From a virus (Duplodnaviria; Caudoviricetes): DNA of 60,456 bases. The DNA lies in IMG/VR virus record IMGVR_UViG_3300037422_000673, positions 1 to 60,456 of that record; one strand, 5' to 3'. How positions within the stretch are numbered: position 1 is the first letter of the stretch; each line of letters opens with the position of its first letter. Of the stretch, positions 1-60,456 are shown piece by piece. Position numbers and translations under genes: made by a program. The notes under the pieces were generated by a model. It had not been told where the DNA came from. It searched no databases and worked only from the letters and a program-made list of their open reading frames with translations.

Positions 1-1032
1 TCACTTCACCTTGAGCAACTCGTCGTTCACGATGACCTGCCGCTCCTTCACCTCGACAAGGTTAGCCCTCTCCTCCGACACAGTGATGCTGACGCCGTTG
101 GTGGTCTCATACTGGCGCCGACGAAGCTTCGAGAAGATGTCGCCTACGTCCTTCTCGAACTGCCCGAGTCCGATGTTGTGCGCCTTGAGCCGCTCCTGGA
201 ATCCGCGACGGTAGCTGTCATGCATGTGGGTCTCGCTGAACGCCCTCGGCGAGAACCACTTTGCGTTGGACGTCAACTCTGCGTGAAGAGCCTCGAAGGT
301 TCGCGCCTTCTCGACGGGATCATCGATGAGATCCGAGATCGCCTTCAGCGCCACCTCGAAGAACGCCTTCGTGGCGACCCGCGGCTCGGTCACGTACTTA
401 GCGCCGAGGAACCGCAACCAAAACTTCGCCATGGAGGTCGGGGAGGCTGCGGTGAGCTGCGAGTCGCACGCGCGAGCCTCGAACTCGGGTGGCTCTTCCT
501 TCGTTCTCATGAACAGCGCTGCCTTGAAGAGCCTCGTCCCGTCCGTGAAGACCAAGCTGTCGAGCAAGAGCAGCTCGAAGCTCTTCTTCCCCTCTTTGTC
601 GGTCGTCGGTTGGAGCTGCGCTCCGTTCTCGCGTTCGAGCTTCAGGAGCGCTAGGCCCCTGCGGCCTCCCGCCCTGACATCGACGACGCACATGAGCCCC
701 GGAGACACGTTGCCGGTGTGCTCGCCGAAGAGGTACGTCGCAAGTTCCTGTGACCCCTTGATGAAGGCCGCCTTCGACGCGCCCTTCTTCGTCATCGCGA
801 CGACCGCATCAGGAACCTTAGATGACGAACCCGGATCGAACTCGACCGCGTAGGCCCGAGCGGAGTTGAGCGCGACCGTCAACTTGTCCTTCAGCATCGC
901 CCTGCGCTGTGCATCGAAGTCCGTCTCGACGTCGGCCAGCAAGGGTGCCGCCGCCTCGGTGTTCCTCGGGACGTCGTGGAAGATCACCGCGTGAACATCG
1001 AGCACAACGAACAGGTCCGAATCGAGTGTCAT
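1..1032 (-). CDS. Nucleoid-associated NdpA/YejK (NA-37)-like protein
   Basis: ATG at 1032 after GAGGGG; 'VIFHDVP', 'LALLKLE', 'LFKAALF', 'AKFWLRFLG' pattern typical of the family. Confidence 0.7.
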   Translation of the reverse strand: MTLDSDLFVVLDVHAVIFHDVPRNTEAAAPLLADVETDFDAQRRAMLKDKLTVALNSARAYAVEFDPGSSSKVPDAVVAMTKKGASKAAFIKGSQELATYLFGEHTGNVSPGLMCVVDVRAGGRRGLALLKLERENGAQLQPTTDKEGKKSFELLLLDSLVFTDGTRLFKAALFMRTKEEPPEFEARACDSQLTAASPTSMAKFWLRFLGAKYVTEPRVATKAFFEVALKAISDLIDDPVEKARTFEALHAELTSNAKWFSPRAFSETHMHDSYRRGFQERLKAHNIGLGQFEKDVGDIFSKLRRRQYETTNGVSITVSEERANLVEVKERQVIVNDELLKVK

Positions 1033-1564
1033 CCCCCCTCCTTGGCCGCGTTGGGAAACTGACCCAACGATCGACCCGAAGGGTACACTCGCACGCCCGG
1101 TGCGGTCTTCGTGCACGCCGGTCGGGTGAACGCGGTACGCTCCGCAAACGCGCACGCACCGAGAACCGGCGCGGTCGCGCGCTACGGTTCACCTCGACCG
1201 ACCAGGCACCGCCGCTCCCGTGGTGCGGAGCCCGCCTCGAGGCCGGACTCGCGGGGATCCCATCTGCGGCCCGCTGGCTGGGCGACCTCGAGCGCTGCCT
1301 CGCGTGGGCCTGGATCGATCAGCCGCTGCGGGACCGCCGCCCCCGCCCCGGGCCCCTGCGCGAGCCCCCGCGCCCGCGCGAGCGGCCGAGCGGGTCCCGC
1401 CCGGCGCGCACCGCGGCCGGAGGTAGAGGAGCGCGCGGGCAGAGATGGGCTCGCCGGCGAAACCGCTGCTGGCCCTCCGGTCGCGTACCCCGTAGTGGGT
1501 AGGTTTGGCGTTTTTGCCAAAACACCATTGCGGCCCCCGGCGTGGTGTGCGAGCATCGGCCAGG

Positions 1565-2725
1565 ATGCCTTCCGAGACCGAACACGTAGCGCCCGGCCCC
1601 CTCATCCGGGAACTGCTCGATGAGCGTGGGTGGTCGCAGCGCATCCTCGCTCTCGTGCTCGGATGGGATGAAGGCACGTTGAGCCTCATCATCGCCGGAA
1701 AGCGCGACATCGACGCAGCGGCGGCGCTCGAACTCGGTCACGTGTTCGGGATCCCAGCCGAGCGATTCTTGAGTCTTCAGCACAAGTACGACTTGGCGCG
1801 GGCCCGCATGCTCTCGCCGGGAGACGACGTCCGGCTCGCGCGACGCGCAGCGCTTTACGGGTCGCTGCCCGTCGCGGACATGATCAAGCGCGGGTGGCTC
1901 GGGCTCCAGCCGGACGACATCAAGAGCGTGGCTCGAGTCGAGGTGGCACTCATGCACTTCTTCGGCGCCGCCCACCCGGACGACATCGAAGTTCTCCCCC
2001 ACGCGGCGAAGAAGACGGATGTGTCCGGGGCGGTGACTCCCGCTCAGCTGGCGTGGCTTCATCGGGTGCAGCGCATCGCGAACGAGATCCTGGTTCCGCG
2101 CTACTCAGCATCCGCGCTCCGCGCCGCGTTGCCGAAGATGCGCGCGCTGCTCAACGCCCCGGAGAACGCCCGCCACGTTCCACGTATTCTGATGGAGTGC
2201 GGGATCCGGTTCGCCCTGGTCGAGACGATCGGCGACGCGAAGGTCGATGGCGCGTGCTTCTGGCTCCACGAGGGGACGGCTCCGGTCGTCGCCATGTCTT
2301 GTCGTTTCGACCGAATCGACAACTTTTGGTTCGTGCTTCGGCATGAACTGGAGCACGTCCTTCAGGGACACGGACGAGCCGCCATGATGCTCGACGCGGA
2401 CCTTCCGACGGACGAAGCGGAGCGCCAAGGCGCACCGGCCATCTCGGAAGAGGAGCGGATAGCGAACGAAGCAGCGGCCGAGTTCTGCGTACCCCAAGCG
2501 AAGCTGCGGAAGTTCGTGACCGTGAAGGCGCCCTTCTACCCAGAGCGTGACATGGTCGGCTTCGCACGCACCCTCCGCGTACATCCGGGCATCGTCGCAG
2601 GCCAGCTGCGCCACGCGACCAAGCGCTACGAACTGTTCAGGAAGCACCTCGTGAAGATCCGTTCCGTTGTGGCTCCGGTCGCCACGGTGGATGGCTGGGG
2701 CGATGTCGTTCCATTAGCGAAGTGA
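1565..2725 (+). CDS. HigA-like XRE HTH fused to ImmA/IrrE (M78) metallopeptidase
   Basis: 'PGPLIRELLDERGWSQRILA' HTH; 'RFDRIDNFWFVLRHELEH' HExxH; 'EERIANEAAAEF'. Confidence 0.9.
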   Translation: MPSETEHVAPGPLIRELLDERGWSQRILALVLGWDEGTLSLIIAGKRDIDAAAALELGHVFGIPAERFLSLQHKYDLARARMLSPGDDVRLARRAALYGSLPVADMIKRGWLGLQPDDIKSVARVEVALMHFFGAAHPDDIEVLPHAAKKTDVSGAVTPAQLAWLHRVQRIANEILVPRYSASALRAALPKMRALLNAPENARHVPRILMECGIRFALVETIGDAKVDGACFWLHEGTAPVVAMSCRFDRIDNFWFVLRHELEHVLQGHGRAAMMLDADLPTDEAERQGAPAISEEERIANEAAAEFCVPQAKLRKFVTVKAPFYPERDMVGFARTLRVHPGIVAGQLRHATKRYELFRKHLVKIRSVVAPVATVDGWGDVVPLAK

Positions 2726-2737
2726 GGGACCAAGACT

Positions 2738-3274
2738 GTGAGTAGATCGAGCCGAGATCAGATCATTCAGCGCCTCGCGCGCATCTACCGCGAGGAGAAC
2801 GACACGGATTCCGTCGATCCGGATGGCCGGTTCGCCGACTTCCTCATCGCCAATGGCGTAAAGCCTCCGAGGACTCCCACCCCTCGGGAGATGCTCGCGC
2901 GCGTCGCGAAGTCGGCGCTGAAACACGACATCCGCAGGGACGCCGTGACGGGACAGCCGTATCGAGGCTGGCACCCCGTGCCAGTGGGAGAGGACCAGGC
3001 CACCGGCCAGCGGCGGTTCTTGTACTTCGACATCGAGGTCGCCAAGCGTGGCGAGATGGAGAAGGCCGTGCAGCTCCGCGTGAGCGGAATGGTCAACGAC
3101 GGCGTGCAGGTCGCGCGGGACGCCGCTCACTGGAACCGGATCAACCCGAAGGAGCAGCCGCTCGCGGTCCAGGAGATGCTCGACCTCCGCGATCCGGTCG
3201 AGTGGAGGCTCAACGCGGACGAAGAGAACGATGACCCAGACGACATCGACGGCGAGCCTATCGACCCCGTCTAG
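2738..3274 (+). CDS. Hypothetical protein, operonic with the HTH-ImmA gene
   Basis: 12-bp gap with GAGGGA RBS; globular composition, acidic tail. Confidence 0.8.
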   Translation: MSRSSRDQIIQRLARIYREENDTDSVDPDGRFADFLIANGVKPPRTPTPREMLARVAKSALKHDIRRDAVTGQPYRGWHPVPVGEDQATGQRRFLYFDIEVAKRGEMEKAVQLRVSGMVNDGVQVARDAAHWNRINPKEQPLAVQEMLDLRDPVEWRLNADEENDDPDDIDGEPIDPV

Positions 3275-3319
3275 CTGTGGCGCGGGAGCCCGAGGAGACT
3301 CGTCGAGCGCGTTCGCGGG

Positions 3320-3943
3320 TTAGCCTGTGGTGCGCCCCGCGCGCTGCGCGTCCCCGAACTCGTGCACCATCGCTTCGAGCGCCGCCACCTTGGCCGCCAG
3401 TGTCTTGATCGAGTCCTCGAGCCGGACGTACTCGGTCGAGACCCGTTCGTACTGGCTCGCCACTCTCGCGGTGAACGCCCTCGCCTGCTCGATCGCCTCT
3501 CGCGCCTGCGCGTGGTACTCGGCGATCTTGTCCTTCAGCGAGTCGGTGTAGCCCCGCTCGCTCCGCTCGTGGGCGGTGAGCGCGTCGGACACGACCAGGC
3601 GGAGCTCCGCCATCACCGCGGCGCGCTCAGAGCGCTCGTGGTCCGCGAGCTTCTCCTCGACGATGCGCGCCAGGGCGACGAGCACCTCCTCGTGCCACCG
3701 GCGGTTCCGCTCCGCGTCCCGGTCTGCGTGCGCCCGGACCACCGCTTCCGCCACCGCGGTCGCGATCCGCTCGATGCGCTGCGCCTCCTCCTGCTCCTCC
3801 TGGCGCGCGCGGGACGCCAGCGTCGCGTCGATGACGCTCTGCATGCGCCGCTTCTGCCAGGCGTCCACGGCGAACGCCGTCGCGACGAGGCCTCCGCCCC
3901 ACTTCGCCAGCGTGACGAGCTGCTCGAGCACGGCCAGGTCCAC
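3320..3943 (-). CDS. Lysis-cassette membrane-anchored coiled-coil protein
   Basis: N-terminal hydrophobic segment then long helical coil; last gene of the late operon. Confidence 0.65.
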   Translation of the reverse strand: MDLAVLEQLVTLAKWGGGLVATAFAVDAWQKRRMQSVIDATLASRARQEEQEEAQRIERIATAVAEAVVRAHADRDAERNRRWHEEVLVALARIVEEKLADHERSERAAVMAELRLVVSDALTAHERSERGYTDSLKDKIAEYHAQAREAIEQARAFTARVASQYERVSTEYVRLEDSIKTLAAKVAALEAMVHEFGDAQRAGRTTG

Positions 3944-3946
3944 GCC

Positions 3947-4450
3947 CTACCCCCGCGCCCGCGCGCCGCCGAAGCCGCTCGAGCGCATCCCGAACCAGAA
4001 GCCGATCGCCCCGCTCGCGGTGAAGAGCGCGGTCTGGATGATCTGCTCCTGGGTAGCCGCCGAGAGCGCGGGGCCGTCCTGGAACGCGCGGTAGGTCGCC
4101 CATCCCATCAGCGCCATGGACGCCATCGTGATGATCGGCCGGATGACCCCGCGGGCGAAGTCTACCAGGCGGCCGGTGAGGCTCTCCCCGTAGGTCGCCC
4201 GGTCCGCCGCCATCGCGGCCGCCGTCGCGTCGAGCTCCTTCACCGCGATCTGCGTGTCCGCGTCGACGCGCGCGATCTCGCTCTGGTGCGACAGCTCCAG
4301 CACGAGGAGCTCGCGGTCCTTGTCCCGCATCGCAAGCTCGTGCGCCCGCGACGCGTTGCGGTCCTTGTAGTCGAGCCACTTCTGGACGACGGCGCCGAGG
4401 CCGCCGACGACGCCCCCCAGCGCGCCGGGGAGAAGGGTCATCAGGTCCAC
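3947..4450 (-). CDS. Holin (3TM/GTA-holin-like)
   Basis: Three hydrophobic segments; 'RGVIRPIIT' and 'IGFWFGMRS' motifs; adjacent to the endolysin. Confidence 0.75.
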   Translation of the reverse strand: MDLMTLLPGALGGVVGGLGAVVQKWLDYKDRNASRAHELAMRDKDRELLVLELSHQSEIARVDADTQIAVKELDATAAAMAADRATYGESLTGRLVDFARGVIRPIITMASMALMGWATYRAFQDGPALSAATQEQIIQTALFTASGAIGFWFGMRSSGFGGARARG

Positions 4451-4881
4451 ACGACCTCCAGGGTAAAGGGGCGCCGGTCCATCTCCGCCATGAAGGCGCG
4501 GATCGCCGGCTTCGAGAGGAGCACCGCGAGCTGGCCGCGGCGGTGGCCGCGCGCCTGGCCGAGCAGGATGCAGCCGAGGACGTCGCTCTCCAGCCCGAGC
4601 TCGACGTCGCCGGCGACGTTGCCGCTGTGGATCAGGATCGAGTCGCGCCCGGGCACGCGCTCGACCAGGTAGACGTCACCCCGCTTCGGCGTCGTCACGC
4701 AGCGAACCGGGTACGTCCCCGGCGGCAGCCCGCCCGGCGGGATGCAGCTCCGCATCCGCCGGTTCGCCCGCCACGGGAGCTCGAGGCTGTAGGCAATCCG
4801 CGAGCCGTCCGCGCGCAGGAGGGCGCCGGGCGTGCCCTGGTCGGTGGAGCGACCGCGGACGAGGGTGAGGGTCGGCTGCAT
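4441..4881 (-). CDS. DUF5675 family putative endolysin (L,D-transpeptidase-like)
   Basis: 'TPGAL..YSLELPW..N....SCIP.G.Y', 'ILIHSGN', 'GCILLG'. Confidence 0.85.
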   Translation of the reverse strand: MQPTLTLVRGRSTDQGTPGALLRADGSRIAYSLELPWRANRRMRSCIPPGGLPPGTYPVRCVTTPKRGDVYLVERVPGRDSILIHSGNVAGDVELGLESDVLGCILLGQARGHRRGQLAVLLSKPAIRAFMAEMDRRPFTLEVVWT

Positions 4882-5246
4882 CACGACCTCCCCGGCCACG
4901 TGGCCGCGCCGAGCGCGACGGCCGCGAGGAAGAGCCAGGGGACGGCGACCGCGGGCACGGGCGTGCGGACGAGAAGGTCCCGCGCGAGCGCGGCCGCGAG
5001 CACGACGACGAACACCCAGGGGGCCCCCGCCGGCGCCGCCCAGCGCGGACCGAAGAGGTGGCCCATCAGGATCCCGATCCCGATCGGCCAGAGCGTCCAC
5101 CGTGGCGCGTTCGCGCGGAGCGCCCGGGTGAGCACGTCTCCGCCGCGGGTCGCGACCGCCCAGAGCTCGTACGCGAGCAGGTAGAGCCCGGCGGCGATCC
5201 AGGTGAGCTCGCCGTAGGTGAGGCCGAGCACGCGGCGCCACGTCAC
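4881..5246 (-). CDS. Multi-pass membrane protein (lysis region)
   Basis: About 4 hydrophobic segments; overlaps both neighbours. Confidence 0.75.
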   Translation of the reverse strand: MTWRRVLGLTYGELTWIAAGLYLLAYELWAVATRGGDVLTRALRANAPRWTLWPIGIGILMGHLFGPRWAAPAGAPWVFVVVLAAALARDLLVRTPVPAVAVPWLFLAAVALGAATWPGRS

Positions 5247-5617
5247 GGAGCACCTCCATGTGCCAGGCCTTCCGCACAGCCGTCCGCCTCGCCCTCGTCC
5301 CAGGAGCGCAGCGCGACGTGGCAGACCTCATGGGCGAGCGCGGTGTCTCGGGCGTCCGGGCCGGTGAGCACCTCGACGGACGTGCGGCAGTAGGGCGGAG
5401 TCGGGAAGTACGCGCAGCCTACGGCCTCGCGCTCCCACCCGCAGGGGAACGTCGCGTCGCGCCACCACACATCGAGAGCGAGGCCGGGCCACCGGGCCTC
5501 GGCGGCGGAGAGAATTGCGTCTGAGCCGGGCGCGACCGGCCCGTGCTGCCTGACTCCGGGCGTGTCGTCGAGGCACGTGCAGGCGGCCACGAGCAGCAGG
5601 GGGAGCGCGCGCCTCAA
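5243..5617 (-). CDS. Small lipoprotein with HExxH zincin motif
   Basis: TTG start overlapping upstream TGA; lipobox LLVAA-C; 'LAHEVCH...E..AD'. Confidence 0.65.
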   Translation of the reverse strand: MRRALPLLLVAACTCLDDTPGVRQHGPVAPGSDAILSAAEARWPGLALDVWWRDATFPCGWEREAVGCAYFPTPPYCRTSVEVLTGPDARDTALAHEVCHVALRSWDEGEADGCAEGLAHGGAP

Positions 5618-6834
5618 CGGGCAGCCCTCCGCCAGACCTTGAAGTCGCGGATGTTGCCGCCGAACTCGGACCCGGGCGCCGAAGTGGTCCCGATGTAGAG
5701 AGTGGCGGGCATGGCCGAGATCACCCCAGACCCGACTCCCGACAGCCCCGCGCCGGCAGGGACGCTCCCGTTGACCAGCACTGTGAGCGTGCCGTTCGCC
5801 GACGCACCCGAGATCCGGTGAGTCGTGCCGCTCGCAAGCAAGGCGTTGATCGAGGTCTTCGTGGTGAACAACTGGGCCGCAGCCGCATCCGTCACCAACG
5901 GAGACACCAGCGTTTCGCTGATCACGTAGCCTTGCGCGGTGTTCGCGCCTGAGCCCGAACCGAACCCCCATAAACGATGCGTGATGCCGGAGATCCCCCA
6001 CGCCCTGCCGCTCTCCGGCGTGAACACGCCCTCCACGCTCCACGTCGTGTCCGCAGCGGTCAGCGGGTTCGCGACCGACACCACGTCCGCGTTCCGGGTC
6101 GCCGCCGCCGTCGTCGTCGGGATGTAGCTGGTCGCGTACGATCCCTCTTCCTGCTGGACGAAAGCCACGTAGAAGGAGAGCGGTCCACCAGACTGCGCGT
6201 GGAACATGACGCCGCCCACTCCACCCGCCGAGGCTGGTTGGGTTCCGGTCACCCGCACGAACGCATCGGGCGCCGCACCCAGATCGACCGAGGCGATCAG
6301 CGTCCCGGTGTTCGTGTTGAGAACACGCAGCACTCCGGTCGTGCTGATCCTCTTGAGCCAGAGCGAAGTCCCGCACGTAGCCGACGCCGTGAAGCCGGTG
6401 GCCGTCTGGTACACGTCATCGACGCCCAGCGCGTTGATCCCCGCCAGCTTGTTCGCCAGGGACACGCCGTCGGGCGCGAGCGTGCCGTCCGTCGTGACCA
6501 CCGCCGCGCCCCGCTTCGTCCACGCCACGTTCGTCAGCTCGTTCGAGCGAACGATCCGGTTCGTCCGCGCGGGCTCGATCAGCGCCCCCTGAGACTCCAC
6601 CCTCAGTTCGTTCGCGGCGGCGGTCTTGATGAGCCCGTCAGCGCCCACGTACGTCGCCGTCGTCGCGCGGGTGACCGTCACCACCTCGCCGCGGCGGCCC
6701 ATCGCGCTGCCGCTGGGATAGACGCCCGGCACGCCGAACGGCAGCCAGAGCGCGGGCTGCCCCACCGACGAGGCGAAGACCGAGGACGGGAACCGCCGGA
6801 AGGCGGAGAGCGGGCGGGGGCTGGCGACCGGCAT
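5614..6834 (-). CDS. Virion fibre/spike protein with carbohydrate-binding and LamG-like domains
   Basis: 'VTRATTATYVGADGLIKTAAANELR..GALIEPARTN', 'EEGSYATSYIPTTTAAATRNAD'. Confidence 0.8.
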   Translation of the reverse strand: MPVASPRPLSAFRRFPSSVFASSVGQPALWLPFGVPGVYPSGSAMGRRGEVVTVTRATTATYVGADGLIKTAAANELRVESQGALIEPARTNRIVRSNELTNVAWTKRGAAVVTTDGTLAPDGVSLANKLAGINALGVDDVYQTATGFTASATCGTSLWLKRISTTGVLRVLNTNTGTLIASVDLGAAPDAFVRVTGTQPASAGGVGGVMFHAQSGGPLSFYVAFVQQEEGSYATSYIPTTTAAATRNADVVSVANPLTAADTTWSVEGVFTPESGRAWGISGITHRLWGFGSGSGANTAQGYVISETLVSPLVTDAAAAQLFTTKTSINALLASGTTHRISGASANGTLTVLVNGSVPAGAGLSGVGSGVISAMPATLYIGTTSAPGSEFGGNIRDFKVWRRAAR

Positions 6835-6837
6835 GGG

Positions 6838-7125
6838 CTACGGCACCGCGCGCTTCGCCATCCACCGCAGGTCCGCTGGCGACGCCTGGTTGGCCGTGGC
6901 CGCGAGCACGTACAGCTCCTGGCTGACGTCCTTGTCGAGCGCGAGCTCGCCCCCGTTCGCCGGCACCTTCAGCCCCAGCGCCGAGGTGCACGTCGCCGCG
7001 CTCGCGCCCACGTACACGTCGTTGGGCCCGAGGTTGAGCAGGTAGACGCTCGTCGTCGATGGCGGCAGCGGGAGCAGCGTCGCCGCCGTGGTGACCTGGT
7101 ACGCCCCGTTCTCGCTCCACGCCAT
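6838..7125 (-). CDS. Small beta-rich virion protein (fibre base/decoration-like)
   Basis: GGAGG RBS; directly upstream of the fibre gene. Confidence 0.6.
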   Translation of the reverse strand: MAWSENGAYQVTTAATLLPLPPSTTSVYLLNLGPNDVYVGASAATCTSALGLKVPANGGELALDKDVSQELYVLAATANQASPADLRWMAKRAVP

Positions 7126-7299
7126 CGGCCTGGCCCTCCGTCACGCGTCGAGCCGCAGCCGGGCTCGCCTCCCTCTGGCGTGGCACCGCTCCGACCGACC
7201 TGTCACGTCGGCGCCTACCGCCCCGGGGCAGAGCGCGTCCAGGCTGCGGGCCGACGCGTCGCCCCGGTTTCCGGGTCAGGTGTGGGGTACGCTCTCTGC

Positions 7300-7707
7300 A
7301 TGCCCTCCTGGTGGACGTGCCCGGTGTGCGGGAAGCAGCTCGAGGAAGCGTTCGTCGTGCACCCGTGCATCGCCTCGCGCTCACCCGCGCCGCCGGCACC
7401 GCTTGCCCCGACGTCGGTCGCGAGGCGGGCGCCGGATATCGCGCAGCCGAGATCCGGCGGGGTCGCGGGGCTTCTTCGCGTCCTCGGGTGGATCGAGCTC
7501 GCGGCCGCCACCCTCGCCGCGCTGTTCCTCGGGCTTCGGTTCTCCGAGGACCTCATCGGCCTCATCGTCGGCGTCCTGTTCGGCGGCCTCGTCCTCGCGG
7601 CCCTGTGCTGGGGTGTCGCCGAGACGCTCGAGCGCGCCCTCGCGATCGAGGGCCGCGTGCGCGAGCTCGAGATCGCCGAGGCGGAGAGAAGGAACCGAGC
7701 GGCGTGA
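7300..7707 (+). CDS. Moron: Cys-motif (CPVC) two-TM membrane protein
   Basis: Opposite strand to tail genes; TACGCT -10 just upstream of the ATG. Confidence 0.7.
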   Translation: MPSWWTCPVCGKQLEEAFVVHPCIASRSPAPPAPLAPTSVARRAPDIAQPRSGGVAGLLRVLGWIELAAATLAALFLGLRFSEDLIGLIVGVLFGGLVLAALCWGVAETLERALAIEGRVRELEIAEAERRNRAA

Positions 7708-7820
7708 CTCCCATCGCGAACGACCGAGAGCGTCCGGCGCCGATCGCCTCGTCCCGGTCACCCGTGATGTCGAGAGGACGGAGGGCCGTGCTAGCCTTCT
7801 CGTTCAGGAGGGGATCCCGC

Positions 7821-8147
7821 ATGTCCAGGTTCGTCGCCGTCCTGGTGGTGGTGTTGGCCGGGCTCGCGGGGTGCGAGCTGCACGACGAGACGCCGCGCAC
7901 GTGCACCGCCACGGAGAGCTTCCTGGCCGTCCCACCGCCTCCGTCCTGCCGCGAGGACGGGCCCGTGGCGGGCGCAGCGGCCGAGACGGTCGAGTACGTC
8001 CTCGACGCCGGCCGCATCGGGTGGCAGGTCTGCACCTGGTCGTGCCCCTACCCGGAGCACAACCCCATGCGCGTCTGCTCGTGGGAGCTGCAGCTCGACG
8101 GGACGTGGGCAGGGCCGGTCTGCTACGGCACGCCCTGCCGTCTCTAG
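7821..8147 (+). CDS. Moron: Cys-rich lipoprotein
   Basis: AGGAGG RBS; signal peptide with LAG-C lipobox; 7 further Cys. Confidence 0.75.
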   Translation: MSRFVAVLVVVLAGLAGCELHDETPRTCTATESFLAVPPPPSCREDGPVAGAAAETVEYVLDAGRIGWQVCTWSCPYPEHNPMRVCSWELQLDGTWAGPVCYGTPCRL

Positions 8148-10720
8148 GCCCGGAAGTACGACGAGACCGCGACCGACGGGTAGCCGGTGGAGGTGGTTCC
8201 GCTGAGCACGAAGTGCCCACGGCTGCCGTACACCCCTGGGCACCACACCACGTCCGTCGGGTCCATCCTCAGATCGAACTCGACGGGCGCCTCGACATAG
8301 GACGCGTAGTCCCATACCGCGGTGAAGTAGGCGTTGATGCTACTGAGCCGCCCGGCCATGACCGCCACGCTGTTGCCGGCGGCCATCGCCGTGACGAAGA
8401 TCGAGGCCGACCCTCGCGACGTCCAGGTGATCCCGTCCGGCGAGGAGTAGATCGACCCGACCGAGAACGAGTTGGACCCCTGCGCCACCACCACGAAGTT
8501 GCCCGCCACGCCCCCGATCGACGCGACCTGGTTGTAGGCCGCGAACACGGCGCCGTCGCACGCGACGGACGGGAACGTCCGTGGCGTCCACGTCGTGCCG
8601 TTGTCGCTGCTGGTGTAGACGAGCACCCCGCCGGCGAGCGTCGAGCCAACAAGGACGATCGTCCCCGACTTCCACGCAAGCTTCGGCTGCACGAGGCAGG
8701 CCGAGAAAACCGCCACCGCGGCGCCCCACGTGACGCCGTCCGCGGATCGAGACGTGACGACCGCGCCGGCATCGATCCCGACGGCGACGTAGTACATGCC
8801 GTCCCAGATCACCGACGTCCAGGTGCGCGACGCGCCCGCCGGCATTGTGCGGGACGTCCACGTCACCCCATCCGGCGAAGTCGCGCAGGTGTTGGAGGAC
8901 CCCACCGCGACGAACCGCAGCGAGCCAGCCGGCGAGCCAGCCGCCACATCACGGGTCGCGTTCGTGACGCCCGTCTGAGTGACCCACGTGCGGCCGCCGT
9001 TCCGACTCGTCGCGAACGTGACGGTTCCTCCGACCGCGACCAGCAGTCCGCTTGCCGCATCCTCTGCGATCCCTGAGTAGCCCACCGTGTGGGGGGTGGA
9101 CGCCTCGAACCAGTTCGAAGCCGCCATGACGGCGAGTCGCTTCTCGAACGTCGTCGGGCCGAGCACTGCGTTGCGAGGCGCCACCTTCAGTGCCGTCCCG
9201 GTGTGGTCGAGCTTCGCGCCCGCGGTCGGGTTGCCGCTGCCGTCCTCGGCGTAGTTGGTTGTCGAGATCGCGCCCGACGGGACGTTCGACAGGTCGAGTG
9301 CCGCCGCTCCCACCACGTAGGCTTTCTCGCTCGTCGGCGCCCCCGCCCCCGTCACCCCGTCCCGGTCCTGGACCGCGAGCGACACCGGCGAGCTCGCTCC
9401 GGCCGGCACCTCCTGCAGCGTCACCGACCGCGCCCCGGTGCCCCGCTGGTCGATCTCCACCACACGGCACACGTGGCCCGCGAGCCCCAGCATCTCGTGC
9501 GAGAGCGTCACGCGGTCCCCGGGCTCTAGGAGCGACCACCGCGGTCCGAGCCTCACGCGGAACTGGTTTCGGACGTGCACCGACCGCAGCGCGCGGAGCT
9601 GCGAGATCTGCACCGCGTGCGCCCCGGTCACCACCCACTCCAGCGATGAGGCGTCCGCCCGACGGACCCCGTCGCCGCCCAGCGCCGCCGCGCGCGCCGC
9701 CGCGTCCGCGGCGTGCACCCACTCGTACGTCACGCGCTCGTAGTCCGACGCCCGGTCCCGGATCGTGATCGGATAGCAGTTGAATACGTCGTCGTCGCGC
9801 CGCGCCTCGACCTGAACCGGCGGGCCGTCACCCACGAGCAGCTCGTCGTCGTCGAGCGCCGCCACCACGGCCGGCGGCGTGTACGTCCCACCCGCCCCGA
9901 CCACCGTCAGGTCCCCGAGCGGCACGATCTTCAGCTTCCCCTCGGACCAGGTCGCGCTCGCGTTCGTGGCCGCGAGCAGGCTCTCGAGCAGCTCGAGCAC
10001 GCTCGTCCGCTCCGTCACGGCCCGCGCCACCCGCCACCCCATCGCGTCGCAGTAGCGTCGGTACGAGCTCGCGGCGGTCCCGTCGAGCCCCACCTCGACC
10101 TCGACCTGGGAGGTCGAGAGCGCCCGGAACCCGGGCCGCTGCGTCGTGAGCAGGTCCAGCACCACCTCCGCCGGGTGGGCGTCGGTGTCCGCGCCGAGAA
10201 CGCCCCGGCCGCGCACCTCGAACTGGAGGTCGGGGACCTTGTCGTCGGGCATCCCTAACTTCCACGCCCGGAACTGCGCGGCGCCCCGCCAGTACATGCC
10301 GACGGCGGTGCCGCTGGTTCTCGCCCACGAACTGGAGGCCTCGGCCGCCACGAACTCCCACTCGGCCACGCCGACCTGGAGCAGGTCGGTCATGTACGAG
10401 GGCGCCGACCGCCACGGTTCCTTGTCTCGCCGCACCCGCAGGTACGACGAGGACGCTGGCGCCTCGCAGATCGCCACCACCGCGCCGGCCGAGCTCCCGG
10501 TCACCTCGCGGTACGACGATCCGGTCACCCCGGTGATGATCTTTACCCCTAACTCCTTGTCACGCAGGTACACCACGCGACCCGGGACGCGAGCCGTCCC
10601 GAAGACGATCGGGAGCGGGTCCGCCACCGTCGCGGCGAGCCCCTCCACCGCCGGCCGCGGTTGCGGGCTCCACCTCTCCTCCGGGAGGTCTGTCGGGTCG
10701 CGCCAGGGGGCATCTCTCAT
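8144..10720 (-). CDS. Tail tip/host-specificity protein (gpJ/megatron-like) with C-terminal beta-propeller repeats
   Basis: 'LPIVFGTARVPG', 'LEPGDRVTL'; repeated 'SxDGxTW' Asp-box motifs. Confidence 0.85.
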   Translation of the reverse strand: MRDAPWRDPTDLPEERWSPQPRPAVEGLAATVADPLPIVFGTARVPGRVVYLRDKELGVKIITGVTGSSYREVTGSSAGAVVAICEAPASSSYLRVRRDKEPWRSAPSYMTDLLQVGVAEWEFVAAEASSSWARTSGTAVGMYWRGAAQFRAWKLGMPDDKVPDLQFEVRGRGVLGADTDAHPAEVVLDLLTTQRPGFRALSTSQVEVEVGLDGTAASSYRRYCDAMGWRVARAVTERTSVLELLESLLAATNASATWSEGKLKIVPLGDLTVVGAGGTYTPPAVVAALDDDELLVGDGPPVQVEARRDDDVFNCYPITIRDRASDYERVTYEWVHAADAAARAAALGGDGVRRADASSLEWVVTGAHAVQISQLRALRSVHVRNQFRVRLGPRWSLLEPGDRVTLSHEMLGLAGHVCRVVEIDQRGTGARSVTLQEVPAGASSPVSLAVQDRDGVTGAGAPTSEKAYVVGAAALDLSNVPSGAISTTNYAEDGSGNPTAGAKLDHTGTALKVAPRNAVLGPTTFEKRLAVMAASNWFEASTPHTVGYSGIAEDAASGLLVAVGGTVTFATSRNGGRTWVTQTGVTNATRDVAAGSPAGSLRFVAVGSSNTCATSPDGVTWTSRTMPAGASRTWTSVIWDGMYYVAVGIDAGAVVTSRSADGVTWGAAVAVFSACLVQPKLAWKSGTIVLVGSTLAGGVLVYTSSDNGTTWTPRTFPSVACDGAVFAAYNQVASIGGVAGNFVVVAQGSNSFSVGSIYSSPDGITWTSRGSASIFVTAMAAGNSVAVMAGRLSSINAYFTAVWDYASYVEAPVEFDLRMDPTDVVWCPGVYGSRGHFVLSGTTSTGYPSVAVSSYFRA

Positions 10721-11574
10721 CGAGCCACATCCTCCCGGGGTGCGTCCGGGAACCCCCCGAAGTTGGCGACGTTGGAGAACACGCTCGAGCACGTCGCCCG
10801 CGTCTTGTCGCAGCCCCGGATCACCTTCACCCCGTCCCCCGCCACCGGCGCCGAGTCGAGCGGCACAGCCACCCGCACCTCCGTGGTCGAGATCACCTCG
10901 ACCACCGCGTGCCGCTGCCCGGAGAGCGCGCCCGAGGTGAACCGGATCCAGCCCGAGACCGTCGCGTTTGCGCTGGCCGCGGCCAGCCTCACCCTCTCCG
11001 TCGTGCTCCCGCTCGCGACCGTCGTCGTGTTCGTGAACGAGGCCTCTGCCGGCGCCGCGCCGCCGCCCCGGCACTGCGTCGAGTAGACCTGGTACGGACA
11101 CCCGGGCTGGATCGGCCTGGAGGGGATCACCCCGGACGCGATCCGGTAGACGACGCTCTTTGCCGTCACCACCACCTCGGTGCTCGCCGGCTCGACCTCG
11201 ACCACCGCTCCGTCGAACACCGTGTCGAGCCCCGCGACCACGCCCGCCGCGGTCACGAACGCGCGCTGCACGAGCACGCGCACGCCCCGGAGCTCACCGC
11301 GCAGCGCCCGCCGCACCACCGGCGTCCCGGACACCAGCTCCGCCGCGCCGAGGCGCACGCTCACCGAGTCCACCTCGAGGGAGAGCGTCGACCGCACCTG
11401 GATCTCGTCCAGCACCGCCCCGGGCGTCCAGGTCGTGCCGCTGTAGGTGATCGCCCGGTCCGCCGAGGTCCACCGCACCGTGCCCACGGCGAGCTCGAGG
11501 GTGACCAGATCGGCCGGTCGGTGCGCCGCCTGGAGGTACAGCTCGTCCGTGAGCCCGGCCGGTGCCGTCTTCAC
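10717..11574 (-). CDS. Baseplate hub protein (DUF2163/BR0599-like, Fe-S Cys motif)
   Basis: 'CPYQVYSTQC', 'GCDKTRATC...NVANFGGFP'. Confidence 0.9.
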   Translation of the reverse strand: MKTAPAGLTDELYLQAAHRPADLVTLELAVGTVRWTSADRAITYSGTTWTPGAVLDEIQVRSTLSLEVDSVSVRLGAAELVSGTPVVRRALRGELRGVRVLVQRAFVTAAGVVAGLDTVFDGAVVEVEPASTEVVVTAKSVVYRIASGVIPSRPIQPGCPYQVYSTQCRGGGAAPAEASFTNTTTVASGSTTERVRLAAASANATVSGWIRFTSGALSGQRHAVVEVISTTEVRVAVPLDSAPVAGDGVKVIRGCDKTRATCSSVFSNVANFGGFPDAPREDVAR

Positions 11575-12713
11575 GGGACGACCTCGCGCAGGCGCAGCTC
11601 GCCCGACCAGAGCTGGGCGAGCAGCCGCTCCTGGGTCAGCGCCTCGTCATCGAACCGGACGCGGCGCCAGTAGGAGCCGGACCAGGACACCTTGCTGCCG
11701 GAGGCCGGCGCGCCGGCGAACACCACCTGACCGGCCGTCCCGGGGCTCCACGTGCTGGCGGACTGCTCGACCCCCTCCAGGTAGATCTTGATGCTTGCCC
11801 AGTCCGGCTCCCAGACCGGCTCGAACCCATCCCCCACGCCGGGCCAGTAGGCGGGCGTCGCGGTGACGTTCGCCCCGGCCGTCACGATCGGACGCGTCGG
11901 CACCCCGTCCTCGCACTGCATGTGCGCCAGGTAGAACGAGAGCGGCGCCCCGGCGGTCGCGTAGATCTGGAACCCGTGCTGTCCCGCGCCGTTCGCGGTC
12001 CCGACGCCCGAGTACCTCACCCACCCGTCACCGATCGTGGACAGGTCGATCGTCGCAAGCGCCGCGGCGTCCGTGATCCGACCGATCACGAGCGTACCCG
12101 TCGTGCTCACCCGCCGGACGTAGCAGCCCCACCCCACCGACGCGCCGGAGCCGTGCGACCCGTTGGAGCCCTGAGCGATCTGGTTGACCAGGACCGTCCC
12201 GATACCCGTGAGCTTCGTCGCCTGCGTCCCGTCGGGCGCCAGCGTCCCATCGCGCGTCGCCGCGGCCGTGCCGAGCTTGGCCCACGCCGCCTGCGTGATG
12301 TCGTTCGAGTGCCAGATCCGGTTGACCCTCGGCTTCGTGTACGTCTCCCAGTTCCCGAGCGCGTCCTCCCACGGCGCGAGCACCGCCCGCTGCAGCTGGA
12401 AAGAGGTCGTGACCCCGTCCCCGACGCCGATCCCGTGGTCGGTGACCTGGTAGTCCTCGGGGTCGCGGAACAGGAACGAGTCGAGCCGGCCCCGGTGGCG
12501 CGACCAGAACCCCAGGAGCCGCTGCACCTCCCGGTTCGTCGCGTCACCACGGAGCCAGGCGTGCCTGAGCCCCCACGTCCGCACCGGGACCGACGACCGC
12601 GAGATCCGCTGCTCCCGGCGGCTCACCGTCTCGAGCACCTCGACGCCGTCGGAGTCGGACCGCAGGAGGTACGCCCGCGCGCCTCGCAGCGCGGGGAAGA
12701 TGGCCGAGCTCAT
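11571..12713 (-). CDS. Distal tail protein (DUF2460-like) with inserted carbohydrate-binding domain
   Basis: 'RGRLDSFLFRDPED', 'GDGVTTSFQL', 'RRVRFDDE'. Confidence 0.85.
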   Translation of the reverse strand: MSSAIFPALRGARAYLLRSDSDGVEVLETVSRREQRISRSSVPVRTWGLRHAWLRGDATNREVQRLLGFWSRHRGRLDSFLFRDPEDYQVTDHGIGVGDGVTTSFQLQRAVLAPWEDALGNWETYTKPRVNRIWHSNDITQAAWAKLGTAAATRDGTLAPDGTQATKLTGIGTVLVNQIAQGSNGSHGSGASVGWGCYVRRVSTTGTLVIGRITDAAALATIDLSTIGDGWVRYSGVGTANGAGQHGFQIYATAGAPLSFYLAHMQCEDGVPTRPIVTAGANVTATPAYWPGVGDGFEPVWEPDWASIKIYLEGVEQSASTWSPGTAGQVVFAGAPASGSKVSWSGSYWRRVRFDDEALTQERLLAQLWSGELRLREVVP

Positions 12714-14323
12714 GTGGCTCTCCCGTCCCGGCGTCGCCTCTGGAGGTAGCGCACGACTCGGTCCCCGCCGCCGCGGGCGAGCCAGTCGTCGGCGCTGGCG
12801 GAGTCCAGGAACTGCAGGCTGACGTTGAAGGTGTCGCCGCCAAGCGCGTGGTTCGGGACGATCGCGCCCGACCGGCCCGGCACCATGATCTCCGGCCCGC
12901 GCTCACCGACAAGGTAGGGTTGGCCGGAGCTGACGGGACCTCCCGCCGCGCGCGCCTCGACGCTGCCGAGAAGGCCAAGCACCGCCGACATCACGGCGCC
13001 CATGGCACTGATGGCGAGCACTGGGCCGACTACCGGGATCCCGGACTGTGAGGCAGCCGCGCCCGCGCCGGCGCGCGCAGCGTCCGCGGTGATCGAGGCG
13101 ATGGCCGCCTGGACGACGGTCTGGATGATCTGCTCGCCGATCGCGGCGAATGCCTGGGCGGCGGTCATCTGGCCGGTGACGACCGCGCCGATCACCTTGC
13201 CGATCGACGCGCCCCACTGGCCGGCCAGCTCGATCGACTCCCGGACGGACTTGTTGTAGGCGTCCTGGCCCTCCTTCGCGTCGTTCTCCTTGAGCTTCTC
13301 GTACTCCGGGAGCCGCGCGCCCTCCTCCTCGAAGCCGGTCGTCCCGGCGGCCTCGATCATGGCCTGCCGCTTGGCATCCTCGACCCGCTTCTTGAACTCT
13401 TCCGCGTAGAGGCGAGAGCGCTCATTGATGCCCTCCGCAAGGATGCGGTTCGTCTCCTCCTGCTCGCGCTGCAACGCCCTGGTGATCTCCTTGCCCTTCT
13501 GGATCTGCTTCTTCGCAGCCTCGTCGGCCTTCTCGGCGTCCTCGGCGACGATCGCGGAGAGGGCCCGCCGCGCTGCCTCCGCCTGCGTCGCGCGCGCCTG
13601 CTCCTCGGCGAGCGCCGCCGCGAGCGCCTCCCGCTGGGCGATCTCCGCCGCGAGCGTTTGCGCGCGCAGGCGCGCGGACGCCGCCTCGCCCCGCGCCCGC
13701 TCGATGTCGCCGAAGCTGACGCCGAACTCCGACACGGCGAGCGCCGCCTTCAGGCGCTTCTCCTCCTCCAGCCAATAGATGTAGTCGCGCTCCGCTTTCG
13801 ACCGCTCCTTCTCGAGCGGGGCGACCTTGTCGTGCCGGGTGAGCTGCGCATCGGTCGCGCCACGGAGCTTGAGGACCGTACCGTCCACCTCACGGGCGAA
13901 GCTCGCCGTACCGCTCGCAAGATCGTCGGCCCAATCCCGGTAGGCCTTTCGCGCCCGGTCCGCTTCCTCGGCGGACTCTCGGAGGTGCCCCGCGAGCAGC
14001 CGGACTCCGGCCTGGGCAGCGTTGAGCGCAACGAGAACGCCGCCTCCTCCGATCACTGCGCCCGCAAGACCCGCCAGCGCCATCTGCGCCGTTCGGCCAG
14101 CCGGCCCGAACTCGGCGACGCTTGCGGTGAAGAACATCGCCGTCTCGCGTGCGCGTCCGAGCTGCTCCTTGAACTGCGAGACCCCACGCGTAGCCTGCTG
14201 CGCCGCGGGGGTGAAGCGGCTCTTGAAGTCCCCCTCCACCTGCTGCAGCGCGCGGCGGGTGACGGTCGTGAACTCCGAAGAGTCCGCCGTCATCGTGAGA
14301 ACGAGGTCGCCCCTACCCGGCAT
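12710..14323 (-). CDS. Tape measure protein (short, 537 aa)
   Basis: Ala-rich helical; C-terminal 'RAAGGPV...YLVGERGPE'; follows the tail chaperones. Confidence 0.9.
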   Translation of the reverse strand: MPGRGDLVLTMTADSSEFTTVTRRALQQVEGDFKSRFTPAAQQATRGVSQFKEQLGRARETAMFFTASVAEFGPAGRTAQMALAGLAGAVIGGGGVLVALNAAQAGVRLLAGHLRESAEEADRARKAYRDWADDLASGTASFAREVDGTVLKLRGATDAQLTRHDKVAPLEKERSKAERDYIYWLEEEKRLKAALAVSEFGVSFGDIERARGEAASARLRAQTLAAEIAQREALAAALAEEQARATQAEAARRALSAIVAEDAEKADEAAKKQIQKGKEITRALQREQEETNRILAEGINERSRLYAEEFKKRVEDAKRQAMIEAAGTTGFEEEGARLPEYEKLKENDAKEGQDAYNKSVRESIELAGQWGASIGKVIGAVVTGQMTAAQAFAAIGEQIIQTVVQAAIASITADAARAGAGAAASQSGIPVVGPVLAISAMGAVMSAVLGLLGSVEARAAGGPVSSGQPYLVGERGPEIMVPGRSGAIVPNHALGGDTFNVSLQFLDSASADDWLARGGGDRVVRYLQRRRRDGRAT

Positions 14324-14612
14324 GGCGCACCCCCAGGCTGTTCAGCGTCTCGGCGAGGCGCCGCGCGTCGTCCTCGGTCGCGAGCTCTGCCGGCGGACTT
14401 TCCTGCGACGGCGGACGCAGCTTCACCCCCCAAACGGCGAGGAGCTGCGTCATCGCCTCGTTCGTCGGCGGGCTCTGGCGCCAGTACGTGTCGAGGTCGG
14501 CCACGTCATCCCAGGTCAGCCGGTAGGGGTCCAGCCCGTTCGAGAGAAGCCGCCCGCACAGGAGGGACCACTCGTCGTGCGTCCACTCCGTTACGGGCTT
14601 GCCGCTTCCCCC
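14313..14612 (-). CDS. Tail assembly chaperone GT extension (reached by -1 frameshift)
   Basis: In the -1 frame from slippery G GGG GAA at 14606-14612; ends overlapping the TMP start. Confidence 0.75.
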   Translation of the reverse strand, partial: GGSGKPVTEWTHDEWSLLCGRLLSNGLDPYRLTWDDVADLDTYWRQSPPTNEAMTQLLAVWGVKLRPPSQESPPAELATEDDARRLAETLNSLGVRHAG

Positions 14613-14947
14613 TTGGCCTGCCCTCCCCGGCGCTTCCAGATCGCCACGTACAGCTCGGTGATCGTGTCGTCGGAGCACGTCGCGAGCAGGTCCTCGAGCG
14701 TGATGTCGGGGTGGTTGAGCCGGAGCGCCAGTAGCACCACCTCGGCGCGGCGCGTGTGCATGTCGAGCGCCGCCCCGTACACAGAGGCATCGTCGGGGGC
14801 CCGCCCTGCGAGCCCCTTCGCCGCGTCCTCGGCCGCCTTGATCTTGTCGATGTTGTCGCGCTGGACGCCGACCGGCAGCTTCGGCACCACCACCACCCGC
14901 CCGTCGTCCAGCTCCACCTGCTCGCCGCGGTACTTGAGGTCGCTCAT
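14591..14947 (-). CDS. Tail assembly chaperone (gpG-like)
   Basis: Position between tail tube and TMP; slippery site at 3' end. Confidence 0.8.
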   Translation of the reverse strand: MSDLKYRGEQVELDDGRVVVVPKLPVGVQRDNIDKIKAAEDAAKGLAGRAPDDASVYGAALDMHTRRAEVVLLALRLNHPDITLEDLLATCSDDTITELYVAIWKRRGGQAKGEAASP

Positions 14948-14958
14948 GGTCGTTCGGC

Positions 14959-15675
14959 TCAGGGGATGTAGATGTCGGCGACGTTCCCGCTGCCGTCGGC
15001 GCACGCCTCGAAGTCGCACTTCGGGAGCACCCACTGGCCGGTCTTGATGGCCCAGCCGAGCTTGGGGATCACGACCGACTTGAGCTCGATGCCGAACCCG
15101 TCGGTGGAGTTGTAGAGGCCGAGCAGGTACTTGGTGCTCCCGCCCATCGTGGTGTTCGCGATCGAGACCGTCTTGCCCGTACCCGCGACGGTGTACGTGT
15201 GCGAGTAGGAGACGACCTTGCCCGTGTCCGCGGCGGCGAAAGTGTAGACCCCGGCCGCCACCGAGTACTGCCCGGCGGCGGGCGCGGCCGCCACCTTGGT
15301 CATCGGGTCGCCGTTCGCATCCACGACGCCCAGGTCGCGGACGAAGCCAGCCGCCTGCGCCGACGTCAGCTGGTACGGGTTGCCCGGGATCGTCCCGGTG
15401 GCCTTGTGCAGCTTCTTGTACCCCGTCGTCACGGATGCACCCGCGAGGATCTGCTTCACGATGCCCGCGTAGATCGTGCCGCTCTCGAAGTCGCCCGTCA
15501 GCGACGCGGGCCCGTTCGCGAGGTCCTCCGGGAAGGAGTTCTCGCCCGTGAGCCGAACGATCTCCTGCTCGAAGTTGAGGTTCACGCCCTGGATGACGCC
15601 GACCTTGATCGGCGTGTCGTTGGCGACGAGTCCCACGACGTACAGGTCACCGCTCGAGAACTTGCGCATGGCCAC
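14959..15675 (-). CDS. Major tail tube protein
   Basis: Position; AAGGAG RBS; 'GQYSVAAGVYTFAAADTGKVV' insertion; strong codon bias. Confidence 0.85.
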   Translation of the reverse strand: MAMRKFSSGDLYVVGLVANDTPIKVGVIQGVNLNFEQEIVRLTGENSFPEDLANGPASLTGDFESGTIYAGIVKQILAGASVTTGYKKLHKATGTIPGNPYQLTSAQAAGFVRDLGVVDANGDPMTKVAAAPAAGQYSVAAGVYTFAAADTGKVVSYSHTYTVAGTGKTVSIANTTMGGSTKYLLGLYNSTDGFGIELKSVVIPKLGWAIKTGQWVLPKCDFEACADGSGNVADIYIP

Positions 15676-15679
15676 TCCT

Positions 15680-16120
15680 TCACTTGTGGTACGTCACCGC
15701 GTACGCGAGAGTCACGGCGCCAACGGGCTGCTCGGCGTTCGCGTCGATCTGGATGCTGGTGCTCGCCAGGACGGCGTCCTGGACCTCCGCGACGCCGAAC
15801 GTCGGGTCGGCGTCCACCGCGGCCTCGATCTCCTCCGCGAGGGCGTCGAGTTCGTCGTCGACGGCGTCGGTGAGCGCGCGCGCTCCCTGGATGACGACCT
15901 GAAGACGCCTCGCGAGCACGCGACCGGCACCGTCGCGGAGCTCACCTCGGAGCGACTGCTCGAGGTCCGTCTCTTCCTCGAGCGTGTAGACCGAGACGCC
16001 GGGAAGCTCTTTCCCGCCCCACGGCACCTTCTTGGTCGCGACGACGCGCGCGCCAGCGGCGGTCTTGCCGACGAGCTGCGCGACGACGGCCCTTCGGATG
16101 GTGGTGCGGAGGTGGGCCAT
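15680..16120 (-). CDS. Tail terminator (gpU-like)
   Basis: 'RTTIRRAVVAQL', 'LPGVSVYT', 'DELDALAEEIEAAV'. Confidence 0.75.
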   Translation of the reverse strand: MAHLRTTIRRAVVAQLVGKTAAGARVVATKKVPWGGKELPGVSVYTLEEETDLEQSLRGELRDGAGRVLARRLQVVIQGARALTDAVDDELDALAEEIEAAVDADPTFGVAEVQDAVLASTSIQIDANAEQPVGAVTLAYAVTYHK

Positions 16121-16126
16121 CGGTGG

Positions 16127-16453
16127 TCACACGGCCACGATGCGGTGGAGGAACAGCAGGACGCCGCCGGCCCCGTCCTTGCGGGGCGGCTCGCGGAGCT
16201 TGTAGGAAACGCCCTCGACGGTGATGGTCGGGTCGTCCTCTGCCGGGTCCAGCGGCAGGTCGGCGAGCTGGAGGAAGACCACCGGCCCCGAGCTCGCCAC
16301 CCCGGCGTCGCCAGCATCGGCGCGGACGTACGAGGCCTCGAAGACGCCCCTCACGTCGATCGCCGGCCCGACGCCCGGCACGTACCTGACCGTGCCGCCC
16401 AGGTGCTGAAGGACGGCACGGTCGGCCGCGCCGAGGATCGCTGCGAAGGTCAC
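16127..16453 (-). CDS. Head-tail joining protein
   Basis: Position and size; 'DVRGVF', 'ITVEGVSY..REP...DGAG'. Confidence 0.75.
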   Translation of the reverse strand: MTFAAILGAADRAVLQHLGGTVRYVPGVGPAIDVRGVFEASYVRADAGDAGVASSGPVVFLQLADLPLDPAEDDPTITVEGVSYKLREPPRKDGAGGVLLFLHRIVAV

Positions 16454-16462
16454 GGCCGCCGG

Positions 16463-16816
16463 CTAGACGCCGTTCGGGACGGCGACGCCGTGGAGCTTCA
16501 CGAACCCGGTCGTCGAGGGGTTGGCCGCGGGAGCCGCGGCGATGCCCGCCCGCTTGATGCCGACCGCGCCCACGTTCGTGAAGCGGCTGTTGGGGTTGTC
16601 CCAGTAGACCAGGTCGCCGGTGGCCCAGACCTCGGTGTTCAGCTTCGGCACCGGGCCGACCACGCCCTCGACCAGGCCGGAGAACTCGGCCCCGGCCGCG
16701 GCGTCGTGGGTGGCGACGCAGATGGTCTCCTCGATCTGGTAGACGGTGCCGCTCACCACGCCGCCGCCCGGCGCGACGAACGTGAGGATGTCACCCTTCT
16801 GCCCGAAGTTCTTCAT
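16463..16816 (-). CDS. DUF2190 capsid cement/decoration protein
   Basis: 'MKNFGQKGDILTFVAP.GGVVSG', 'GDLVYWD'. Confidence 0.9.
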   Translation of the reverse strand: MKNFGQKGDILTFVAPGGGVVSGTVYQIEETICVATHDAAAGAEFSGLVEGVVGPVPKLNTEVWATGDLVYWDNPNSRFTNVGAVGIKRAGIAAAPAANPSTTGFVKLHGVAVPNGV

Positions 16817-16887
16817 GATCTCGTTCTCCTCAGCGTGTCAGCGTGAAGCCGACCGCCTAGCGTCGGCGGCCGGCGCGGGAGGCCGGC

Positions 16888-18885
16888 TTACGCGCCGGGG
16901 TTCTTGTAGATGCCGCGGTGGTCGATGACCTTCGCCGCGAAGTCGTGGCGGCACTTGATCTCGAGGCCGTCCACCTCGAAGCCCACGCGCGACTCGATGA
17001 CCGGGCCCTCCTGCCCCTCGAGGAAGCCGTACTCGACGATGTCGATCTGGCTGGGGTCGCCGAAGAGGTACCAGGCGGTGAGGCTGTTCGCGTCGAGGCG
17101 CGGCTCGGCGACGACCTGGAGCTTGCCGGAGAACGGGTTCACGCTGCCCGACGCGTTCGCGAGGAGGTTCGCGCTCACGAACTGGTCCGCGATCGTCTCG
17201 AGGATCACCGGCACCACCAGGTACTTCGGGGTGACGTTGATGAACTGCTTCTTGTCGACGCCCTTCTGCGCGCGCATCGCCGCGCGCCCGGAGCCGATGG
17301 TCGAGACCGCGATGGCGGCGCCCGCGGCGGCGAGGTTGCCGTGCGTGGCGTGGAAGAGCGCCACGCCGTCGCCCATGTTGCCGTTCGCGGTGATCTGCTC
17401 CCAGACCAGGTCGGACTCGAGGTCGCGGGCGCTGCGGCCGAACAGCGCCGGCATGCGCGAGAACGCGTCCATGTCGTCGTTGACGATGGCCTGGCGGGAC
17501 ACCGAGAAGATGCGGCCGTAGGTGGCGAGGCCGTACTGCTCCTTGCCCTCGCCGACGGAGCCGGTCGTGAACTCGCCGTGCTCGTTCACCTTCTTGAGCT
17601 GCGGCGCCTCGCCGAGCTGCGTCCGGCGGACCGGCTTGAAGTCCGGCAGCGGGACGCGGCGACCGATGGCCGTGTACGTCGCCGGCGCCTCCGTGTAGGC
17701 GGCGCGGAGCGACTTGTTCGCGACGTCCGCGAGGATGAGCGGGAAGTCGCTCGTGGTCGAGTAGCCGGCGCGCACCTGCATGCCGAGGGAGAGGCCCGCG
17801 GCCTCCATCGGCGTGAGCCCGCGGACCTTGGTGCCCGCGAAGATCTCGACGCAGTCGCTGCCGAGATCGAGCAGGCGGCGGTGCGCGTACGGCCGGCCCG
17901 CGTCCTCGAGCTTGAACCGGGTCGGGTCCACGCGGTGGAGCAGCGCGTTCGTGATGCCGGCGCGCGCGGACTCGCGGCGCAGGTCCGCGCCGCCCGAGAT
18001 GTGGGCGTTGGCGTGCGGCGGCTGCTCGTCGGTGCGGGCGGCGAGGGCGTCGAGGATGACGCCGCGCGCCTTCTCCAGGGACGTGCCGTCCTTCACGAGC
18101 TTCTGGCCGAGCTCGTCGCCGAGCTTGTGCCGGGCCACGAGGCCCTGGATCCCCGCGATGCGCTCGCGCTCGGCTGCGACAGCCGCGTCCGCGGCGGCGC
18201 GGGTGGCGTCCTCCGTCACGTCGGGCGCCGGGGCGGCGGGCGGGGGGGTGACCGCGGGCGGGGCGGCGGGGGGGGTCTCGGGGGGCATGGTCTTCTCCGA
18301 TCGCTGCGTGACGAGCACGCAGGGGTTGAGGGATCGCGTCTCGGTGCTGCGGAAGCCGGCCCCGTCGTCCGCGCCCATCGGGACGACGGAGATCTCGTAG
18401 GGCTCCCAGTCCACGCACCGGTAGACCGGGATCTGCTCGTCCCCGCCCTCCACCTTCTCCATCTTGTGGACGCGGTAGCCGACGCTGACGTTCTGGAGGA
18501 TGCCGTCGAGGACCTTCCGGAAGACCTTGTCCGCCTCCGGGTCGTCCTCGGCCCGGGCGAACCGGACGATCGCGACGCCCTCCTTGCCGGCGAGCTTCGC
18601 GCTGCCCGCCTCCACCACGCCCAGCACGCCCCTGGCGTCCCAGCCGTCGTGAGCGTTGAGCAGCGGCGCGCCGTTGTTCAGGCGCTCGAGCCGCACGTGC
18701 TTCGGGTCGAGGGAGAGCTCCTCGTAGTAGCGCTCCCAGAACCCCCGCATGACGCGCGCGCCGGTGGTCCAGACGACCTCGGCGGTGCGCTTCTCCGGGT
18801 CGACGCTGCCCGGGCGCACGGTCGCGCGCAGCGAGAGCGGCGGGATGTTCCGCGTCGTCACGTCGGTGGCGGCTGTCGGTGGCAT
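16888..18885 (-). CDS. Prohead protease-major capsid fusion protein
   Basis: N-terminal 'APLLNAH..NVSVGY..WEPYEISVV'; C-terminal 'TTSDFPLIL', 'TYGRIFSVSRQAIVNDD'. Confidence 0.95.
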   Translation of the reverse strand: MPPTAATDVTTRNIPPLSLRATVRPGSVDPEKRTAEVVWTTGARVMRGFWERYYEELSLDPKHVRLERLNNGAPLLNAHDGWDARGVLGVVEAGSAKLAGKEGVAIVRFARAEDDPEADKVFRKVLDGILQNVSVGYRVHKMEKVEGGDEQIPVYRCVDWEPYEISVVPMGADDGAGFRSTETRSLNPCVLVTQRSEKTMPPETPPAAPPAVTPPPAAPAPDVTEDATRAAADAAVAAERERIAGIQGLVARHKLGDELGQKLVKDGTSLEKARGVILDALAARTDEQPPHANAHISGGADLRRESARAGITNALLHRVDPTRFKLEDAGRPYAHRRLLDLGSDCVEIFAGTKVRGLTPMEAAGLSLGMQVRAGYSTTSDFPLILADVANKSLRAAYTEAPATYTAIGRRVPLPDFKPVRRTQLGEAPQLKKVNEHGEFTTGSVGEGKEQYGLATYGRIFSVSRQAIVNDDMDAFSRMPALFGRSARDLESDLVWEQITANGNMGDGVALFHATHGNLAAAGAAIAVSTIGSGRAAMRAQKGVDKKQFINVTPKYLVVPVILETIADQFVSANLLANASGSVNPFSGKLQVVAEPRLDANSLTAWYLFGDPSQIDIVEYGFLEGQEGPVIESRVGFEVDGLEIKCRHDFAAKVIDHRGIYKNPGA

Positions 18886-18925
18886 CGATCACGCGGTTGC
18901 ACCGCGCGCGTCGCTTTGCAAGCGG

Positions 18926-19939
18926 CTACGCCGCGAGAGCCAGGAGGAGCGCGAGCGCCTCCGCGTCGTCCCCCGTAGACGCGACGGGCGAGGCCTGCAC
19001 CGCCGCCGCCGCCGCGAGCGCGGCGCCGCCCGACCGTGCGGCGCCGGCCGCGCTCGCCGAGACGGCCGCCGAGCCCTCGAGCCGGACCGCCGCGGCCGCA
19101 GCGGCCGAGGCTCGGGCTGCGAGCGTCGCGCGACCGCTCTGCGCGGAGCTCCCCGCGCGCGCCGCAGTTCTCCCGCTTGCCACCAGCGTCACGCTCGAGG
19201 CGAACACCGCGCTCGCGGCCGCCGGCTGCCGCGCGGTCGGCGCCGCCGCAACGACCGGTTGCCACCCGCGCGCTGGGCGTCGCATCCCGCCGCCACTCGC
19301 TGCCTCGGTGGGCGTCAGCCCCGGCTGCGGCTCCGCGACGTCCGCCACCAGAACGGCCACGGCCAGGAGCCCGCCGGCGTCCACGGCGACGGGTGCGGGG
19401 GATCCTGCGCCGCTCGCGCCGGCTGCCAGGTCCCCGGCGAGCTGGAGTGTCGCCGGGGCCGATACGCGGCAGGCCGCCGCGGCATCGAGCGCCGCCGCGG
19501 ATCCGGTCGAGGCGACCGCCGCTGCGGCGCCCGCGGCACCGGTCTCGAGCAGCCCGGAGCTGACCAGCGGCGCGATCGAAGACGCGGCTCCGGCCGCGGA
19601 GGACGCCAGCTCTCCGGCGAGGGGGAGATGCGCGCCCGCGCTCGAAGCCGCGCCAGCGGCGCCCGCGACGGCGCTCGCAGCGGAAAGGACGACGGCTCCA
19701 CTCGCCGCCCCCAGGCCTGCCGCAGCCGTCTGAGCTGCAGCAGGAAGCGCCGCAGCCGCTGCCGCGGCGCCGCCCCCCTGAGCGGACAGAGAGGCGCTGC
19801 CCGAAAGCCCGGCGCGCGATCCGGCGGCGCCGCGCGCGCCAGCCGCGAAGGACGACCCCGCCGACAACCCCGGCGCGTCGACGGCGACCGGCTGCCCAGC
19901 CTGCCCCGCTTCCGAGCGCAGGAGGACCAGAAGCGACAC
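18926..19939 (-). CDS. Ala/Gly/Ser-rich low-complexity putative head fibre
   Basis: Start 3 nt after upstream stop; repetitive A/G/S; in the head operon. Confidence 0.55.
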   Translation of the reverse strand: MSLLVLLRSEAGQAGQPVAVDAPGLSAGSSFAAGARGAAGSRAGLSGSASLSAQGGGAAAAAAALPAAAQTAAAGLGAASGAVVLSAASAVAGAAGAASSAGAHLPLAGELASSAAGAASSIAPLVSSGLLETGAAGAAAAVASTGSAAALDAAAACRVSAPATLQLAGDLAAGASGAGSPAPVAVDAGGLLAVAVLVADVAEPQPGLTPTEAASGGGMRRPARGWQPVVAAAPTARQPAAASAVFASSVTLVASGRTAARAGSSAQSGRATLAARASAAAAAAVRLEGSAAVSASAAGAARSGGAALAAAAAVQASPVASTGDDAEALALLLALAA

Positions 19940-19942
19940 GCG

Positions 19943-20572
19943 CTACCTCACGCAGAAGACGAGCTCGACGTCGGTGGTCCCCACCGCGCTGTTCGTGACC
20001 TGGTCGACCTTGAGCCCCTGCCCCTCGCGCAAGATGATGCTCTGGCTCAGGCCAGGCACGCCCGCCTTGACGTGGTTCAGGATCGACGCCAGCGACGCGT
20101 ACGGGATCGTCTCCTCGCTCGTGCCGTTCGCGTAGCCGAGCAAGTCGCCCGACGTTGCGCCGCCCGTGGGTTTGCTCCGTGCCGTGACCTGCGCGGGGAG
20201 TGCTGCGTTCGCCGTGTCGCGGGAGCGGGGGGTGAGCGGCGTTCCTCCGGTTCCGACAGCGGTTGTGCGGAGGATCTCCCACGTGAGCCCGACGCCGGTC
20301 ACGGCGACCAGGGCGGGGATAATGTAGATGCCGCACACCTCGAGCACGACACCGGACCCGACCGCGTTGAAGATGTCGAAGTGCGTGGTCCGGGCCGCAG
20401 CGACGTTCGCGCCGAACCCTGTCGCGAGCACCCAGGTCGGCACCGTGCCGTAGATGTGCCCGCGCTCGTCCACGAGGGCCACGGCCTGGTGCTCCTTGCC
20501 GTTGACCAGGTGGGTCGCGATCGTCGCGCCCGTACCCGGCGTGACGAGCACGCTGTCGTTCGCCTGGGCCAT
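19943..20572 (-). CDS. Putative virion structural protein
   Basis: TGATG coupling; Thr/Gly/Val-rich beta composition. Confidence 0.7.
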   Translation of the reverse strand: MAQANDSVLVTPGTGATIATHLVNGKEHQAVALVDERGHIYGTVPTWVLATGFGANVAAARTTHFDIFNAVGSGVVLEVCGIYIIPALVAVTGVGLTWEILRTTAVGTGGTPLTPRSRDTANAALPAQVTARSKPTGGATSGDLLGYANGTSEETIPYASLASILNHVKAGVPGLSQSIILREGQGLKVDQVTNSAVGTTDVELVFCVR

Positions 20573-21009
20573 CAGGTGATCCGGACCAGCCCGTTCCCGC
20601 CGTCGCCCGGGATGCGGACCGTGAACGTGTCGTCCGTCGCCGTCTTCGTACCGCCGAAGTCGACGAACCCGACGATCCTGTTGGCGTTGGTCGAGTCGTA
20701 AATCACCGCGCCGATCGCGGAGAGCTGGCCGACCGCCGTCCAGACGGCGTCCGGGTAATCGACCCACCCCTGCCCGCCCGACGGACCCGCGGTGCGCGCG
20801 CCGAGCGTCACGCCGCCCTGCGTGTAGCCGTTGCCCGCCGCGACCTCGTCGCCCCCCAGCCCCGCGACGTAGGCCGAGCCGTAGTTGGCGTCGTAGGTGC
20901 CGGTCGCCCCGACCTTGATGAGCGCGCACTTCAGCACGGCGCCCGACGGGCACACGGCGTCTGCCGCGACCTGCTTCATGACGTCTCTGAGCCCGGTGGT
21001 GATCGGCAT
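20572..21009 (-). CDS. Putative head-fibre base/structural protein
   Basis: 'EVAAGNGYTQGGVTL', 'AVIYDST...VDFGGTKT..TFTV'. Confidence 0.75.
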   Translation of the reverse strand: MPITTGLRDVMKQVAADAVCPSGAVLKCALIKVGATGTYDANYGSAYVAGLGGDEVAAGNGYTQGGVTLGARTAGPSGGQGWVDYPDAVWTAVGQLSAIGAVIYDSTNANRIVGFVDFGGTKTATDDTFTVRIPGDGGNGLVRIT

Positions 21010-21010
21010 G

Positions 21011-22723
21011 TCACTCTCCTTCGGAGACGTCGGCGCCGACGATCCGGCCCAGCTCGTCTCGCGTGAGCTTCACGGTTCGCTGCCCCCGAGCGACGGACCG
21101 GACCGCAGTAGCGAGCCGGCCCTCGATGTTCGGCTCGGGGACGATGTTCACGACGACGGGGGGCGGATGCGGTCCTGCCCTCTCGCCCTCGCCCGACCGG
21201 GAGCCATCCCCCTCGCCCCCCGCCGCGTCGCCCTCGCTGGCGGCGCCCCCGTCGCCGCCGCCCCCGACGCGCTCCTGCGTCAGGCCCGCGGCCGAGACCC
21301 GGCGGACGTCGCTGTCGAGCCAGATCTTCAGCGCGTCCAGCTTCGCCATGTCCGAGGCGTACTCCTCGAGGTGCTCGTCCGGATCGATGCCCTGCTCGCG
21401 GAGGACCTGGGAGAGCGTCTTCTGCCCTGACCGGATCATCTGCGTGTTGGCGCGGGCTTCCCGATCGACCTCGGTCATCGGCATCGGCTGCGCAGTCCAC
21501 TCGGCCGGCGGAGCGTCCGACAGCAGGCCGTCCACCTGCGCGGCCTCCATCGCCCACGCCCACGCGACGTCGCAGAACTGCGGAACCAGCGTGTTCCACT
21601 GCCAGTCGTACACGTTCGCCCAGTGCGCGAGCCGCGCCATCCGCGCCGAGCTGAAGTTGACGTTGGAGAAGTCGCCCGTCAGGTCCTCGTACGTCACGCC
21701 GAGCCCGGCGGCGATGCGGCGCAGCGTCCGCAGGCTGAAGCCCTGATCCTGAACGGCGGGCGGCGTCGAGAACTTCACGTCCTCACCGAATGCGAGGTCG
21801 TACACGGTGCCCGGCTCGATCGACTCGATCCGCTCCTTCGAGCCGGACGGCTGCGTCTCGGTCGTGACCGGACCGAAGCTGGCGTCCTCGCCGTTCCCGA
21901 TCCGGAACGCCGCGAAGGAGGCGGCGATCTTCTGGGCGACCAGGACCGCGTCCTCGTACTCGTCGAAGTCCCGGAGGCGCACGATCACCGAGCCGAACCA
22001 CGACGGGCCGCGCACCTGCCCCGGCCGCTCCGCCTCGAGCATGTGCAGGATGTCCGCGGCGGGGTAGCGCCGGCTCTCCCCCGTCGCCCACGGCGACCCC
22101 GGGTGCTCCGGAAATAGCCAGTAGGCGGCGCGACGCCCCAGCTTGTCGAACTCGACGCCCTGTCGGATCGGCCCGCCGGCCTGCCCGGTCATGCCGTCCT
22201 TCGCGGTGTCGATGTAGTCGGGCTCCAGGATCTGGAGTTGCATCGGCAGGGCGAGCCCGTCCGCCGCCCGCCGCCACCGGCGGCGCACCAGCGCCTCTCC
22301 GGACTCGGCCATGGTGCGCGTGGCGAGCTTCTGGAGGCCGGCCAGCGTGAGCCTGCCGTCGGCGTCGCACTGGGTGGTCTCGGCCCACGCCTTCCACGCG
22401 GCCCGGTACTGCTGGCTGGTCCCCCACCCGCCCACCGGCTTCGGAACGAGACCCCAGCCGACGGTGTTCCGCGTGATGACCCGGAGGCCGTTGCGCGCCC
22501 ACTCGTTGTTGCGGACGAGGTCGTGGGCGAGGGCCCGGAGCGGCGCGAGCGACGAGGCCGCCGCGACGTTCACGTCGGCGATGCTCCGGATCCAGCCCTG
22601 CGTCCGCCGGCCGATGGCGGCCGCCTCGTAGTGCCGCAGCGCGAGCGCCCGCGCCCGGGCGCGCCGGTAGGCCCACCCCGGCGCCACGCTCAGCAGGAGG
22701 CGATCGAACGCGCTCGGCTTCAT
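21011..22723 (-). CDS. Portal protein, lambda family
   Basis: 'YEAAA', 'DLVRNN', 'RPGQVRG', 'YEDLTGDFSNVNFSSAR'. Confidence 0.95.
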   Translation of the reverse strand: MKPSAFDRLLLSVAPGWAYRRARARALALRHYEAAAIGRRTQGWIRSIADVNVAAASSLAPLRALAHDLVRNNEWARNGLRVITRNTVGWGLVPKPVGGWGTSQQYRAAWKAWAETTQCDADGRLTLAGLQKLATRTMAESGEALVRRRWRRAADGLALPMQLQILEPDYIDTAKDGMTGQAGGPIRQGVEFDKLGRRAAYWLFPEHPGSPWATGESRRYPAADILHMLEAERPGQVRGPSWFGSVIVRLRDFDEYEDAVLVAQKIAASFAAFRIGNGEDASFGPVTTETQPSGSKERIESIEPGTVYDLAFGEDVKFSTPPAVQDQGFSLRTLRRIAAGLGVTYEDLTGDFSNVNFSSARMARLAHWANVYDWQWNTLVPQFCDVAWAWAMEAAQVDGLLSDAPPAEWTAQPMPMTEVDREARANTQMIRSGQKTLSQVLREQGIDPDEHLEEYASDMAKLDALKIWLDSDVRRVSAAGLTQERVGGGGDGGAASEGDAAGGEGDGSRSGEGERAGPHPPPVVVNIVPEPNIEGRLATAVRSVARGQRTVKLTRDELGRIVGADVSEGE

Positions 22724-22726
22724 CGG

Positions 22727-22930
22727 CTAGAGCCCCTTGCTCGTGGCGATGCGGGTGTACCGGGACCTGGCGCCGGTGGACTCCGCGAGCTGGCGCTTCA
22801 TCCGCGCGAGCTCGCGCTGCATGGCCTCGGTGCTCTGGTACGTGACGGTCCGGTCCTGGTACCGGACGGACAGCACGCCCGAGGCGAGCACCTTCTCGAG
22901 CGCGTCGATGTCGGCCTGGCTCACGGCCAC
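22727..22930 (-). CDS. gpW-like head-tail joining protein
   Basis: 'IDALEKVLASGVLSVRYQDRTVTYQS'; GGAGG RBS. Confidence 0.85.
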   Translation of the reverse strand: MAVSQADIDALEKVLASGVLSVRYQDRTVTYQSTEAMQRELARMKRQLAESTGARSRYTRIATSKGL

Positions 22931-23009
22931 GGGGTAGACCTCCAGCGAGGCGGATCGCCTCCAACTCGGACGGTCACTCCGCTCCGCGCCATCTGCCAAC
23001 CGCGGCGTG

Positions 23010-25025
23010 TCACCGGCGCCGCGACCACCCACCCCGAGGCCTGTCGCCTCCAAAGCCCCCGCGCGGTGGCGCCGGGCGCGGCCGCGGCGCCTCCGCCGGC
23101 TGCTGTGGCGCCGGAGAGGGCTCCGCGGCCTCCGTCGGCGCCGGCGCGTCGCCGGGCTCCTGCGCCTCAGCGGGCGGCGGCGCGGCCGCGGCCGCGCGCG
23201 CCCGGGCGGCGGCCGCGTGCTGGTCGAGCCGGGCGAGCGCCGTCACCGCCCTGGCGTACACGCGGCAGTCGAGTGGGTGGTTCTCCCGGCCGCCGATGAC
23301 GCTCCACTCCAGCCGCACGAAACCGCGCTTGGTCCGCACCTTGATGAGCTGCTCCGCCGTGATCCCCTTGAAGTAGGCCTCGTCGTGCTGCGGGAAGTGA
23401 CAGTAGCCCCCAGGGTACGGCTTCCCGCTCTCGCGCGTCGGCGCCTCGAGGCGGAGCCAGCCGTAGAGCTCCGTCTTGACCATGTCGACGCCGACGGGCC
23501 AGACCTTCGCGCCCCGGGCGATCCGCTTGCCGTCGATCTTCACGTCCACGCTCGTGGGCGTTCCCAGCATGAGCCGCTGCCCCGAGACGCCCTTGCACGC
23601 GATGACGCGCCCGGGGTGGCGGCGCGCCCACGCGTACACGTGGCTCGTGTTAAAGCCGGAGTCCACGCCGACGAACCGGACCGCGAAGGTGCCGCCCGGG
23701 CCCGAGAACGTGCGCGCGATGAGCTTGTCCGCCTCGTCCCACGTGTCCGGCTTCGAGGTGTCGCCGGGGATCACGCCGGCGTCGATGGACCAGCTCTGCA
23801 GGTCCTCGCCCCAGCCCACCACCTCGTAGACCAGGCGATCGGCCTGGACGTCGATGCCGGCCGTGAGCAGGACGACGCCGGGCGGCACCGTGCCGCGCTC
23901 GTACGACTCGGCCCGATCGTAGAGGTGCCGCCACTCCGGCGCCTCGCCCTTCTCAACCCACGTCTCGCCGAGCGTCGTGTTCACGAAGGTCTGCAGTTTC
24001 TCCGGGCCGCCCTTGTTCGCCTCGACGAACTCCTTGGCGATGTGGCCCCACGACGCGCCCGGGCTGTACGAGTAGGCCGACCAGATGTGAAACGAAGCGT
24101 GACCTCGGAACGGCTTCGCGGCGCGCCACTCGCCGCGCTCCACCATCGACCGCTTGTGCTCGTGGCGGATCTCGCACCCGCACCGCCGGCAGACGAAGTG
24201 GGCAGTGGCGAACGCCGCCTCGGGCGAACTCGAGTCGAACGCCATCCAGTGCCCGCGCGCGCCCTCGCCCGTCTGCTCCCGGAAGGTGAGGAAGTCCATG
24301 TGCCCGCAGTGCGGGCACGGGACGTAGTAGCGGCGCTGGTCGCCGCTCTCGAACATCTCCTCGATCCGGGAGGCGCCCGCGATGAGAGGCGTCGACCCGG
24401 CGACGGTCTTCCGGTTCCAGAAGGTCTCGTTGCGCTTTTTCCCGAGCTGGATCGGGTCGCCCTCGTTCCCGGCGCTGGCCGGGTAGGCGTCCACCTCGTC
24501 GAACCATACGACCCGCCGCGTCTTGCGCCGCAGGCCCGTCCCGCTGTTCGCGCCGGCGATGGAGAGGATCCCGCCGGGGAAGGCCTTGTGCGTGAGGGTG
24601 TTCGACGCGTCCCTCGCGCCCTTGTCCTCGAAGTCGCGCACGCGGATCTTCGCGAGCGCCGGGACGTCGCGCAGCATCGGCGCGATCGTCTCCTTCGAAA
24701 ACTCCTTCCCGTCGTCCACGGTGGGCTGCACGACGAGTTGGCTGCAGGGGTCGTGCTCGATGTGGTAGCCGATGCCCGCGCTGATCATGCTCGTGTAGCC
24801 GATGCGCGCGCTCTTCATCAGCGTGATCTCTTCGACGGACGGATCCGTGATCGCGTCCATGATCCCGCGCTGGTACGGGAGCGTCTTCCACGGGCCAGGC
24901 TCCGCCGCGCTCTCTGCCGACAGCCTGAACTTCTCGTCGGACCACTGGCTCAGTGAGAGGCGTGGCGGCGGGCGCCAGGCGAGCATCGATCGCCCGATGA
25001 CCGCCTCGGCCGAGGCGAAGCTCAT
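23010..25025 (-). CDS. Terminase large subunit (lambda gpA family)
   Basis: 'MKSARIGYT', 'FDEVDAY', 'STP', 'GDQRRYYVPCPHCG', 'GIDVQ', 'NHPLDC'. Confidence 0.97.
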   Translation of the reverse strand: MSFASAEAVIGRSMLAWRPPPRLSLSQWSDEKFRLSAESAAEPGPWKTLPYQRGIMDAITDPSVEEITLMKSARIGYTSMISAGIGYHIEHDPCSQLVVQPTVDDGKEFSKETIAPMLRDVPALAKIRVRDFEDKGARDASNTLTHKAFPGGILSIAGANSGTGLRRKTRRVVWFDEVDAYPASAGNEGDPIQLGKKRNETFWNRKTVAGSTPLIAGASRIEEMFESGDQRRYYVPCPHCGHMDFLTFREQTGEGARGHWMAFDSSSPEAAFATAHFVCRRCGCEIRHEHKRSMVERGEWRAAKPFRGHASFHIWSAYSYSPGASWGHIAKEFVEANKGGPEKLQTFVNTTLGETWVEKGEAPEWRHLYDRAESYERGTVPPGVVLLTAGIDVQADRLVYEVVGWGEDLQSWSIDAGVIPGDTSKPDTWDEADKLIARTFSGPGGTFAVRFVGVDSGFNTSHVYAWARRHPGRVIACKGVSGQRLMLGTPTSVDVKIDGKRIARGAKVWPVGVDMVKTELYGWLRLEAPTRESGKPYPGGYCHFPQHDEAYFKGITAEQLIKVRTKRGFVRLEWSVIGGRENHPLDCRVYARAVTALARLDQHAAAARARAAAAAPPPAEAQEPGDAPAPTEAAEPSPAPQQPAEAPRPRPAPPRGGFGGDRPRGGWSRRR

Positions 25026-25723
25026 GCGCCACCCGCGGCGGCCGCCGCGGGCGACTCGTCGCTCGCCAGCTCCGCCGCGGCCGAGGCAAGGTCCTCGAGC
25101 GCCTCGCGGATGAGCTCCTCGACGAGCGCGAGGTGCGCGGGCGTGAGGGTCGGGTCTTGCTGCCGCGCGCGCGAAGGAACGCCCAGCAGCTTCTTCTGGC
25201 ACCCCGAGAAGAGATCCACGAGCCGCCCCTCGAGCTCCTTCGCCTCGACGAGCTCGCCGGCGCGCTTCCGGTAGTCGAGCTCGGCGGTCCGCGCCTTCCA
25301 GAACTTCTCTCGGGCGGACTCGAGCGTGAGGGAGAGCTCGTCGTCCGGCGGCACGGCGGCGCCGCCGTCGTCCGCGTCCACGGATGGAGCGAACGCGTCG
25401 GGCACCGGCACGACCGACTGGCGGCGCGGGACGGCGGGGCGGGGGGGCAGCTCGGCGGCCGCCGCCGAGGACGGGCGCACCGCGGCGCGTTCCTTCACGG
25501 ACGCCGGCGCCTTCGAGTGGTCCGTGCCGTCCGCCCACTCGCGGTCGGCAAGCACGGGGTCCGAGATCTTCGGCTGGCCCCGGTGGTCCCGCACCACGCT
25601 CCGGACCAGCCGCCCGCGCTCGATCGCCTTGGAGACCGCCTGGGCCGTCGCGCCCACGAGCCCGAACTCCGCGCGGTGCTTCGCGTACTCCCGAAGGGAC
25701 AGTGGCCCGGCGGCGGTGCTCAT
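25022..25723 (-). CDS. Terminase small subunit (Nu1-like)
   Basis: N-terminal HTH 'SLREYAKHR..QAVSKAI..GRL'; 'ELDYRKRAGELV'; ATGA coupling to terL. Confidence 0.85.
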   Translation of the reverse strand: MSTAAGPLSLREYAKHRAEFGLVGATAQAVSKAIERGRLVRSVVRDHRGQPKISDPVLADREWADGTDHSKAPASVKERAAVRPSSAAAAELPPRPAVPRRQSVVPVPDAFAPSVDADDGGAAVPPDDELSLTLESAREKFWKARTAELDYRKRAGELVEAKELEGRLVDLFSGCQKKLLGVPSRARQQDPTLTPAHLALVEELIREALEDLASAAAELASDESPAAAAAGGA

Positions 25724-25794
25724 GGTGTGGGAAAGATTTGCACTGCTCCAATAACCATTGGAATGCGGCGAGTTACGACCGATCCGGCTGTCAC

Positions 25795-25915
25795 TCGCCG
25801 GGTTGACGCGGTTGATGCCTGGGTTGACGGTCTCTGTAAACACCTGAAATGACTGGTCGCTAGTCGAAAATCGCGCTTCTGCGCACCCGCGCCGGGGCCC
25901 GGGTAGGAAGGACCC
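25795..25915 (-). other. Lambda-like cos site (cosQ, cosN, cosB-like repeats)
   Basis: GGGTCCT (25915-25909), then CGCG-GGTGCGCAGAAG-CGCG-ATTTTCG, then three TCAACC repeats, upstream of terS. Confidence 0.75.
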
Positions 25916-25929
25916 ACGCCTGTGGGGGT

Positions 25930-25946
25930 TGGCACAATGCTTGCCA
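25930..25946. promoter_or_regulatory. Sigma-54-like -24/-12 element
   Basis: TGGCACAATGCTTGCCA gives GG-N10-GC on both strands. Confidence 0.4.
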
Positions 25947-26543
25947 TTACCGGCCGCGCCCCGTGTTCAAAGGTAAGACCCGCTCGAATGTCCTGACGTA
26001 CTCGTCGCGTGCCTTGGTAGTCAGGGCAGGGAGGAAGCCCTCGTCATCGAACACGTCGATGATGCGGCTGGAGAAGACCTCGCGGATCGGCTGGCGCTTC
26101 TGCCCTGCGTAGCGCGAGTTCCCCTTGTATCGCTGCGTGGGGGCTCGGGAAGCCTGGCCGTATCGCATGAAGACGCCTCGGTGCCCGCTCTTCATCGTCG
26201 CCACGAACGCTGAGGGGATGAGGGACCTCGAGCCTACGTTGACCTGGACGCTGACGCCGCGCCGCGTCTGCCGGTGAGGATAGGCCGCCACCGGTGCTGG
26301 CACGTCCTTCACGGCGAGCGACCAGCGCAGCGTGGTCTTCTTGGCGTTGTCGGGGAAGGTCAGCGTCAGGACCTTGGAGATGGCGGCGAGCTTCACGTTC
26401 TTGCGAGCCCGCACGTGTCGGTTCGCCTCGGCCTTCATCGCCCGCAGTGCCGAGGACCCCGCCATCCGGACCGAGCGCTCGATGGCGGACTGGGCCCGGC
26501 CTCTCCAGACCCAGGCTCCGCGTGTGTCGAGTGAGGCCTTCAT
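25947..26543 (-). CDS. gpZ-like minor tail/neck protein
   Basis: Basic; 'AFVATMKSGHRGVFMR', 'PIREVF'. Confidence 0.7.
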   Translation of the reverse strand: MKASLDTRGAWVWRGRAQSAIERSVRMAGSSALRAMKAEANRHVRARKNVKLAAISKVLTLTFPDNAKKTTLRWSLAVKDVPAPVAAYPHRQTRRGVSVQVNVGSRSLIPSAFVATMKSGHRGVFMRYGQASRAPTQRYKGNSRYAGQKRQPIREVFSSRIIDVFDDEGFLPALTTKARDEYVRTFERVLPLNTGRGR

Positions 26544-26548
26544 GCCCC

Positions 26549-27169
26549 CTATCCTTCCACCGCTCTTGTGGGTCCGGCTCTTTCGGACTCGGGCGATGGG
26601 TCCTCACTGAGGTCGAGCACCCGCAACTCGTCGAGCAGCCCGACTCGCCCCAGCTTCATCCGGGCCGCCTTCTGAGCCTCGCGCTCGGCACGCGGCCGCT
26701 CTGGAAGACAGCGGCCGCCCGGGCCGGCTCCCTTCCACTCGACGCCGGCGGCCGGGGCAAGAGCCTGACGGTTGCCCCTGCCCTGGGCGCACTTCTTGGT
26801 GTCGCAGCTCGGGAAGTCGCCCCCCTGGCCACGAGACGCCCACTGGCTCTTGCGGCCTCCCTGGTCCATGCGTTGCGCGTCGGTGACCATCTGCCGCCTC
26901 ACGCACTCCCGCACCGACATCCGGCAGCCAAGGGTGATGCAGTTGAACACGTCGTCAGGCGATAGCCGCCAGGGCCGCGGCGGCAGGCCGTCGCCGTCCA
27001 CGACCCAGAGGGCGAGCTGCCCCGGCAACGCCGGCGGCGATCCCTCGCTGGCCGGCCGCAGTTCGTCGTGCAGCCCCTCCGCGACCCGCCGCAGGTGCCC
27101 GCCCGCGGAGATGCACGCCCGCACGAGCCCCCAGATCGCCCTCTCCGCTGACGCCGGAACCTTGAGCAT
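26549..27169 (-). CDS. Hypothetical 4-Cys putative zinc-binding protein
   Basis: GGAGG RBS; FxC..CxRRQ..PxC..CxxGR motif. Confidence 0.7.
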   Translation of the reverse strand: MLKVPASAERAIWGLVRACISAGGHLRRVAEGLHDELRPASEGSPPALPGQLALWVVDGDGLPPRPWRLSPDDVFNCITLGCRMSVRECVRRQMVTDAQRMDQGGRKSQWASRGQGGDFPSCDTKKCAQGRGNRQALAPAAGVEWKGAGPGGRCLPERPRAEREAQKAARMKLGRVGLLDELRVLDLSEDPSPESERAGPTRAVEG

Positions 27170-27187
27170 CGCCCCTCCGCCGCTCCC

Positions 27188-27676
27188 CTACCCGCCCACC
27201 ACGGCGAGCCCGAGACGCTCCTCGAGCGCCTTGCGCGCCGCGACCTCGAGCGCGAGCTCAGCCCGCGCCTGGGCCAGGTCGGCGCTCGCCTCGTCCCGCG
27301 CCACGGCGAGCCGCAGCGCCTCGGCCTCCCACGTCGCCTCGGTCTCGCCCCTCAGGCGCTGCTCCTGCCCCAGCGCCGCGGAGAGCCGAGCCACGTCGGC
27401 GCGCGCAGCCGCCAGCTCCACCTCCAGGTCCGCGCGCTCCTGCGCCGCCTGCTCGCTGTAGGCGAGCGCGTCGAGCAGCTCCTCGCGCAGGTCGCGGTGC
27501 GCGTCGCGGCCGTTCCAGGTCTCGAGCGGCCTCCCGTACCGCCTCACGCCGGTAGCGCGACGCTCGAGCAGCTGCGCCGGCACCGATCGGACCAGGGAGA
27601 GGATGACGTCGCCCCTTCCCTCGGTGGGGAGCTGCTGGTCGCCCTCGCGGGCTGCACGCTCGGGGGTCGCGCTCAC
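27188..27676 (-). CDS. MazG-like all-alpha NTP pyrophosphatase domain plus coiled coil
   Basis: 'ERRATGVRRYGRPLETWNGRD...EELLDALAY'. Confidence 0.6.
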   Translation of the reverse strand: MSATPERAAREGDQQLPTEGRGDVILSLVRSVPAQLLERRATGVRRYGRPLETWNGRDAHRDLREELLDALAYSEQAAQERADLEVELAAARADVARLSAALGQEQRLRGETEATWEAEALRLAVARDEASADLAQARAELALEVAARKALEERLGLAVVGG

Positions 27677-28536
27677 GCCGCCTGGTCCTCGGCCCGGGCG
27701 ACACCGAGCATCGCCTCGAGGCGCGCGGCGCGGTCGAGCTTCTCGCGCTGCTCGCGCGCGGCCTCCTCGCGGAGCCGGGTGGCGCGCGCCTGCAGCTCCT
27801 GCACGGCGGACTCGAGGTACTCGTCCGGCAGCTCGGCGACGGGCGGGAGCCCCTTCACGGCGACGCTCGTCGACTGCGCGCGGGCCTGGCTGCGCGCCGC
27901 CACCTCGGCGAGCGAGCGCGGCCCCTTCGCCTGCTTCGGGGGCGCGGGCGCGGCGCCGGCCTTCGGCTTCGACCCGCCCGCCTTCTCGCACCCCGCCCTG
28001 TGCGCTCCCCCCAGGCTCCCGCAACACTCCAGCGGCTTCCGCTTCAGCATCTCGTCCTCCTCGGTGGTGGCCTGCGCGGCCTGGGCCGGCGTCGCCGGCG
28101 TCTCGTGCTTCGTCTCGCGGCGCCGGGCGTCGCCGCTCAGCGTCCAGTTCGGCGGCATCGCCCTCTCCGGCGCGCCGGTGCCCGGCGGGCCGCCGATGGG
28201 CACCTCAGGCACCTCGCCCGACCAGATGCGCCCGGGCCGCGCCTGCTCCTCGGCCCCGGCGCGCGGCGTCGCGGCGGCGGCCGCGCCATCGACGCGCGCC
28301 CGGTTCGCCCGCCCGAGCTCGCACTCGGTCGCGCAGAACGGGTGCACCGGGCCCGCGTCCCTGTTCTCCGTCTTGGCCCGGATCCCGTGCTCCGGCCTCG
28401 CCTTCCGGAGCACCACCACCTCGGTGCGCCGCTCATCCTGGCGGCGCAGGCAGGCTCGGAGCGGCATCCCCTCCGGGAAGAGGTTCACGAACCGCTCGCA
28501 GTCGAACAGCTCCTGGAGGACGTCGTCCCGGGTCAC
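27673..28536 (-). CDS. Hypothetical Cys-rich protein, N-domain paralogous to 26549-27169
   Basis: GTGA coupling; same Cys motif; second 'CCGSLGGAHRAGC' motif. Confidence 0.7.
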   Translation of the reverse strand: MTRDDVLQELFDCERFVNLFPEGMPLRACLRRQDERRTEVVVLRKARPEHGIRAKTENRDAGPVHPFCATECELGRANRARVDGAAAAATPRAGAEEQARPGRIWSGEVPEVPIGGPPGTGAPERAMPPNWTLSGDARRRETKHETPATPAQAAQATTEEDEMLKRKPLECCGSLGGAHRAGCEKAGGSKPKAGAAPAPPKQAKGPRSLAEVAARSQARAQSTSVAVKGLPPVAELPDEYLESAVQELQARATRLREEAAREQREKLDRAARLEAMLGVARAEDQAA

Positions 28537-29003
28537 GGCGAAGCGACTCCCTCCGGCAGCAGGCTGCCGCACACGCAGCCGCAGGACGGGCACCGGGGTG
28601 CGTCCGCACCCGCCACCGCGACGGACGTGCTCGGGCGCGCCCGGTCCGCGTCGGCCTTCTCGACCACCAGTCGACGGACCCGGGTGTCGTTCACGATCAG
28701 CCCCGCGCCCCGGAGCGACCGCGTGCCGCTCGCCACGGAGTCGATAACCAGCTTGAGTGGTCCGTCCGCGTCGCTCCCCATCGTCGGGAACACGAACCGG
28801 ACGCCGACGACGGCGCCACCCTCGACCGCAGCGGGCGCGCCCGCGCGCCGGTGCGCGGCCCTGGCGGCAGCGATGAGCCGCGACTTGTAGGCCATGGCCT
28901 CCGGCGTGAGCATCGAGATCGAGCGCCCGCGACGGACGGCGTGCCGGTACGCCTGGTTCGTGCTCACCGGCTTGCCCGGGACCTCGAAGCGGATGACGGT
29001 CAC
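28533..29003 (-). CDS. rusA: RusA-like Holliday junction resolvase
   Basis: 'FEVPGKPVSTNQAYR', 'DADGPLKLVIDS', 'IVNDTRV'. Confidence 0.75.
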   Translation of the reverse strand: MTVIRFEVPGKPVSTNQAYRHAVRRGRSISMLTPEAMAYKSRLIAAARAAHRRAGAPAAVEGGAVVGVRFVFPTMGSDADGPLKLVIDSVASGTRSLRGAGLIVNDTRVRRLVVEKADADRARPSTSVAVAGADAPRCPSCGCVCGSLLPEGVASP

Positions 29004-29140
29004 GGCGCCCTCGCGATCGTGCCGCCGGCGACGAGCCGCTCCGGACGCCGTATCGGCGCCTCGGGCCACGGTTCCCGCGTCGCCGTCTTGTCCCATGGCG
29101 TCCAGCCCACCCACGCGAGCAGCATCCGGAGCAGCCTCAT
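29000..29140 (-). CDS. 46-aa hypothetical peptide (absent from the ORF track)
   Basis: MRLLRMLLAWVGWTPW...; ATGA and GTGA overlaps at both ends. Confidence 0.55.
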   Translation of the reverse strand: MRLLRMLLAWVGWTPWDKTATREPWPEAPIRRPERLVAGGTIARAP

Positions 29141-30396
29141 GCACCACCTCCCGCCGCCAGCTGCGGCGTGTCGTACCGGACGCGCGCCCCGTGGACGGCG
29201 TGCACGAGCTGCTCGACCACCTCGCCGAGGCGGACGCCGAGGTAGTGCGCCCCGTCGCCCTGCAGGACGAGCACCGTCCCGTCCCAGGTGCCCCGGACCC
29301 CGCCGACCTGGCGCAGCGCCTGGGCGGCCTGCGTCCCGAGCAGCTCCGGCGCCCGCTCGAGCGCGGCGGCCCAGGGGTCCGCGGGCGCGGCCGAGGCCGG
29401 CATCGAGCGCAGGATCGGCAGCAGGTACGCCACCGACCCCGGCAGCGGGCCGCCCGACCGGGCGCGCTCGCGCACGGTGCGGACCGTCCAGGCCACCGCC
29501 GGCTCGACCCCGCCGGTGAGCAGCCGCTCGATTTCGTCCCGGACCGCCTCGCGGCCGCGCGCGGCGAGCGCCAGGCTCACCCCGAGATCCTGCTCGACCC
29601 GGGCCCGGTACTCGGCTCCCAGCGGCCCGAGCTCGACGCGATCGACCACGAGCACGGGACGCTGGGGCGCCTCGTCGGCCTGCTCCCTCGCGGGAGCTTC
29701 GCCGCGGCGTGCGCGCGGGGCGCGCGCCTCCGCCGGCTGACGCGGGCCCGGCGCCGCGTCGGGGTCGGTCCCGGAGACCACCGCCGCCGGAGCGGAGGGG
29801 GGGGGACCGTCCGGCGTGCCGGCGGCCTCCGGGACCGAGTCGGGCTGCTCGTCCTCGCGCGCGCTCGCGCGCTCACGGGCAGCAGCAGCAGAACCGAGAG
29901 AGCAAGAAAGCAAGAAGCTAGACGGGCTTGGCGCCTCCCGGGGCGCACCGCCATCAGCCCCATGGTCGCCCAGGGGCGCGCCCGAGGTCGCGCCTGGGTC
30001 GCCCCCTGGGTTCGCCTTGGGCGCGCCCTCGGCTCCCCCGGGGGCGTAGCCGACCGCGGCATCAACGCGCCCCGCCTCGTCCGGGAGCGTCGAGGGTGAC
30101 TCCCTAGGATGGGGCTTCTGGTACTTATCGAAGTTGACGATCTGCAGCACGCGCTGACCACCAGCCTCGTACCGGCGCACGAGCCCGCGCGCGGCGAGCT
30201 CCGCGACCATCGACTCGCCGTCGCCGTCGTCGTACGGAAGGATCTCCGCCTTCAGCCGGCGAGGGCGGTCCTCGAGGCGCCCGCGGCGGTCCGCCCAGCA
30301 CCACAGGCCGGCGAACAGAAGCCGCGCGAGAGGGCCGCACTCCCCGAGATCCTCGTTCCTGAAGAAGCCCGGCGTGATCGTCCGCTGCCTTGCCAT
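29137..30396 (-). CDS. Phage replication initiator
   Basis: 'MARQRTITPGFF..EDL..LARLLFAGLWCWADRRGRLEDRPRRLKAEILPYD', 'NFDKYQKPH'. Confidence 0.85.
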   Translation of the reverse strand: MARQRTITPGFFRNEDLGECGPLARLLFAGLWCWADRRGRLEDRPRRLKAEILPYDDGDGESMVAELAARGLVRRYEAGGQRVLQIVNFDKYQKPHPRESPSTLPDEAGRVDAAVGYAPGGAEGAPKANPGGDPGATSGAPLGDHGADGGAPREAPSPSSFLLSCSLGSAAAARERASAREDEQPDSVPEAAGTPDGPPPSAPAAVVSGTDPDAAPGPRQPAEARAPRARRGEAPAREQADEAPQRPVLVVDRVELGPLGAEYRARVEQDLGVSLALAARGREAVRDEIERLLTGGVEPAVAWTVRTVRERARSGGPLPGSVAYLLPILRSMPASAAPADPWAAALERAPELLGTQAAQALRQVGGVRGTWDGTVLVLQGDGAHYLGVRLGEVVEQLVHAVHGARVRYDTPQLAAGGGA

Positions 30397-30411
30397 CCGG
30401 CTCGACTCCCT

Positions 30412-31155
30412 TCACCTGGTGAACTGCGGCCACCGCCAGCGCTTGCAGCGCCGACACCTCGGGTCCTTCCCTGGCCCGGCGTGCTCGTAGACCTCGGCCG
30501 CCGGACCGCTGTTACCGCACGCAGGACACTCGACCGAGTACGCGGGCGGCGCAGACGGCTCAGGGGCCGGCTCCGCGGGCGGATCCCACCTGACCGATTC
30601 GTCGGGAGCCTGGACCGATCCGGACGCGTCCTCGCGCCAGTTGCGCAGGATGCCGTGCAGGTACTTCAGGGGCCTCGCGCCGCCGTAACCGGCCCAGCGG
30701 GCCGCGACGATGTCGATGGCCTCGCACAGCTTCGCGACGCCCCACTCTTCGATCATCCGCGGGAGACGCGACGGAAGGTCCCTCGGGATCGAACCGACGC
30801 GCTCCTCCCAGTACGCGAGCACCTCGTCCGCGACCGAGCTCTTCGCCTTGACCAGGACGCGCTGCGCCTCCAGGTAGCCCTTGATCTGCTCGGCGTGCTC
30901 GATGATCTGCTCAGGCTCCAGCTTGCTCGGGAAGGCGCGCTGGTCGAGCGGCACGTCGCTCTTCCCGAGGTTGCAGTCCTGGCACGCCGTGACGAGGTTC
31001 CCGGGCTCCGTCGGCCCTCCGCGCGAGTCCGGGTCCACGTGGTCGACGTGGAGCGGGCTCTCCATCGGCGTCCGTCCGCAGTAGACGCACTTGAAGCCGT
31101 CCCGCTTGAAGATCTCGAACCGCGTTCTGGTGCTGATCGATGCGCGCTTGCCCAC
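30412..31155 (-). CDS. HNH endonuclease with C-terminal extension
   Basis: 'RFEIFKRDGFKCVYCG..LHVDHV...GG....NLVTACQDCNLGK'. Confidence 0.9.
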   Translation of the reverse strand: MGKRASISTRTRFEIFKRDGFKCVYCGRTPMESPLHVDHVDPDSRGGPTEPGNLVTACQDCNLGKSDVPLDQRAFPSKLEPEQIIEHAEQIKGYLEAQRVLVKAKSSVADEVLAYWEERVGSIPRDLPSRLPRMIEEWGVAKLCEAIDIVAARWAGYGGARPLKYLHGILRNWREDASGSVQAPDESVRWDPPAEPAPEPSAPPAYSVECPACGNSGPAAEVYEHAGPGKDPRCRRCKRWRWPQFTR

Positions 31156-31251
31156 GCTCTACCCCCCCCTGGTGGTGGTTTCAGCCTGAGCCAGTAGACC
31201 ACCCGACTGCGTCATCCCCCGGGCCGGCGTCTCCGGCTTCGCCCGCGCCAT

Positions 31252-31764
31252 CTACCCAGCCCTCCCCTCGCCGTGGAGCGTCGGCAGAAGGTCTCCCGGC
31301 AGGTAGAGCGGGTGCCGCGGGTGCCCCGCGCCGGTCAGGCTGCCGAGCCGGTAGACGCTCCGGTACCGCCGGAGCAGCCCGAGCACGTGAGCCGCCCGCT
31401 CGTCATCGGCGTTCGAGCCCCACCCCGCCACGACGCCGTACGTCGCGTCCTCGGCGATCCGGACCAGGTACTCGTCGTTCAGCGGGCCGACTGGGTCCGC
31501 GACCGCGCGCAGGCCGGCCGGGTCCGTCGACCGCAGCGCGTACAGGTTCCCCACCTCGAACGCGCCGCAGCCCCATCGCTGCGCGAACCCCAGGCAGCGG
31601 CGCAGGGTCGGGTCGAGCACGCGCTCGTCGGCCGTCGAGGGATTCAGCATCACGAACGCGACGCGCGGCAGGTCGAGGTCCCAGACGCGCCAGAGGCGGT
31701 ACCGGTAGCAGGCGCCCTCGCCGCCGAACGTCGCGCCCTGGTCGATGTACGTCGGCTCGGGCAT
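31252..31764 (-). CDS. DUF1643 family protein
   Basis: 'YRYRLWRVWD', 'MLNPSTAD', 'NLYALRSTDP', 'PRHPLY'. Confidence 0.9.
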   Translation of the reverse strand: MPEPTYIDQGATFGGEGACYRYRLWRVWDLDLPRVAFVMLNPSTADERVLDPTLRRCLGFAQRWGCGAFEVGNLYALRSTDPAGLRAVADPVGPLNDEYLVRIAEDATYGVVAGWGSNADDERAAHVLGLLRRYRSVYRLGSLTGAGHPRHPLYLPGDLLPTLHGEGRAG

Positions 31765-32582
31765 CACGCCTCCGCCTCGGTGCGCGCGGCGTCGCTGGGC
31801 ACGTCGGCGAGCTGCTCGTCGAGCACACGCGCGATCTCGTGCGCCCGTCGCCGCCAGCCCTCCATCGACGCCTGGACGTTCAAGAGGCCGCCGTCGGCGA
31901 CGAACTTCACCGCCTTGCCGATGCGCCCCGACTCCCACCGCGCGCCGATCGACACGCCCGAGGCCTTCTCGAACTCGCCCACGCGCGTTCGCAGGTCATC
32001 GAGCGCGTTCTCCAGGTGCCGCGTCCGCGACTGCACGGCCTGCTCGAGCCGCTCCTCCGCGAGGCGTCCCGCCTGCTCGACCTGGCGCTGGCGCTCGGCG
32101 TCGAGTTCGGCCTTCGGCACGACGCACTCCGCGGCCTTCCGCAGGATGGCGGCGAGCTGGGCCCGGTCTAGCGGCTTCGCGTCGAGCTTGTCCGGCTCCT
32201 TCACCACGACGAGCTTCCCGCCGCGGGGCACGAGCAACCCCCAGGTCGTCGGAACCTCGCCGGGCTGGACGATGTCCTCGCGCCCGACGACGAGCCACCA
32301 CCGGTCGCAGAACCGGGCGATCTCCTCGGCCTTCTCCGGGTAATCCTTCTCGTGGAGCCAGTCGGCCCGGGAGCTCTTCAGCTCGAAGCCGTGGAGGTCC
32401 AGGCCGCGGCTTGGCCAGAGGCTCATCGCGAGCGCGTCGGCCGTCCGCGTGGTCCTGCGCGTGTAGCCGGTCCCGTTCCGCACGTGCGGCATGAAGGCGT
32501 ACTCGGGCGCGGCGAACCGGTCGCGCAGCAGCACGATGAGCTCGGCCTCGGTGAGCGGCTTCTCCGGCCTCGCGCGCGCCAC
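31764..32582 (-). CDS. MmcB-like PD-(D/E)XK nuclease
   Basis: 'TADALAMSLWPSRG..LHGFELKSSRADW..E...P.K..FCDRWW'. Confidence 0.75.
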   Translation of the reverse strand: MARARPEKPLTEAELIVLLRDRFAAPEYAFMPHVRNGTGYTRRTTRTADALAMSLWPSRGLDLHGFELKSSRADWLHEKDYPEKAEEIARFCDRWWLVVGREDIVQPGEVPTTWGLLVPRGGKLVVVKEPDKLDAKPLDRAQLAAILRKAAECVVPKAELDAERQRQVEQAGRLAEERLEQAVQSRTRHLENALDDLRTRVGEFEKASGVSIGARWESGRIGKAVKFVADGGLLNVQASMEGWRRRAHEIARVLDEQLADVPSDAARTEAEA

Positions 32583-32957
32583 CTACCCGGCCCTCCCTGG
32601 TAGCGGGAGCACCGACACCGCCTTGCCACCGAGCTTCGCGGGCACCGCCGGCGAGCGCGTGACGACGAGGAGCGCCACCACGCGCTTGCTCCGAGCGTAC
32701 CGCTCGAGCTGGGCCGCATCGACCTCGAGGCGCACCGCCACCGCGAACCCCTCGATGAGGAAGTCCACCGGCGCGGCATCGACCGCGAGCGCCACGCCGC
32801 GGTCGAACCGCACCCCCCGCTGGTAGAGCACGTGCGCGATCTCGTCCGCCAGGCGGGACTCCGTGGTTGACGTGTACCGGAACGTGCCGAGGACCTGGCG
32901 CAGCCGCTCCAAGGTCATCGGCGCCGGGGCCGCCTTCGTCTTCGCCTCGCGCGCCAT
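32583..32957 (-). CDS. Hypothetical protein, degenerate PD-(D/E)XK-like
   Basis: 'E..L.DEIAHVL', 'VDFLIEG', 'QLERYA'. Confidence 0.6.
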   Translation of the reverse strand: MAREAKTKAAPAPMTLERLRQVLGTFRYTSTTESRLADEIAHVLYQRGVRFDRGVALAVDAAPVDFLIEGFAVAVRLEVDAAQLERYARSKRVVALLVVTRSPAVPAKLGGKAVSVLPLPGRAG

Positions 32958-33377
32958 CTACGCGCCCTCCCCGATGAAGAGGCCGAGCTTCGGACGGGGC
33001 GCGGCCGGCGGCGGCGGGCGCTCGAGACGGGCCTTGGAACCGACCTGGGCGCCGGGTGCCGTGCTGCTCCCGGAGGCCTCGCTGCGGTCGGTCAAGGGCC
33101 CGGCTCCAACGCCCGGGGCCGCTGACGGCTTCGCTGCCTGCTGCGCCGCCCACTTCTCGCGGATCCGCTCCGCCTCCTCCGCCGTGTCCCGCACAGCGCG
33201 AGCTCGCGCGAGGACGTCGAGGATCTCCTCGGCCGAGCCCGGCGGCGGGTAGCGGCGCCCCGCGCCGCCGCACGAGGCCCGCACCCACGCGCCCGAAGGC
33301 GAGCGCAGGATCTCCGTGCCCACGGGGTACGTGGCCCCGCAGCCGCAGGCGCACCGGCCAGGATGCTGCGCCCTCAT
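32958..33377 (-). CDS. Hypothetical protein with N-terminal Cys motif
   Basis: 'GRCACGCG..YPVG'; coupled to neighbours. Confidence 0.65.
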   Translation of the reverse strand: MRAQHPGRCACGCGATYPVGTEILRSPSGAWVRASCGGAGRRYPPPGSAEEILDVLARARAVRDTAEEAERIREKWAAQQAAKPSAAPGVGAGPLTDRSEASGSSTAPGAQVGSKARLERPPPPAAPRPKLGLFIGEGA

Positions 33378-34138
33378 GCGGCCCTCCCCGCGCCCGCGCC
33401 CGCGCCCGGGAGCTGATCGCCCCACGCCCGCCACCCAGGCCGGCCCGACGTGCGCGCGAACATTTCCAAGTACGGGCCGGGCGCGACCCGCTCCACCTTC
33501 GCGAGGAACTCGACCGGCTTCGTCGAGTGGACCTCGCCCGTGCCGCCCTTACGCCGCGCCGCGAAGAACACGCTCCGCTCGTCGTGCACCAGAAACTTCG
33601 CCCGGCCGCGCCGGCAGATGAGGACCAGCTCGTGGGCGGTCCGGACGTAGTGCCCGCCGCCGAAGGCGAGCCGGCCGCCCTGGTCTTCGCCCTTGGTCAC
33701 GCGCAGGCCGTCCCTGATGAGCTTCCGCATCGGCCGCGCCGCGTCGGCGAAGCGCTCGTCGTCGGCGAAGGTGAGCAGGTGGTGCACGTCCTGGAGGAGC
33801 GCGCGCAGGTCCGCCTTCGGCGGCGTCCGCTTCACCCACGTCCACGCCCGCTTCGGCACGAAGCCCCACGAGCGCGCCAGCGCGCCGGCCGAACCGTCGA
33901 GGAGGTGCGAGTCGGTGGTCCACAGGAACAGGAACGAGTCCCGCGCGGCGATGTCTCCCACGGGCAGATCGACCGAGCGCGCCGCCTCCAGGGTCTCGTA
34001 CCCGCGCGCGCGAGCGAGCTTCTCCCCCTGGTCCGGAGCCAGGCGGGAGCCCTTGTCGCGGAACCGCCATGGCCAGTCGCACGTGATGGCGCCGAAGCCG
34101 CCGGGGACGGTCGGGAGCGGTGGGAAGGTCGGGATCAC
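33374..34138 (-). CDS. MT-A70 family adenine methyltransferase
   Basis: 'DWPWRF', 'LFLWTT', 'WGF....WTWVK', 'GHYVRTAHE', 'HSTKP', 'LEMFAR..RPGW.AWG'. Confidence 0.9.
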   Translation of the reverse strand: MIPTFPPLPTVPGGFGAITCDWPWRFRDKGSRLAPDQGEKLARARGYETLEAARSVDLPVGDIAARDSFLFLWTTDSHLLDGSAGALARSWGFVPKRAWTWVKRTPPKADLRALLQDVHHLLTFADDERFADAARPMRKLIRDGLRVTKGEDQGGRLAFGGGHYVRTAHELVLICRRGRAKFLVHDERSVFFAARRKGGTGEVHSTKPVEFLAKVERVAPGPYLEMFARTSGRPGWRAWGDQLPGAGAGAGRAA

Positions 34139-34575
34139 GCCGCGTCCTCCATCGGCAGCGCGCCGGCGATCCGCTCGTAGAGCGCGCGGTCCAGCGCCTC
34201 GAGCTCCTGCACCTCCGCGCGCAGCCGCTTCACCCGCTCCGAGGCCGCGAGCTTCCGGTCCTGGTCGTCCGCCACGAGGAAGACCCCGACGCCCGAGAGC
34301 CCGACGATCGCCACCTTGTCCACGCGCCGCAGGTCCGACGCGGCCTCCTGCAGTCGCCGCACGTGGTTCACCTCGACGCCCTCCGCGGCGAGCTCGTCGA
34401 CGAGTTGCTCCCACGTCGCAGCGTGGTCGCGGCCGACGTGACGCCCCTCCACCACCCGGCGCAGCGCCGCCTTCACGCGCTCCTCGACGGGGCGCACGCG
34501 GACCGGGCGCCCAGCCTTCGGCGGGCGGAGGTCCAGGAGCCCCTGAGCGGGCGCGCTGGCGGCGCGGGCGGTCAC
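34135..34575 (-). CDS. Winged-helix-like hypothetical protein
   Basis: 'HVGRDHAAT..QL', 'RRLQEAASDLR', 'GVFL'. Confidence 0.6.
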   Translation of the reverse strand: MTARAASAPAQGLLDLRPPKAGRPVRVRPVEERVKAALRRVVEGRHVGRDHAATWEQLVDELAAEGVEVNHVRRLQEAASDLRRVDKVAIVGLSGVGVFLVADDQDRKLAASERVKRLRAEVQELEALDRALYERIAGALPMEDAA

Positions 34576-34751
34576 GCGCGCGCGGCTCCGTGCGCCCGCG
34601 CCAGGTGGCGCGTCGGGTCCGTGACCATCGAGCCGCAGAGCGGGCACGGCCGCGCCCAGCACAGCCCGTCCGCGGCCGGGAAGAGGCGCAGCCACTCCAC
34701 GAGCTCCGCCTGGCGGTCCTCGGGCGTGGGGGTGGCCAGGAAGCGGTTCAT
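34572..34751 (-). CDS. Small C2H2-type zinc-finger protein
   Basis: 'CPLCG......RHLARAH'. Confidence 0.6.
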   Translation of the reverse strand: MNRFLATPTPEDRQAELVEWLRLFPAADGLCWARPCPLCGSMVTDPTRHLARAHGAARA

Positions 34752-35053
34752 GCGTCCCAGACCTCCGCCAGGCCCTCGTCCTCGGTGCTCGGGCGCTGCT
34801 CGCCGGACGCCGCCCACCACGCGTCCGCGTGCCGGCGCGCCTCCGCCGCGGCGAGCGGGTCGTCCTGCCGGACCTCGCAGTGCGCGGCGAGCCGGCAGCT
34901 CGCGCACGTGCTCCGCGGGACACCGCAGGCGGAAGGGTTCACGCCGCTGGGCCCCACCAGGTCTGACCGCGAGCAGAACCCCTGCGCGGCGGTCCGGTAC
35001 ACCCGGGCCGTCTCGTCGAGTGAGAGCGCCTGGCCGAAGACGAGCGCCGGCAT
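34748..35053 (-). CDS. Hypothetical Cys-rich protein
   Basis: GGAGG RBS; 'CASCRLAAHC'. Confidence 0.6.
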   Translation of the reverse strand: MPALVFGQALSLDETARVYRTAAQGFCSRSDLVGPSGVNPSACGVPRSTCASCRLAAHCEVRQDDPLAAAEARRHADAWWAASGEQRPSTEDEGLAEVWDA

Positions 35054-35055
35054 GG

Positions 35056-35286
35056 CTACGCCGCCTCCACGGGCGCGACCGGCGTGGGCGACGCCGGCGC
35101 TGCGACCTCGGGCGCCTTCCAGCACCCGCACGTGTCCGACTCCCGCGTCTCCGGCCAGACCCCGCGGCCGAGCCGGCCGATCGACGGCGCCCGGCGGTGG
35201 CAGTAGCCCACGGAGGCGCCGCTCGCGCGCTTCCAGAACCGACAGCCCGCGCACGTCTGCTCGACCACCACCTCGAGCGCGCTCAT
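35056..35286 (-). CDS. Small 4-Cys metal-binding protein
   Basis: 'TCAGCRFW..GYCHRRAP..WP.T...DTCG.W'. Confidence 0.7.
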   Translation of the reverse strand: MSALEVVVEQTCAGCRFWKRASGASVGYCHRRAPSIGRLGRGVWPETRESDTCGCWKAPEVAAPASPTPVAPVEAA

Positions 35287-35792
35287 CGCGACTCCCCGCA
35301 GGCGATGGCCCTGTTGGCCCACATCACCGCCTGCTCGAGGTTCGCCAGCGCGAGGTCCTGCTCGCGCCCGGGCGGCGTCAGCTGCGCGATCGTGAGGGCG
35401 AGGAAGAGCGCGTCCTGCCGGAGCGCCTGGTAGCGCGAGGGCTGGTCGCCCGCGGGCGGGTGGTGCGTGAAGGCCTTCTGGATCGCCTCCTCCCGCTCGC
35501 GCGTGAGCGCGTAGCGCGTCGGCCTGTCGGGCGGCGCGTCCACGGGCGGCGGGCCGCCCTGGAAGATGTTCGGGCGTCCGTCGAGCCACACGGGCGGATG
35601 GCCGCGGCCCACCACGCACAGCCAGACGGGGCCGCCCGCCGCCACCGCGGCGCGCTCCTCGTCCGTCGGCCTCCAGCAGGAGATGTACCCCTCCCCGCTG
35701 TCGTGGACGCGGAGGGGCTGGCACTCCTCGTCCGTCATGCCGGCCGGCTTGCCGAACGTGCGGTTCGCCTCGGGGAAGTCGATGGGGTTCAC
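35283..35792 (-). CDS. Unknown N-terminal domain fused to Acb2/Tad1-like helical hairpin (putative immune-signal sponge)
   Basis: C-terminal 'FTHHPP.GDQ..RY..LR....LA..I....P.GREQDLALANLEQAVMWANRAIA'. Confidence 0.7.
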   Translation of the reverse strand: MNPIDFPEANRTFGKPAGMTDEECQPLRVHDSGEGYISCWRPTDEERAAVAAGGPVWLCVVGRGHPPVWLDGRPNIFQGGPPPVDAPPDRPTRYALTREREEAIQKAFTHHPPAGDQPSRYQALRQDALFLALTIAQLTPPGREQDLALANLEQAVMWANRAIACGESR

Positions 35793-36166
35793 TGGATCCC
35801 TCCGTTCACGACGAAACCGTGCCAGCAACCCGCGGCCGACGCGTCGATGCTGGGAAAGAGCGAGAGGTCGTCGAACGTCTCGCCGGTCCGCTGCCACAGG
35901 AAGCCGGGAGGGATGACCGCCGTGCCCGCCTGGAGCACGCCGCCCTGGTACCTGCCCTCGACGAGCGGGCCGTAGAGCAGGTTCCACAGCTTCGAGATGG
36001 GCCGCCGGTCGTGCGTGCCGATGTCCCACGGCGCTCCGCCATCCAGCGGGTTCGCGAACGCCACGCAGATGTACGTCGTCGCGCAGTGCGGGCAGAGGAA
36101 GACCAGCCCCTGGCCGTGGCGCCCGGGCTCCGCCCAGAGCTGCGGCTTCAGCTCGGTGAGCTTCAC
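35789..36166 (-). CDS. DUF6527-like protein
   Basis: 'FLCPHC', 'WQRTGETFDDLSLFPSI....CWHGFVVNG'. Confidence 0.7.
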   Translation of the reverse strand: MKLTELKPQLWAEPGRHGQGLVFLCPHCATTYICVAFANPLDGGAPWDIGTHDRRPISKLWNLLYGPLVEGRYQGGVLQAGTAVIPPGFLWQRTGETFDDLSLFPSIDASAAGCWHGFVVNGGIQ

Positions 36167-36348
36167 CGCGCCCTCCTGCGCTGCGCCTTGCGGGCGCGCC
36201 GGGCAGCCTTGGCCTTCGCGCGGCGCGCCCGAAGCTGCTCCGCGGCGGCCGCATCCGTGACGGTCGGCGCGCGGCCCGACGACTGGAGGTTCGGGACCGT
36301 GTAGACGATCGTGACCTGGCGGCTCGCCGGGTGGCTCTCGGCGCCCAT
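36163..36348 (-). CDS. Small basic hypothetical protein
   Basis: Coupled overlaps; Arg/Lys-rich C-terminus. Confidence 0.5.
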   Translation of the reverse strand: MGAESHPASRQVTIVYTVPNLQSSGRAPTVTDAAAAEQLRARRAKAKAARRARKAQRRRAR

Positions 36349-36740
36349 CACGATCCGACCCTCTCGCTGGCGGCGGGCAGGCGGGGCATCACCGACACGT
36401 CGACGTAGAGGCCGCCGTGGCCGACGTGGATCGACCACGCGAGGCGGCCGTGCGGCTTCGGTGTGGGAACGGAGGCGGGCGCGTCCTCCCACTGGTCCTT
36501 CCCGTCCGCGTCCTTGCCCTTGAACCGGCTCGCGTTGACAAGCCGCCCGTCGACCGCGGCCATGAGATGCATGACGAGCCGCTCGGCGCTCACCGCCTCC
36601 TCGGTCCACGGCACCGCGACGATGTCGAGGTCGCGCGCCATCGACCCGTGCACCGCGATGGCGTAGCCGACCTCGCGGCCCGCCGCGGCGAGCTGCGGCA
36701 CGAGCAGGGTGTATGCGACGGCGGGGCTCGTAGGCTTCAC
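36348..36740 (-). CDS. Minimal pol-beta-like nucleotidyltransferase-fold protein
   Basis: 'AIAVHGSMARDLDIVAVPW' (hGS..DxD) and third acid 'YVDVSV'. Confidence 0.6.
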   Translation of the reverse strand: MKPTSPAVAYTLLVPQLAAAGREVGYAIAVHGSMARDLDIVAVPWTEEAVSAERLVMHLMAAVDGRLVNASRFKGKDADGKDQWEDAPASVPTPKPHGRLAWSIHVGHGGLYVDVSVMPRLPAASERVGS

Positions 36741-37042
36741 GCGTCCCTCCCGGTCGGGAGGTCGCCCGCCGGCCCCAGCTTCACGTTCGCGCCGAGCAGC
36801 GCCTCGTACCGCCGCACCTCCGCCTCCATCCCGTCGGCGAGGGCCGCGGCGAACTCCTCCTCGGTGATGACGCCCTTCGCGATGAGGAGCCGCGCGAGGC
36901 TCCCCTGGTCCACCAGCGCGGTGTTCACGCCCACGCGCAGGTGCTTGTGCGCGCGGTCCACCTCCTCGAGCGCGACGCCGCTCTGCATCCGGCGCTGCGC
37001 CACCGCGTGCCGCTCGAAATCCGCCTTCGCCTTCTCCGTCAT
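36737..37042 (-). CDS. Hypothetical phage protein
   Basis: GGAGG RBS; 'KHLRVGVN', 'LLIAKGVITEEE'. Confidence 0.75.
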   Translation of the reverse strand: MTEKAKADFERHAVAQRRMQSGVALEEVDRAHKHLRVGVNTALVDQGSLARLLIAKGVITEEEFAAALADGMEAEVRRYEALLGANVKLGPAGDLPTGRDA

Positions 37043-37983
37043 GGTGCACCTCCAGCAAGGGCGAGCCCGGCGCGAGCGAGGTCCTCGACCCGCTGCGCGC
37101 CGGGCCCGTCCACGTCCTCAGAGGTCGAGAGCTGGGGTGCCGGCCGCGATCCGGTTTCGCGCGCACCTCTCTCGATCATCGAGGACGGGACTGGCCGCTG
37201 AACCGGCAGCCTCGGCGTCTGCCGACACCGGACCACCACCTCGTCACCCCGGAACGACACCGAGCCCACGCCGTCGAGGCAGGCGTCTTGCGCCGCCGCC
37301 GCGGCGTCGAACGGCAGCACGCGACGCGCGAGGAGCCGGTCAGCCCGCGCCTGGAGCGCGTCGAGCTGATCGAGCAGCTTCGCGGCGGCCGGGGAGGTGG
37401 TGGCCCCTCGCCCGGCCTCGACTGCCACCGCCACGCCGCGCGGGAGGAGAGCGACTCCCCGCACCCGCGGCGTGCCCGACTCCGCCAGGTGCGACCCGGC
37501 GGTGCTGCCTCGTGCGGACCCTTCGACAGCGCCCGCCACCGGGCCCGGGGTCCTCCTGGGGTAAGAGTTGGCCGGGCTTTCCCCGGCCGGGCGCATGGCA
37601 TCCTCCGGGGAGAGAGCCATGCGAAGAAGTGCGGCTGCCCGGGCGCTGCGAGGGGGGACGACCAGCTCCCCGGGCTCGTGGGCCGGCCGCACGGCCCTTC
37701 CTGCGAAGTCGTCGCCGGCCTGCCTCGCCGGCGTGCCGGACGGCGCGCACGCGCCGACCACCGCCATCGCGACGAGCGCCAGCACCATCTGCCGGAACGG
37801 ACCCGGCCGCGTGCACTCCCACACGATGATGTCCCTCAGCGACGCCTTGACCGTCGCGACCTCCACCGGGTTGAGCGGCGCCAGCTCCGGCCACCACGCC
37901 GCGAGCCGCCTCGTGCGCCGGAACCGCTCCAGCGCCGCCCGAGCGGCCCTCACCATCGCCGCGATCCTCTCCTCCCGGGTCAC
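37039..37983 (-). CDS. Hypothetical ORF; central part may be structured RNA rather than protein
   Basis: GTGA coupling at start, ATGA at end; middle is hairpin-dense with unprotein-like translation. Confidence 0.45.
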   Translation of the reverse strand: MTREERIAAMVRAARAALERFRRTRRLAAWWPELAPLNPVEVATVKASLRDIIVWECTRPGPFRQMVLALVAMAVVGACAPSGTPARQAGDDFAGRAVRPAHEPGELVVPPRSARAAALLRMALSPEDAMRPAGESPANSYPRRTPGPVAGAVEGSARGSTAGSHLAESGTPRVRGVALLPRGVAVAVEAGRGATTSPAAAKLLDQLDALQARADRLLARRVLPFDAAAAAQDACLDGVGSVSFRGDEVVVRCRQTPRLPVQRPVPSSMIERGARETGSRPAPQLSTSEDVDGPGAQRVEDLARAGLALAGGAP

Positions 37984-38213
37984 CGCGATCCCCCGCCCTT
38001 GAGAAGGGTCAGCCGGCGGGGCGAGCCCGTCATCGGCCGTTGCGGGCCCGTCGCCTCGGCCCCAGCGTGCGCGCCGGGGGCGGGCGGGCTCCAGCGCGGA
38101 GGGCGGGCGAGAAGGCGCTCGCGCTGCTCGGCCAGCAGCCCGTAGACGATCGCGATCAGGCACACCCCGAAGAGGAACCCGATGGCGATGAGGAGCAGGT
38201 CGCGCAGCATCAC
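37980..38213 (-). CDS. Small single-TM protein
   Basis: N-terminal hydrophobic helix; coupled overlaps. Confidence 0.6.
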   Translation of the reverse strand: MMLRDLLLIAIGFLFGVCLIAIVYGLLAEQRERLLARPPRWSPPAPGAHAGAEATGPQRPMTGSPRRLTLLKGGGSR

Positions 38214-38704
38214 CGTACCCCCTCGAGCCGGCGCTGCGGGCCGGCGAGCTGGATGCCGCGCGCCAGCGCGACGCTCTCCGCGCCGATCCGCTGCACCCGC
38301 AGGCCAGCGCGCTCGATGTCGCAGGCCTCGACGTGGTCCACCCTCCGGTCCTCGAGCGCCTTGTCCGTCACCGCCGCGAGCTCGCCCGCCGCCGCCGCCG
38401 CGCGCATCACGAGGTGCTCGGCTCTCGAGTCCGGGATCGGCGTCGGCAGCGGGACCGCGTCCAGGCCCAGCGGGCGCAGGAGGTCCGACACCAGCGCCAG
38501 GCCGTTCTCGCGCAGCTCCGGCTCCTCGAGCAGCGTCGCGGCCAGCCCGAGGAGCTGGTGCGCCGGGATCGCGCGGCCCGCACACCACGCATCGACCGAG
38601 CACCGCGAGACGCCCATCAGCGCCGCCACCCGCGTCGCCCCCGCACCCCCGCCCCGGATCGCCCGGTCCATCGACCGCGCCACCGCTCGCTCCATCGCGT
38701 CCAT
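38210..38704 (-). CDS. CII-like regulatory protein (CP76-like)
   Basis: Downstream of cro; HTH 'GATRVAALMGVS'; C-terminal 'GEL....KALEDRRVD..E'. Confidence 0.7.
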   Translation of the reverse strand: MDAMERAVARSMDRAIRGGGAGATRVAALMGVSRCSVDAWCAGRAIPAHQLLGLAATLLEEPELRENGLALVSDLLRPLGLDAVPLPTPIPDSRAEHLVMRAAAAAGELAAVTDKALEDRRVDHVEACDIERAGLRVQRIGAESVALARGIQLAGPQRRLEGVR

Positions 38705-38739
38705 GTGCTGCCCCTCCGAACGTTCAGTGAGGACTGCCG

Positions 38740-39003
38740 CTAGATGCTCGACGCCAGTGGAGCGACGCTGCGAGCGTGACGAACCGACCCGCGCCGCCGC
38801 CGCTTCCGCTTCCCTCTGGGCTCGTCCCACGAGGCCGCCTTCACCTCCCCGCCCGTCTCGCGCTCGAGCGCCAGGGCGACCCGGCGACCGGGGCTTCGCC
38901 GACCGGCGACCAGCCGCGACACCTGGCCCTGAGAGATCCCGACACGGGCGGCGAGCGCCGCCTGCGAGACCCCGGCCTTCTCCATCCACTCCGCGAGCGT
39001 CAT
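38740..39003 (-). CDS. Cro-like XRE repressor
   Basis: 'MTLAEWM..GVSQAALAARVGISQGQVSRL..GRRSP....ALALERETGGEV'. Confidence 0.9.
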   Translation of the reverse strand: MTLAEWMEKAGVSQAALAARVGISQGQVSRLVAGRRSPGRRVALALERETGGEVKAASWDEPRGKRKRRRRGSVRHARSVAPLASSI

Positions 39004-39009
39004 GGACGG

Positions 39010-39081
39010 CATACTCATGCCTGATGGCATGAATGTCAATAGGCATGGCATGCCCACAGAACCGGCGCTCTTCTGTACTGT
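39010..39081. promoter_or_regulatory. Divergent PR/PRM-like switch with operators CATGCC-N4-GGCATG
   Basis: Minus strand TTGACA (39039-39034)-17 bp-GAGTAT; palindromes 39016-39031 and 39032-39047; plus strand TACTGT -10 at 39076-39081. Confidence 0.8.
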
Positions 39082-39088
39082 CGTCCGC

Positions 39089-39406
39089 GTGGGGAAGAAG
39101 CGGGACGAAGATCGCGAGGTTGAAGACCGCGTTCGCGCGTGGATCCGCGAGCGGATGGAGCGCCGTGAACTCGGCGTCACCGCCGCGGCCGAGAAGCTCC
39201 GGATGAACCAGGGGAACCTGACCCGGATCCTTCAGGGATCGCGCGGCGTGTCAGCCGGGGTGGCGAAACGGGTGAGCGACACGTTCCAGATCGACCCGGC
39301 TCAACTCCTGAACGAAGACCCCGCCCAAGACTACTTTCGGGAGTACGTGCCCCGACCCGCGCGGAAGGAGCGGCGCGCGGCGGACAAGGGTGGCACCCGC
39401 CAGTGA
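39089..39406 (+). CDS. CI-like XRE repressor (HTH only)
   Basis: Divergent from cro; 'GVTAAAEKLRMNQGNLTRILQGSR'; probably leaderless GTG. Confidence 0.8.
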   Translation: MGKKRDEDREVEDRVRAWIRERMERRELGVTAAAEKLRMNQGNLTRILQGSRGVSAGVAKRVSDTFQIDPAQLLNEDPAQDYFREYVPRPARKERRAADKGGTRQ

Positions 39407-39609
39407 ACCGGGGCCGTCGTCGCCTGCCCGCCTCGCTGTCGTCGAGGAGAAGCAGACGCGGCGCCTGTGGCGACCCTCTCACCAGCCTCCGCACGACAGA
39501 ACCACAGACCGCTCAGGTTTTCGCGCTGCGCGGGTGTTCGTGCCAGAGACGAGGGGTGGACGCACGCGCGGTGAAGGTGGGAGCCTTCCGGGCTGAGCCG
39601 GAGGGGGCC

Positions 39610-40516
39610 ATGGCCGAGCCTGAGGATTACGAGCGGTTCACGGGACGACAGAACCGCGACCGCGACATCCGCGAACTCGAGGGGCTCATCCGCGGCATCG
39701 CGATGGACGGGAAGATCGTTCCCTCGGAGGCGCGCGCGCTCGAGGCGTGGTGTGAGCGCGACCTCAACTGGTGCCCGCCGCGTGCGATGCGCGAGGCCCA
39801 GCAGCGGGTGCGCGAGGCGGCCGCTGACGGCGTCCTGGACGACGAGGAGCGGTCGGACCTGCTCTACTTCTTGTGGCCAGCTGCTCACGGGCGGCGGGTT
39901 CTACGCGGTCGCCACCAACGACATGCAGCGCCTCCACGGCATCCTCGCCGGCATCGGTGCGGACGGCGTCGTGTCCGAGGTGGAACTGCTAGGGCTCCAG
40001 GACTGGATGGAGAAGGCCGAGCACCTGAAGGGCGCGTGGCCGTACGACGAGGTGGAGAGCCTCATCACGCACGTCCTGAGTGACCAGCGCATCGACGAGG
40101 ACGAGCATCGCTTCCTCGTCGCGTTCACCCAGGACTTCCTGCGCTCGACGAACGGGCTCATCCTCGAGTCGCCCTACGACGAGGACCTCATCCGCGCCGG
40201 CGTGTGTGCGGCTGCGCCCGACGTCGAGTTCATCGGCAAGCTCTTCTGCGTCACCGGCACCTCGCCCCGGAAGTCACGGCGCGAGATGGAGACCATCATC
40301 GCCGAACTCGGCGGGCGCCCCCACCTACGCGTGGTGAGCGACCTCGACTACCTCGTGGTCGCGGCGGAAGGGAACGCGCACTGGGCGTACTCGTGCTATG
40401 GCCGCAAGGTCGAGGCGGCGATGGCGCTCCGGCGCGAGGGCGCGCGGCTCACGATCGTCCACGAGACCGATTTCTGGGACGCGGTCCGTGAGCGGCGCGA
40501 GGAACTGGTGTGCTGA
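39610..40516 (+). pseudogene. Tandem TerB-like plus BRCT domain protein, split by a single-base frameshift near 39871
   Basis: 5' frame 'LEGLIRGIAMDGKI..SE' continues in another frame as 'LHGILAGIGADGVVSEVE...FCVTG...LGG...DYLVV...YGRKVEAA'. Confidence 0.8.
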
Positions 40517-40716
40517 GGTGCGCCGCTACCCTGCGGGGCTTTCGCTCCGCTAGACGTCTCTGCGGGGGGGCAGGGAAGGAGGCGAGCGGCCGCGTGTTTA
40601 CTGCAGAAAAACCAGGTTGCCCGCCAGCCAACCGGTTCGTGCACCCGGCCGTTCAGTTGCGCGTGACGCCGCCGTCCCGATAATCTCCTCAGACTTTCGG
40701 GAGCTTCGCTCTCGCC

Positions 40717-41433
40717 ATGACCTACGCCCAGGCCATCCTCCCCAGCGCCCTTGCAGGTGAACCGGCGAGGTTCGCCGCCGTGGTGGACCTCATCTTCGGC
40801 CGTGGCGACGAGACGCCAGCCGAGATGCTGGCCCGCCTCCGCCACGTGACGTTCGGGATGACCGAACCGCTTCGCCGCGCCTCGAGTGACCCGGAGTTCC
40901 GCGCCGCATTCAAGGTCGTCGCGCGCCCGGAACTCTTCGCCGAACTCGCCGAGATCTTCCGGTCCCCGGCAGCCACGCTGCTGTACCGACGCATCATGGC
41001 AGTCGAGCTGCGGCCGGCTCCGCCGCCTCGAAACCTCCAGGCCTCTGAACTCCTCGAGGATCTGGTGGAGCGGTTGGCGCTGCTTGTGGGCGACGACTCG
41101 GCGTCGGTGTCACCGCCAGAGCCCCCGCGGCCCGACGTGTTCGAGTTGGTCGCGGCGATCGACGACGAGGTGACTGTTGCGCTGGCGGGAGCCCTCGTAG
41201 CGCTGACCGGCCTCTCCGCGGCCGCGTACTCCGGCGACCAGTGGGATCCGTGGCAGCTCAACCTGCTCTGGACTCTCGGCGAGCGCGCCGCACTCGACAC
41301 CGCGCGAGGGATGGGCCTCTCGGCAGACGAAGCGCACGCACGGATGACGACGACCTCGGACCGTGCCCTCCTGGCGCGCGGGGTGGACCCTGAGGAGTCC
41401 GACGAGGCCCTCCGGTTGCTCGGGCTCCAGTGA
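40717..41433 (+). CDS. Hypothetical helical protein (candidate antitoxin)
   Basis: GGGAG RBS and TTGCGC/GATAAT-like promoter upstream; acidic C-terminus; 1 nt from the next gene. Confidence 0.7.
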   Translation: MTYAQAILPSALAGEPARFAAVVDLIFGRGDETPAEMLARLRHVTFGMTEPLRRASSDPEFRAAFKVVARPELFAELAEIFRSPAATLLYRRIMAVELRPAPPPRNLQASELLEDLVERLALLVGDDSASVSPPEPPRPDVFELVAAIDDEVTVALAGALVALTGLSAAAYSGDQWDPWQLNLLWTLGERAALDTARGMGLSADEAHARMTTTSDRALLARGVDPEESDEALRLLGLQ

Positions 41434-41434
41434 C

Positions 41435-41779
41435 GTGAGGCCGTACGCTGTCGGGCCGCGCGCGGTGCAGGCGATACGTCGCCTCCCGCCCGTGGAGCGC
41501 GCCGTCGCCGCCGACAACATCAAGCGCATCGTCTCGGACCCGAAGGCGGCCGGGCTGCCAACCGAGTCCCGCCTCTACGAGCCGGGCACCTGGCAGCACG
41601 TGTGCTCTGGCTCCCGCATGGCCGTGTGCTACCGGTGGTCGAGCGACGAAGAGCGGCACCGAGCTGAAGCGGTCCTCGCCGCTGAGGCGGCCCTGCCCGA
41701 CGGCTCAGAACTTCCGTGGTTCCCGCCATCGGACGAGCCGATCGTGATCGTGGACGTGCGCCAGTTCTACGCGCTCTAG
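41435..41779 (+). CDS. RelE/ParE-fold-like candidate toxin
   Basis: 'YAVGPRAVQAIRRLP......NIKRIVSDP', 'RMAVCYRW', 'IVIVDVR'. Confidence 0.55.
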   Translation: MRPYAVGPRAVQAIRRLPPVERAVAADNIKRIVSDPKAAGLPTESRLYEPGTWQHVCSGSRMAVCYRWSSDEERHRAEAVLAAEAALPDGSELPWFPPSDEPIVIVDVRQFYAL

Positions 41780-41834
41780 CGCGCGCGCCGCCCCGGTTTC
41801 CGGGGCATGTCCGACCGGTCGCGATACTGAACGC

Positions 41835-42236
41835 ATGACCCGTCGTACTGGGTCCGCGGCCGTCGCCCGGAGGGCGGCGCCCGAATCCGCGGAAGAGCAG
41901 CTCTGGACGGCGATCCGCGCCGAGTTCGTCTCTGGCCCCCGCGCCTCGCTCCGCCTCCTCGCCGACGCGCACGGGGTGAGCTACGCTTCGCTCACCAGGC
42001 GGGCGCGGCGCGAGCGGTGGCTCGACGTTCGCGCCGGCACGCGACGCGCCCAAGCGCTGGCGGAGCTCGCCGTCGCGCGGGAGCGGGCGGCGCGGGGGGC
42101 GCGCGCCCTGGCCGCCGCGTGCGAGGCCCGCGCCGTCTCGACGGCCCGCCTCGAGCGCATGGCCGCGGACGCGCGGCGCGCCATCGGCGCTCTGTGGACC
42201 GCAGCGGCGGAAGTGAACCACATGCCTAACCCGTAG
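41835..42236 (+). CDS. HTH protein resembling terminase small subunit N-terminus
   Basis: 'WTAIRAEFVSG..SLRLLADAHGVSYASLTRRARRERW'; GATACT -10, leaderless. Confidence 0.65.
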   Translation: MTRRTGSAAVARRAAPESAEEQLWTAIRAEFVSGPRASLRLLADAHGVSYASLTRRARRERWLDVRAGTRRAQALAELAVARERAARGARALAAACEARAVSTARLERMAADARRAIGALWTAAAEVNHMPNP

Positions 42237-42276
42237 CGGTTGCTGGCAGATGGGGTGGCGCCGCGTGTTTCCCGGT

Positions 42277-42313
42277 CATGCCACTTGACATATGCCATGC
42301 CTCTAGGCATCTT
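42277..42313 (+). promoter_or_regulatory. PL-like early promoter overlapped by two operators
   Basis: TTGACA (42285)-17 bp-CATCTT (42308); CATGCC-actt-GACATA and CATGCC-tcta-GGCATC. Confidence 0.8.
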
Positions 42314-42336
42314 CGCGGCAACCACGGGAGGACGCG

Positions 42337-42549
42337 ATGCACGGCACGACGACGCAGGCGGCAGGGACGCAGGGGCAGGAGCGGTACTCGCTGGACGGCC
42401 GCGAGGTCGAGCTCGGCGAGTTCCTCCGGGACAACGCCGAGACGTTCACGATCGCCGACGCGGAGCGGTTCGCGCGGATGCAGCCCGGGGACGAGGTCCT
42501 CGTCGGCGGCGGCGCGGGCGCGGCGTTCCTCCTGCGGCGGGAGGCGTAG
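42337..42549 (+). CDS. Hypothetical early protein
   Basis: GGAGG RBS; first gene after the PL-like promoter. Confidence 0.75.
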   Translation: MHGTTTQAAGTQGQERYSLDGREVELGEFLRDNAETFTIADAERFARMQPGDEVLVGGGAGAAFLLRREA

Positions 42550-42552
42550 GCC

Positions 42553-42804
42553 ATGACCCGCGCTGACAAGCTCGAGCTGCTCGAGACGCTCGCCAACGCA
42601 GCGAACGAGACGCCTCTACGCGCTCGCAAGCTCATCCGCAAGGCGATGGCTGCCGTCGCGGCATCGCTGACCCTCGACGATGCGCTGGCCCTCGACCGCG
42701 CCCGCCGCGCCGCGGGCCTGCCGCCGCTGCCCTCCGTCGCCGAGGTCGTCCTCAACCAGGCGAAGGGCTCCGACGAGGTCCTCGCCGAGGCGGAGGGACG
42801 GTAG
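42553..42804 (+). CDS. Hypothetical protein
   Basis: GGAGG RBS; operonic. Confidence 0.7.
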   Translation: MTRADKLELLETLANAANETPLRARKLIRKAMAAVAASLTLDDALALDRARRAAGLPPLPSVAEVVLNQAKGSDEVLAEAEGR

Positions 42805-42807
42805 CCC

Positions 42808-43098
42808 GTGGCCATTCACCCGTCCGCCATCCAGGCCGAGGCCGAGCGACGCGTGCAGGCCGCTCTCGTGCACATCGAGTCGGCGCAGCACGAGCTCGAG
42901 CGCGCCTGCCAGGAGCTGAGCCCGATCATCGGCCGGCTCCCCGACTACAACCGCACCGCGAAGCTCGCCGCCAAGGCCCACGAGCTTTGGCGTCGCATCT
43001 CCTACGTCCGCCCGCGGAACCGCTACGGCCTGGACGCCGGAGGACTTGCGGACCTCGCGCGGCGCCTCGGCACGCCCGCGCCTGGAGAGCCGCGATGA
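42808..43098 (+). CDS. Hypothetical helical protein
   Basis: GGAGG RBS; operonic. Confidence 0.7.
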   Translation: MAIHPSAIQAEAERRVQAALVHIESAQHELERACQELSPIIGRLPDYNRTAKLAAKAHELWRRISYVRPRNRYGLDAGGLADLARRLGTPAPGEPR

Positions 43099-43436
43099 CC
43101 CGCCCCCGCCTCCACACCTACCGCGTCGGCCTTGGCCTCGAGGAGCGCCAGGTCCAGGCCCCGAGCGCGCTCGCCGCCGCGATCTTCTACGGCTTCCACG
43201 CCGCGCCCTTCGAGTCCCGGTTCCTCGCCGCCGTCCACGAGCAGGACGGGAAGCCGTGGAAAGGCGTCGCCTCGTGGATGGGGTGGGCTTTCGGCGAGGA
43301 GCAGGACCAGGCCGCGCAGGAGCAGCTCGGCCGCGAGCTCCCCTTCTGCCGGTTTGTCCCCGCCCCGGCGCCGCCGTTCACCCCCTGTCCCCGCGGCTGC
43401 CCCGTCCCCCACCACCACCACCAGGAGGCCGCGTAG
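43095..43436 (+). CDS. Hypothetical protein with Cys/His-rich tail
   Basis: ATGA coupling; 'CPRGCPVPHHHH'. Confidence 0.65.
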   Translation: MTRPRLHTYRVGLGLEERQVQAPSALAAAIFYGFHAAPFESRFLAAVHEQDGKPWKGVASWMGWAFGEEQDQAAQEQLGRELPFCRFVPAPAPPFTPCPRGCPVPHHHHQEAA

Positions 43437-43727
43437 ATGGCCACGCCCCGCCAGAGCGCCGAGGCGGCGCTCGAGACGACGCAGCTCCTCGCCGACTTCA
43501 CCTGCGACCAGACCGAGCGGGACCAGCTCCTCGCCTGGGCGCGCAAGAACGGCCGCCCTCCCCTCGCGCTCTGCCCGTGCGGCAGGGCCGTCGTCATCGA
43601 GCACGTCCCGGGCCTCATCGAGGCCGTGCCCGTCGAGGACCGCGGGGCGTGGACCCTCGACGGCATCCGTTGCGGCGCCTGCGTCGCGAGGGCGGTGGCC
43701 GGGCAGGGGGTGGCCTGTGCCGCCTGA
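43437..43727 (+). CDS. Hypothetical zinc-ribbon protein
   Basis: 'CPCG...CGAC'. Confidence 0.65.
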   Translation: MATPRQSAEAALETTQLLADFTCDQTERDQLLAWARKNGRPPLALCPCGRAVVIEHVPGLIEAVPVEDRGAWTLDGIRCGACVARAVAGQGVACAA

Positions 43728-43968
43728 CCTGGATGCCCTCACCCGCGCCGCCGCCGGGCAGCGCATCGCCGACGCGAGGGAGCACCTGCGCCGCGCCCAG
43801 GACCACCTGAACGCCGCCCGGCAGTCCCTGGCCCCCCTCACCCCCGAGCCCGCCGTCCGGCGTGACCTGGCTGGCCTGCACGGGCGCTGCGACGACGCGC
43901 ACTACCGACTGCTGTGCCTCGAGCGGTCCCTCGCCGCCGAAGCCCGGCCGGATGGAGCCGCCCTGTGA
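43717..43968 (+). CDS. Hypothetical helical protein
   Basis: Overlapping operonic ORF. Confidence 0.55.
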   Translation: MPPDLDALTRAAAGQRIADAREHLRRAQDHLNAARQSLAPLTPEPAVRRDLAGLHGRCDDAHYRLLCLERSLAAEARPDGAAL

Positions 43969-44153
43969 GCCGGCCCCGCTCTCCCGAGACCGAGGTCCGC
44001 CGCCTGCGGCACCTCCTGCGGCTCGCCCGAACCGGCTTCCGCCTGGTCGAGGACCGCGACGCATCCGACGAGCACCGGCGCCGGTACGCGGACGACATGA
44101 TCCGCCAGATCGACAACACCCTCTCACCGCGCCGTCCCCGGAGGCGCTCGTGA
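43965..44153 (+). CDS. Hypothetical protein
   Basis: GTGA coupling. Confidence 0.55.
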   Translation: MSRPRSPETEVRRLRHLLRLARTGFRLVEDRDASDEHRRRYADDMIRQIDNTLSPRRPRRRS

Positions 44154-44392
44154 GTCAGGCCGTCGACGTCGGCGCTGTGCCTCTCCAGCTGCTTCGCGAC
44201 GGGGAGGAGTGCCTCCAGCGCGCCCGCACAGGGATCGAGGCTGGCACGGACCGCATCATCGTCGCCCAGGATCTCCGCGACGCGGGCGAGTCCCTCATCG
44301 CGGCCGCCGACGAGCTCGCGCTCCACGAGCGCAGGCGGCGGCTTCTCCCGCTCGGGCTCGCCGCCCGGCGCCGCCGAGGGGACCAGCCGTGA
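44150..44392 (+). CDS. Hypothetical protein
   Basis: GTGA coupling. Confidence 0.55.
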   Translation: MSQAVDVGAVPLQLLRDGEECLQRARTGIEAGTDRIIVAQDLRDAGESLIAAADELALHERRRRLLPLGLAARRRRGDQP

Positions 44393-44907
44393 TCTTGATC
44401 CCCCTCACCCGCGGGCAGGTCGCCACCATCGACGACGAGGATGTTCATCTCTCCCGCAAGCGGTGGCGCGCGCTGTGGCGCAACGGGCGCGGTTGGTACG
44501 CGATGCGCAACGAGGGCAGCAAGGTCGTCTACCTCCACCATGCCGTACTCGGCCCGGTCGCAACGGCGGAGATCGACCACGTGAACGGCAACGGACTCGA
44601 CTGCCGGCGAGCAAACCTTCGGCCCGCGACGAACAGCCAAAACCAGGCGAACCGACGCGCTCCCCGCAACAACACATCCGGATTTCGTGGCGTCTCCTGG
44701 CACAAGAGTGAAGGAAAGTGGCGAGCCGTCATCAAGGTACACCAACGGCAAACGCAGCTCGGGTACTTCGGCGCGCCAGAAGATGCCGCGCGCGCGTATG
44801 ACGCCGCAGCCAGGCGGGCCTTCGGTGAATTCGCCCGGGTCAACTTCCCTGGCCCCAGCGAGCGGTCGGCCCGTGAGCCGGCGCTCGCCGCCGGAGGCCG
44901 GCCGTGA
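44389..44907 (+). CDS. HNH-AP2 homing endonuclease
   Basis: 'IDHVNGNGLDCRRANLR.AT.SQN', 'NTSGFRGVSW....KWRAVI', 'AARAYDAAA..FGEFA..NFP'. Confidence 0.92.
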   Translation: MILIPLTRGQVATIDDEDVHLSRKRWRALWRNGRGWYAMRNEGSKVVYLHHAVLGPVATAEIDHVNGNGLDCRRANLRPATNSQNQANRRAPRNNTSGFRGVSWHKSEGKWRAVIKVHQRQTQLGYFGAPEDAARAYDAAARRAFGEFARVNFPGPSERSAREPALAAGGRP

Positions 44908-45284
44908 CCTGCTTCCTCTGCGGCCTCGCGCCTCGCGGCCAGATGATCGCCGCCTACGTCGGCCGCGACGCCGTCCACTTCGACTGCTTCTCCGCGGCGG
45001 ACCGGGCCTCGGAGGCGTTCGACCTCCAGTACGCCACGGCGATCATGGTGCTCGGCGGCTGCCTTGACACCGACGTCATCACCGTCGCCGAGCAGAACCG
45101 CCTGCGCTGGTCGAAGCGCAAGCCCCCGCAGGCAACCCGCCCGTCGGCCGCCGGTGCGCGCGCCCAGGTCACCACCTCGCCCCGCGCCGCCTGGGGCTGC
45201 CGCCTCGCCGTCCAGCGCAGCGTCGAGGGCGCCCGCCGGCGTCTGGCCGCCCGCGGCATCGTCATCGTCTCGGAGGCCGCGTAG
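44904..45284 (+). CDS. Hypothetical Cys/His protein
   Basis: 'CFLCG...HFDC'; GTGA coupling. Confidence 0.6.
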   Translation: MTCFLCGLAPRGQMIAAYVGRDAVHFDCFSAADRASEAFDLQYATAIMVLGGCLDTDVITVAEQNRLRWSKRKPPQATRPSAAGARAQVTTSPRAAWGCRLAVQRSVEGARRRLAARGIVIVSEAA

Positions 45285-45488
45285 ATGGCCTCCCGCGGGA
45301 AGCTCCGGCGCATCGACGCCTTCCTCGACAGCCGCTGGTCCGGCCGGACCGAGCAGCACCGCGTCCGCCTCTCCTGCGGCCACGAGGCGTGGACCACCGG
45401 GCGCTCCGGCGCCACGCCCGAGCACGGCTACTGCCGCCACCCCGACTGTGTGTTCGGCGCGACCCCCCCGAAGGGAGTCGCGGCGTGA
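45285..45488 (+). CDS. Small zinc-ribbon protein
   Basis: 'LSCGH...CRHPDC'. Confidence 0.65.
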   Translation: MASRGKLRRIDAFLDSRWSGRTEQHRVRLSCGHEAWTTGRSGATPEHGYCRHPDCVFGATPPKGVAA

Positions 45489-46843
45489 CCTACGAGTCCT
45501 TCCTCGCCGCCAAGGAGCCGGCCGCGGCGCCCTGCGGGATCACGCCGCGGGACATCCACCCCGCGCTCTTCCCGTTCCAGCGGGACATCGTCGAGTGGGC
45601 GGTCCGCCGCGGCCGCGCCGCCATCTTCGCCGACACGGGCCTGGGCAAGACCCGCATGCAGCTCGAGTGGGCCCGGCAGGTCGGCGGCCCCGCGCTCGTC
45701 TTGGCCCCGCTCGCGGTCGCGCACCAGACCATCCGCGAAGGGAAGGCTCTCGGCCTCGACGTCGTTTACGCGCGCAGCCAGGAGGAGGCCGGGGCCGGCG
45801 TCTCCATCACGAACTACGAGCGGCTCGACCGCTTCGACCTCTCGCGCTTCCGGGCCGTAGTACTCGACGAGTCCTCCATCCTGAAGAGCTTCATGGGCGC
45901 CACCAAGCGCGCCCTCGTCGAGCGCTGCGCGGTCGTCCCGTACCGGCTCGCCTGCACCGCGACGCCGGCGCCGAACGACCACATGGAGATCGGGAACCAC
46001 GCCGAGTTCCTCGGGGTGATGCTCTCTCACGAGATGCTCGCGCGCTGGTTCATCAACGACACCAGCACGTTCGGCACCTACCGCCTGAAGGGCCACGCCG
46101 TCGGGCTGTTCTGGGACTGGGTCACCTCGTGGGCCCGCTGCGTCGGCAAGCCCAGCGACCTCGGCTACTCGGACGATGGCTTCGTGCTCCCCGCGCTCGA
46201 GGAGCGGCATCATGTCCTCCGCGTCGACCTCACCGAGGAACGGGGCGCCGCGCTCTTCCGGCTCCCCGAGCTCTCCGCCACGAGCATTCACGCCGAGAAG
46301 CGCCGAACGGCCGCCGACCGCGCGCGCCGCGTCGCCGAGCTCGTCGCCGCCGAGCCGGCCGAGCCGTGGATCGTCTGGTGCGAGACCGACTACGAGGCGG
46401 ACGAGCTGACCGCGCTCATCCCGGATGCGGTCGAGGTCCGGGGCAGCATGAAGCCCGAGGAGAAGGAGCGGCGCCTCGTCGACTTCAGCGAGGGCAGGAC
46501 GCGCCTCCTCGTCACGAAGCCCTCGCTCGCAGGCTTCGGGCTCAACTGGCAGCACTGCGCCCGGATGGCGTTCGTCGGCGTCTCCTTCTCGTACGAGCAG
46601 CTCTACCAGGCCATCCGCCGCAGCTGGCGCTTCGGACAGAAGCGCGCCGTTCACGCGCACATCGTGATGGCGGAGACCGAGCGCGACGTCTTCGCGGTCG
46701 TGAAGGCGAAGGCCGAGGGCCACGCCGAGATGAAGGACCAGATGTTCGCGGCCATGCGCCGGGCGCAGTCCCGCGACTCCAACCGCCTCCGGTACGAGGC
46801 GCTCCAGGCGGCGAACGTGCCCGCCTGGCTCCAGGCGAGGTGA
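45485..46843 (+). CDS. SNF2-like superfamily 2 helicase
   Basis: 'LFPFQRD', 'DTGLGKT', 'LDESS', 'TATPAPND', 'GFGLNWQ', 'QAIRRSWRFGQ'. Confidence 0.93.
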   Translation: MTYESFLAAKEPAAAPCGITPRDIHPALFPFQRDIVEWAVRRGRAAIFADTGLGKTRMQLEWARQVGGPALVLAPLAVAHQTIREGKALGLDVVYARSQEEAGAGVSITNYERLDRFDLSRFRAVVLDESSILKSFMGATKRALVERCAVVPYRLACTATPAPNDHMEIGNHAEFLGVMLSHEMLARWFINDTSTFGTYRLKGHAVGLFWDWVTSWARCVGKPSDLGYSDDGFVLPALEERHHVLRVDLTEERGAALFRLPELSATSIHAEKRRTAADRARRVAELVAAEPAEPWIVWCETDYEADELTALIPDAVEVRGSMKPEEKERRLVDFSEGRTRLLVTKPSLAGFGLNWQHCARMAFVGVSFSYEQLYQAIRRSWRFGQKRAVHAHIVMAETERDVFAVVKAKAEGHAEMKDQMFAAMRRAQSRDSNRLRYEALQAANVPAWLQAR

Positions 46844-46847
46844 CGGG

Positions 46848-47747
46848 ATGGTGAGCTGCATCAACGCCGCGTTCGGCACGGACTGGGCCCTCTACCAGGG
46901 CGACTGCGTGGAGGTCCTCGCGCAGCTTCCGGAGCGCTCCATCGACTTCGCGCTCTACTCCCCGCCGTTCGCGAACCTCTACGTCTACTCGGACTCCGAG
47001 CGCGACATGGGGAACTGCGCCGACGACGCGGAGTTCCTCGCCCACTACGAGTACTGCGTCCGCGAGGTCTACCGCCTCCTGCGCCCGGGCCGCGTCGTCG
47101 CCGTCCACTGCAAGGACCTCGTCAACTACAAGGGCCGCGACGGGATGGCCGGGCTGCGCGACTTCCCCGGCGACCTCATCCGCCTGCACCAGGCGTGTGG
47201 CTTCGCCTACCACTCCCGCGTCACGGTCTGGAAATGCCCCGTGACGGAGATGCAGCGCACGAAGGCGCACGGGCTCCTCTACAAGCAGCTCCGCAAGGAC
47301 TCGACGTTCAGCCGGCAGGGTCTCGCCGAGTACGTCCTCGTGTTCCGGAAGTGGGCGCACACCGAGGCCGACGAGTCCGAGGTCTCGCCCGTCACCCACA
47401 CCGAGGAGTCCTTCCCGCTCGACCGCTGGCAGGAGTGGGCCTCGCCGGTCTGGATGGACATCGACCAGACCAACGTCCTGAACGTCGAGCAGGCGCGCGA
47501 CGACGAGGACGAGAAGCACATGTGCCCGCTCCAGCTCGACCTCATCGAGCGGAGCCTGACGCTATGGTCGAACCCGGGCGACGTCGTGCTCTCCCCGTTC
47601 GCCGGCATCGCCTCGGAGGGCGTCGGCGCGCTCCGCATCAGCCGGAAGTTCGTCGGCGTCGAGCTGAAGGAGAGCTACTTCAAGACCGCCGAGTCGAACC
47701 TCCGCGGCGCGCGCTCGCAGCTCGGGCTCTTCGGGGAGGGCGCGTAG
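46848..47747 (+). CDS. Beta-class amino-DNA methyltransferase (SPPF, probably N4-cytosine)
   Basis: 'YSPPFANLY', 'KHMCPLQL', 'VLSPFAGIASEG', 'GVELKESY'. Confidence 0.92.
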   Translation: MVSCINAAFGTDWALYQGDCVEVLAQLPERSIDFALYSPPFANLYVYSDSERDMGNCADDAEFLAHYEYCVREVYRLLRPGRVVAVHCKDLVNYKGRDGMAGLRDFPGDLIRLHQACGFAYHSRVTVWKCPVTEMQRTKAHGLLYKQLRKDSTFSRQGLAEYVLVFRKWAHTEADESEVSPVTHTEESFPLDRWQEWASPVWMDIDQTNVLNVEQARDDEDEKHMCPLQLDLIERSLTLWSNPGDVVLSPFAGIASEGVGALRISRKFVGVELKESYFKTAESNLRGARSQLGLFGEGA

Positions 47748-49631
47748 ATGGCCGCCGTCCATGAGTTCACCGTCCTCTTCCCGTTCTGCGGGCTCGGCGC
47801 CGGCGCGCGCGGCTTCCTCGAGGCCATGGCGCAGCTCGGCCGCGACCGCGCCCGGTTCGTGAACCTCGGCGGCATCGACCTGGACGCCGAGGCCTGCCGC
47901 GACTTCGAGATGCTCTCCGACGGGCCGGCCCTCTGCGCCGACATGTCGAAGCTCACGCCGTCGGAGCTGCTCGCGTTCGCCGGGGCGCGCCGGCCCGACT
48001 GCGTGTTCCTGTCGCCGCCGTGCAAGGGGTTCTCCCGCCTGCTCCCGACGGCGAGCGCCGCCCGCGAGAAGTACCAGGCGCTGAACCGGCTCGTGCTCCA
48101 GGGGCTCTTCCTCATCTGCGAGGCGTGGCCCTCCCCGCCCCCGGCGATCATCGTGGAGAACGTCCCGGGGATCATGTCGCGCGGCGCGGAGCTGCTCGGC
48201 AAGGTGCGGCGGCTCCTCGCGCAGTACGGGTACGTCTTCCACGAGGGGACGCACGACTGCGGCGAGGTGGGCGGGCTTGGCCAGCACCGGCGCCGGTTCC
48301 TCCTCATCGCCCGGCGCCCGGCGGACGTGCCCGCGTTCATCTACCGGCCGCCACTCCAGCGCGTGAAGGGGTGCGGCGAGGTCCTCGGCGAGCTCCCGCT
48401 GCCGGAGGACGAGGGCGCGGGCGCGCTGCACCGCCTGCCGAAGATCTCGTGGCTGAACTGGGTGCGCCTCGCCCTCATCCCCGCGGGCGGCGACTGGCGC
48501 GACCTCCCCGCCTCCATCCCCGAGGCGCTCCTCGCCCAGACCGCCGCGGGCGCGGAGTCGTTCAAGGGCCGGCCCGGGCTGTTCGGGGTCAACGGCTGGG
48601 ACGAGCCGACGTCCGCGGTGACGGGCTCGGCCTCCGTGTCCGGGTCGAACGGCACGGCGGCCGTCGCCGACCCGCGCCTCCTCACGCCGCTCGAGCCCGG
48701 GCAGGCGCGCCGCGAGGTGTTCGCCAAGTACGACGTCCGCCCGTGGGACGAGCCCGCGCGCACCGTCGCCGGCAGCGGGACGAACGGCGGCTTCGCGGTG
48801 GCAGACCCGCGGATCGGCCGCGGCGACAGCTCGCGCGGCGGCACCTTCGGCGTGGTCTCCTGCGCCGAGCCCACGCCGGCCGTCACCGGCGCGATGGCCG
48901 TCGCGCAGTCGAACACGCCGGCGGCGGTCGCTGACCCGCGACTGCCTCCGAATCCGAACCGCCACGAGGCCAAGTTCCGCGTGACAGGGTGGGATGCCCC
49001 CTCGCACCCGGTGACGGGAGCGCGCCCGGTTACGTCCGGCGGGCCGGCCGTCGCGGATCCCCGCCTCGCGCTCGACCATTCGCCCTACCGTGGCGCGCTC
49101 GGCGTGGTGGACTGGGCCGACCCGGCGCCCACCGTGCGCGGGGCGTCGAACGTCCGGACCGGACCGGGCTCCGTCGCCGACCCCCGCCCGACGTGCGTGC
49201 CACGCGCGACCGCCTACGGCGTGCTCCGCTGGGACGAGGCCGCGGCGACAGTCGCCGGCGGACGAATCGACAACGGCACCTACGCCGTCGCCGACCCCCG
49301 CCGCGCGCCCCAGCACGTCCCCGTAATCGTCGCCGCGGACGGGACGTGGCACCGGCCGATGACCCTCCTCGACCGGGCCGCCCTCCAGGGCCTGCCCGCG
49401 CGCGTCCGGGGCGAGCCCCTCCGCCTCGCCGGACGGTCCAGCGCAGCTCACGGCGAGCGCATCGGGAACGCCGTTCCGGTCCAGGCCGCGACCGCCATCG
49501 CCGTCTCGATCCTGAAGTCCCTCCTCGCCGGCTCGCTCGGCACCTGGTTCCTCTCGAGCGAGGGGATCTGGGTGCGCGAGGACGGCCGGGCGCGCGAGGA
49601 GCTCGAGGCGCGGGAGGTCCTCTCCGCATGA
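47748..49631 (+). CDS. C5-cytosine DNA methyltransferase with six internal repeats
   Basis: 'FCGLGAG', 'SPPCKGFS', 'ENVP', 'QHRRR', 'IGNAVP'; 6 x (V..W.EP..TV.G...VADPR). Confidence 0.92.
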   Translation: MAAVHEFTVLFPFCGLGAGARGFLEAMAQLGRDRARFVNLGGIDLDAEACRDFEMLSDGPALCADMSKLTPSELLAFAGARRPDCVFLSPPCKGFSRLLPTASAAREKYQALNRLVLQGLFLICEAWPSPPPAIIVENVPGIMSRGAELLGKVRRLLAQYGYVFHEGTHDCGEVGGLGQHRRRFLLIARRPADVPAFIYRPPLQRVKGCGEVLGELPLPEDEGAGALHRLPKISWLNWVRLALIPAGGDWRDLPASIPEALLAQTAAGAESFKGRPGLFGVNGWDEPTSAVTGSASVSGSNGTAAVADPRLLTPLEPGQARREVFAKYDVRPWDEPARTVAGSGTNGGFAVADPRIGRGDSSRGGTFGVVSCAEPTPAVTGAMAVAQSNTPAAVADPRLPPNPNRHEAKFRVTGWDAPSHPVTGARPVTSGGPAVADPRLALDHSPYRGALGVVDWADPAPTVRGASNVRTGPGSVADPRPTCVPRATAYGVLRWDEAAATVAGGRIDNGTYAVADPRRAPQHVPVIVAADGTWHRPMTLLDRAALQGLPARVRGEPLRLAGRSSAAHGERIGNAVPVQAATAIAVSILKSLLAGSLGTWFLSSEGIWVREDGRAREELEAREVLSA

Positions 49632-49960
49632 AGCCCCGCCCCCCGCTCCCGCCTCCCCGCGAGATCCGCGAGGGCCACGTGCCGCCTCGCCCGCCGCCGA
49701 ACCCCATCCCCAGCGACGGACGCGTCATCAGCGACGACAGCGCCTGGGACGTCTGGTTCCCCCGCGTGATCATCGGGTTCTTCGCGGTCGCTTCGGCGTT
49801 CTACGTGTTCATGATGGCCAGGCTGCTGCTCTTCGTTCCGCGCCGCTGCCTCGAGCCCCGCCAGGTCGTCGAGTACGTGGAGACTCCGAGCGGCTACCTG
49901 CGCCAGGACGTGCACCTCGTCTGCGACCGCTGGGCAGACGAGGAGGTCGAGCGCCCGTGA
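49628..49960 (+). CDS. Small single-TM protein
   Basis: Pro-rich N-terminus, hydrophobic helix; ATGA/GTGA coupling. Confidence 0.65.
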   Translation: MKPRPPLPPPREIREGHVPPRPPPNPIPSDGRVISDDSAWDVWFPRVIIGFFAVASAFYVFMMARLLLFVPRRCLEPRQVVEYVETPSGYLRQDVHLVCDRWADEEVERP

Positions 49961-50829
49961 CGACCCCCGCCCAGCGCTGGAACCGCGGCCGCGAGTACTA
50001 CCGGACCGACCGCGACACCATCGACCCCCGCCGCCATGGCGCCGAGGAGATCGCCGAGCTCGACGCGCGCCGCTTCCTCGTCGCCCACCACTACGCCGGC
50101 TCCGACTCCTACCCCGCCACCCAGCTCCGGGTCGGCCTCTTCCGCTCCACGGGCCTCGGCGCGCCGCGCCTGGTCGGCGCCGCTGTTTTCGGCGTGCCCC
50201 AGGCCGGCGCCTCCATCACCCGGTGGACCGGGCTCCCCGCCGAGCACGGCGTGGTCCTGCAGCGGCTGGCACTTCTCGACGAGGTCGAGGCCTACGGCGA
50301 GACCTGGTTCCTCTCCCGCGCCTTCGACGCCGTGCGGGCGCGGCTCCCCCTGGTGCAGGCCGTCCTCACGTACGCGGACCCCGTCGCCCGGGTGAACGCC
50401 GCCGGCGTCGAGTACAAGCCGGGCCACATCGGGCACATCTACAAGGCGTTCTCCGGCTGCTACCTGGGCACCACGCGCCGGGACGACACCTACCTGACGC
50501 CGGGGGCCGTCGTCCTCGCGCCGCGGTCGGTGTCGAAGCTGCGCAACTCCGAGCGCGGCCGCGGCGGCGTGGAGGCGCGCCTGCTCCGGCTCGGCGCCCC
50601 GGCGCGGGCGCCGGGCGAGGCGGACCGCGACTACGCCCTCCGGCTCGTCCGGTGCGGCTGGCTGCGCCGGCTCCGCCGTCCCGGGAACCACGCCTACGCC
50701 TGGCCCCTCGTCCACGGCGGCGCGCGCCGGCGGCTCCTCGCCACCTGGAAGCTGCGCCCGCCCCCGACCGAGGCGGAGGACTTCGTGCTCGGGCCCGCCC
50801 CCTGGCAGCCGGAAGGAGCGGCGGCGTGA
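49957..50829 (+). CDS. Mom-family (GNAT-like) adenine modification protein
   Basis: 'ARRFLVAHHY', 'LVGAAVFG', 'LQRLALLD', 'ETWFLSRA', 'LTYADP', 'GHIGHIYKA'. Confidence 0.85.
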   Translation: MTTPAQRWNRGREYYRTDRDTIDPRRHGAEEIAELDARRFLVAHHYAGSDSYPATQLRVGLFRSTGLGAPRLVGAAVFGVPQAGASITRWTGLPAEHGVVLQRLALLDEVEAYGETWFLSRAFDAVRARLPLVQAVLTYADPVARVNAAGVEYKPGHIGHIYKAFSGCYLGTTRRDDTYLTPGAVVLAPRSVSKLRNSERGRGGVEARLLRLGAPARAPGEADRDYALRLVRCGWLRRLRRPGNHAYAWPLVHGGARRRLLATWKLRPPPTEAEDFVLGPAPWQPEGAAA

Positions 50830-51449
50830 GCTGGCACCGTGGCCTGCGCGAGAAGGTGCGCGAGTTCCTCACGGCGTGCGTGGGGCCGGACTGGCCCGGG
50901 CGCGCCGCCCAGGCGCAGCGCCTCCTCGATGCCCTGCCCTCCGAGGCGGACCTCGCCACCGCCGGGCGGCGCGGCGCGGCCGAGCCGCCGCCGCGCCCCG
51001 GCCGCATCGACAAGAGTGCGCTCCCCTTCGCTCCGCGCATGCACGAGCGCCAGCGCACCCGCGCCGCCGACGCCGTGGGCGGGATCGGCGTCCTCCGCCA
51101 GCGCGTCCTCGCGCGAGCTCGCGGGCGGTGCGAGTTCCGGTGTGCCGTTCCCGGCGAGCCGACCGACGCGCACCACGTGCTGGGCGGCGCGGATCGCCGG
51201 AGCCTCGAGTCGGAGTTCACGCTCGCGGCCGTCTGCGAGGAGTGCCACGGCCGGTGCAACGCCTCGCCGGCGTGGGCCCGCGAGCAGGGCCTCGCCTGGG
51301 CGCGCCGGATGGCGGACGACGCGCGCGCCGCCGGCGACGAGACGGGCGTCGCCGGGTTCACGGCCACCGCCGAGCTGCTCGAGGGACGCGTCGCGCTCGC
51401 GGCCGCGCAGGCCCGGCCCCTCGTCGACCTGGAGGACGACCCGGCATGA
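50826..51449 (+). CDS. HNH-like domain protein
   Basis: 'RARGRCEFRC...DAHHV.GG.......LAAVCEECH'. Confidence 0.7.
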   Translation: MSWHRGLREKVREFLTACVGPDWPGRAAQAQRLLDALPSEADLATAGRRGAAEPPPRPGRIDKSALPFAPRMHERQRTRAADAVGGIGVLRQRVLARARGRCEFRCAVPGEPTDAHHVLGGADRRSLESEFTLAAVCEECHGRCNASPAWAREQGLAWARRMADDARAAGDETGVAGFTATAELLEGRVALAAAQARPLVDLEDDPA

Positions 51450-52093
51450 AGTCTGTGGCGATCGACCTGGCTGGGCAGGAAATCGGGCGGCTCCGGGTGC
51501 TCGCTCGCGCCGGGAGCGACGAGGGCGGACGCGCCCTGTGGCGCTGCATCTGCGAGTGCGGACGGGAGACGGTGGTCCGCGGGAAGGATCTTCGCAGCGG
51601 CAACACGAGATCGTGCGGGTGCCTCGCGCTGGAGAGAACCGCGGAAATGGGAGCCGCAACGCGACGCCACGGAGAGACCGGGACAGCAACGTACCGGTCC
51701 TGGGTGGCGATGCGACGGCGCTGCCACGATCCGGGCGACAAGGACTACCCGAGCTACGGCGGCCGCGGCGTCACGGTCTGCGAGCGGTGGGGAGCGTTCG
51801 AGAACTTCCTCGCTGACATGGGTGAGCGGCCCCCTGGCGCCACTCTCGACCGCTTCCCGCGCAAGGACGGGAACTACGAACCCGGCAACTGTCGATGGGC
51901 TTCGGCGCGGGACCAGGCCAACAACCGGCGCGACAATCATCTCCTTACGATCGGGGACGACACCGCGTCCCTGACCGAGTGGGCTCGGCGATCGGGGCTA
52001 TCCACCCGATGCATCTGGCACCGCCTCCGAAGAGGCCTGGCGGGCCGCGATCTGCTCGCGCCGTCGCGCAAGAGGGGAGACAGCCGTGGGTGA
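51446..52093 (+). CDS. Phage HNH-type homing endonuclease
   Basis: 'WRCICECG..LRSG.TRSCGC', 'YGGRGVTVCERW', 'LDR...DGNYEPGNCRWA'. Confidence 0.88.
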   Translation: MKSVAIDLAGQEIGRLRVLARAGSDEGGRALWRCICECGRETVVRGKDLRSGNTRSCGCLALERTAEMGAATRRHGETGTATYRSWVAMRRRCHDPGDKDYPSYGGRGVTVCERWGAFENFLADMGERPPGATLDRFPRKDGNYEPGNCRWASARDQANNRRDNHLLTIGDDTASLTEWARRSGLSTRCIWHRLRRGLAGRDLLAPSRKRGDSRG

Positions 52094-52826
52094 GAAGACC
52101 GGCATCAGCTGGACGCACCACACGTGGTCCCCGTGGTGGGGCTGTACGAAGGTCGACCCCTGCTGTGAGCGCTGCTACGCCGAGGCGTTCGACAAACGGG
52201 TGGGTGGCGCGCACTGGGGCCCGGGCCGCCCGCGCCGGGAACTCTCCGGCGCCCACTGGCGCGAGCCGATCCGCTGGAACCGTGAGGCGCGGGACGCCGG
52301 CGAGCGGCGCCGGGTCTTCCCGTCGATGTGCGATCCCTTCGACCTCGAGGCGCCAGCTCGCGCGCGCTTCGGGATGTGGGAGCTCATCCACGAGACGCCG
52401 TACCTCGACTGGCTCCTCCTCACGAAGCGCCCGCAGAACATCCCCACCATGCTGCCGGCGCTCTGGGGGGACGGCTGGCGGAACGTCTGGCTGGGCGTGA
52501 GCATCGGCCACCCGGGCGCGCTGCCGTTCCTGGACGCCCTGCGCGCGGTGCCCGCGGCGGTCCGCTGGATCTCGGCGGAGCCCCTCATCGCCCCCTGGGT
52601 GACGAGCCTCAAGGGGATCGACCTAGTCGTGGTCGGCGGGGAGTCGGGCCCCCGGCCGCGCCCGATGGACGTCGCGTGGGCGCGCGCCCTGCTCGGCCAG
52701 GCCCGCCTCGACGGCGTGGCCGTGTGGATGAAGCAGCTCGGCGGCCACCCCGACCGTCGCGAGCGACTCGAGGACTTCCCGCCCGACCTTCGCGTCCGCG
52801 AGATGCCGGAGGTGTCCCGTGGCTGA
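52086..52826 (+). CDS. DUF5131 (Gp37/Gp68) radical-SAM-like protein
   Basis: 'ISWTHHTWSPWWGCTKVDPCCERCYA', 'LLTKRP', 'SAEPL', 'VGGESG', 'KQLGG'. Confidence 0.93.
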   Translation: MGEKTGISWTHHTWSPWWGCTKVDPCCERCYAEAFDKRVGGAHWGPGRPRRELSGAHWREPIRWNREARDAGERRRVFPSMCDPFDLEAPARARFGMWELIHETPYLDWLLLTKRPQNIPTMLPALWGDGWRNVWLGVSIGHPGALPFLDALRAVPAAVRWISAEPLIAPWVTSLKGIDLVVVGGESGPRPRPMDVAWARALLGQARLDGVAVWMKQLGGHPDRRERLEDFPPDLRVREMPEVSRG

Positions 52827-53436
52827 CGCTGGGTGGACCGTCACGAAGGGCCAGGTCGAGCAGTACCAGCTCCGCGGGCCGCACGGCGCGTGGGCGATCA
52901 TCACGCTCGACCCGCGCGGCATCTTCCAGGCCGTCTCCGACTTCGGAACGTACGCCTACGACGGCTGGGGGCACCACGGGTGCGCGAGCTTCAAGCACTT
53001 CCTCGTGGGCCTGCGCGATGCCGACTACTTCATCTCGAAGGTGTGCGGGATGGACGGCGGGCGCAGCGGCCCCGGCCGCGCGGGCACGGTCTTCTCGTGG
53101 GACCGGACGATCAAGCAGATCCGGCGCGACGTGCTCGAGCGGCGGCGCGACGGACGGCTCGGTCGCCACACGGCCCGCGAGTGCTGGGACGAGATCGAGC
53201 TGATCGAGCACGGCTATGACGCGACCTACTTCGTGATGAGCGTCGAGCGCGACTGCCCGGAGCTGTTCGAGCACGTCTTCCACCACGACTACTCCGAGCT
53301 CTCGGACACCTGCGTCCACGAGCTCGCGCCACTGCCGCTCCGGTTCTTCCACGAGATCTTCCGCGGGCAGCTCGCGCCCGCGCTCCAGGCCGAGCTCGCG
53401 GCCGCGGCGGCGCCGGCGGAGGTGGCCCGTGGCTGA
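52819..53436 (+). CDS. Hypothetical phage protein
   Basis: 'SDFGTYAY..W', 'DYFISK'; junction motif. Confidence 0.8.
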   Translation: MADAGWTVTKGQVEQYQLRGPHGAWAIITLDPRGIFQAVSDFGTYAYDGWGHHGCASFKHFLVGLRDADYFISKVCGMDGGRSGPGRAGTVFSWDRTIKQIRRDVLERRRDGRLGRHTARECWDEIELIEHGYDATYFVMSVERDCPELFEHVFHHDYSELSDTCVHELAPLPLRFFHEIFRGQLAPALQAELAAAAAPAEVARG

Positions 53437-53644
53437 CCAGTTCGCCGTCTACCGCCAGCGCGTGAAGGCGCTCCTCGACCAGGAGGTGGCCGAGCTCGAG
53501 CTGATGCGCGCCCGCTTCGCCGCCGTGGGCTCGGGCCCGACCGACGCCATGGCGAAGGTCTGCAACTTCTCCAAGGAGCGGGTGGAACTGCTCGCCACCC
53601 GCATCCGCCTGCTCGAGCACGACCCGGAGGTGCGCCGTGGCTGA
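53429..53644 (+). CDS. Hypothetical protein
   Basis: GGAGG junction motif. Confidence 0.7.
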   Translation: MADQFAVYRQRVKALLDQEVAELELMRARFAAVGSGPTDAMAKVCNFSKERVELLATRIRLLEHDPEVRRG

Positions 53645-54200
53645 CCCGAAGCACTCGAAGAACATCCAGATGTCCCTCGTCGCCGGCTTCAAGGGCGGGT
53701 GGCGGGCCGGCCTGCTCCATTTCGCCGACCAGATGGAGGCCGGCCGGCGCGCCGCCGCGCGCGGGAGCATCCTCGCGCCAGCCGAGCCGGTGACCTGCGA
53801 CGTGGACGACCTCGTGCAGGCGCTCCGCTCGATGGCCGAGCACGCCCCCACGCCCGAGACGGTGGCCATGAGGCCGGGGGAGAGCGCGCACCAGGCGGTG
53901 CGCCGCGGCGCGGACCCCGCGCTGGTGGAGCCGCCACCGAGCACCGGCCCGATCCCGACTGCCGAGGAGGCCTTCCAGCAGCTCGCCGCCGTGGTCACCG
54001 CCATGCCGCCCGGCGCGGTCCTCCGCCGGAAGCGGGCGGAGTGGGTGGCGATCTGCGGGTTCGCCCTCTTCACCCGGGACTGCGCCGCAGCCGACGGGCT
54101 CGTGGACGAACTCGACCGTGAGGCGGCCAGGATGCGGGACCTCATCGCCGGCGGGGAGCCACTCGCGCGCGCGAAGCCGGCCGGCGGGGCGGTGGCGTGA
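53637..54200 (+). CDS. Hypothetical protein
   Basis: GGAGG junction motif. Confidence 0.7.
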   Translation: MADPKHSKNIQMSLVAGFKGGWRAGLLHFADQMEAGRRAAARGSILAPAEPVTCDVDDLVQALRSMAEHAPTPETVAMRPGESAHQAVRRGADPALVEPPPSTGPIPTAEEAFQQLAAVVTAMPPGAVLRRKRAEWVAICGFALFTRDCAAADGLVDELDREAARMRDLIAGGEPLARAKPAGGAVA

Positions 54201-54901
54201 TGGCCGGCACGGTCCAGTCGCCCCGGTCTGGCGAGGCGCCGGTCCTCCCGCAGGACGTAAGTGAGGCCATCCAGGCGTTCGCGGAGGCGCACCGCTCGGC
54301 CGCAGAGATCCCCGAAGCCGCGAGCACCGGCGAGCACAGGGCCGGCCTGGTCGCGTGCGACGAGGCCTACTGCGTGCTCGTGGAGCGCATCCGCTCCGCT
54401 CTCGCCAACACGCTGCGGCCGTTCGCCGCCACCGGAGCCGTTCTCTCCTCACCGCTGCGCGAACTCGAGCGCGCCGGCGAAGGGGTCCAGCCGCCCGCGC
54501 GCACCGTCATGTTCGTGGGGGGCGAGATCCCCGGAACGTGCGAGGGCTGCGCGCTCCCCGAGGCGGCCTGCGCCTGCGACGACGAGCCGGGCGACGCCGT
54601 AGGGGGCGATGCGCTGCACAACGCCAAGCTGCGGGCGTTCGCGACACGCATCGACGCGAGCGGCGACCACCTCACCGCCAGCGCGCGGGTCCTCCTGGGC
54701 GCTGTCGTGTGGACGATCCGGTGGCGCCGCCTGTACCCGAGGGGCGTCGTCTCGGACTGGCGCGAAGTGGAAGCGCCGGAGCTGTCTGGGGCGCTGACTC
54801 TGGCGGAGGAGTGGGAAGACGAGAACGACCGCCGAGAGCCGCAGCATGCGGCCGCAGCAGCAACGCTCACCCACCCCACCCCCGAGGTCAACCGCCCATG
54901 A
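54197..54901 (+). CDS. Hypothetical multi-domain protein
   Basis: GTGA coupling; 'CEGC....CAC'. Confidence 0.6.
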   Translation: MMAGTVQSPRSGEAPVLPQDVSEAIQAFAEAHRSAAEIPEAASTGEHRAGLVACDEAYCVLVERIRSALANTLRPFAATGAVLSSPLRELERAGEGVQPPARTVMFVGGEIPGTCEGCALPEAACACDDEPGDAVGGDALHNAKLRAFATRIDASGDHLTASARVLLGAVVWTIRWRRLYPRGVVSDWREVEAPELSGALTLAEEWEDENDRREPQHAAAAATLTHPTPEVNRP

Positions 54902-55149
54902 TCCGTTCCCTCGCCGCGCTCGCGCTGGCACTGGGCGCCTGCGCGCCTCCACCGCCCCAGCCCGTCCACGACCAGTGCCTCCGCGCGCGGCTCTTCCAGG
55001 AGTGCCTCGCGCGCGTTCCCGTGGGGCCGACCGCCCCCGTCACCAACGACTGGGCCGAGCTCGTCGCCGAGTGCGAGAGCGCGGCCTACTACCAGAGCTA
55101 CCGGCACCCGGACGCGATCCCGCCCGGCTGCTCCACGGTGAAGCCATGA
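54898..55149 (+). CDS. Small phage lipoprotein
   Basis: Signal peptide with LGA-C lipobox; 'DQCLRARLFQECL..P.GP...NDW.ELV.EC'. Confidence 0.75.
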   Translation: MIRSLAALALALGACAPPPPQPVHDQCLRARLFQECLARVPVGPTAPVTNDWAELVAECESAAYYQSYRHPDAIPPGCSTVKP

Positions 55150-55400
55150 GCGACGTCGAGACCTACCAGAGCGCCGTCCAGGCCTGCGCCATCGCGGCCA
55201 CCCTCCTGCGCCAGCACGACATCCCCGAGCTGCTCCGCGCGATCGAGCACGCGGACGCCTTCGGCCCGCTCCTCGACCCAACCCTCTGGCGCGACAAGCA
55301 CGAGGCGATGAACCGCGACCGGAAGCTGCTCGAGGCCGCGCTCCCGCTGTGGAGGCTCGCGGCGAGCCAGGCCGCCGGGAAGGAGCCGTCCCGTGGCTGA
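55146..55400 (+). CDS. Hypothetical protein
   Basis: ATGA coupling; 'ADAFGPLLDPTLWR'. Confidence 0.7.
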   Translation: MSDVETYQSAVQACAIAATLLRQHDIPELLRAIEHADAFGPLLDPTLWRDKHEAMNRDRKLLEAALPLWRLAASQAAGKEPSRG

Positions 55401-55782
55401 CCCGTTCAAGCCGAGCCAGGTGTTCCTCAACGCGGTTCCTCCGCTCACCGCGACGATGGGCCGCGCGGAGCGTGAGCACGCCGCGGCGATGCTCGTCCGA
55501 GTGTGCCAGGTGCTCGGCGACGAGTGGCAGTCCGTCGAACCGGTCACGCTCGGCCGGGTGATCCGCGACGACCTCGCGGCCGGCGTCGAGCCGTGGAAGA
55601 GCCTCAACACGAACCCGTTCTTCCGCCCCGACTTCCACGACCTCGTCGCGACCGGGTTCGCCGAGTGGCGCGAGAAGGCGCCGGGGACTCCCGGCGGACC
55701 GCCGATCGCGTTCACGCCGAAGGGCATCGAGGCGCTCCGCCGGTGGGTGCGCGCGCCGCGGGCGGAGGTGGCCCATGGCTGA
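55393..55782 (+). CDS. Hypothetical winged-helix-like protein
   Basis: Junction motif; 'LV..GF', 'FTPKG.EAL'. Confidence 0.7.
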   Translation: MADPFKPSQVFLNAVPPLTATMGRAEREHAAAMLVRVCQVLGDEWQSVEPVTLGRVIRDDLAAGVEPWKSLNTNPFFRPDFHDLVATGFAEWREKAPGTPGGPPIAFTPKGIEALRRWVRAPRAEVAHG

Positions 55783-56641
55783 CCCGACGCCCCCCTCCAC
55801 TCCCCCGTCGGCCGACGAGGCGGCGACCCGGGACGACACGAAGCGCGGCCTGTACCGCAAGTACTTCGTGCAGCGGCTCGGTGACGTGCGGGACGTGATC
55901 CTGGTTCGCCGGAACAGGTGGGGCGACCCGAGCACCGACCGCGTGGACCCGCCGGCGAAGCACGCCGGGTGCCGGTACTACGTGCTCGACCTCGACCACG
56001 ACACGTTTGCGGCCCCGGCGCTGCGCGCTTACGCGGACGCCTGCGCGGCCGAGTTCCCGGCGCTCGCGGCGGACCTGCGCGCGATGATCGCGCCCTCCCC
56101 TCCGAGCGCCGGCGCGGCCCGGGAGATCCACCCGGCCACCGTCCGCGTCCTGGAGGACGGGCGGTGCACCGACACCGGCGGGGGCGGCGGGCGCTGCCTC
56201 CGGCTCGCCGACCACCCGAGCGCCCACCGGTACTTCGACGTGGACGCCGGTTCGCTCTGGCAGGCCATCGCCGACCTGATGGACCTCGAGGGGGAGCAGC
56301 GCCGCCGGGCCGAGGCCAGGGAGGCCGTGCTGGCCGCGATCCGCGACCTGTACGGCCCCGAGGACATGGTGTCCACGGGCGGGGAGCACGTCCCCGAGCA
56401 GACGGTCCGCGCCGTGCGCGCCACGCTGCGGCGGATGCGCGAGGCCGAGGCCGCCCGCGACACCGCCCTCGCCGAGGCGCAGGCGCTCCGGCTCTCGCTC
56501 GAGGACGAGCGGCGGCGCGCGGACGCGCTCGCCGCGGCCGCCCGGCCCGTCGTCGAGCTCGCCGAGGTCGGCTCCGTCACAGCCGAGGACCGCGAGGCGC
56601 TCGGCGCCGTCCGCGAAGAACTCGCCAGGAGGACCACGTGA
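55775..56641 (+). CDS. Hypothetical multi-domain phage protein
   Basis: 'GLYRKYFV.R...KH.GC.YYVLDLDHD.FA.PALRAYA..C...P.LA.DL'; C-terminal coil. Confidence 0.75.
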   Translation: MADPTPPSTPPSADEAATRDDTKRGLYRKYFVQRLGDVRDVILVRRNRWGDPSTDRVDPPAKHAGCRYYVLDLDHDTFAAPALRAYADACAAEFPALAADLRAMIAPSPPSAGAAREIHPATVRVLEDGRCTDTGGGGGRCLRLADHPSAHRYFDVDAGSLWQAIADLMDLEGEQRRRAEAREAVLAAIRDLYGPEDMVSTGGEHVPEQTVRAVRATLRRMREAEAARDTALAEAQALRLSLEDERRRADALAAAARPVVELAEVGSVTAEDREALGAVREELARRTT

Positions 56642-56841
56642 CCACGAAGAAGAAGCCCGCCGCCAAGGTGAAGGCCTCCGGCGTGTCCGTCTCCGCGTCC
56701 ATCGTCAACTACTCGATCACGGTCGACGACGGGCGCGGGAACGCGCGCACCTGGGAGGGCGACACCATCGAAGGCTTCGCCCGGGACCTCGCCGAGTCGG
56801 CGCGCCGGCCGCCCGCGCGCCGGAGGAGCTCGAAGCCGTGA
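56638..56841 (+). CDS. Hypothetical protein
   Basis: AGGAGG RBS; GTGA coupling. Confidence 0.65.
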   Translation: MTTKKKPAAKVKASGVSVSASIVNYSITVDDGRGNARTWEGDTIEGFARDLAESARRPPARRRSSKP

Positions 56842-57131
56842 CCGCCCTCACCACCACCGAGCGCCTCCGCCGTGCGGTCGCCGAGGCGGCCCGCGCCACC
56901 GAGCGCGCGCACGACGCCGCCTGGCGCGCCCGCCTGAAGCTCGAGGCGGTCACCGCCGAGGCCGAGACGTACGCCCGCTGCGCGCCCCCGACCCTGTCCG
57001 CGTTCGTGAAGGGCGAGGCCACCCGCATGCGCGACGCCGCGTTCGCGCGCGAGTCCGACGCCTGGTCGGCGTTCAGCGAGACCGGGAAGCTCGCCGAGCT
57101 GCTCGGCGCCGACACCACGAGGACCCGATGA
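56838..57131 (+). CDS. Hypothetical helical protein
   Basis: GTGA coupling. Confidence 0.65.
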   Translation: MTALTTTERLRRAVAEAARATERAHDAAWRARLKLEAVTAEAETYARCAPPTLSAFVKGEATRMRDAAFARESDAWSAFSETGKLAELLGADTTRTR

Positions 57132-57370
57132 GCACCGCCATGCAGATGCCCCCCGAGCCGCTGATGACCGCCGAGGACGTCGCGGCCTACCTGAAGGTCT
57201 CGGTCTCGATGGTCTACAAGCTCCGCCGGGAGGGCACGCTCCGCGGCATCCAGGTCGGCTCGCTCTGGCGCTGGCACCCCGATGTGGTCCGATCGTACGC
57301 GCGGGGGGAGACCACGCCGGATCCTGGAGCGCCCGTCGTTCCGATCCGCGGGCGGCGCCGACGCGTGTAG
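57128..57370 (+). CDS. xis: Excisionase-like HTH (HTH_17)
   Basis: 'LMTAEDVAAYLKVSVSMVYKL..EG.L....VGSLWR'. Confidence 0.88.
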   Translation: MSTAMQMPPEPLMTAEDVAAYLKVSVSMVYKLRREGTLRGIQVGSLWRWHPDVVRSYARGETTPDPGAPVVPIRGRRRRV

Positions 57371-57379
57371 GCTCCTGCC

Positions 57380-57820
57380 ATGCCGATCGACACCAAGAAG
57401 TTGAACGAGTGGAGGCTCCTCGTTCCCGAACTCGCGCGCGCCGCCGCTGCCGTTGGAGTGGATGGTTCCTCTGGCGCCGACCCCTCCAACCTCCGGCGCC
57501 TTCTTGCGTCTGCGGCGGAGGCGATGCCAGCTCTCATCGAACAGGTTCGCCGACTTGAGAACCTCCGTCGTCTTCCTCTGAGCGCCATGTCCCCCGAGGA
57601 GATGGCCGCAGAGGTGCACCGCGCTCGACGCGCAGAGGACGTTGCACGCGCAGCGGCGGTGGTGTGGGGCAACCAGGTGGAGGCGCTCGTCTCCGATCGG
57701 GCGGAGATGATCGAGCTCTTGCGGCACCTCATGCAGCCCGACCAGTGCCCCACCTGTCTTGAGCGCGACGGCAGGCATACGTCAACCTGCGCGCACAACA
57801 GGTTCATCACCTCGGGGTAG
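57380..57820 (+). CDS. Hypothetical protein between xis and int
   Basis: TAGGCT -10 six nt before ATG; different codon usage; C-terminal CxxC..H...C. Confidence 0.7.
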   Translation: MPIDTKKLNEWRLLVPELARAAAAVGVDGSSGADPSNLRRLLASAAEAMPALIEQVRRLENLRRLPLSAMSPEEMAAEVHRARRAEDVARAAAVVWGNQVEALVSDRAEMIELLRHLMQPDQCPTCLERDGRHTSTCAHNRFITSG

Positions 57821-57823
57821 GGC

Positions 57824-59089
57824 GTGGGCACCCTGCTCTGGCGACCGAGGAAGTCGGGCCCGCCGCGGCTCGTCATCCAGTGGTTCGACGCGCGAGGCAA
57901 GCGCCGCCAGGAGACGGTCCGCGCGAAGGCGCTCGACGGCACCCCGCTCTCGCAGCGGACGCTCGAGCGCGACGGGCGCCGGCGCCTCGCCGAGCACGAA
58001 CTCGAGGTGGACCGGCAGCGCGCCGGGCTCGCGCCTATCGCCTCGGACGTCGTGCGCCGCCCGTTCTCGTGGCTGCTCGAGTGGTGGTGGCAGCACCGCG
58101 GGCGCGTCCTGAAGAGCCCCGCGATCCGGCCATTCCTCGAGAAGCACCTCGCCGAGCTGCTGCAGTTGCCCCTCGCCGAGGTCACGGAGGTCCGGGTCGA
58201 GGCGCTCCTCCACACCGAACTCGCCGACCGCCTCTCGCCGAAGAGCCGGAAGCACCTCCGCGGCTACCTCTTCAACATCTTCGAGACGGCGCGGCGCCGG
58301 GGCGGGCCCTGGCACGGGCGCGCGAACCCGATCGACGACGTCCCGCCGATCAAGGTGCCGCGGAAGCCGCGCTCGATCCTGCTGCCCGACGAGATGGAGC
58401 CCGTGCTCGAGCAGGTCCCCGCGGTGTGGCGCGGGCCGACCGCGCTCGCGCTCTACGCCGGCCTCCGCGAGGGCGAGGTGTTCGGCCTGCGAAAGGCCGA
58501 GGTGGACCTCGCCGACGGCGTGCTCATGGTGGCGCGCTCGTGGGAGGCTCCGCGCACGAAGGACGGGAAGGCGTTGCCGGTCCCGATCGCGCCGCCGCTC
58601 CGCCCCTACCTCGAGGCGGCGCTCCGCTCGCCCGGCGAGCTCCTCTTCCCCGACGGCAAGGGCCGGATGTACCCGCGCACGCTCCGGCTCGGGAAGGTGC
58701 TCCGCCGCGCGATCGTGCGCGCCGGCCTGGTTGTCGGGTTCGAGTGGCGCTGCCGCGCGTGGCACTGCGGCTGGCGCGAGCGGCAGGCCGCCGCGCGCGT
58801 CCCGGAGGCCTGCCCGCGATGCGGCCGCCTGACCACGTGGGCGAAGCCGCTCCCGCGCCACGTCCGGTTCCACGACACCCGCCACTCCTTCGGCACCGCG
58901 ATGGTCCGCTCGGCCGGCCTCGCCGTCGCCCAGGACGCGCTCCGCCACTCCGACTCTCGGCTCACCAAGGACACCTACGGGCACCTCGACCTCGGCGACC
59001 TCCGTCGCGGCGTGCTCGCGGCGTTCCCGGAGCCGCCGGCGCCCGCGCCGGGCGCGCCGCTGCGATCCGTTCCGCTCAACGAAGATTGA
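57824..59089 (+). CDS. int: Tyrosine recombinase/integrase with Cys4 insertion
   Basis: 'YAGLREGE' (R), 'TKDG' (K), 'FHDTRH' (HxxR), 'LRHSD' (H), 'TYGH' (Y). Confidence 0.97.
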   Translation: MGTLLWRPRKSGPPRLVIQWFDARGKRRQETVRAKALDGTPLSQRTLERDGRRRLAEHELEVDRQRAGLAPIASDVVRRPFSWLLEWWWQHRGRVLKSPAIRPFLEKHLAELLQLPLAEVTEVRVEALLHTELADRLSPKSRKHLRGYLFNIFETARRRGGPWHGRANPIDDVPPIKVPRKPRSILLPDEMEPVLEQVPAVWRGPTALALYAGLREGEVFGLRKAEVDLADGVLMVARSWEAPRTKDGKALPVPIAPPLRPYLEAALRSPGELLFPDGKGRMYPRTLRLGKVLRRAIVRAGLVVGFEWRCRAWHCGWRERQAAARVPEACPRCGRLTTWAKPLPRHVRFHDTRHSFGTAMVRSAGLAVAQDALRHSDSRLTKDTYGHLDLGDLRRGVLAAFPEPPAPAPGAPLRSVPLNED

Positions 59090-59173
59090 CGGCACGTGCG
59101 TCGCCTGCGTTCCCCGGTGTAGTCGCGGCAGTGGCCGACTGGGGCCGCCGCACCCGCTAGGCACAGAAGTGAA

Positions 59174-59201
59174 GGGCCGAGCTCCGCGAAGAGCTCGGCC
59201 C
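59174..59201 (-). terminator. Perfect 11-bp hairpin downstream of int
   Basis: GGGCCGAGCTC-cgcgaa-GAGCTCGGCCC; followed by TTCACTTCT on the minus strand. Confidence 0.55.
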
Positions 59202-59296
59202 CGGCACTTACCTGCGCCGCGCTACGGCGGCGTCAGGCCAACAAGACCGGAATTCGAAGGCACATCGCAGCCAACCTCCGCGCGCATCATCGAGTG

Positions 59297-59407
59297 TTGC
59301 CGGGCAGCCGGATGCGCTGTAACCTCAGCGGTTCCTTCCACGGGCCGCAGGGTGTTCAGCCGCCTTGCACAGCCCCCGTTCCGGGTAGCACCGGGCGGGG
59401 GCTTTTC
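59297..59407 (+). ncRNA. Candidate structured small RNA convergent on the ParA-like gene
   Basis: Closing stem 59303-59315/59352-59364 with two internal hairpins; CATCAT -10 upstream; own terminator. Confidence 0.5.
59371..59406 (+). terminator. Rho-independent terminator
   Basis: AGCCCCCGTTCCGG-gtagca-CCGGGCGGGGGCT followed by TTT. Confidence 0.7.
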
Positions 59408-59415
59408 GTGTCGGC

Positions 59416-60456
59416 TTACAGGAGGCTCGCGAGGTACTTCAGCTCATTTTGGTACCGACGGGCCGAACGATTCACCTGCAGCCTCCGGTTCTCCACAGTG
59501 TGAAAGCTCTTGATTTCCAGCTCGGCCATCGGAATCCGCTTTGCCCCGCTGATGCGCCCCGCGGAGTGGAAGTCGTCCGTGAGCACGAAGGCGTCGCTCG
59601 GGTCGTCGTAATTGAAGAGCGCGGCGTACTTCTGCGCGAGCGCAAGCGCGCGCTCGATGTACATGCGCGACGCACCGTCGGGCGTGGATTTCACCTGGCT
59701 CTTCGAGCCGACCATGGTCATGACGATCGCTGCAATCTTGGGCACCGGTAGATCGCCAGCGCGATTATTCCAGAGCTGGAAGTCACGCGTCTTGTCCGAC
59801 AGGAAGCTGAAAAGCAGCTCCAGCGACTCCAGAGAGTGCTCGTCGACGCGCACCGGCACGACGAGAGCCTCGACCGCACACCACGCGAGGTGCGTTCCAC
59901 CGCCGTAGAACGGCGAGGTGTCGAGGAGGATGCGGTCGGCCTTCACCACCTTGGCTTCGGCCTCGAGCACCACGCGTAGCCCGTGCAGCAACTTTCGCAC
60001 GGCGTCCTTGTTCTGGTTCGCGTACGCGGTGTTGAGCTGTCCGTACAGGGTGGACGGGAAAGCGAACAGCTCCGGGTTGCCCGCAATTGCGTGCGCCCCC
60101 TTCCCCCCCTTGAACGGATCGCAGTGCTGCGAAACCCGATACGACAGGTCCTCCGGGCGATCTCCGAACGCCGGGCCGAGGATCACGGGACGGAGGGCGT
60201 CGTAGAGGTTCACCTTCGGGCGGAAGTCGCCGAAGAGCATCTCGGTAAAGTTGCACTGTGGGCAAAGATCTGCGAGCAGGACCGAGTGCTTCCGGGACAG
60301 TTCGTACGCGAGGTTGAACGCGATCGACGACTTCCCGACGCCTCCGCGGAGGTTCGTCACCGCGTAGGACTTGAACGCCTGGCCGTCGCTGCAGGTGTAC
60401 CCCTCGTCAAGCACCTTCGCGTGTGTTTCCAGAACCTTGGACAGCCCGTCCGCCAT
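59416..60456 (-). CDS. Orphan ParA/Soj-like ATPase
   Basis: 'NLRGGVGKS' deviant Walker A, 'LADLCPQCNFT', 'ILLDTSP', 'LVVPV'. Confidence 0.9.
   Translation of the reverse strand: MADGLSKVLETHAKVLDEGYTCSDGQAFKSYAVTNLRGGVGKSSIAFNLAYELSRKHSVLLADLCPQCNFTEMLFGDFRPKVNLYDALRPVILGPAFGDRPEDLSYRVSQHCDPFKGGKGAHAIAGNPELFAFPSTLYGQLNTAYANQNKDAVRKLLHGLRVVLEAEAKVVKADRILLDTSPFYGGGTHLAWCAVEALVVPVRVDEHSLESLELLFSFLSDKTRDFQLWNNRAGDLPVPKIAAIVMTMVGSKSQVKSTPDGASRMYIERALALAQKYAALFNYDDPSDAFVLTDDFHSAGRISGAKRIPMAELEIKSFHTVENRRLQVNRSARRYQNELKYLASLL

Follow-up and report, generated by a model that had tools for sequence, protein, structure and literature searches.

The window, i.e., the whole stretch of 60,456 nt that was analysed, is a complete provirus. 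On its minus strand lies one gene that encodes a protein of 169 aa with two folded halves, the features being as follows.

35283..35792, minus strand: two-domain gene (169 codons and TGA stop codon at 35283-35285; GTG start codon at 35790-35792)
35798..35803, minus strand: Shine-Dalgarno-like GGAGGG, 7 nt 5' of the GTG start codon
35577..35792, minus strand: N-terminal domain, residues 1-72 (profile search, AlphaFold2, PHROG matches)
35502..35576, minus strand: Pro-rich linker, residues 73-97 (AlphaFold2 pLDDT <50 at residues 81-92)
35286..35501, minus strand: Acb2-family domain, residues 98-169 (short helix 98-107, loop FTHHPPAGDQ, antiparallel long helices 117-138 and 143-166)

The original prediction had described a two-domain ORF here, and we confirm that this is one real gene, read on the minus strand. 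The 30 nt 5' of the GTG start codon end in ...GAACGGAGGGATCCA, and the start codon shares 4 nt (GTGA) with the stop of the upstream gene, which suggests that translation of the gene is coupled to that of its upstream neighbour. GC3 is high in a single frame over all parts of the ORF, with values of 0.97 for residues 1-80, 1.00 for residues 81-100, 0.99 for residues 101-169 and 0.98 for the whole, and therefore the entire ORF is coding. The GC3-based gene call gave the ORF a score of 51.4 and placed it in a series of closely coupled genes on the minus strand. The list of in-frame start codons contains a GTG at V84 (35541-35543), within the linker. With a 150-row alignment, on which our domain model is based, AlphaFold2 folded residues 1-72 and residues 98-166 separately, with the low-confidence linker between them; a single-sequence run gave the N-terminal domain a pLDDT of 31-49. 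The gene belongs to an early operon, with a CII-like regulator upstream of it; genes for an MT-A70 methylase, a RusA-like resolvase and an HNH nuclease are part of the same module. PADLOC matched none of the nine proteins that it was given.

We assign the C-terminal half, a helical hairpin, to the Acb2 family, since the sequence profile, the profile match to a PDB entry and the fold all agree. It matches Pfam PF24729 (Acb2_Tad1_hairpin) with E 8e-16 and 58.4 bits (cutoff 27), the match spanning residues 109-165 and positions 1-58 of the 58-position profile, and it also matches phrog_1454 (E 1.7e-20). A profile built from 36 relatives of its clade finds the PDB entry Acb2_43 (E 1.9e-6, residues 3-62 of 76), and the central pair of long antiparallel helices, a feature of the Acb2 family, is present in residues 98-169. 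The lists of the VIA-align wide and second-look structure searches were both filled by the helical hairpin. The single-sequence PDB search with the 169-aa protein gave only a chance row (E 0.85), and a Foldseek search of the PDB with the whole model, a comparison that the original prediction had proposed, returned no match at E<=1e-3. Acb2 sponges are small single-domain proteins of about 60-100 aa, whereas the present protein has 169 aa with an extra N-terminal domain of 72 residues. Scans confirmed by tblastn gave relatives of the C-terminal domain at 54 viral and 9 genome loci, with best-segment identities of 31-72%; nearly all of them are small and stand-alone, mostly 65-80 aa, while some clade members carry other N-terminal extensions. 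When only residues 88-169 were used as the query, a word-indexed search for homologues gave no candidate sharing three words, which reflects a limit of the index rather than an absence of homologues. Among the Acb2 homologues of Hadary et al. (Table S1, PMC12393519), 17 rows bear the clade motif, and several of these clade rows are the same IMG/VR genes as the loci found here.

The domain had also been described as Tad1-like, and this part of the description does not stand. With the clade profile, Tad1 (7UAV/7UAW, 8KBB-8KBH) shares the helix SRE..A.T..E.A.MW.N over 23 residues (E 1.3e-3), that is, about 23 residues of helix 2, while the second domain of Tad1, which forms the gcADPR pocket, is absent here, there being just 3 residues beyond residue 166. 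In the Pfam, PDB sequence and Foldseek searches of the 169-aa protein the N-terminal domain had no match to Tad1. The likeness to Tad1 is thus limited to the common helix.

What the hairpin binds can be approached through its characterised relatives. The nearest is the 67-aa homologue #4 in Table S2 of Hadary et al. 2025 (PMC12393519), which acted against the Escherichia albertii CBASS in both culture-collapse and plaque-assay rescue experiments and showed no activity against the other six systems; the CBASS that it blocks produces 3'3'-cGAMP. It belongs to the same clade, with FTYH..P..Q..Y..LR...A..LA...P.GRE..LA...LE.A.MWAN, and has about 32 of 63 positions in common with residues 103-166, as counted in an alignment made by eye and not computed with a tool. 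Unlike the 169-aa protein, homologue #4 has a single domain, without the N-terminal module, and it keeps the Tyr and both Lys where the present protein has H110, A114 and L129. No validated activity was recorded in any of the seven systems for another tested clade member, homologue #37, which has 147 aa and is extended at its C-terminus (Hadary et al., PMC12393519). Acb2 homolog 43 (PDB 9PTQ), a 3'cADPR sponge, inhibits type I Thoeris and does not inhibit CBASS. In the HMMER alignment its pocket residues H5, K19 and K55 align with H111, R125 and R161, a mapping that assumes the PDB chain to be numbered one ahead of the preprint; the position of H111 is His in 34 and that of R125 is Arg in 33 of 35 clade sequences. 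Acb2_43 differs in being a stand-alone protein of 76 aa and in making its adenine contacts through L6 and V7 of beta1, where the two-domain protein has P112 and P113. The founding CBASS sponges, PaMx33 Acb2 (8H2J) and T4 Vs.4 (7UQ2), both lack an N-terminal domain, and the sequence similarity to them is marginal (7uq2 E 0.53 with the clade profile). In PaMx33 Acb2, Y11 and K26 contact cGAMP, with R67/T74 being also ligand contacts; none of these contacts can be mapped onto the present protein.

Compared with its clade, the hairpin keeps all of the invariant positions (P140, R143, E144, A148, E153, V156, W158, A159, N160 and A164) as well as the near-invariant H111, Q117 and R125. It departs from the clade at Y110H, K114A, K129L and S142G (the usual residue being present in 30, 24, 27 and 34 of 35 sequences, respectively) and further at S146D, T150A, A161R and R165C (30, 34, 31 and 32 of 35). 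Since these departures fall at strongly conserved positions, the choice of ligand, or ligand binding as such, may have changed relative to the clade.

The N-terminal half had been predicted to be a distinct, compact module, which is borne out by both a large profile family and a separate AlphaFold2 fold. The predicted fold consists of strands 2-4, 11-13, 27-31 and 36-41, a helix at 44-51 and strands 57-60 and 68-71, with block means of pLDDT above 90 up to residue 60 and 77 for residues 61-70. Its hallmarks are P3, F6, P16, C24, L27, S38, W40, W57, G62, P66 and P67, a set that is defined in this analysis, the family having no published definition; all of the residues conserved in at least 85% of 197 N-domain sequences occur in the 169-aa protein. 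The motif strings noted earlier for the protein are right in content but approximate in spacing; for example, 'L...ISCW' has in fact nine residues between L27 and I37. A six-sequence profile of the domain finds, among 1.84 billion proteins, 2,977 representatives at E<=1e-3 and 992 at E<=1e-10, where each representative stands for a cluster at 50% identity; the majority of members are stand-alone, with 80-110 aa. Among the newly returned representatives, 97 of 149 have at most 125 aa, so the domain functions on its own. The PHROG matches are all of unknown function (phrog_11885, E 1.1e-6; phrog_34105, E 2.6e-6; phrog_25433, E 9e-4), there is no Pfam match, and the NCBIfam rows are all far below their cutoffs. 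Searches of the ESM Atlas, with all clusters and with named-only clusters, gave only viral 'hypothetical protein' clusters, the closest named ones having TM values of 0.40 and 0.34, i.e., no match. With the N-domain profile searched against PDB sequences, beta-expansin (the best, E 0.045) and 2jvm (E 0.43) were rejected as relatives because the matches are short and lie in Cys/Gly- or GHP-containing stretches; we take them to be chance matches.

The domain is predicted to form an intertwined homodimer. The prediction has a score of 0.52 against 0.00 for the best control; the mark for the dimer score was reached by 20 of 30 one-chain pairs and 1 of 23 solved single chains, counts that are only rough because an alignment of our own was supplied. 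The homodimer runs share at least 97% of contacts, with a partner pLDDT of at least 71, and the predicted interface contains S38, W40, W57, P66 and P67, which are the most conserved residues in the family. A conserved acidic surface loop, FPEAN...KPxGMTDEEC, lies mostly outside this predicted interface.

Further information on the domain comes from its fusion partners and genomic settings elsewhere. Among 18 viral loci that were scanned, two, on separate contigs, encode the domain joined to Tad3 (PF25185, E 8.7e-32 and 2.1e-31):

L084:2995-3621: N-domain and Tad3 protein of 209 aa
L089:2992-3621: N-domain and Tad3 protein of 210 aa

In L084 and L089 the N-terminal parts match the N-domain profile with E 4.5e-25 and 2.3e-25, respectively, and are followed by a linker and then by a module of a validated anti-defence family, which also matches the solved Tad3 chain 9b7d_B (E 1.4e-4). 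The partner there is Tad3, not a signal sponge, whereas in the 169-aa protein it is the Acb2 hairpin. A review (PMC13728456) describes Tad3 as homodimeric and as binding to ThsB, whose active site it blocks. It is noted that the viral sample, consisting of 20 loci, is narrow because it was drawn with one peptide pattern, and that the Pfam scan of the neighbourhoods covered 112 of 129 ORFs, with L074, L077 and L086 left out as apparent near-duplicates of L073, L078 and L087. A further fusion is found in Caulobacter phage CcrColossus, where gp212 ('metal-dependent phosphohydrolase', 307 aa) has the N-domain at residues ~3-78 and an HD_4-type phosphohydrolase as partner. The HD_4 match of gp212 is weak (23.4 bits, below the cutoff of 27.2) and that of its phiCbK homologue gp249 is clear (38 bits), the two HD parts being 38% identical (E 3e-29). 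In phiCbK the N-domain and the HD domain are encoded by two genes that lie 1.4 kb from each other; in CcrColossus, gp212 adjoins an RtcB ligase and a metallophosphoesterase. Other fusions of the domain are with a transmembrane segment and a YfiM-like module, with a pectate-lyase-like domain and with Cys-rich tails, and most of the fusion partners are without connection to defence.

The stand-alone genes occur in various settings: directly after a pyrimidine-hydroxymethylase/thymidylate-synthase-like gene, with ThyX, dCMP deaminase and DNA polymerase near; between helicase and polymerase clamp; with MazG and recombination genes as neighbours; next to DNA polymerase A and an adenylosuccinate-synthetase-like gene; and between portal and prohead protease or adjoining the large terminase. 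Stand-alone copies are present in cultured phages of Caulobacter, Xanthomonas, Pseudomonas, Paracoccus and Faecalibacterium, phiCbK gp244 and gp27 of Xanthomonas phage Suba being examples. None of the six text supplements to Tal et al. 2025 (PMC12265669) contains the N-domain motifs, while PDFs and other files of that paper could still list the domain.

The fusion of the N-domain with Acb2 is unique so far, being confined to its own cluster of 2 member sequences on 3 contigs, the longest of 145,695 b. No N-domain ORF lies within 5-6 kb at any of the 63 loci with C-domain relatives, none of 118 cultured-phage records covers at least 80% of the 169-aa protein, and PF24729 is found in none of 72 scanned N-domain relatives. 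A Mycobacterium prophage match over 70% of the protein was set aside as a plain hairpin protein, the upstream part being a spurious gapped alignment. Moreover, two motifs of the protein have no match in the Hadary et al. Table S1 (PMC12393519), which by the methods of that paper comprises 9,141 sequences; the text of the paper does not contain 'fused' and uses 'fusion' once, for a purification tag, and a narrow literature search found no published fusion of Acb2 to another domain.

Based on these results, the reading that we favour, and which we regard as probable, is that the product of the gene is a counter-defence protein of two modules, in which an oligomeric signal sponge is joined to a dimeric module and which would be made early during lytic growth of the temperate phage. 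The oligomeric state and ligand of the C-terminal domain and the function of the N-terminal one are what we infer here. As in the solved Acb2 proteins, which form an interlocked hexamer (a trimer of dimers), the C-terminal module would assemble as such a hexamer, the N-terminal ends of paired protomers would form pockets that bind a nucleotide immune signal, and the bound signal would be withheld from the defence effector. By its nearest tested relatives the likeliest ligand would be a CBASS cyclic dinucleotide, e.g. 3'3'-cGAMP, and the next likeliest the 3'cADPR of type I Thoeris. The flexible linker of about 25 residues would keep one N-domain dimer next to each ligand pocket, and the N-domain would contribute a second counter-defence activity, its target being left unspecified, rather than mere padding. 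More generally, the N-domain may represent a large phage-specific family of dimeric counter-defence proteins, with about 3,000 clusters, that has repeatedly been joined to Acb2, Tad3 and HD_4 to give bifunctional inhibitors; we put this forward tentatively, as conceivable rather than probable. Such a family would possibly act via its conserved acidic loop. For the N-domain as a candidate new anti-defence family, as originally predicted, the fusions with Tad3 and HD_4, together with the variable genomic positions of its mostly stand-alone members, give real but circumstantial support, while its other fusions do not point to defence; for its being a sponge family we found no support.

A different division of labour is that the N-domain has an ordinary phage role, as an accessory factor for replication or nucleotide metabolism, as a helper in morphogenesis or as a general dimerising or anchoring module; its fusion to Acb2 would then be incidental, and the product a plain Acb2 sponge with a passenger. 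The stand-alone copies in modules of replication and nucleotide metabolism and of head and packaging are consistent with this, as are the many fusions with membrane anchors and extracytoplasmic enzymes. Nevertheless, the domain is tied to no constant module, although a core factor of replication or assembly should stay in place; its patchy occurrence at variable positions is the pattern of an accessory gene, and it has been fused independently with two experimentally shown anti-defence families, Acb2 and Tad3 (L084, L089). We thus regard the passenger role as rather unlikely.

It is also conceivable that the hairpin is the part that has lost its activity, no longer binding a signal and serving as an oligomerisation scaffold to display several copies of the N-domain, which would be the functional part. 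The loss of the strongly conserved Tyr110, Lys114, Lys129, Thr150 and Arg165, the ability of the N-domain to act alone in most phages (the 97 of 149 short representatives) and the lack of validated activity of homologue #37, a clade member with an extra domain, would all be expected then. However, all positions that are invariant in the clade are retained, as are the near-invariant H111, Q117 and R125; the positions aligned to the Acb2_43 pocket still have the His, along with two basic residues; the active homologue #4 likewise has Gly at the S142 position; and N-terminal extensions of other kinds are known among clade members. A scaffold is therefore, in our judgement, an unlikely role for the hairpin. 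Finally, the two-domain ORF would be an artefact if an assembly or sequencing error had joined neighbouring genes, for which one could cite the restriction of the fusion to its own cluster and the GTG at V84, which could begin a stand-alone hairpin protein. This is extremely improbable, because the GC3 of 0.97-1.00 runs in one frame without a stop across domains and linker, the cluster has 2 member sequences on 3 contigs and analogous N-domain-Tad3 fusions exist on two separate contigs.

For the proposed two-module counter-defence protein, the main value of the fusion is as a pointer, in that it connects a phage domain that is very common and of unknown function with counter-defence, the independent fusions of the N-domain to Tad3 and the HD_4 hydrolase pointing the same way as the fusion to Acb2. 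If the N-domain is not an inhibitor, the gene would simply be a new architectural variant of Acb2; if it does itself inhibit, a widespread family would be added to the anti-defence repertoire of phages, and the stand-alone copies in cultured phages would provide a ready test set.

The coordinates that the original prediction gave for a two-domain ORF correspond to exactly one ORF, that of P0001, the protein under study. Because the G+C content of the window is about 72%, codon-position GC was used for the gene calling, in which the P0001 ORF has a score of 51.4 and lies within a minus-strand gene run with overlapping starts and stops. The gene and its neighbours are as follows.

35283-35792, minus strand: gene of P0001, single ORF, 169 residues
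35056-35286, minus strand: downstream neighbour, 76-aa Cys-rich protein (CxxC...C...CxC)
35789-36166, minus strand: upstream neighbour, 125 aa, with a match only to phrog_34484, at the C-terminus

Since GC3 in one frame is 0.97 for residues 1-80, 1.00 for residues 81-100 and 0.99 for residues 101-169, since the ORF has the score just given, since the GTG start overlaps the stop of the upstream gene (GTGA) and since GGAGGG is present 7 nt upstream of this start codon, P0001 is a real single gene and not two genes read as one. It is noted that the linker contains an in-frame GTG at V84 (35541-35543, minus strand), in principle a candidate start for a hairpin protein of 86 aa on its own; this GTG is not preceded by a clear ribosome-binding site. 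Both flanking genes are translationally coupled to the P0001 gene, and no family match was found for the downstream Cys-rich protein.

The window is a complete provirus in IMG/VR (60,456 b), with the following arrangement.

About 8-26 kb, minus-strand arm: lambda-type terminase and portal genes, capsid-protease fusion, tail genes
About 27-38.7 kb, early/replication module: RusA-like resolvase, HNH nuclease, DUF1643, MT-A70 methylase, CII-like regulator
38210-38704, in the early/replication module: CII-like regulator
39089-39406, opposite strand to the early module: Cro/CI-type HTH gene
Plus-strand arm: helicase, two further DNA methylases, Mom-like protein, excisionase-like HTH, integrase

From its place in the early module of this complete provirus, the P0001 gene belongs to the early lytic genes of a temperate phage rich in DNA-modification counter-measures. 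The window carries MT-A70, N6/N4-type and C5-type methyltransferases and the Mom-like protein (33374-34138, 46848-47747, 47748-49631, 49957-50829), and the three methyltransferases and the Mom-like protein make up a heavy DNA-modification gene load, presumably directed against restriction.

The Acb2-like character claimed for the C-terminal half is borne out. Residues 109-165 match the Pfam family PF24729 (Acb2/Tad1 hairpin) with 58.4 bits against a cutoff of 27, with the entire profile covered, and a profile of 36 relatives matches the solved Acb2 homolog 43 (9PTQ) over nearly its full length with an E-value of 1.9e-6. By contrast, with the same profile the Tad1 chains are matched over 23 residues only (E 1.3e-3) and T4 Vs.4 has an E-value of 0.53. 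The C-terminal half also matches phrog_1454. In the AlphaFold2 model, calculated with a 150-row alignment, it forms a pair of long helices that run antiparallel (117-138 and 143-166), and the block-mean pLDDT of residues 111-160 exceeds 90; because unrelated hairpins score equally high, the family assignment rests on sequence. On this basis the C-terminal half belongs to the Acb2 family and has an unusual architecture. Its relatives, found at 54 viral and 9 genome loci in tblastn-confirmed scans, cover about residues 104-167 in alignment, with 31-72% identity in the best segment; nearly all are stand-alone proteins of about 65-80 aa, and a few are extended at the N-terminus by short stretches, for example Cys-rich or membrane segments. 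On a Planctomycetaceae MAG contig (L058:1990-3798) the hairpin domain ends a 603-codon stop-to-stop frame, which may be one long protein or merely GC-rich DNA with the frame upstream left open.

The fusion of this hairpin with the N-domain (residues 1-72) was found nowhere else within these searches. Of seven hits, the only one to span both domains is P0001's own cluster, with 2 sequences from 3 contigs; none of 63 loci of hairpin relatives has an N-domain ORF at a distance of up to 5-6 kb, in a search repeated over 93 sources; and none of 118 cultured-phage records covers at least 80% of P0001.

For the activity of the clade, in the Acb2-homologue table of bioRxiv 10.1101/2025.08.24.671296 (PMC12393519), the clade motif occurs in 17 rows, several of them the same IMG/VR genes as the hairpin loci found here, and two P0001 motifs, representing the fused form, have no match. 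In that source 46 homologues were tested, and #4 among them is a 67-aa member of the P0001 clade that gave culture collapse and plaque-assay rescue with the E. albertii CBASS only, the signal of which is 3'3'-cGAMP; for #37, which is of this clade and extended at the C-terminus, no validated activity is given (PMC12393519). Acb2_43, which belongs to a clade other than that of P0001, is a usual hexamer that binds 3'cADPR and blocks type I Thoeris, not CBASS, with a pocket of T4, H5, L6 and V7 of the N-terminal strand together with K19 and K55 (PMC12393519). If the Acb2_43 chain is numbered one ahead of the paper, as the mapping assumes, H5, K19 and K55 correspond in the HMMER alignment to H111, R125 and R161 of P0001. 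It is thus expected from its relatives that the C-terminal half would be a signal sponge. Our guess for its ligand is a cGAMP-type dinucleotide first and 3'cADPR second, which is not named with confidence because P0001 departs from the clade at conserved positions (Y110H, K114A, K129L, S142G, S146D, T150A, A161R, R165C).

The N-domain gave no match in Pfam, NCBIfam and PADLOC; it matches three PHROGs, all of no assigned function, and the ESM Atlas gave only viral 'hypothetical' clusters. With a six-sequence profile against 1.84 billion representatives, 2,977 proteins were obtained at E<=1e-3, of which 992 also pass E<=1e-10; stand-alone relatives have about 100 aa in a word-indexed search, and 97 of 149 newly returned representatives (P0008-P0156) have no more than 125 aa. 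AlphaFold2 with an alignment confidently gives six short strands and one helix for residues 1-72 (block-mean pLDDT above 90 as far as residue 60, then 77 for 61-70), the most conserved positions over 197 aligned sequences being P3, F6, P16, C24, L27, S38, W40, W57, G62, P66 and P67. The domain is predicted to form a dimer: the two-copy complex passed with a score of 0.52 (best control 0.00), a level attained by 20 of 30 proteins whose solved structures are pairs of one chain and by 1 of 23 whose solved structures are single chains; these counts are rough because our own alignment was used. At least 97% of contacts are shared between runs, the partner pLDDT is at least 71, and the two chains are predicted to form a very large interface of about 190 contacts, with conserved Trp and Pro inside, strands 36-42 pairing between chains with 55-60 and 57-60 with 68-71, and the conserved FPEAN...KPxGMTDEEC stretch mostly outside.

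Partner domains were scanned in 72 of the 2,977 representatives and in the ORFs at 18 loci. PF24729 was absent from the 52 and the 20 relatives scanned with Pfam, the sole above-cutoff partner being a pectate-lyase-like domain behind a membrane segment. As read from their sequences, many low-GC relatives of about 184 aa have a transmembrane segment and a YfiM-like tail (a weak match, E 0.009, to a lipoprotein family), and others have Cys-rich tails or long extracytoplasmic regions. The two membrane-anchored groups are as follows.

P0161, P0019, P0022, P0035, P0095 and some 20 others: the large subfamily of low GC and about 184 aa
P0158, P0162, P0165-P0167, P0175, P0177: N-domain joined to a single membrane segment and a long region outside the cytoplasm, pectate-lyase-like in one case

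A scan of IMG/VR, limited by pattern, gave 20 N-domain loci, and Pfam was run on 112 ORFs from 18 of these, with three apparent near-duplicates omitted. At two of the scanned loci, on related contigs of 62 and 50 kb, the N-domain is fused to Tad3 (PF25185; E 8.7e-32 and 2.1e-31), an inhibitor of type I Thoeris, in proteins of 209 aa (L084:2995-3621) and 210 aa (L089:2992-3621). The Tad3 part also matches the solved Tad3 chain 9b7d_B (E 1.4e-4); Tad3 is described as a homodimer binding two ThsB monomers with the active site blocked (PMC13728456). None of 75 cultured-phage records has this fused form. At other scanned loci the stand-alone N-domain lies between portal and prohead protease, adjoins the large terminase, or lies beside D5-type primases or DNA polymerase A. 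One such copy (L088:2989-3261) directly follows a DNA polymerase of family A, with an adenylosuccinate-synthetase-like gene two genes further on, an arrangement that may resemble that of phages replacing adenine in their DNA.

In cultured phages, tblastn gave the N-domain in 40 records. In the Caulobacter jumbo phage CcrColossus, gp212 (L065:2495-3418) joins it to a weakly matched HD_4 domain and adjoins a metallophosphoesterase and an RtcB ligase, while the relative phiCbK has two genes, at a distance of 1.4 kb, for the N-domain (gp244) and the HD_4 protein (gp249, 38 bits; L072:2992-3294 and 4714-5325); the HD parts of gp212 and gp249 are 38% identical (E 3e-29). In both of these Caulobacter phages the N-domain and HD_4 lie beside an RtcB tRNA ligase, and the neighbourhood resembles a counter-defence cluster for RNA repair or nucleotide hydrolysis. 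Further copies sit in replication or nucleotide-metabolism modules. In the deposited genomes MW202777 (L067:2375-2749) and OP947159 (L068:2501-2836) the N-domain ORF was left unannotated; its start lies at the stop codon of a pyrimidine-hydroxymethylase/thymidylate-synthase-like gene, ThyX, dCMP deaminase and DNA polymerase are downstream of it, and in OP947159 it overlaps the annotated dCMP deaminase start in a different frame.

Based on these data, the C-terminal half would most likely oligomerise and sequester a nucleotide immune signal, as the Acb2 family does. Because two paired protomers of solved Acb2 each contribute their N-terminal part to the dinucleotide pocket, a dimeric N-domain would be tethered just outside each ligand pocket. 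Nothing in these data indicates small-molecule binding by the N-domain. It is stand-alone in most phages and therefore must have a function of its own, and the membrane-anchored and enzyme-linked relatives show that it also serves in other settings. Its shifting genomic position, its confinement to viruses and the fact that it is fused independently with two validated families of anti-defence proteins and with a nucleotide hydrolase fit, without proving it, an accessory role of the N-domain in counter-defence.
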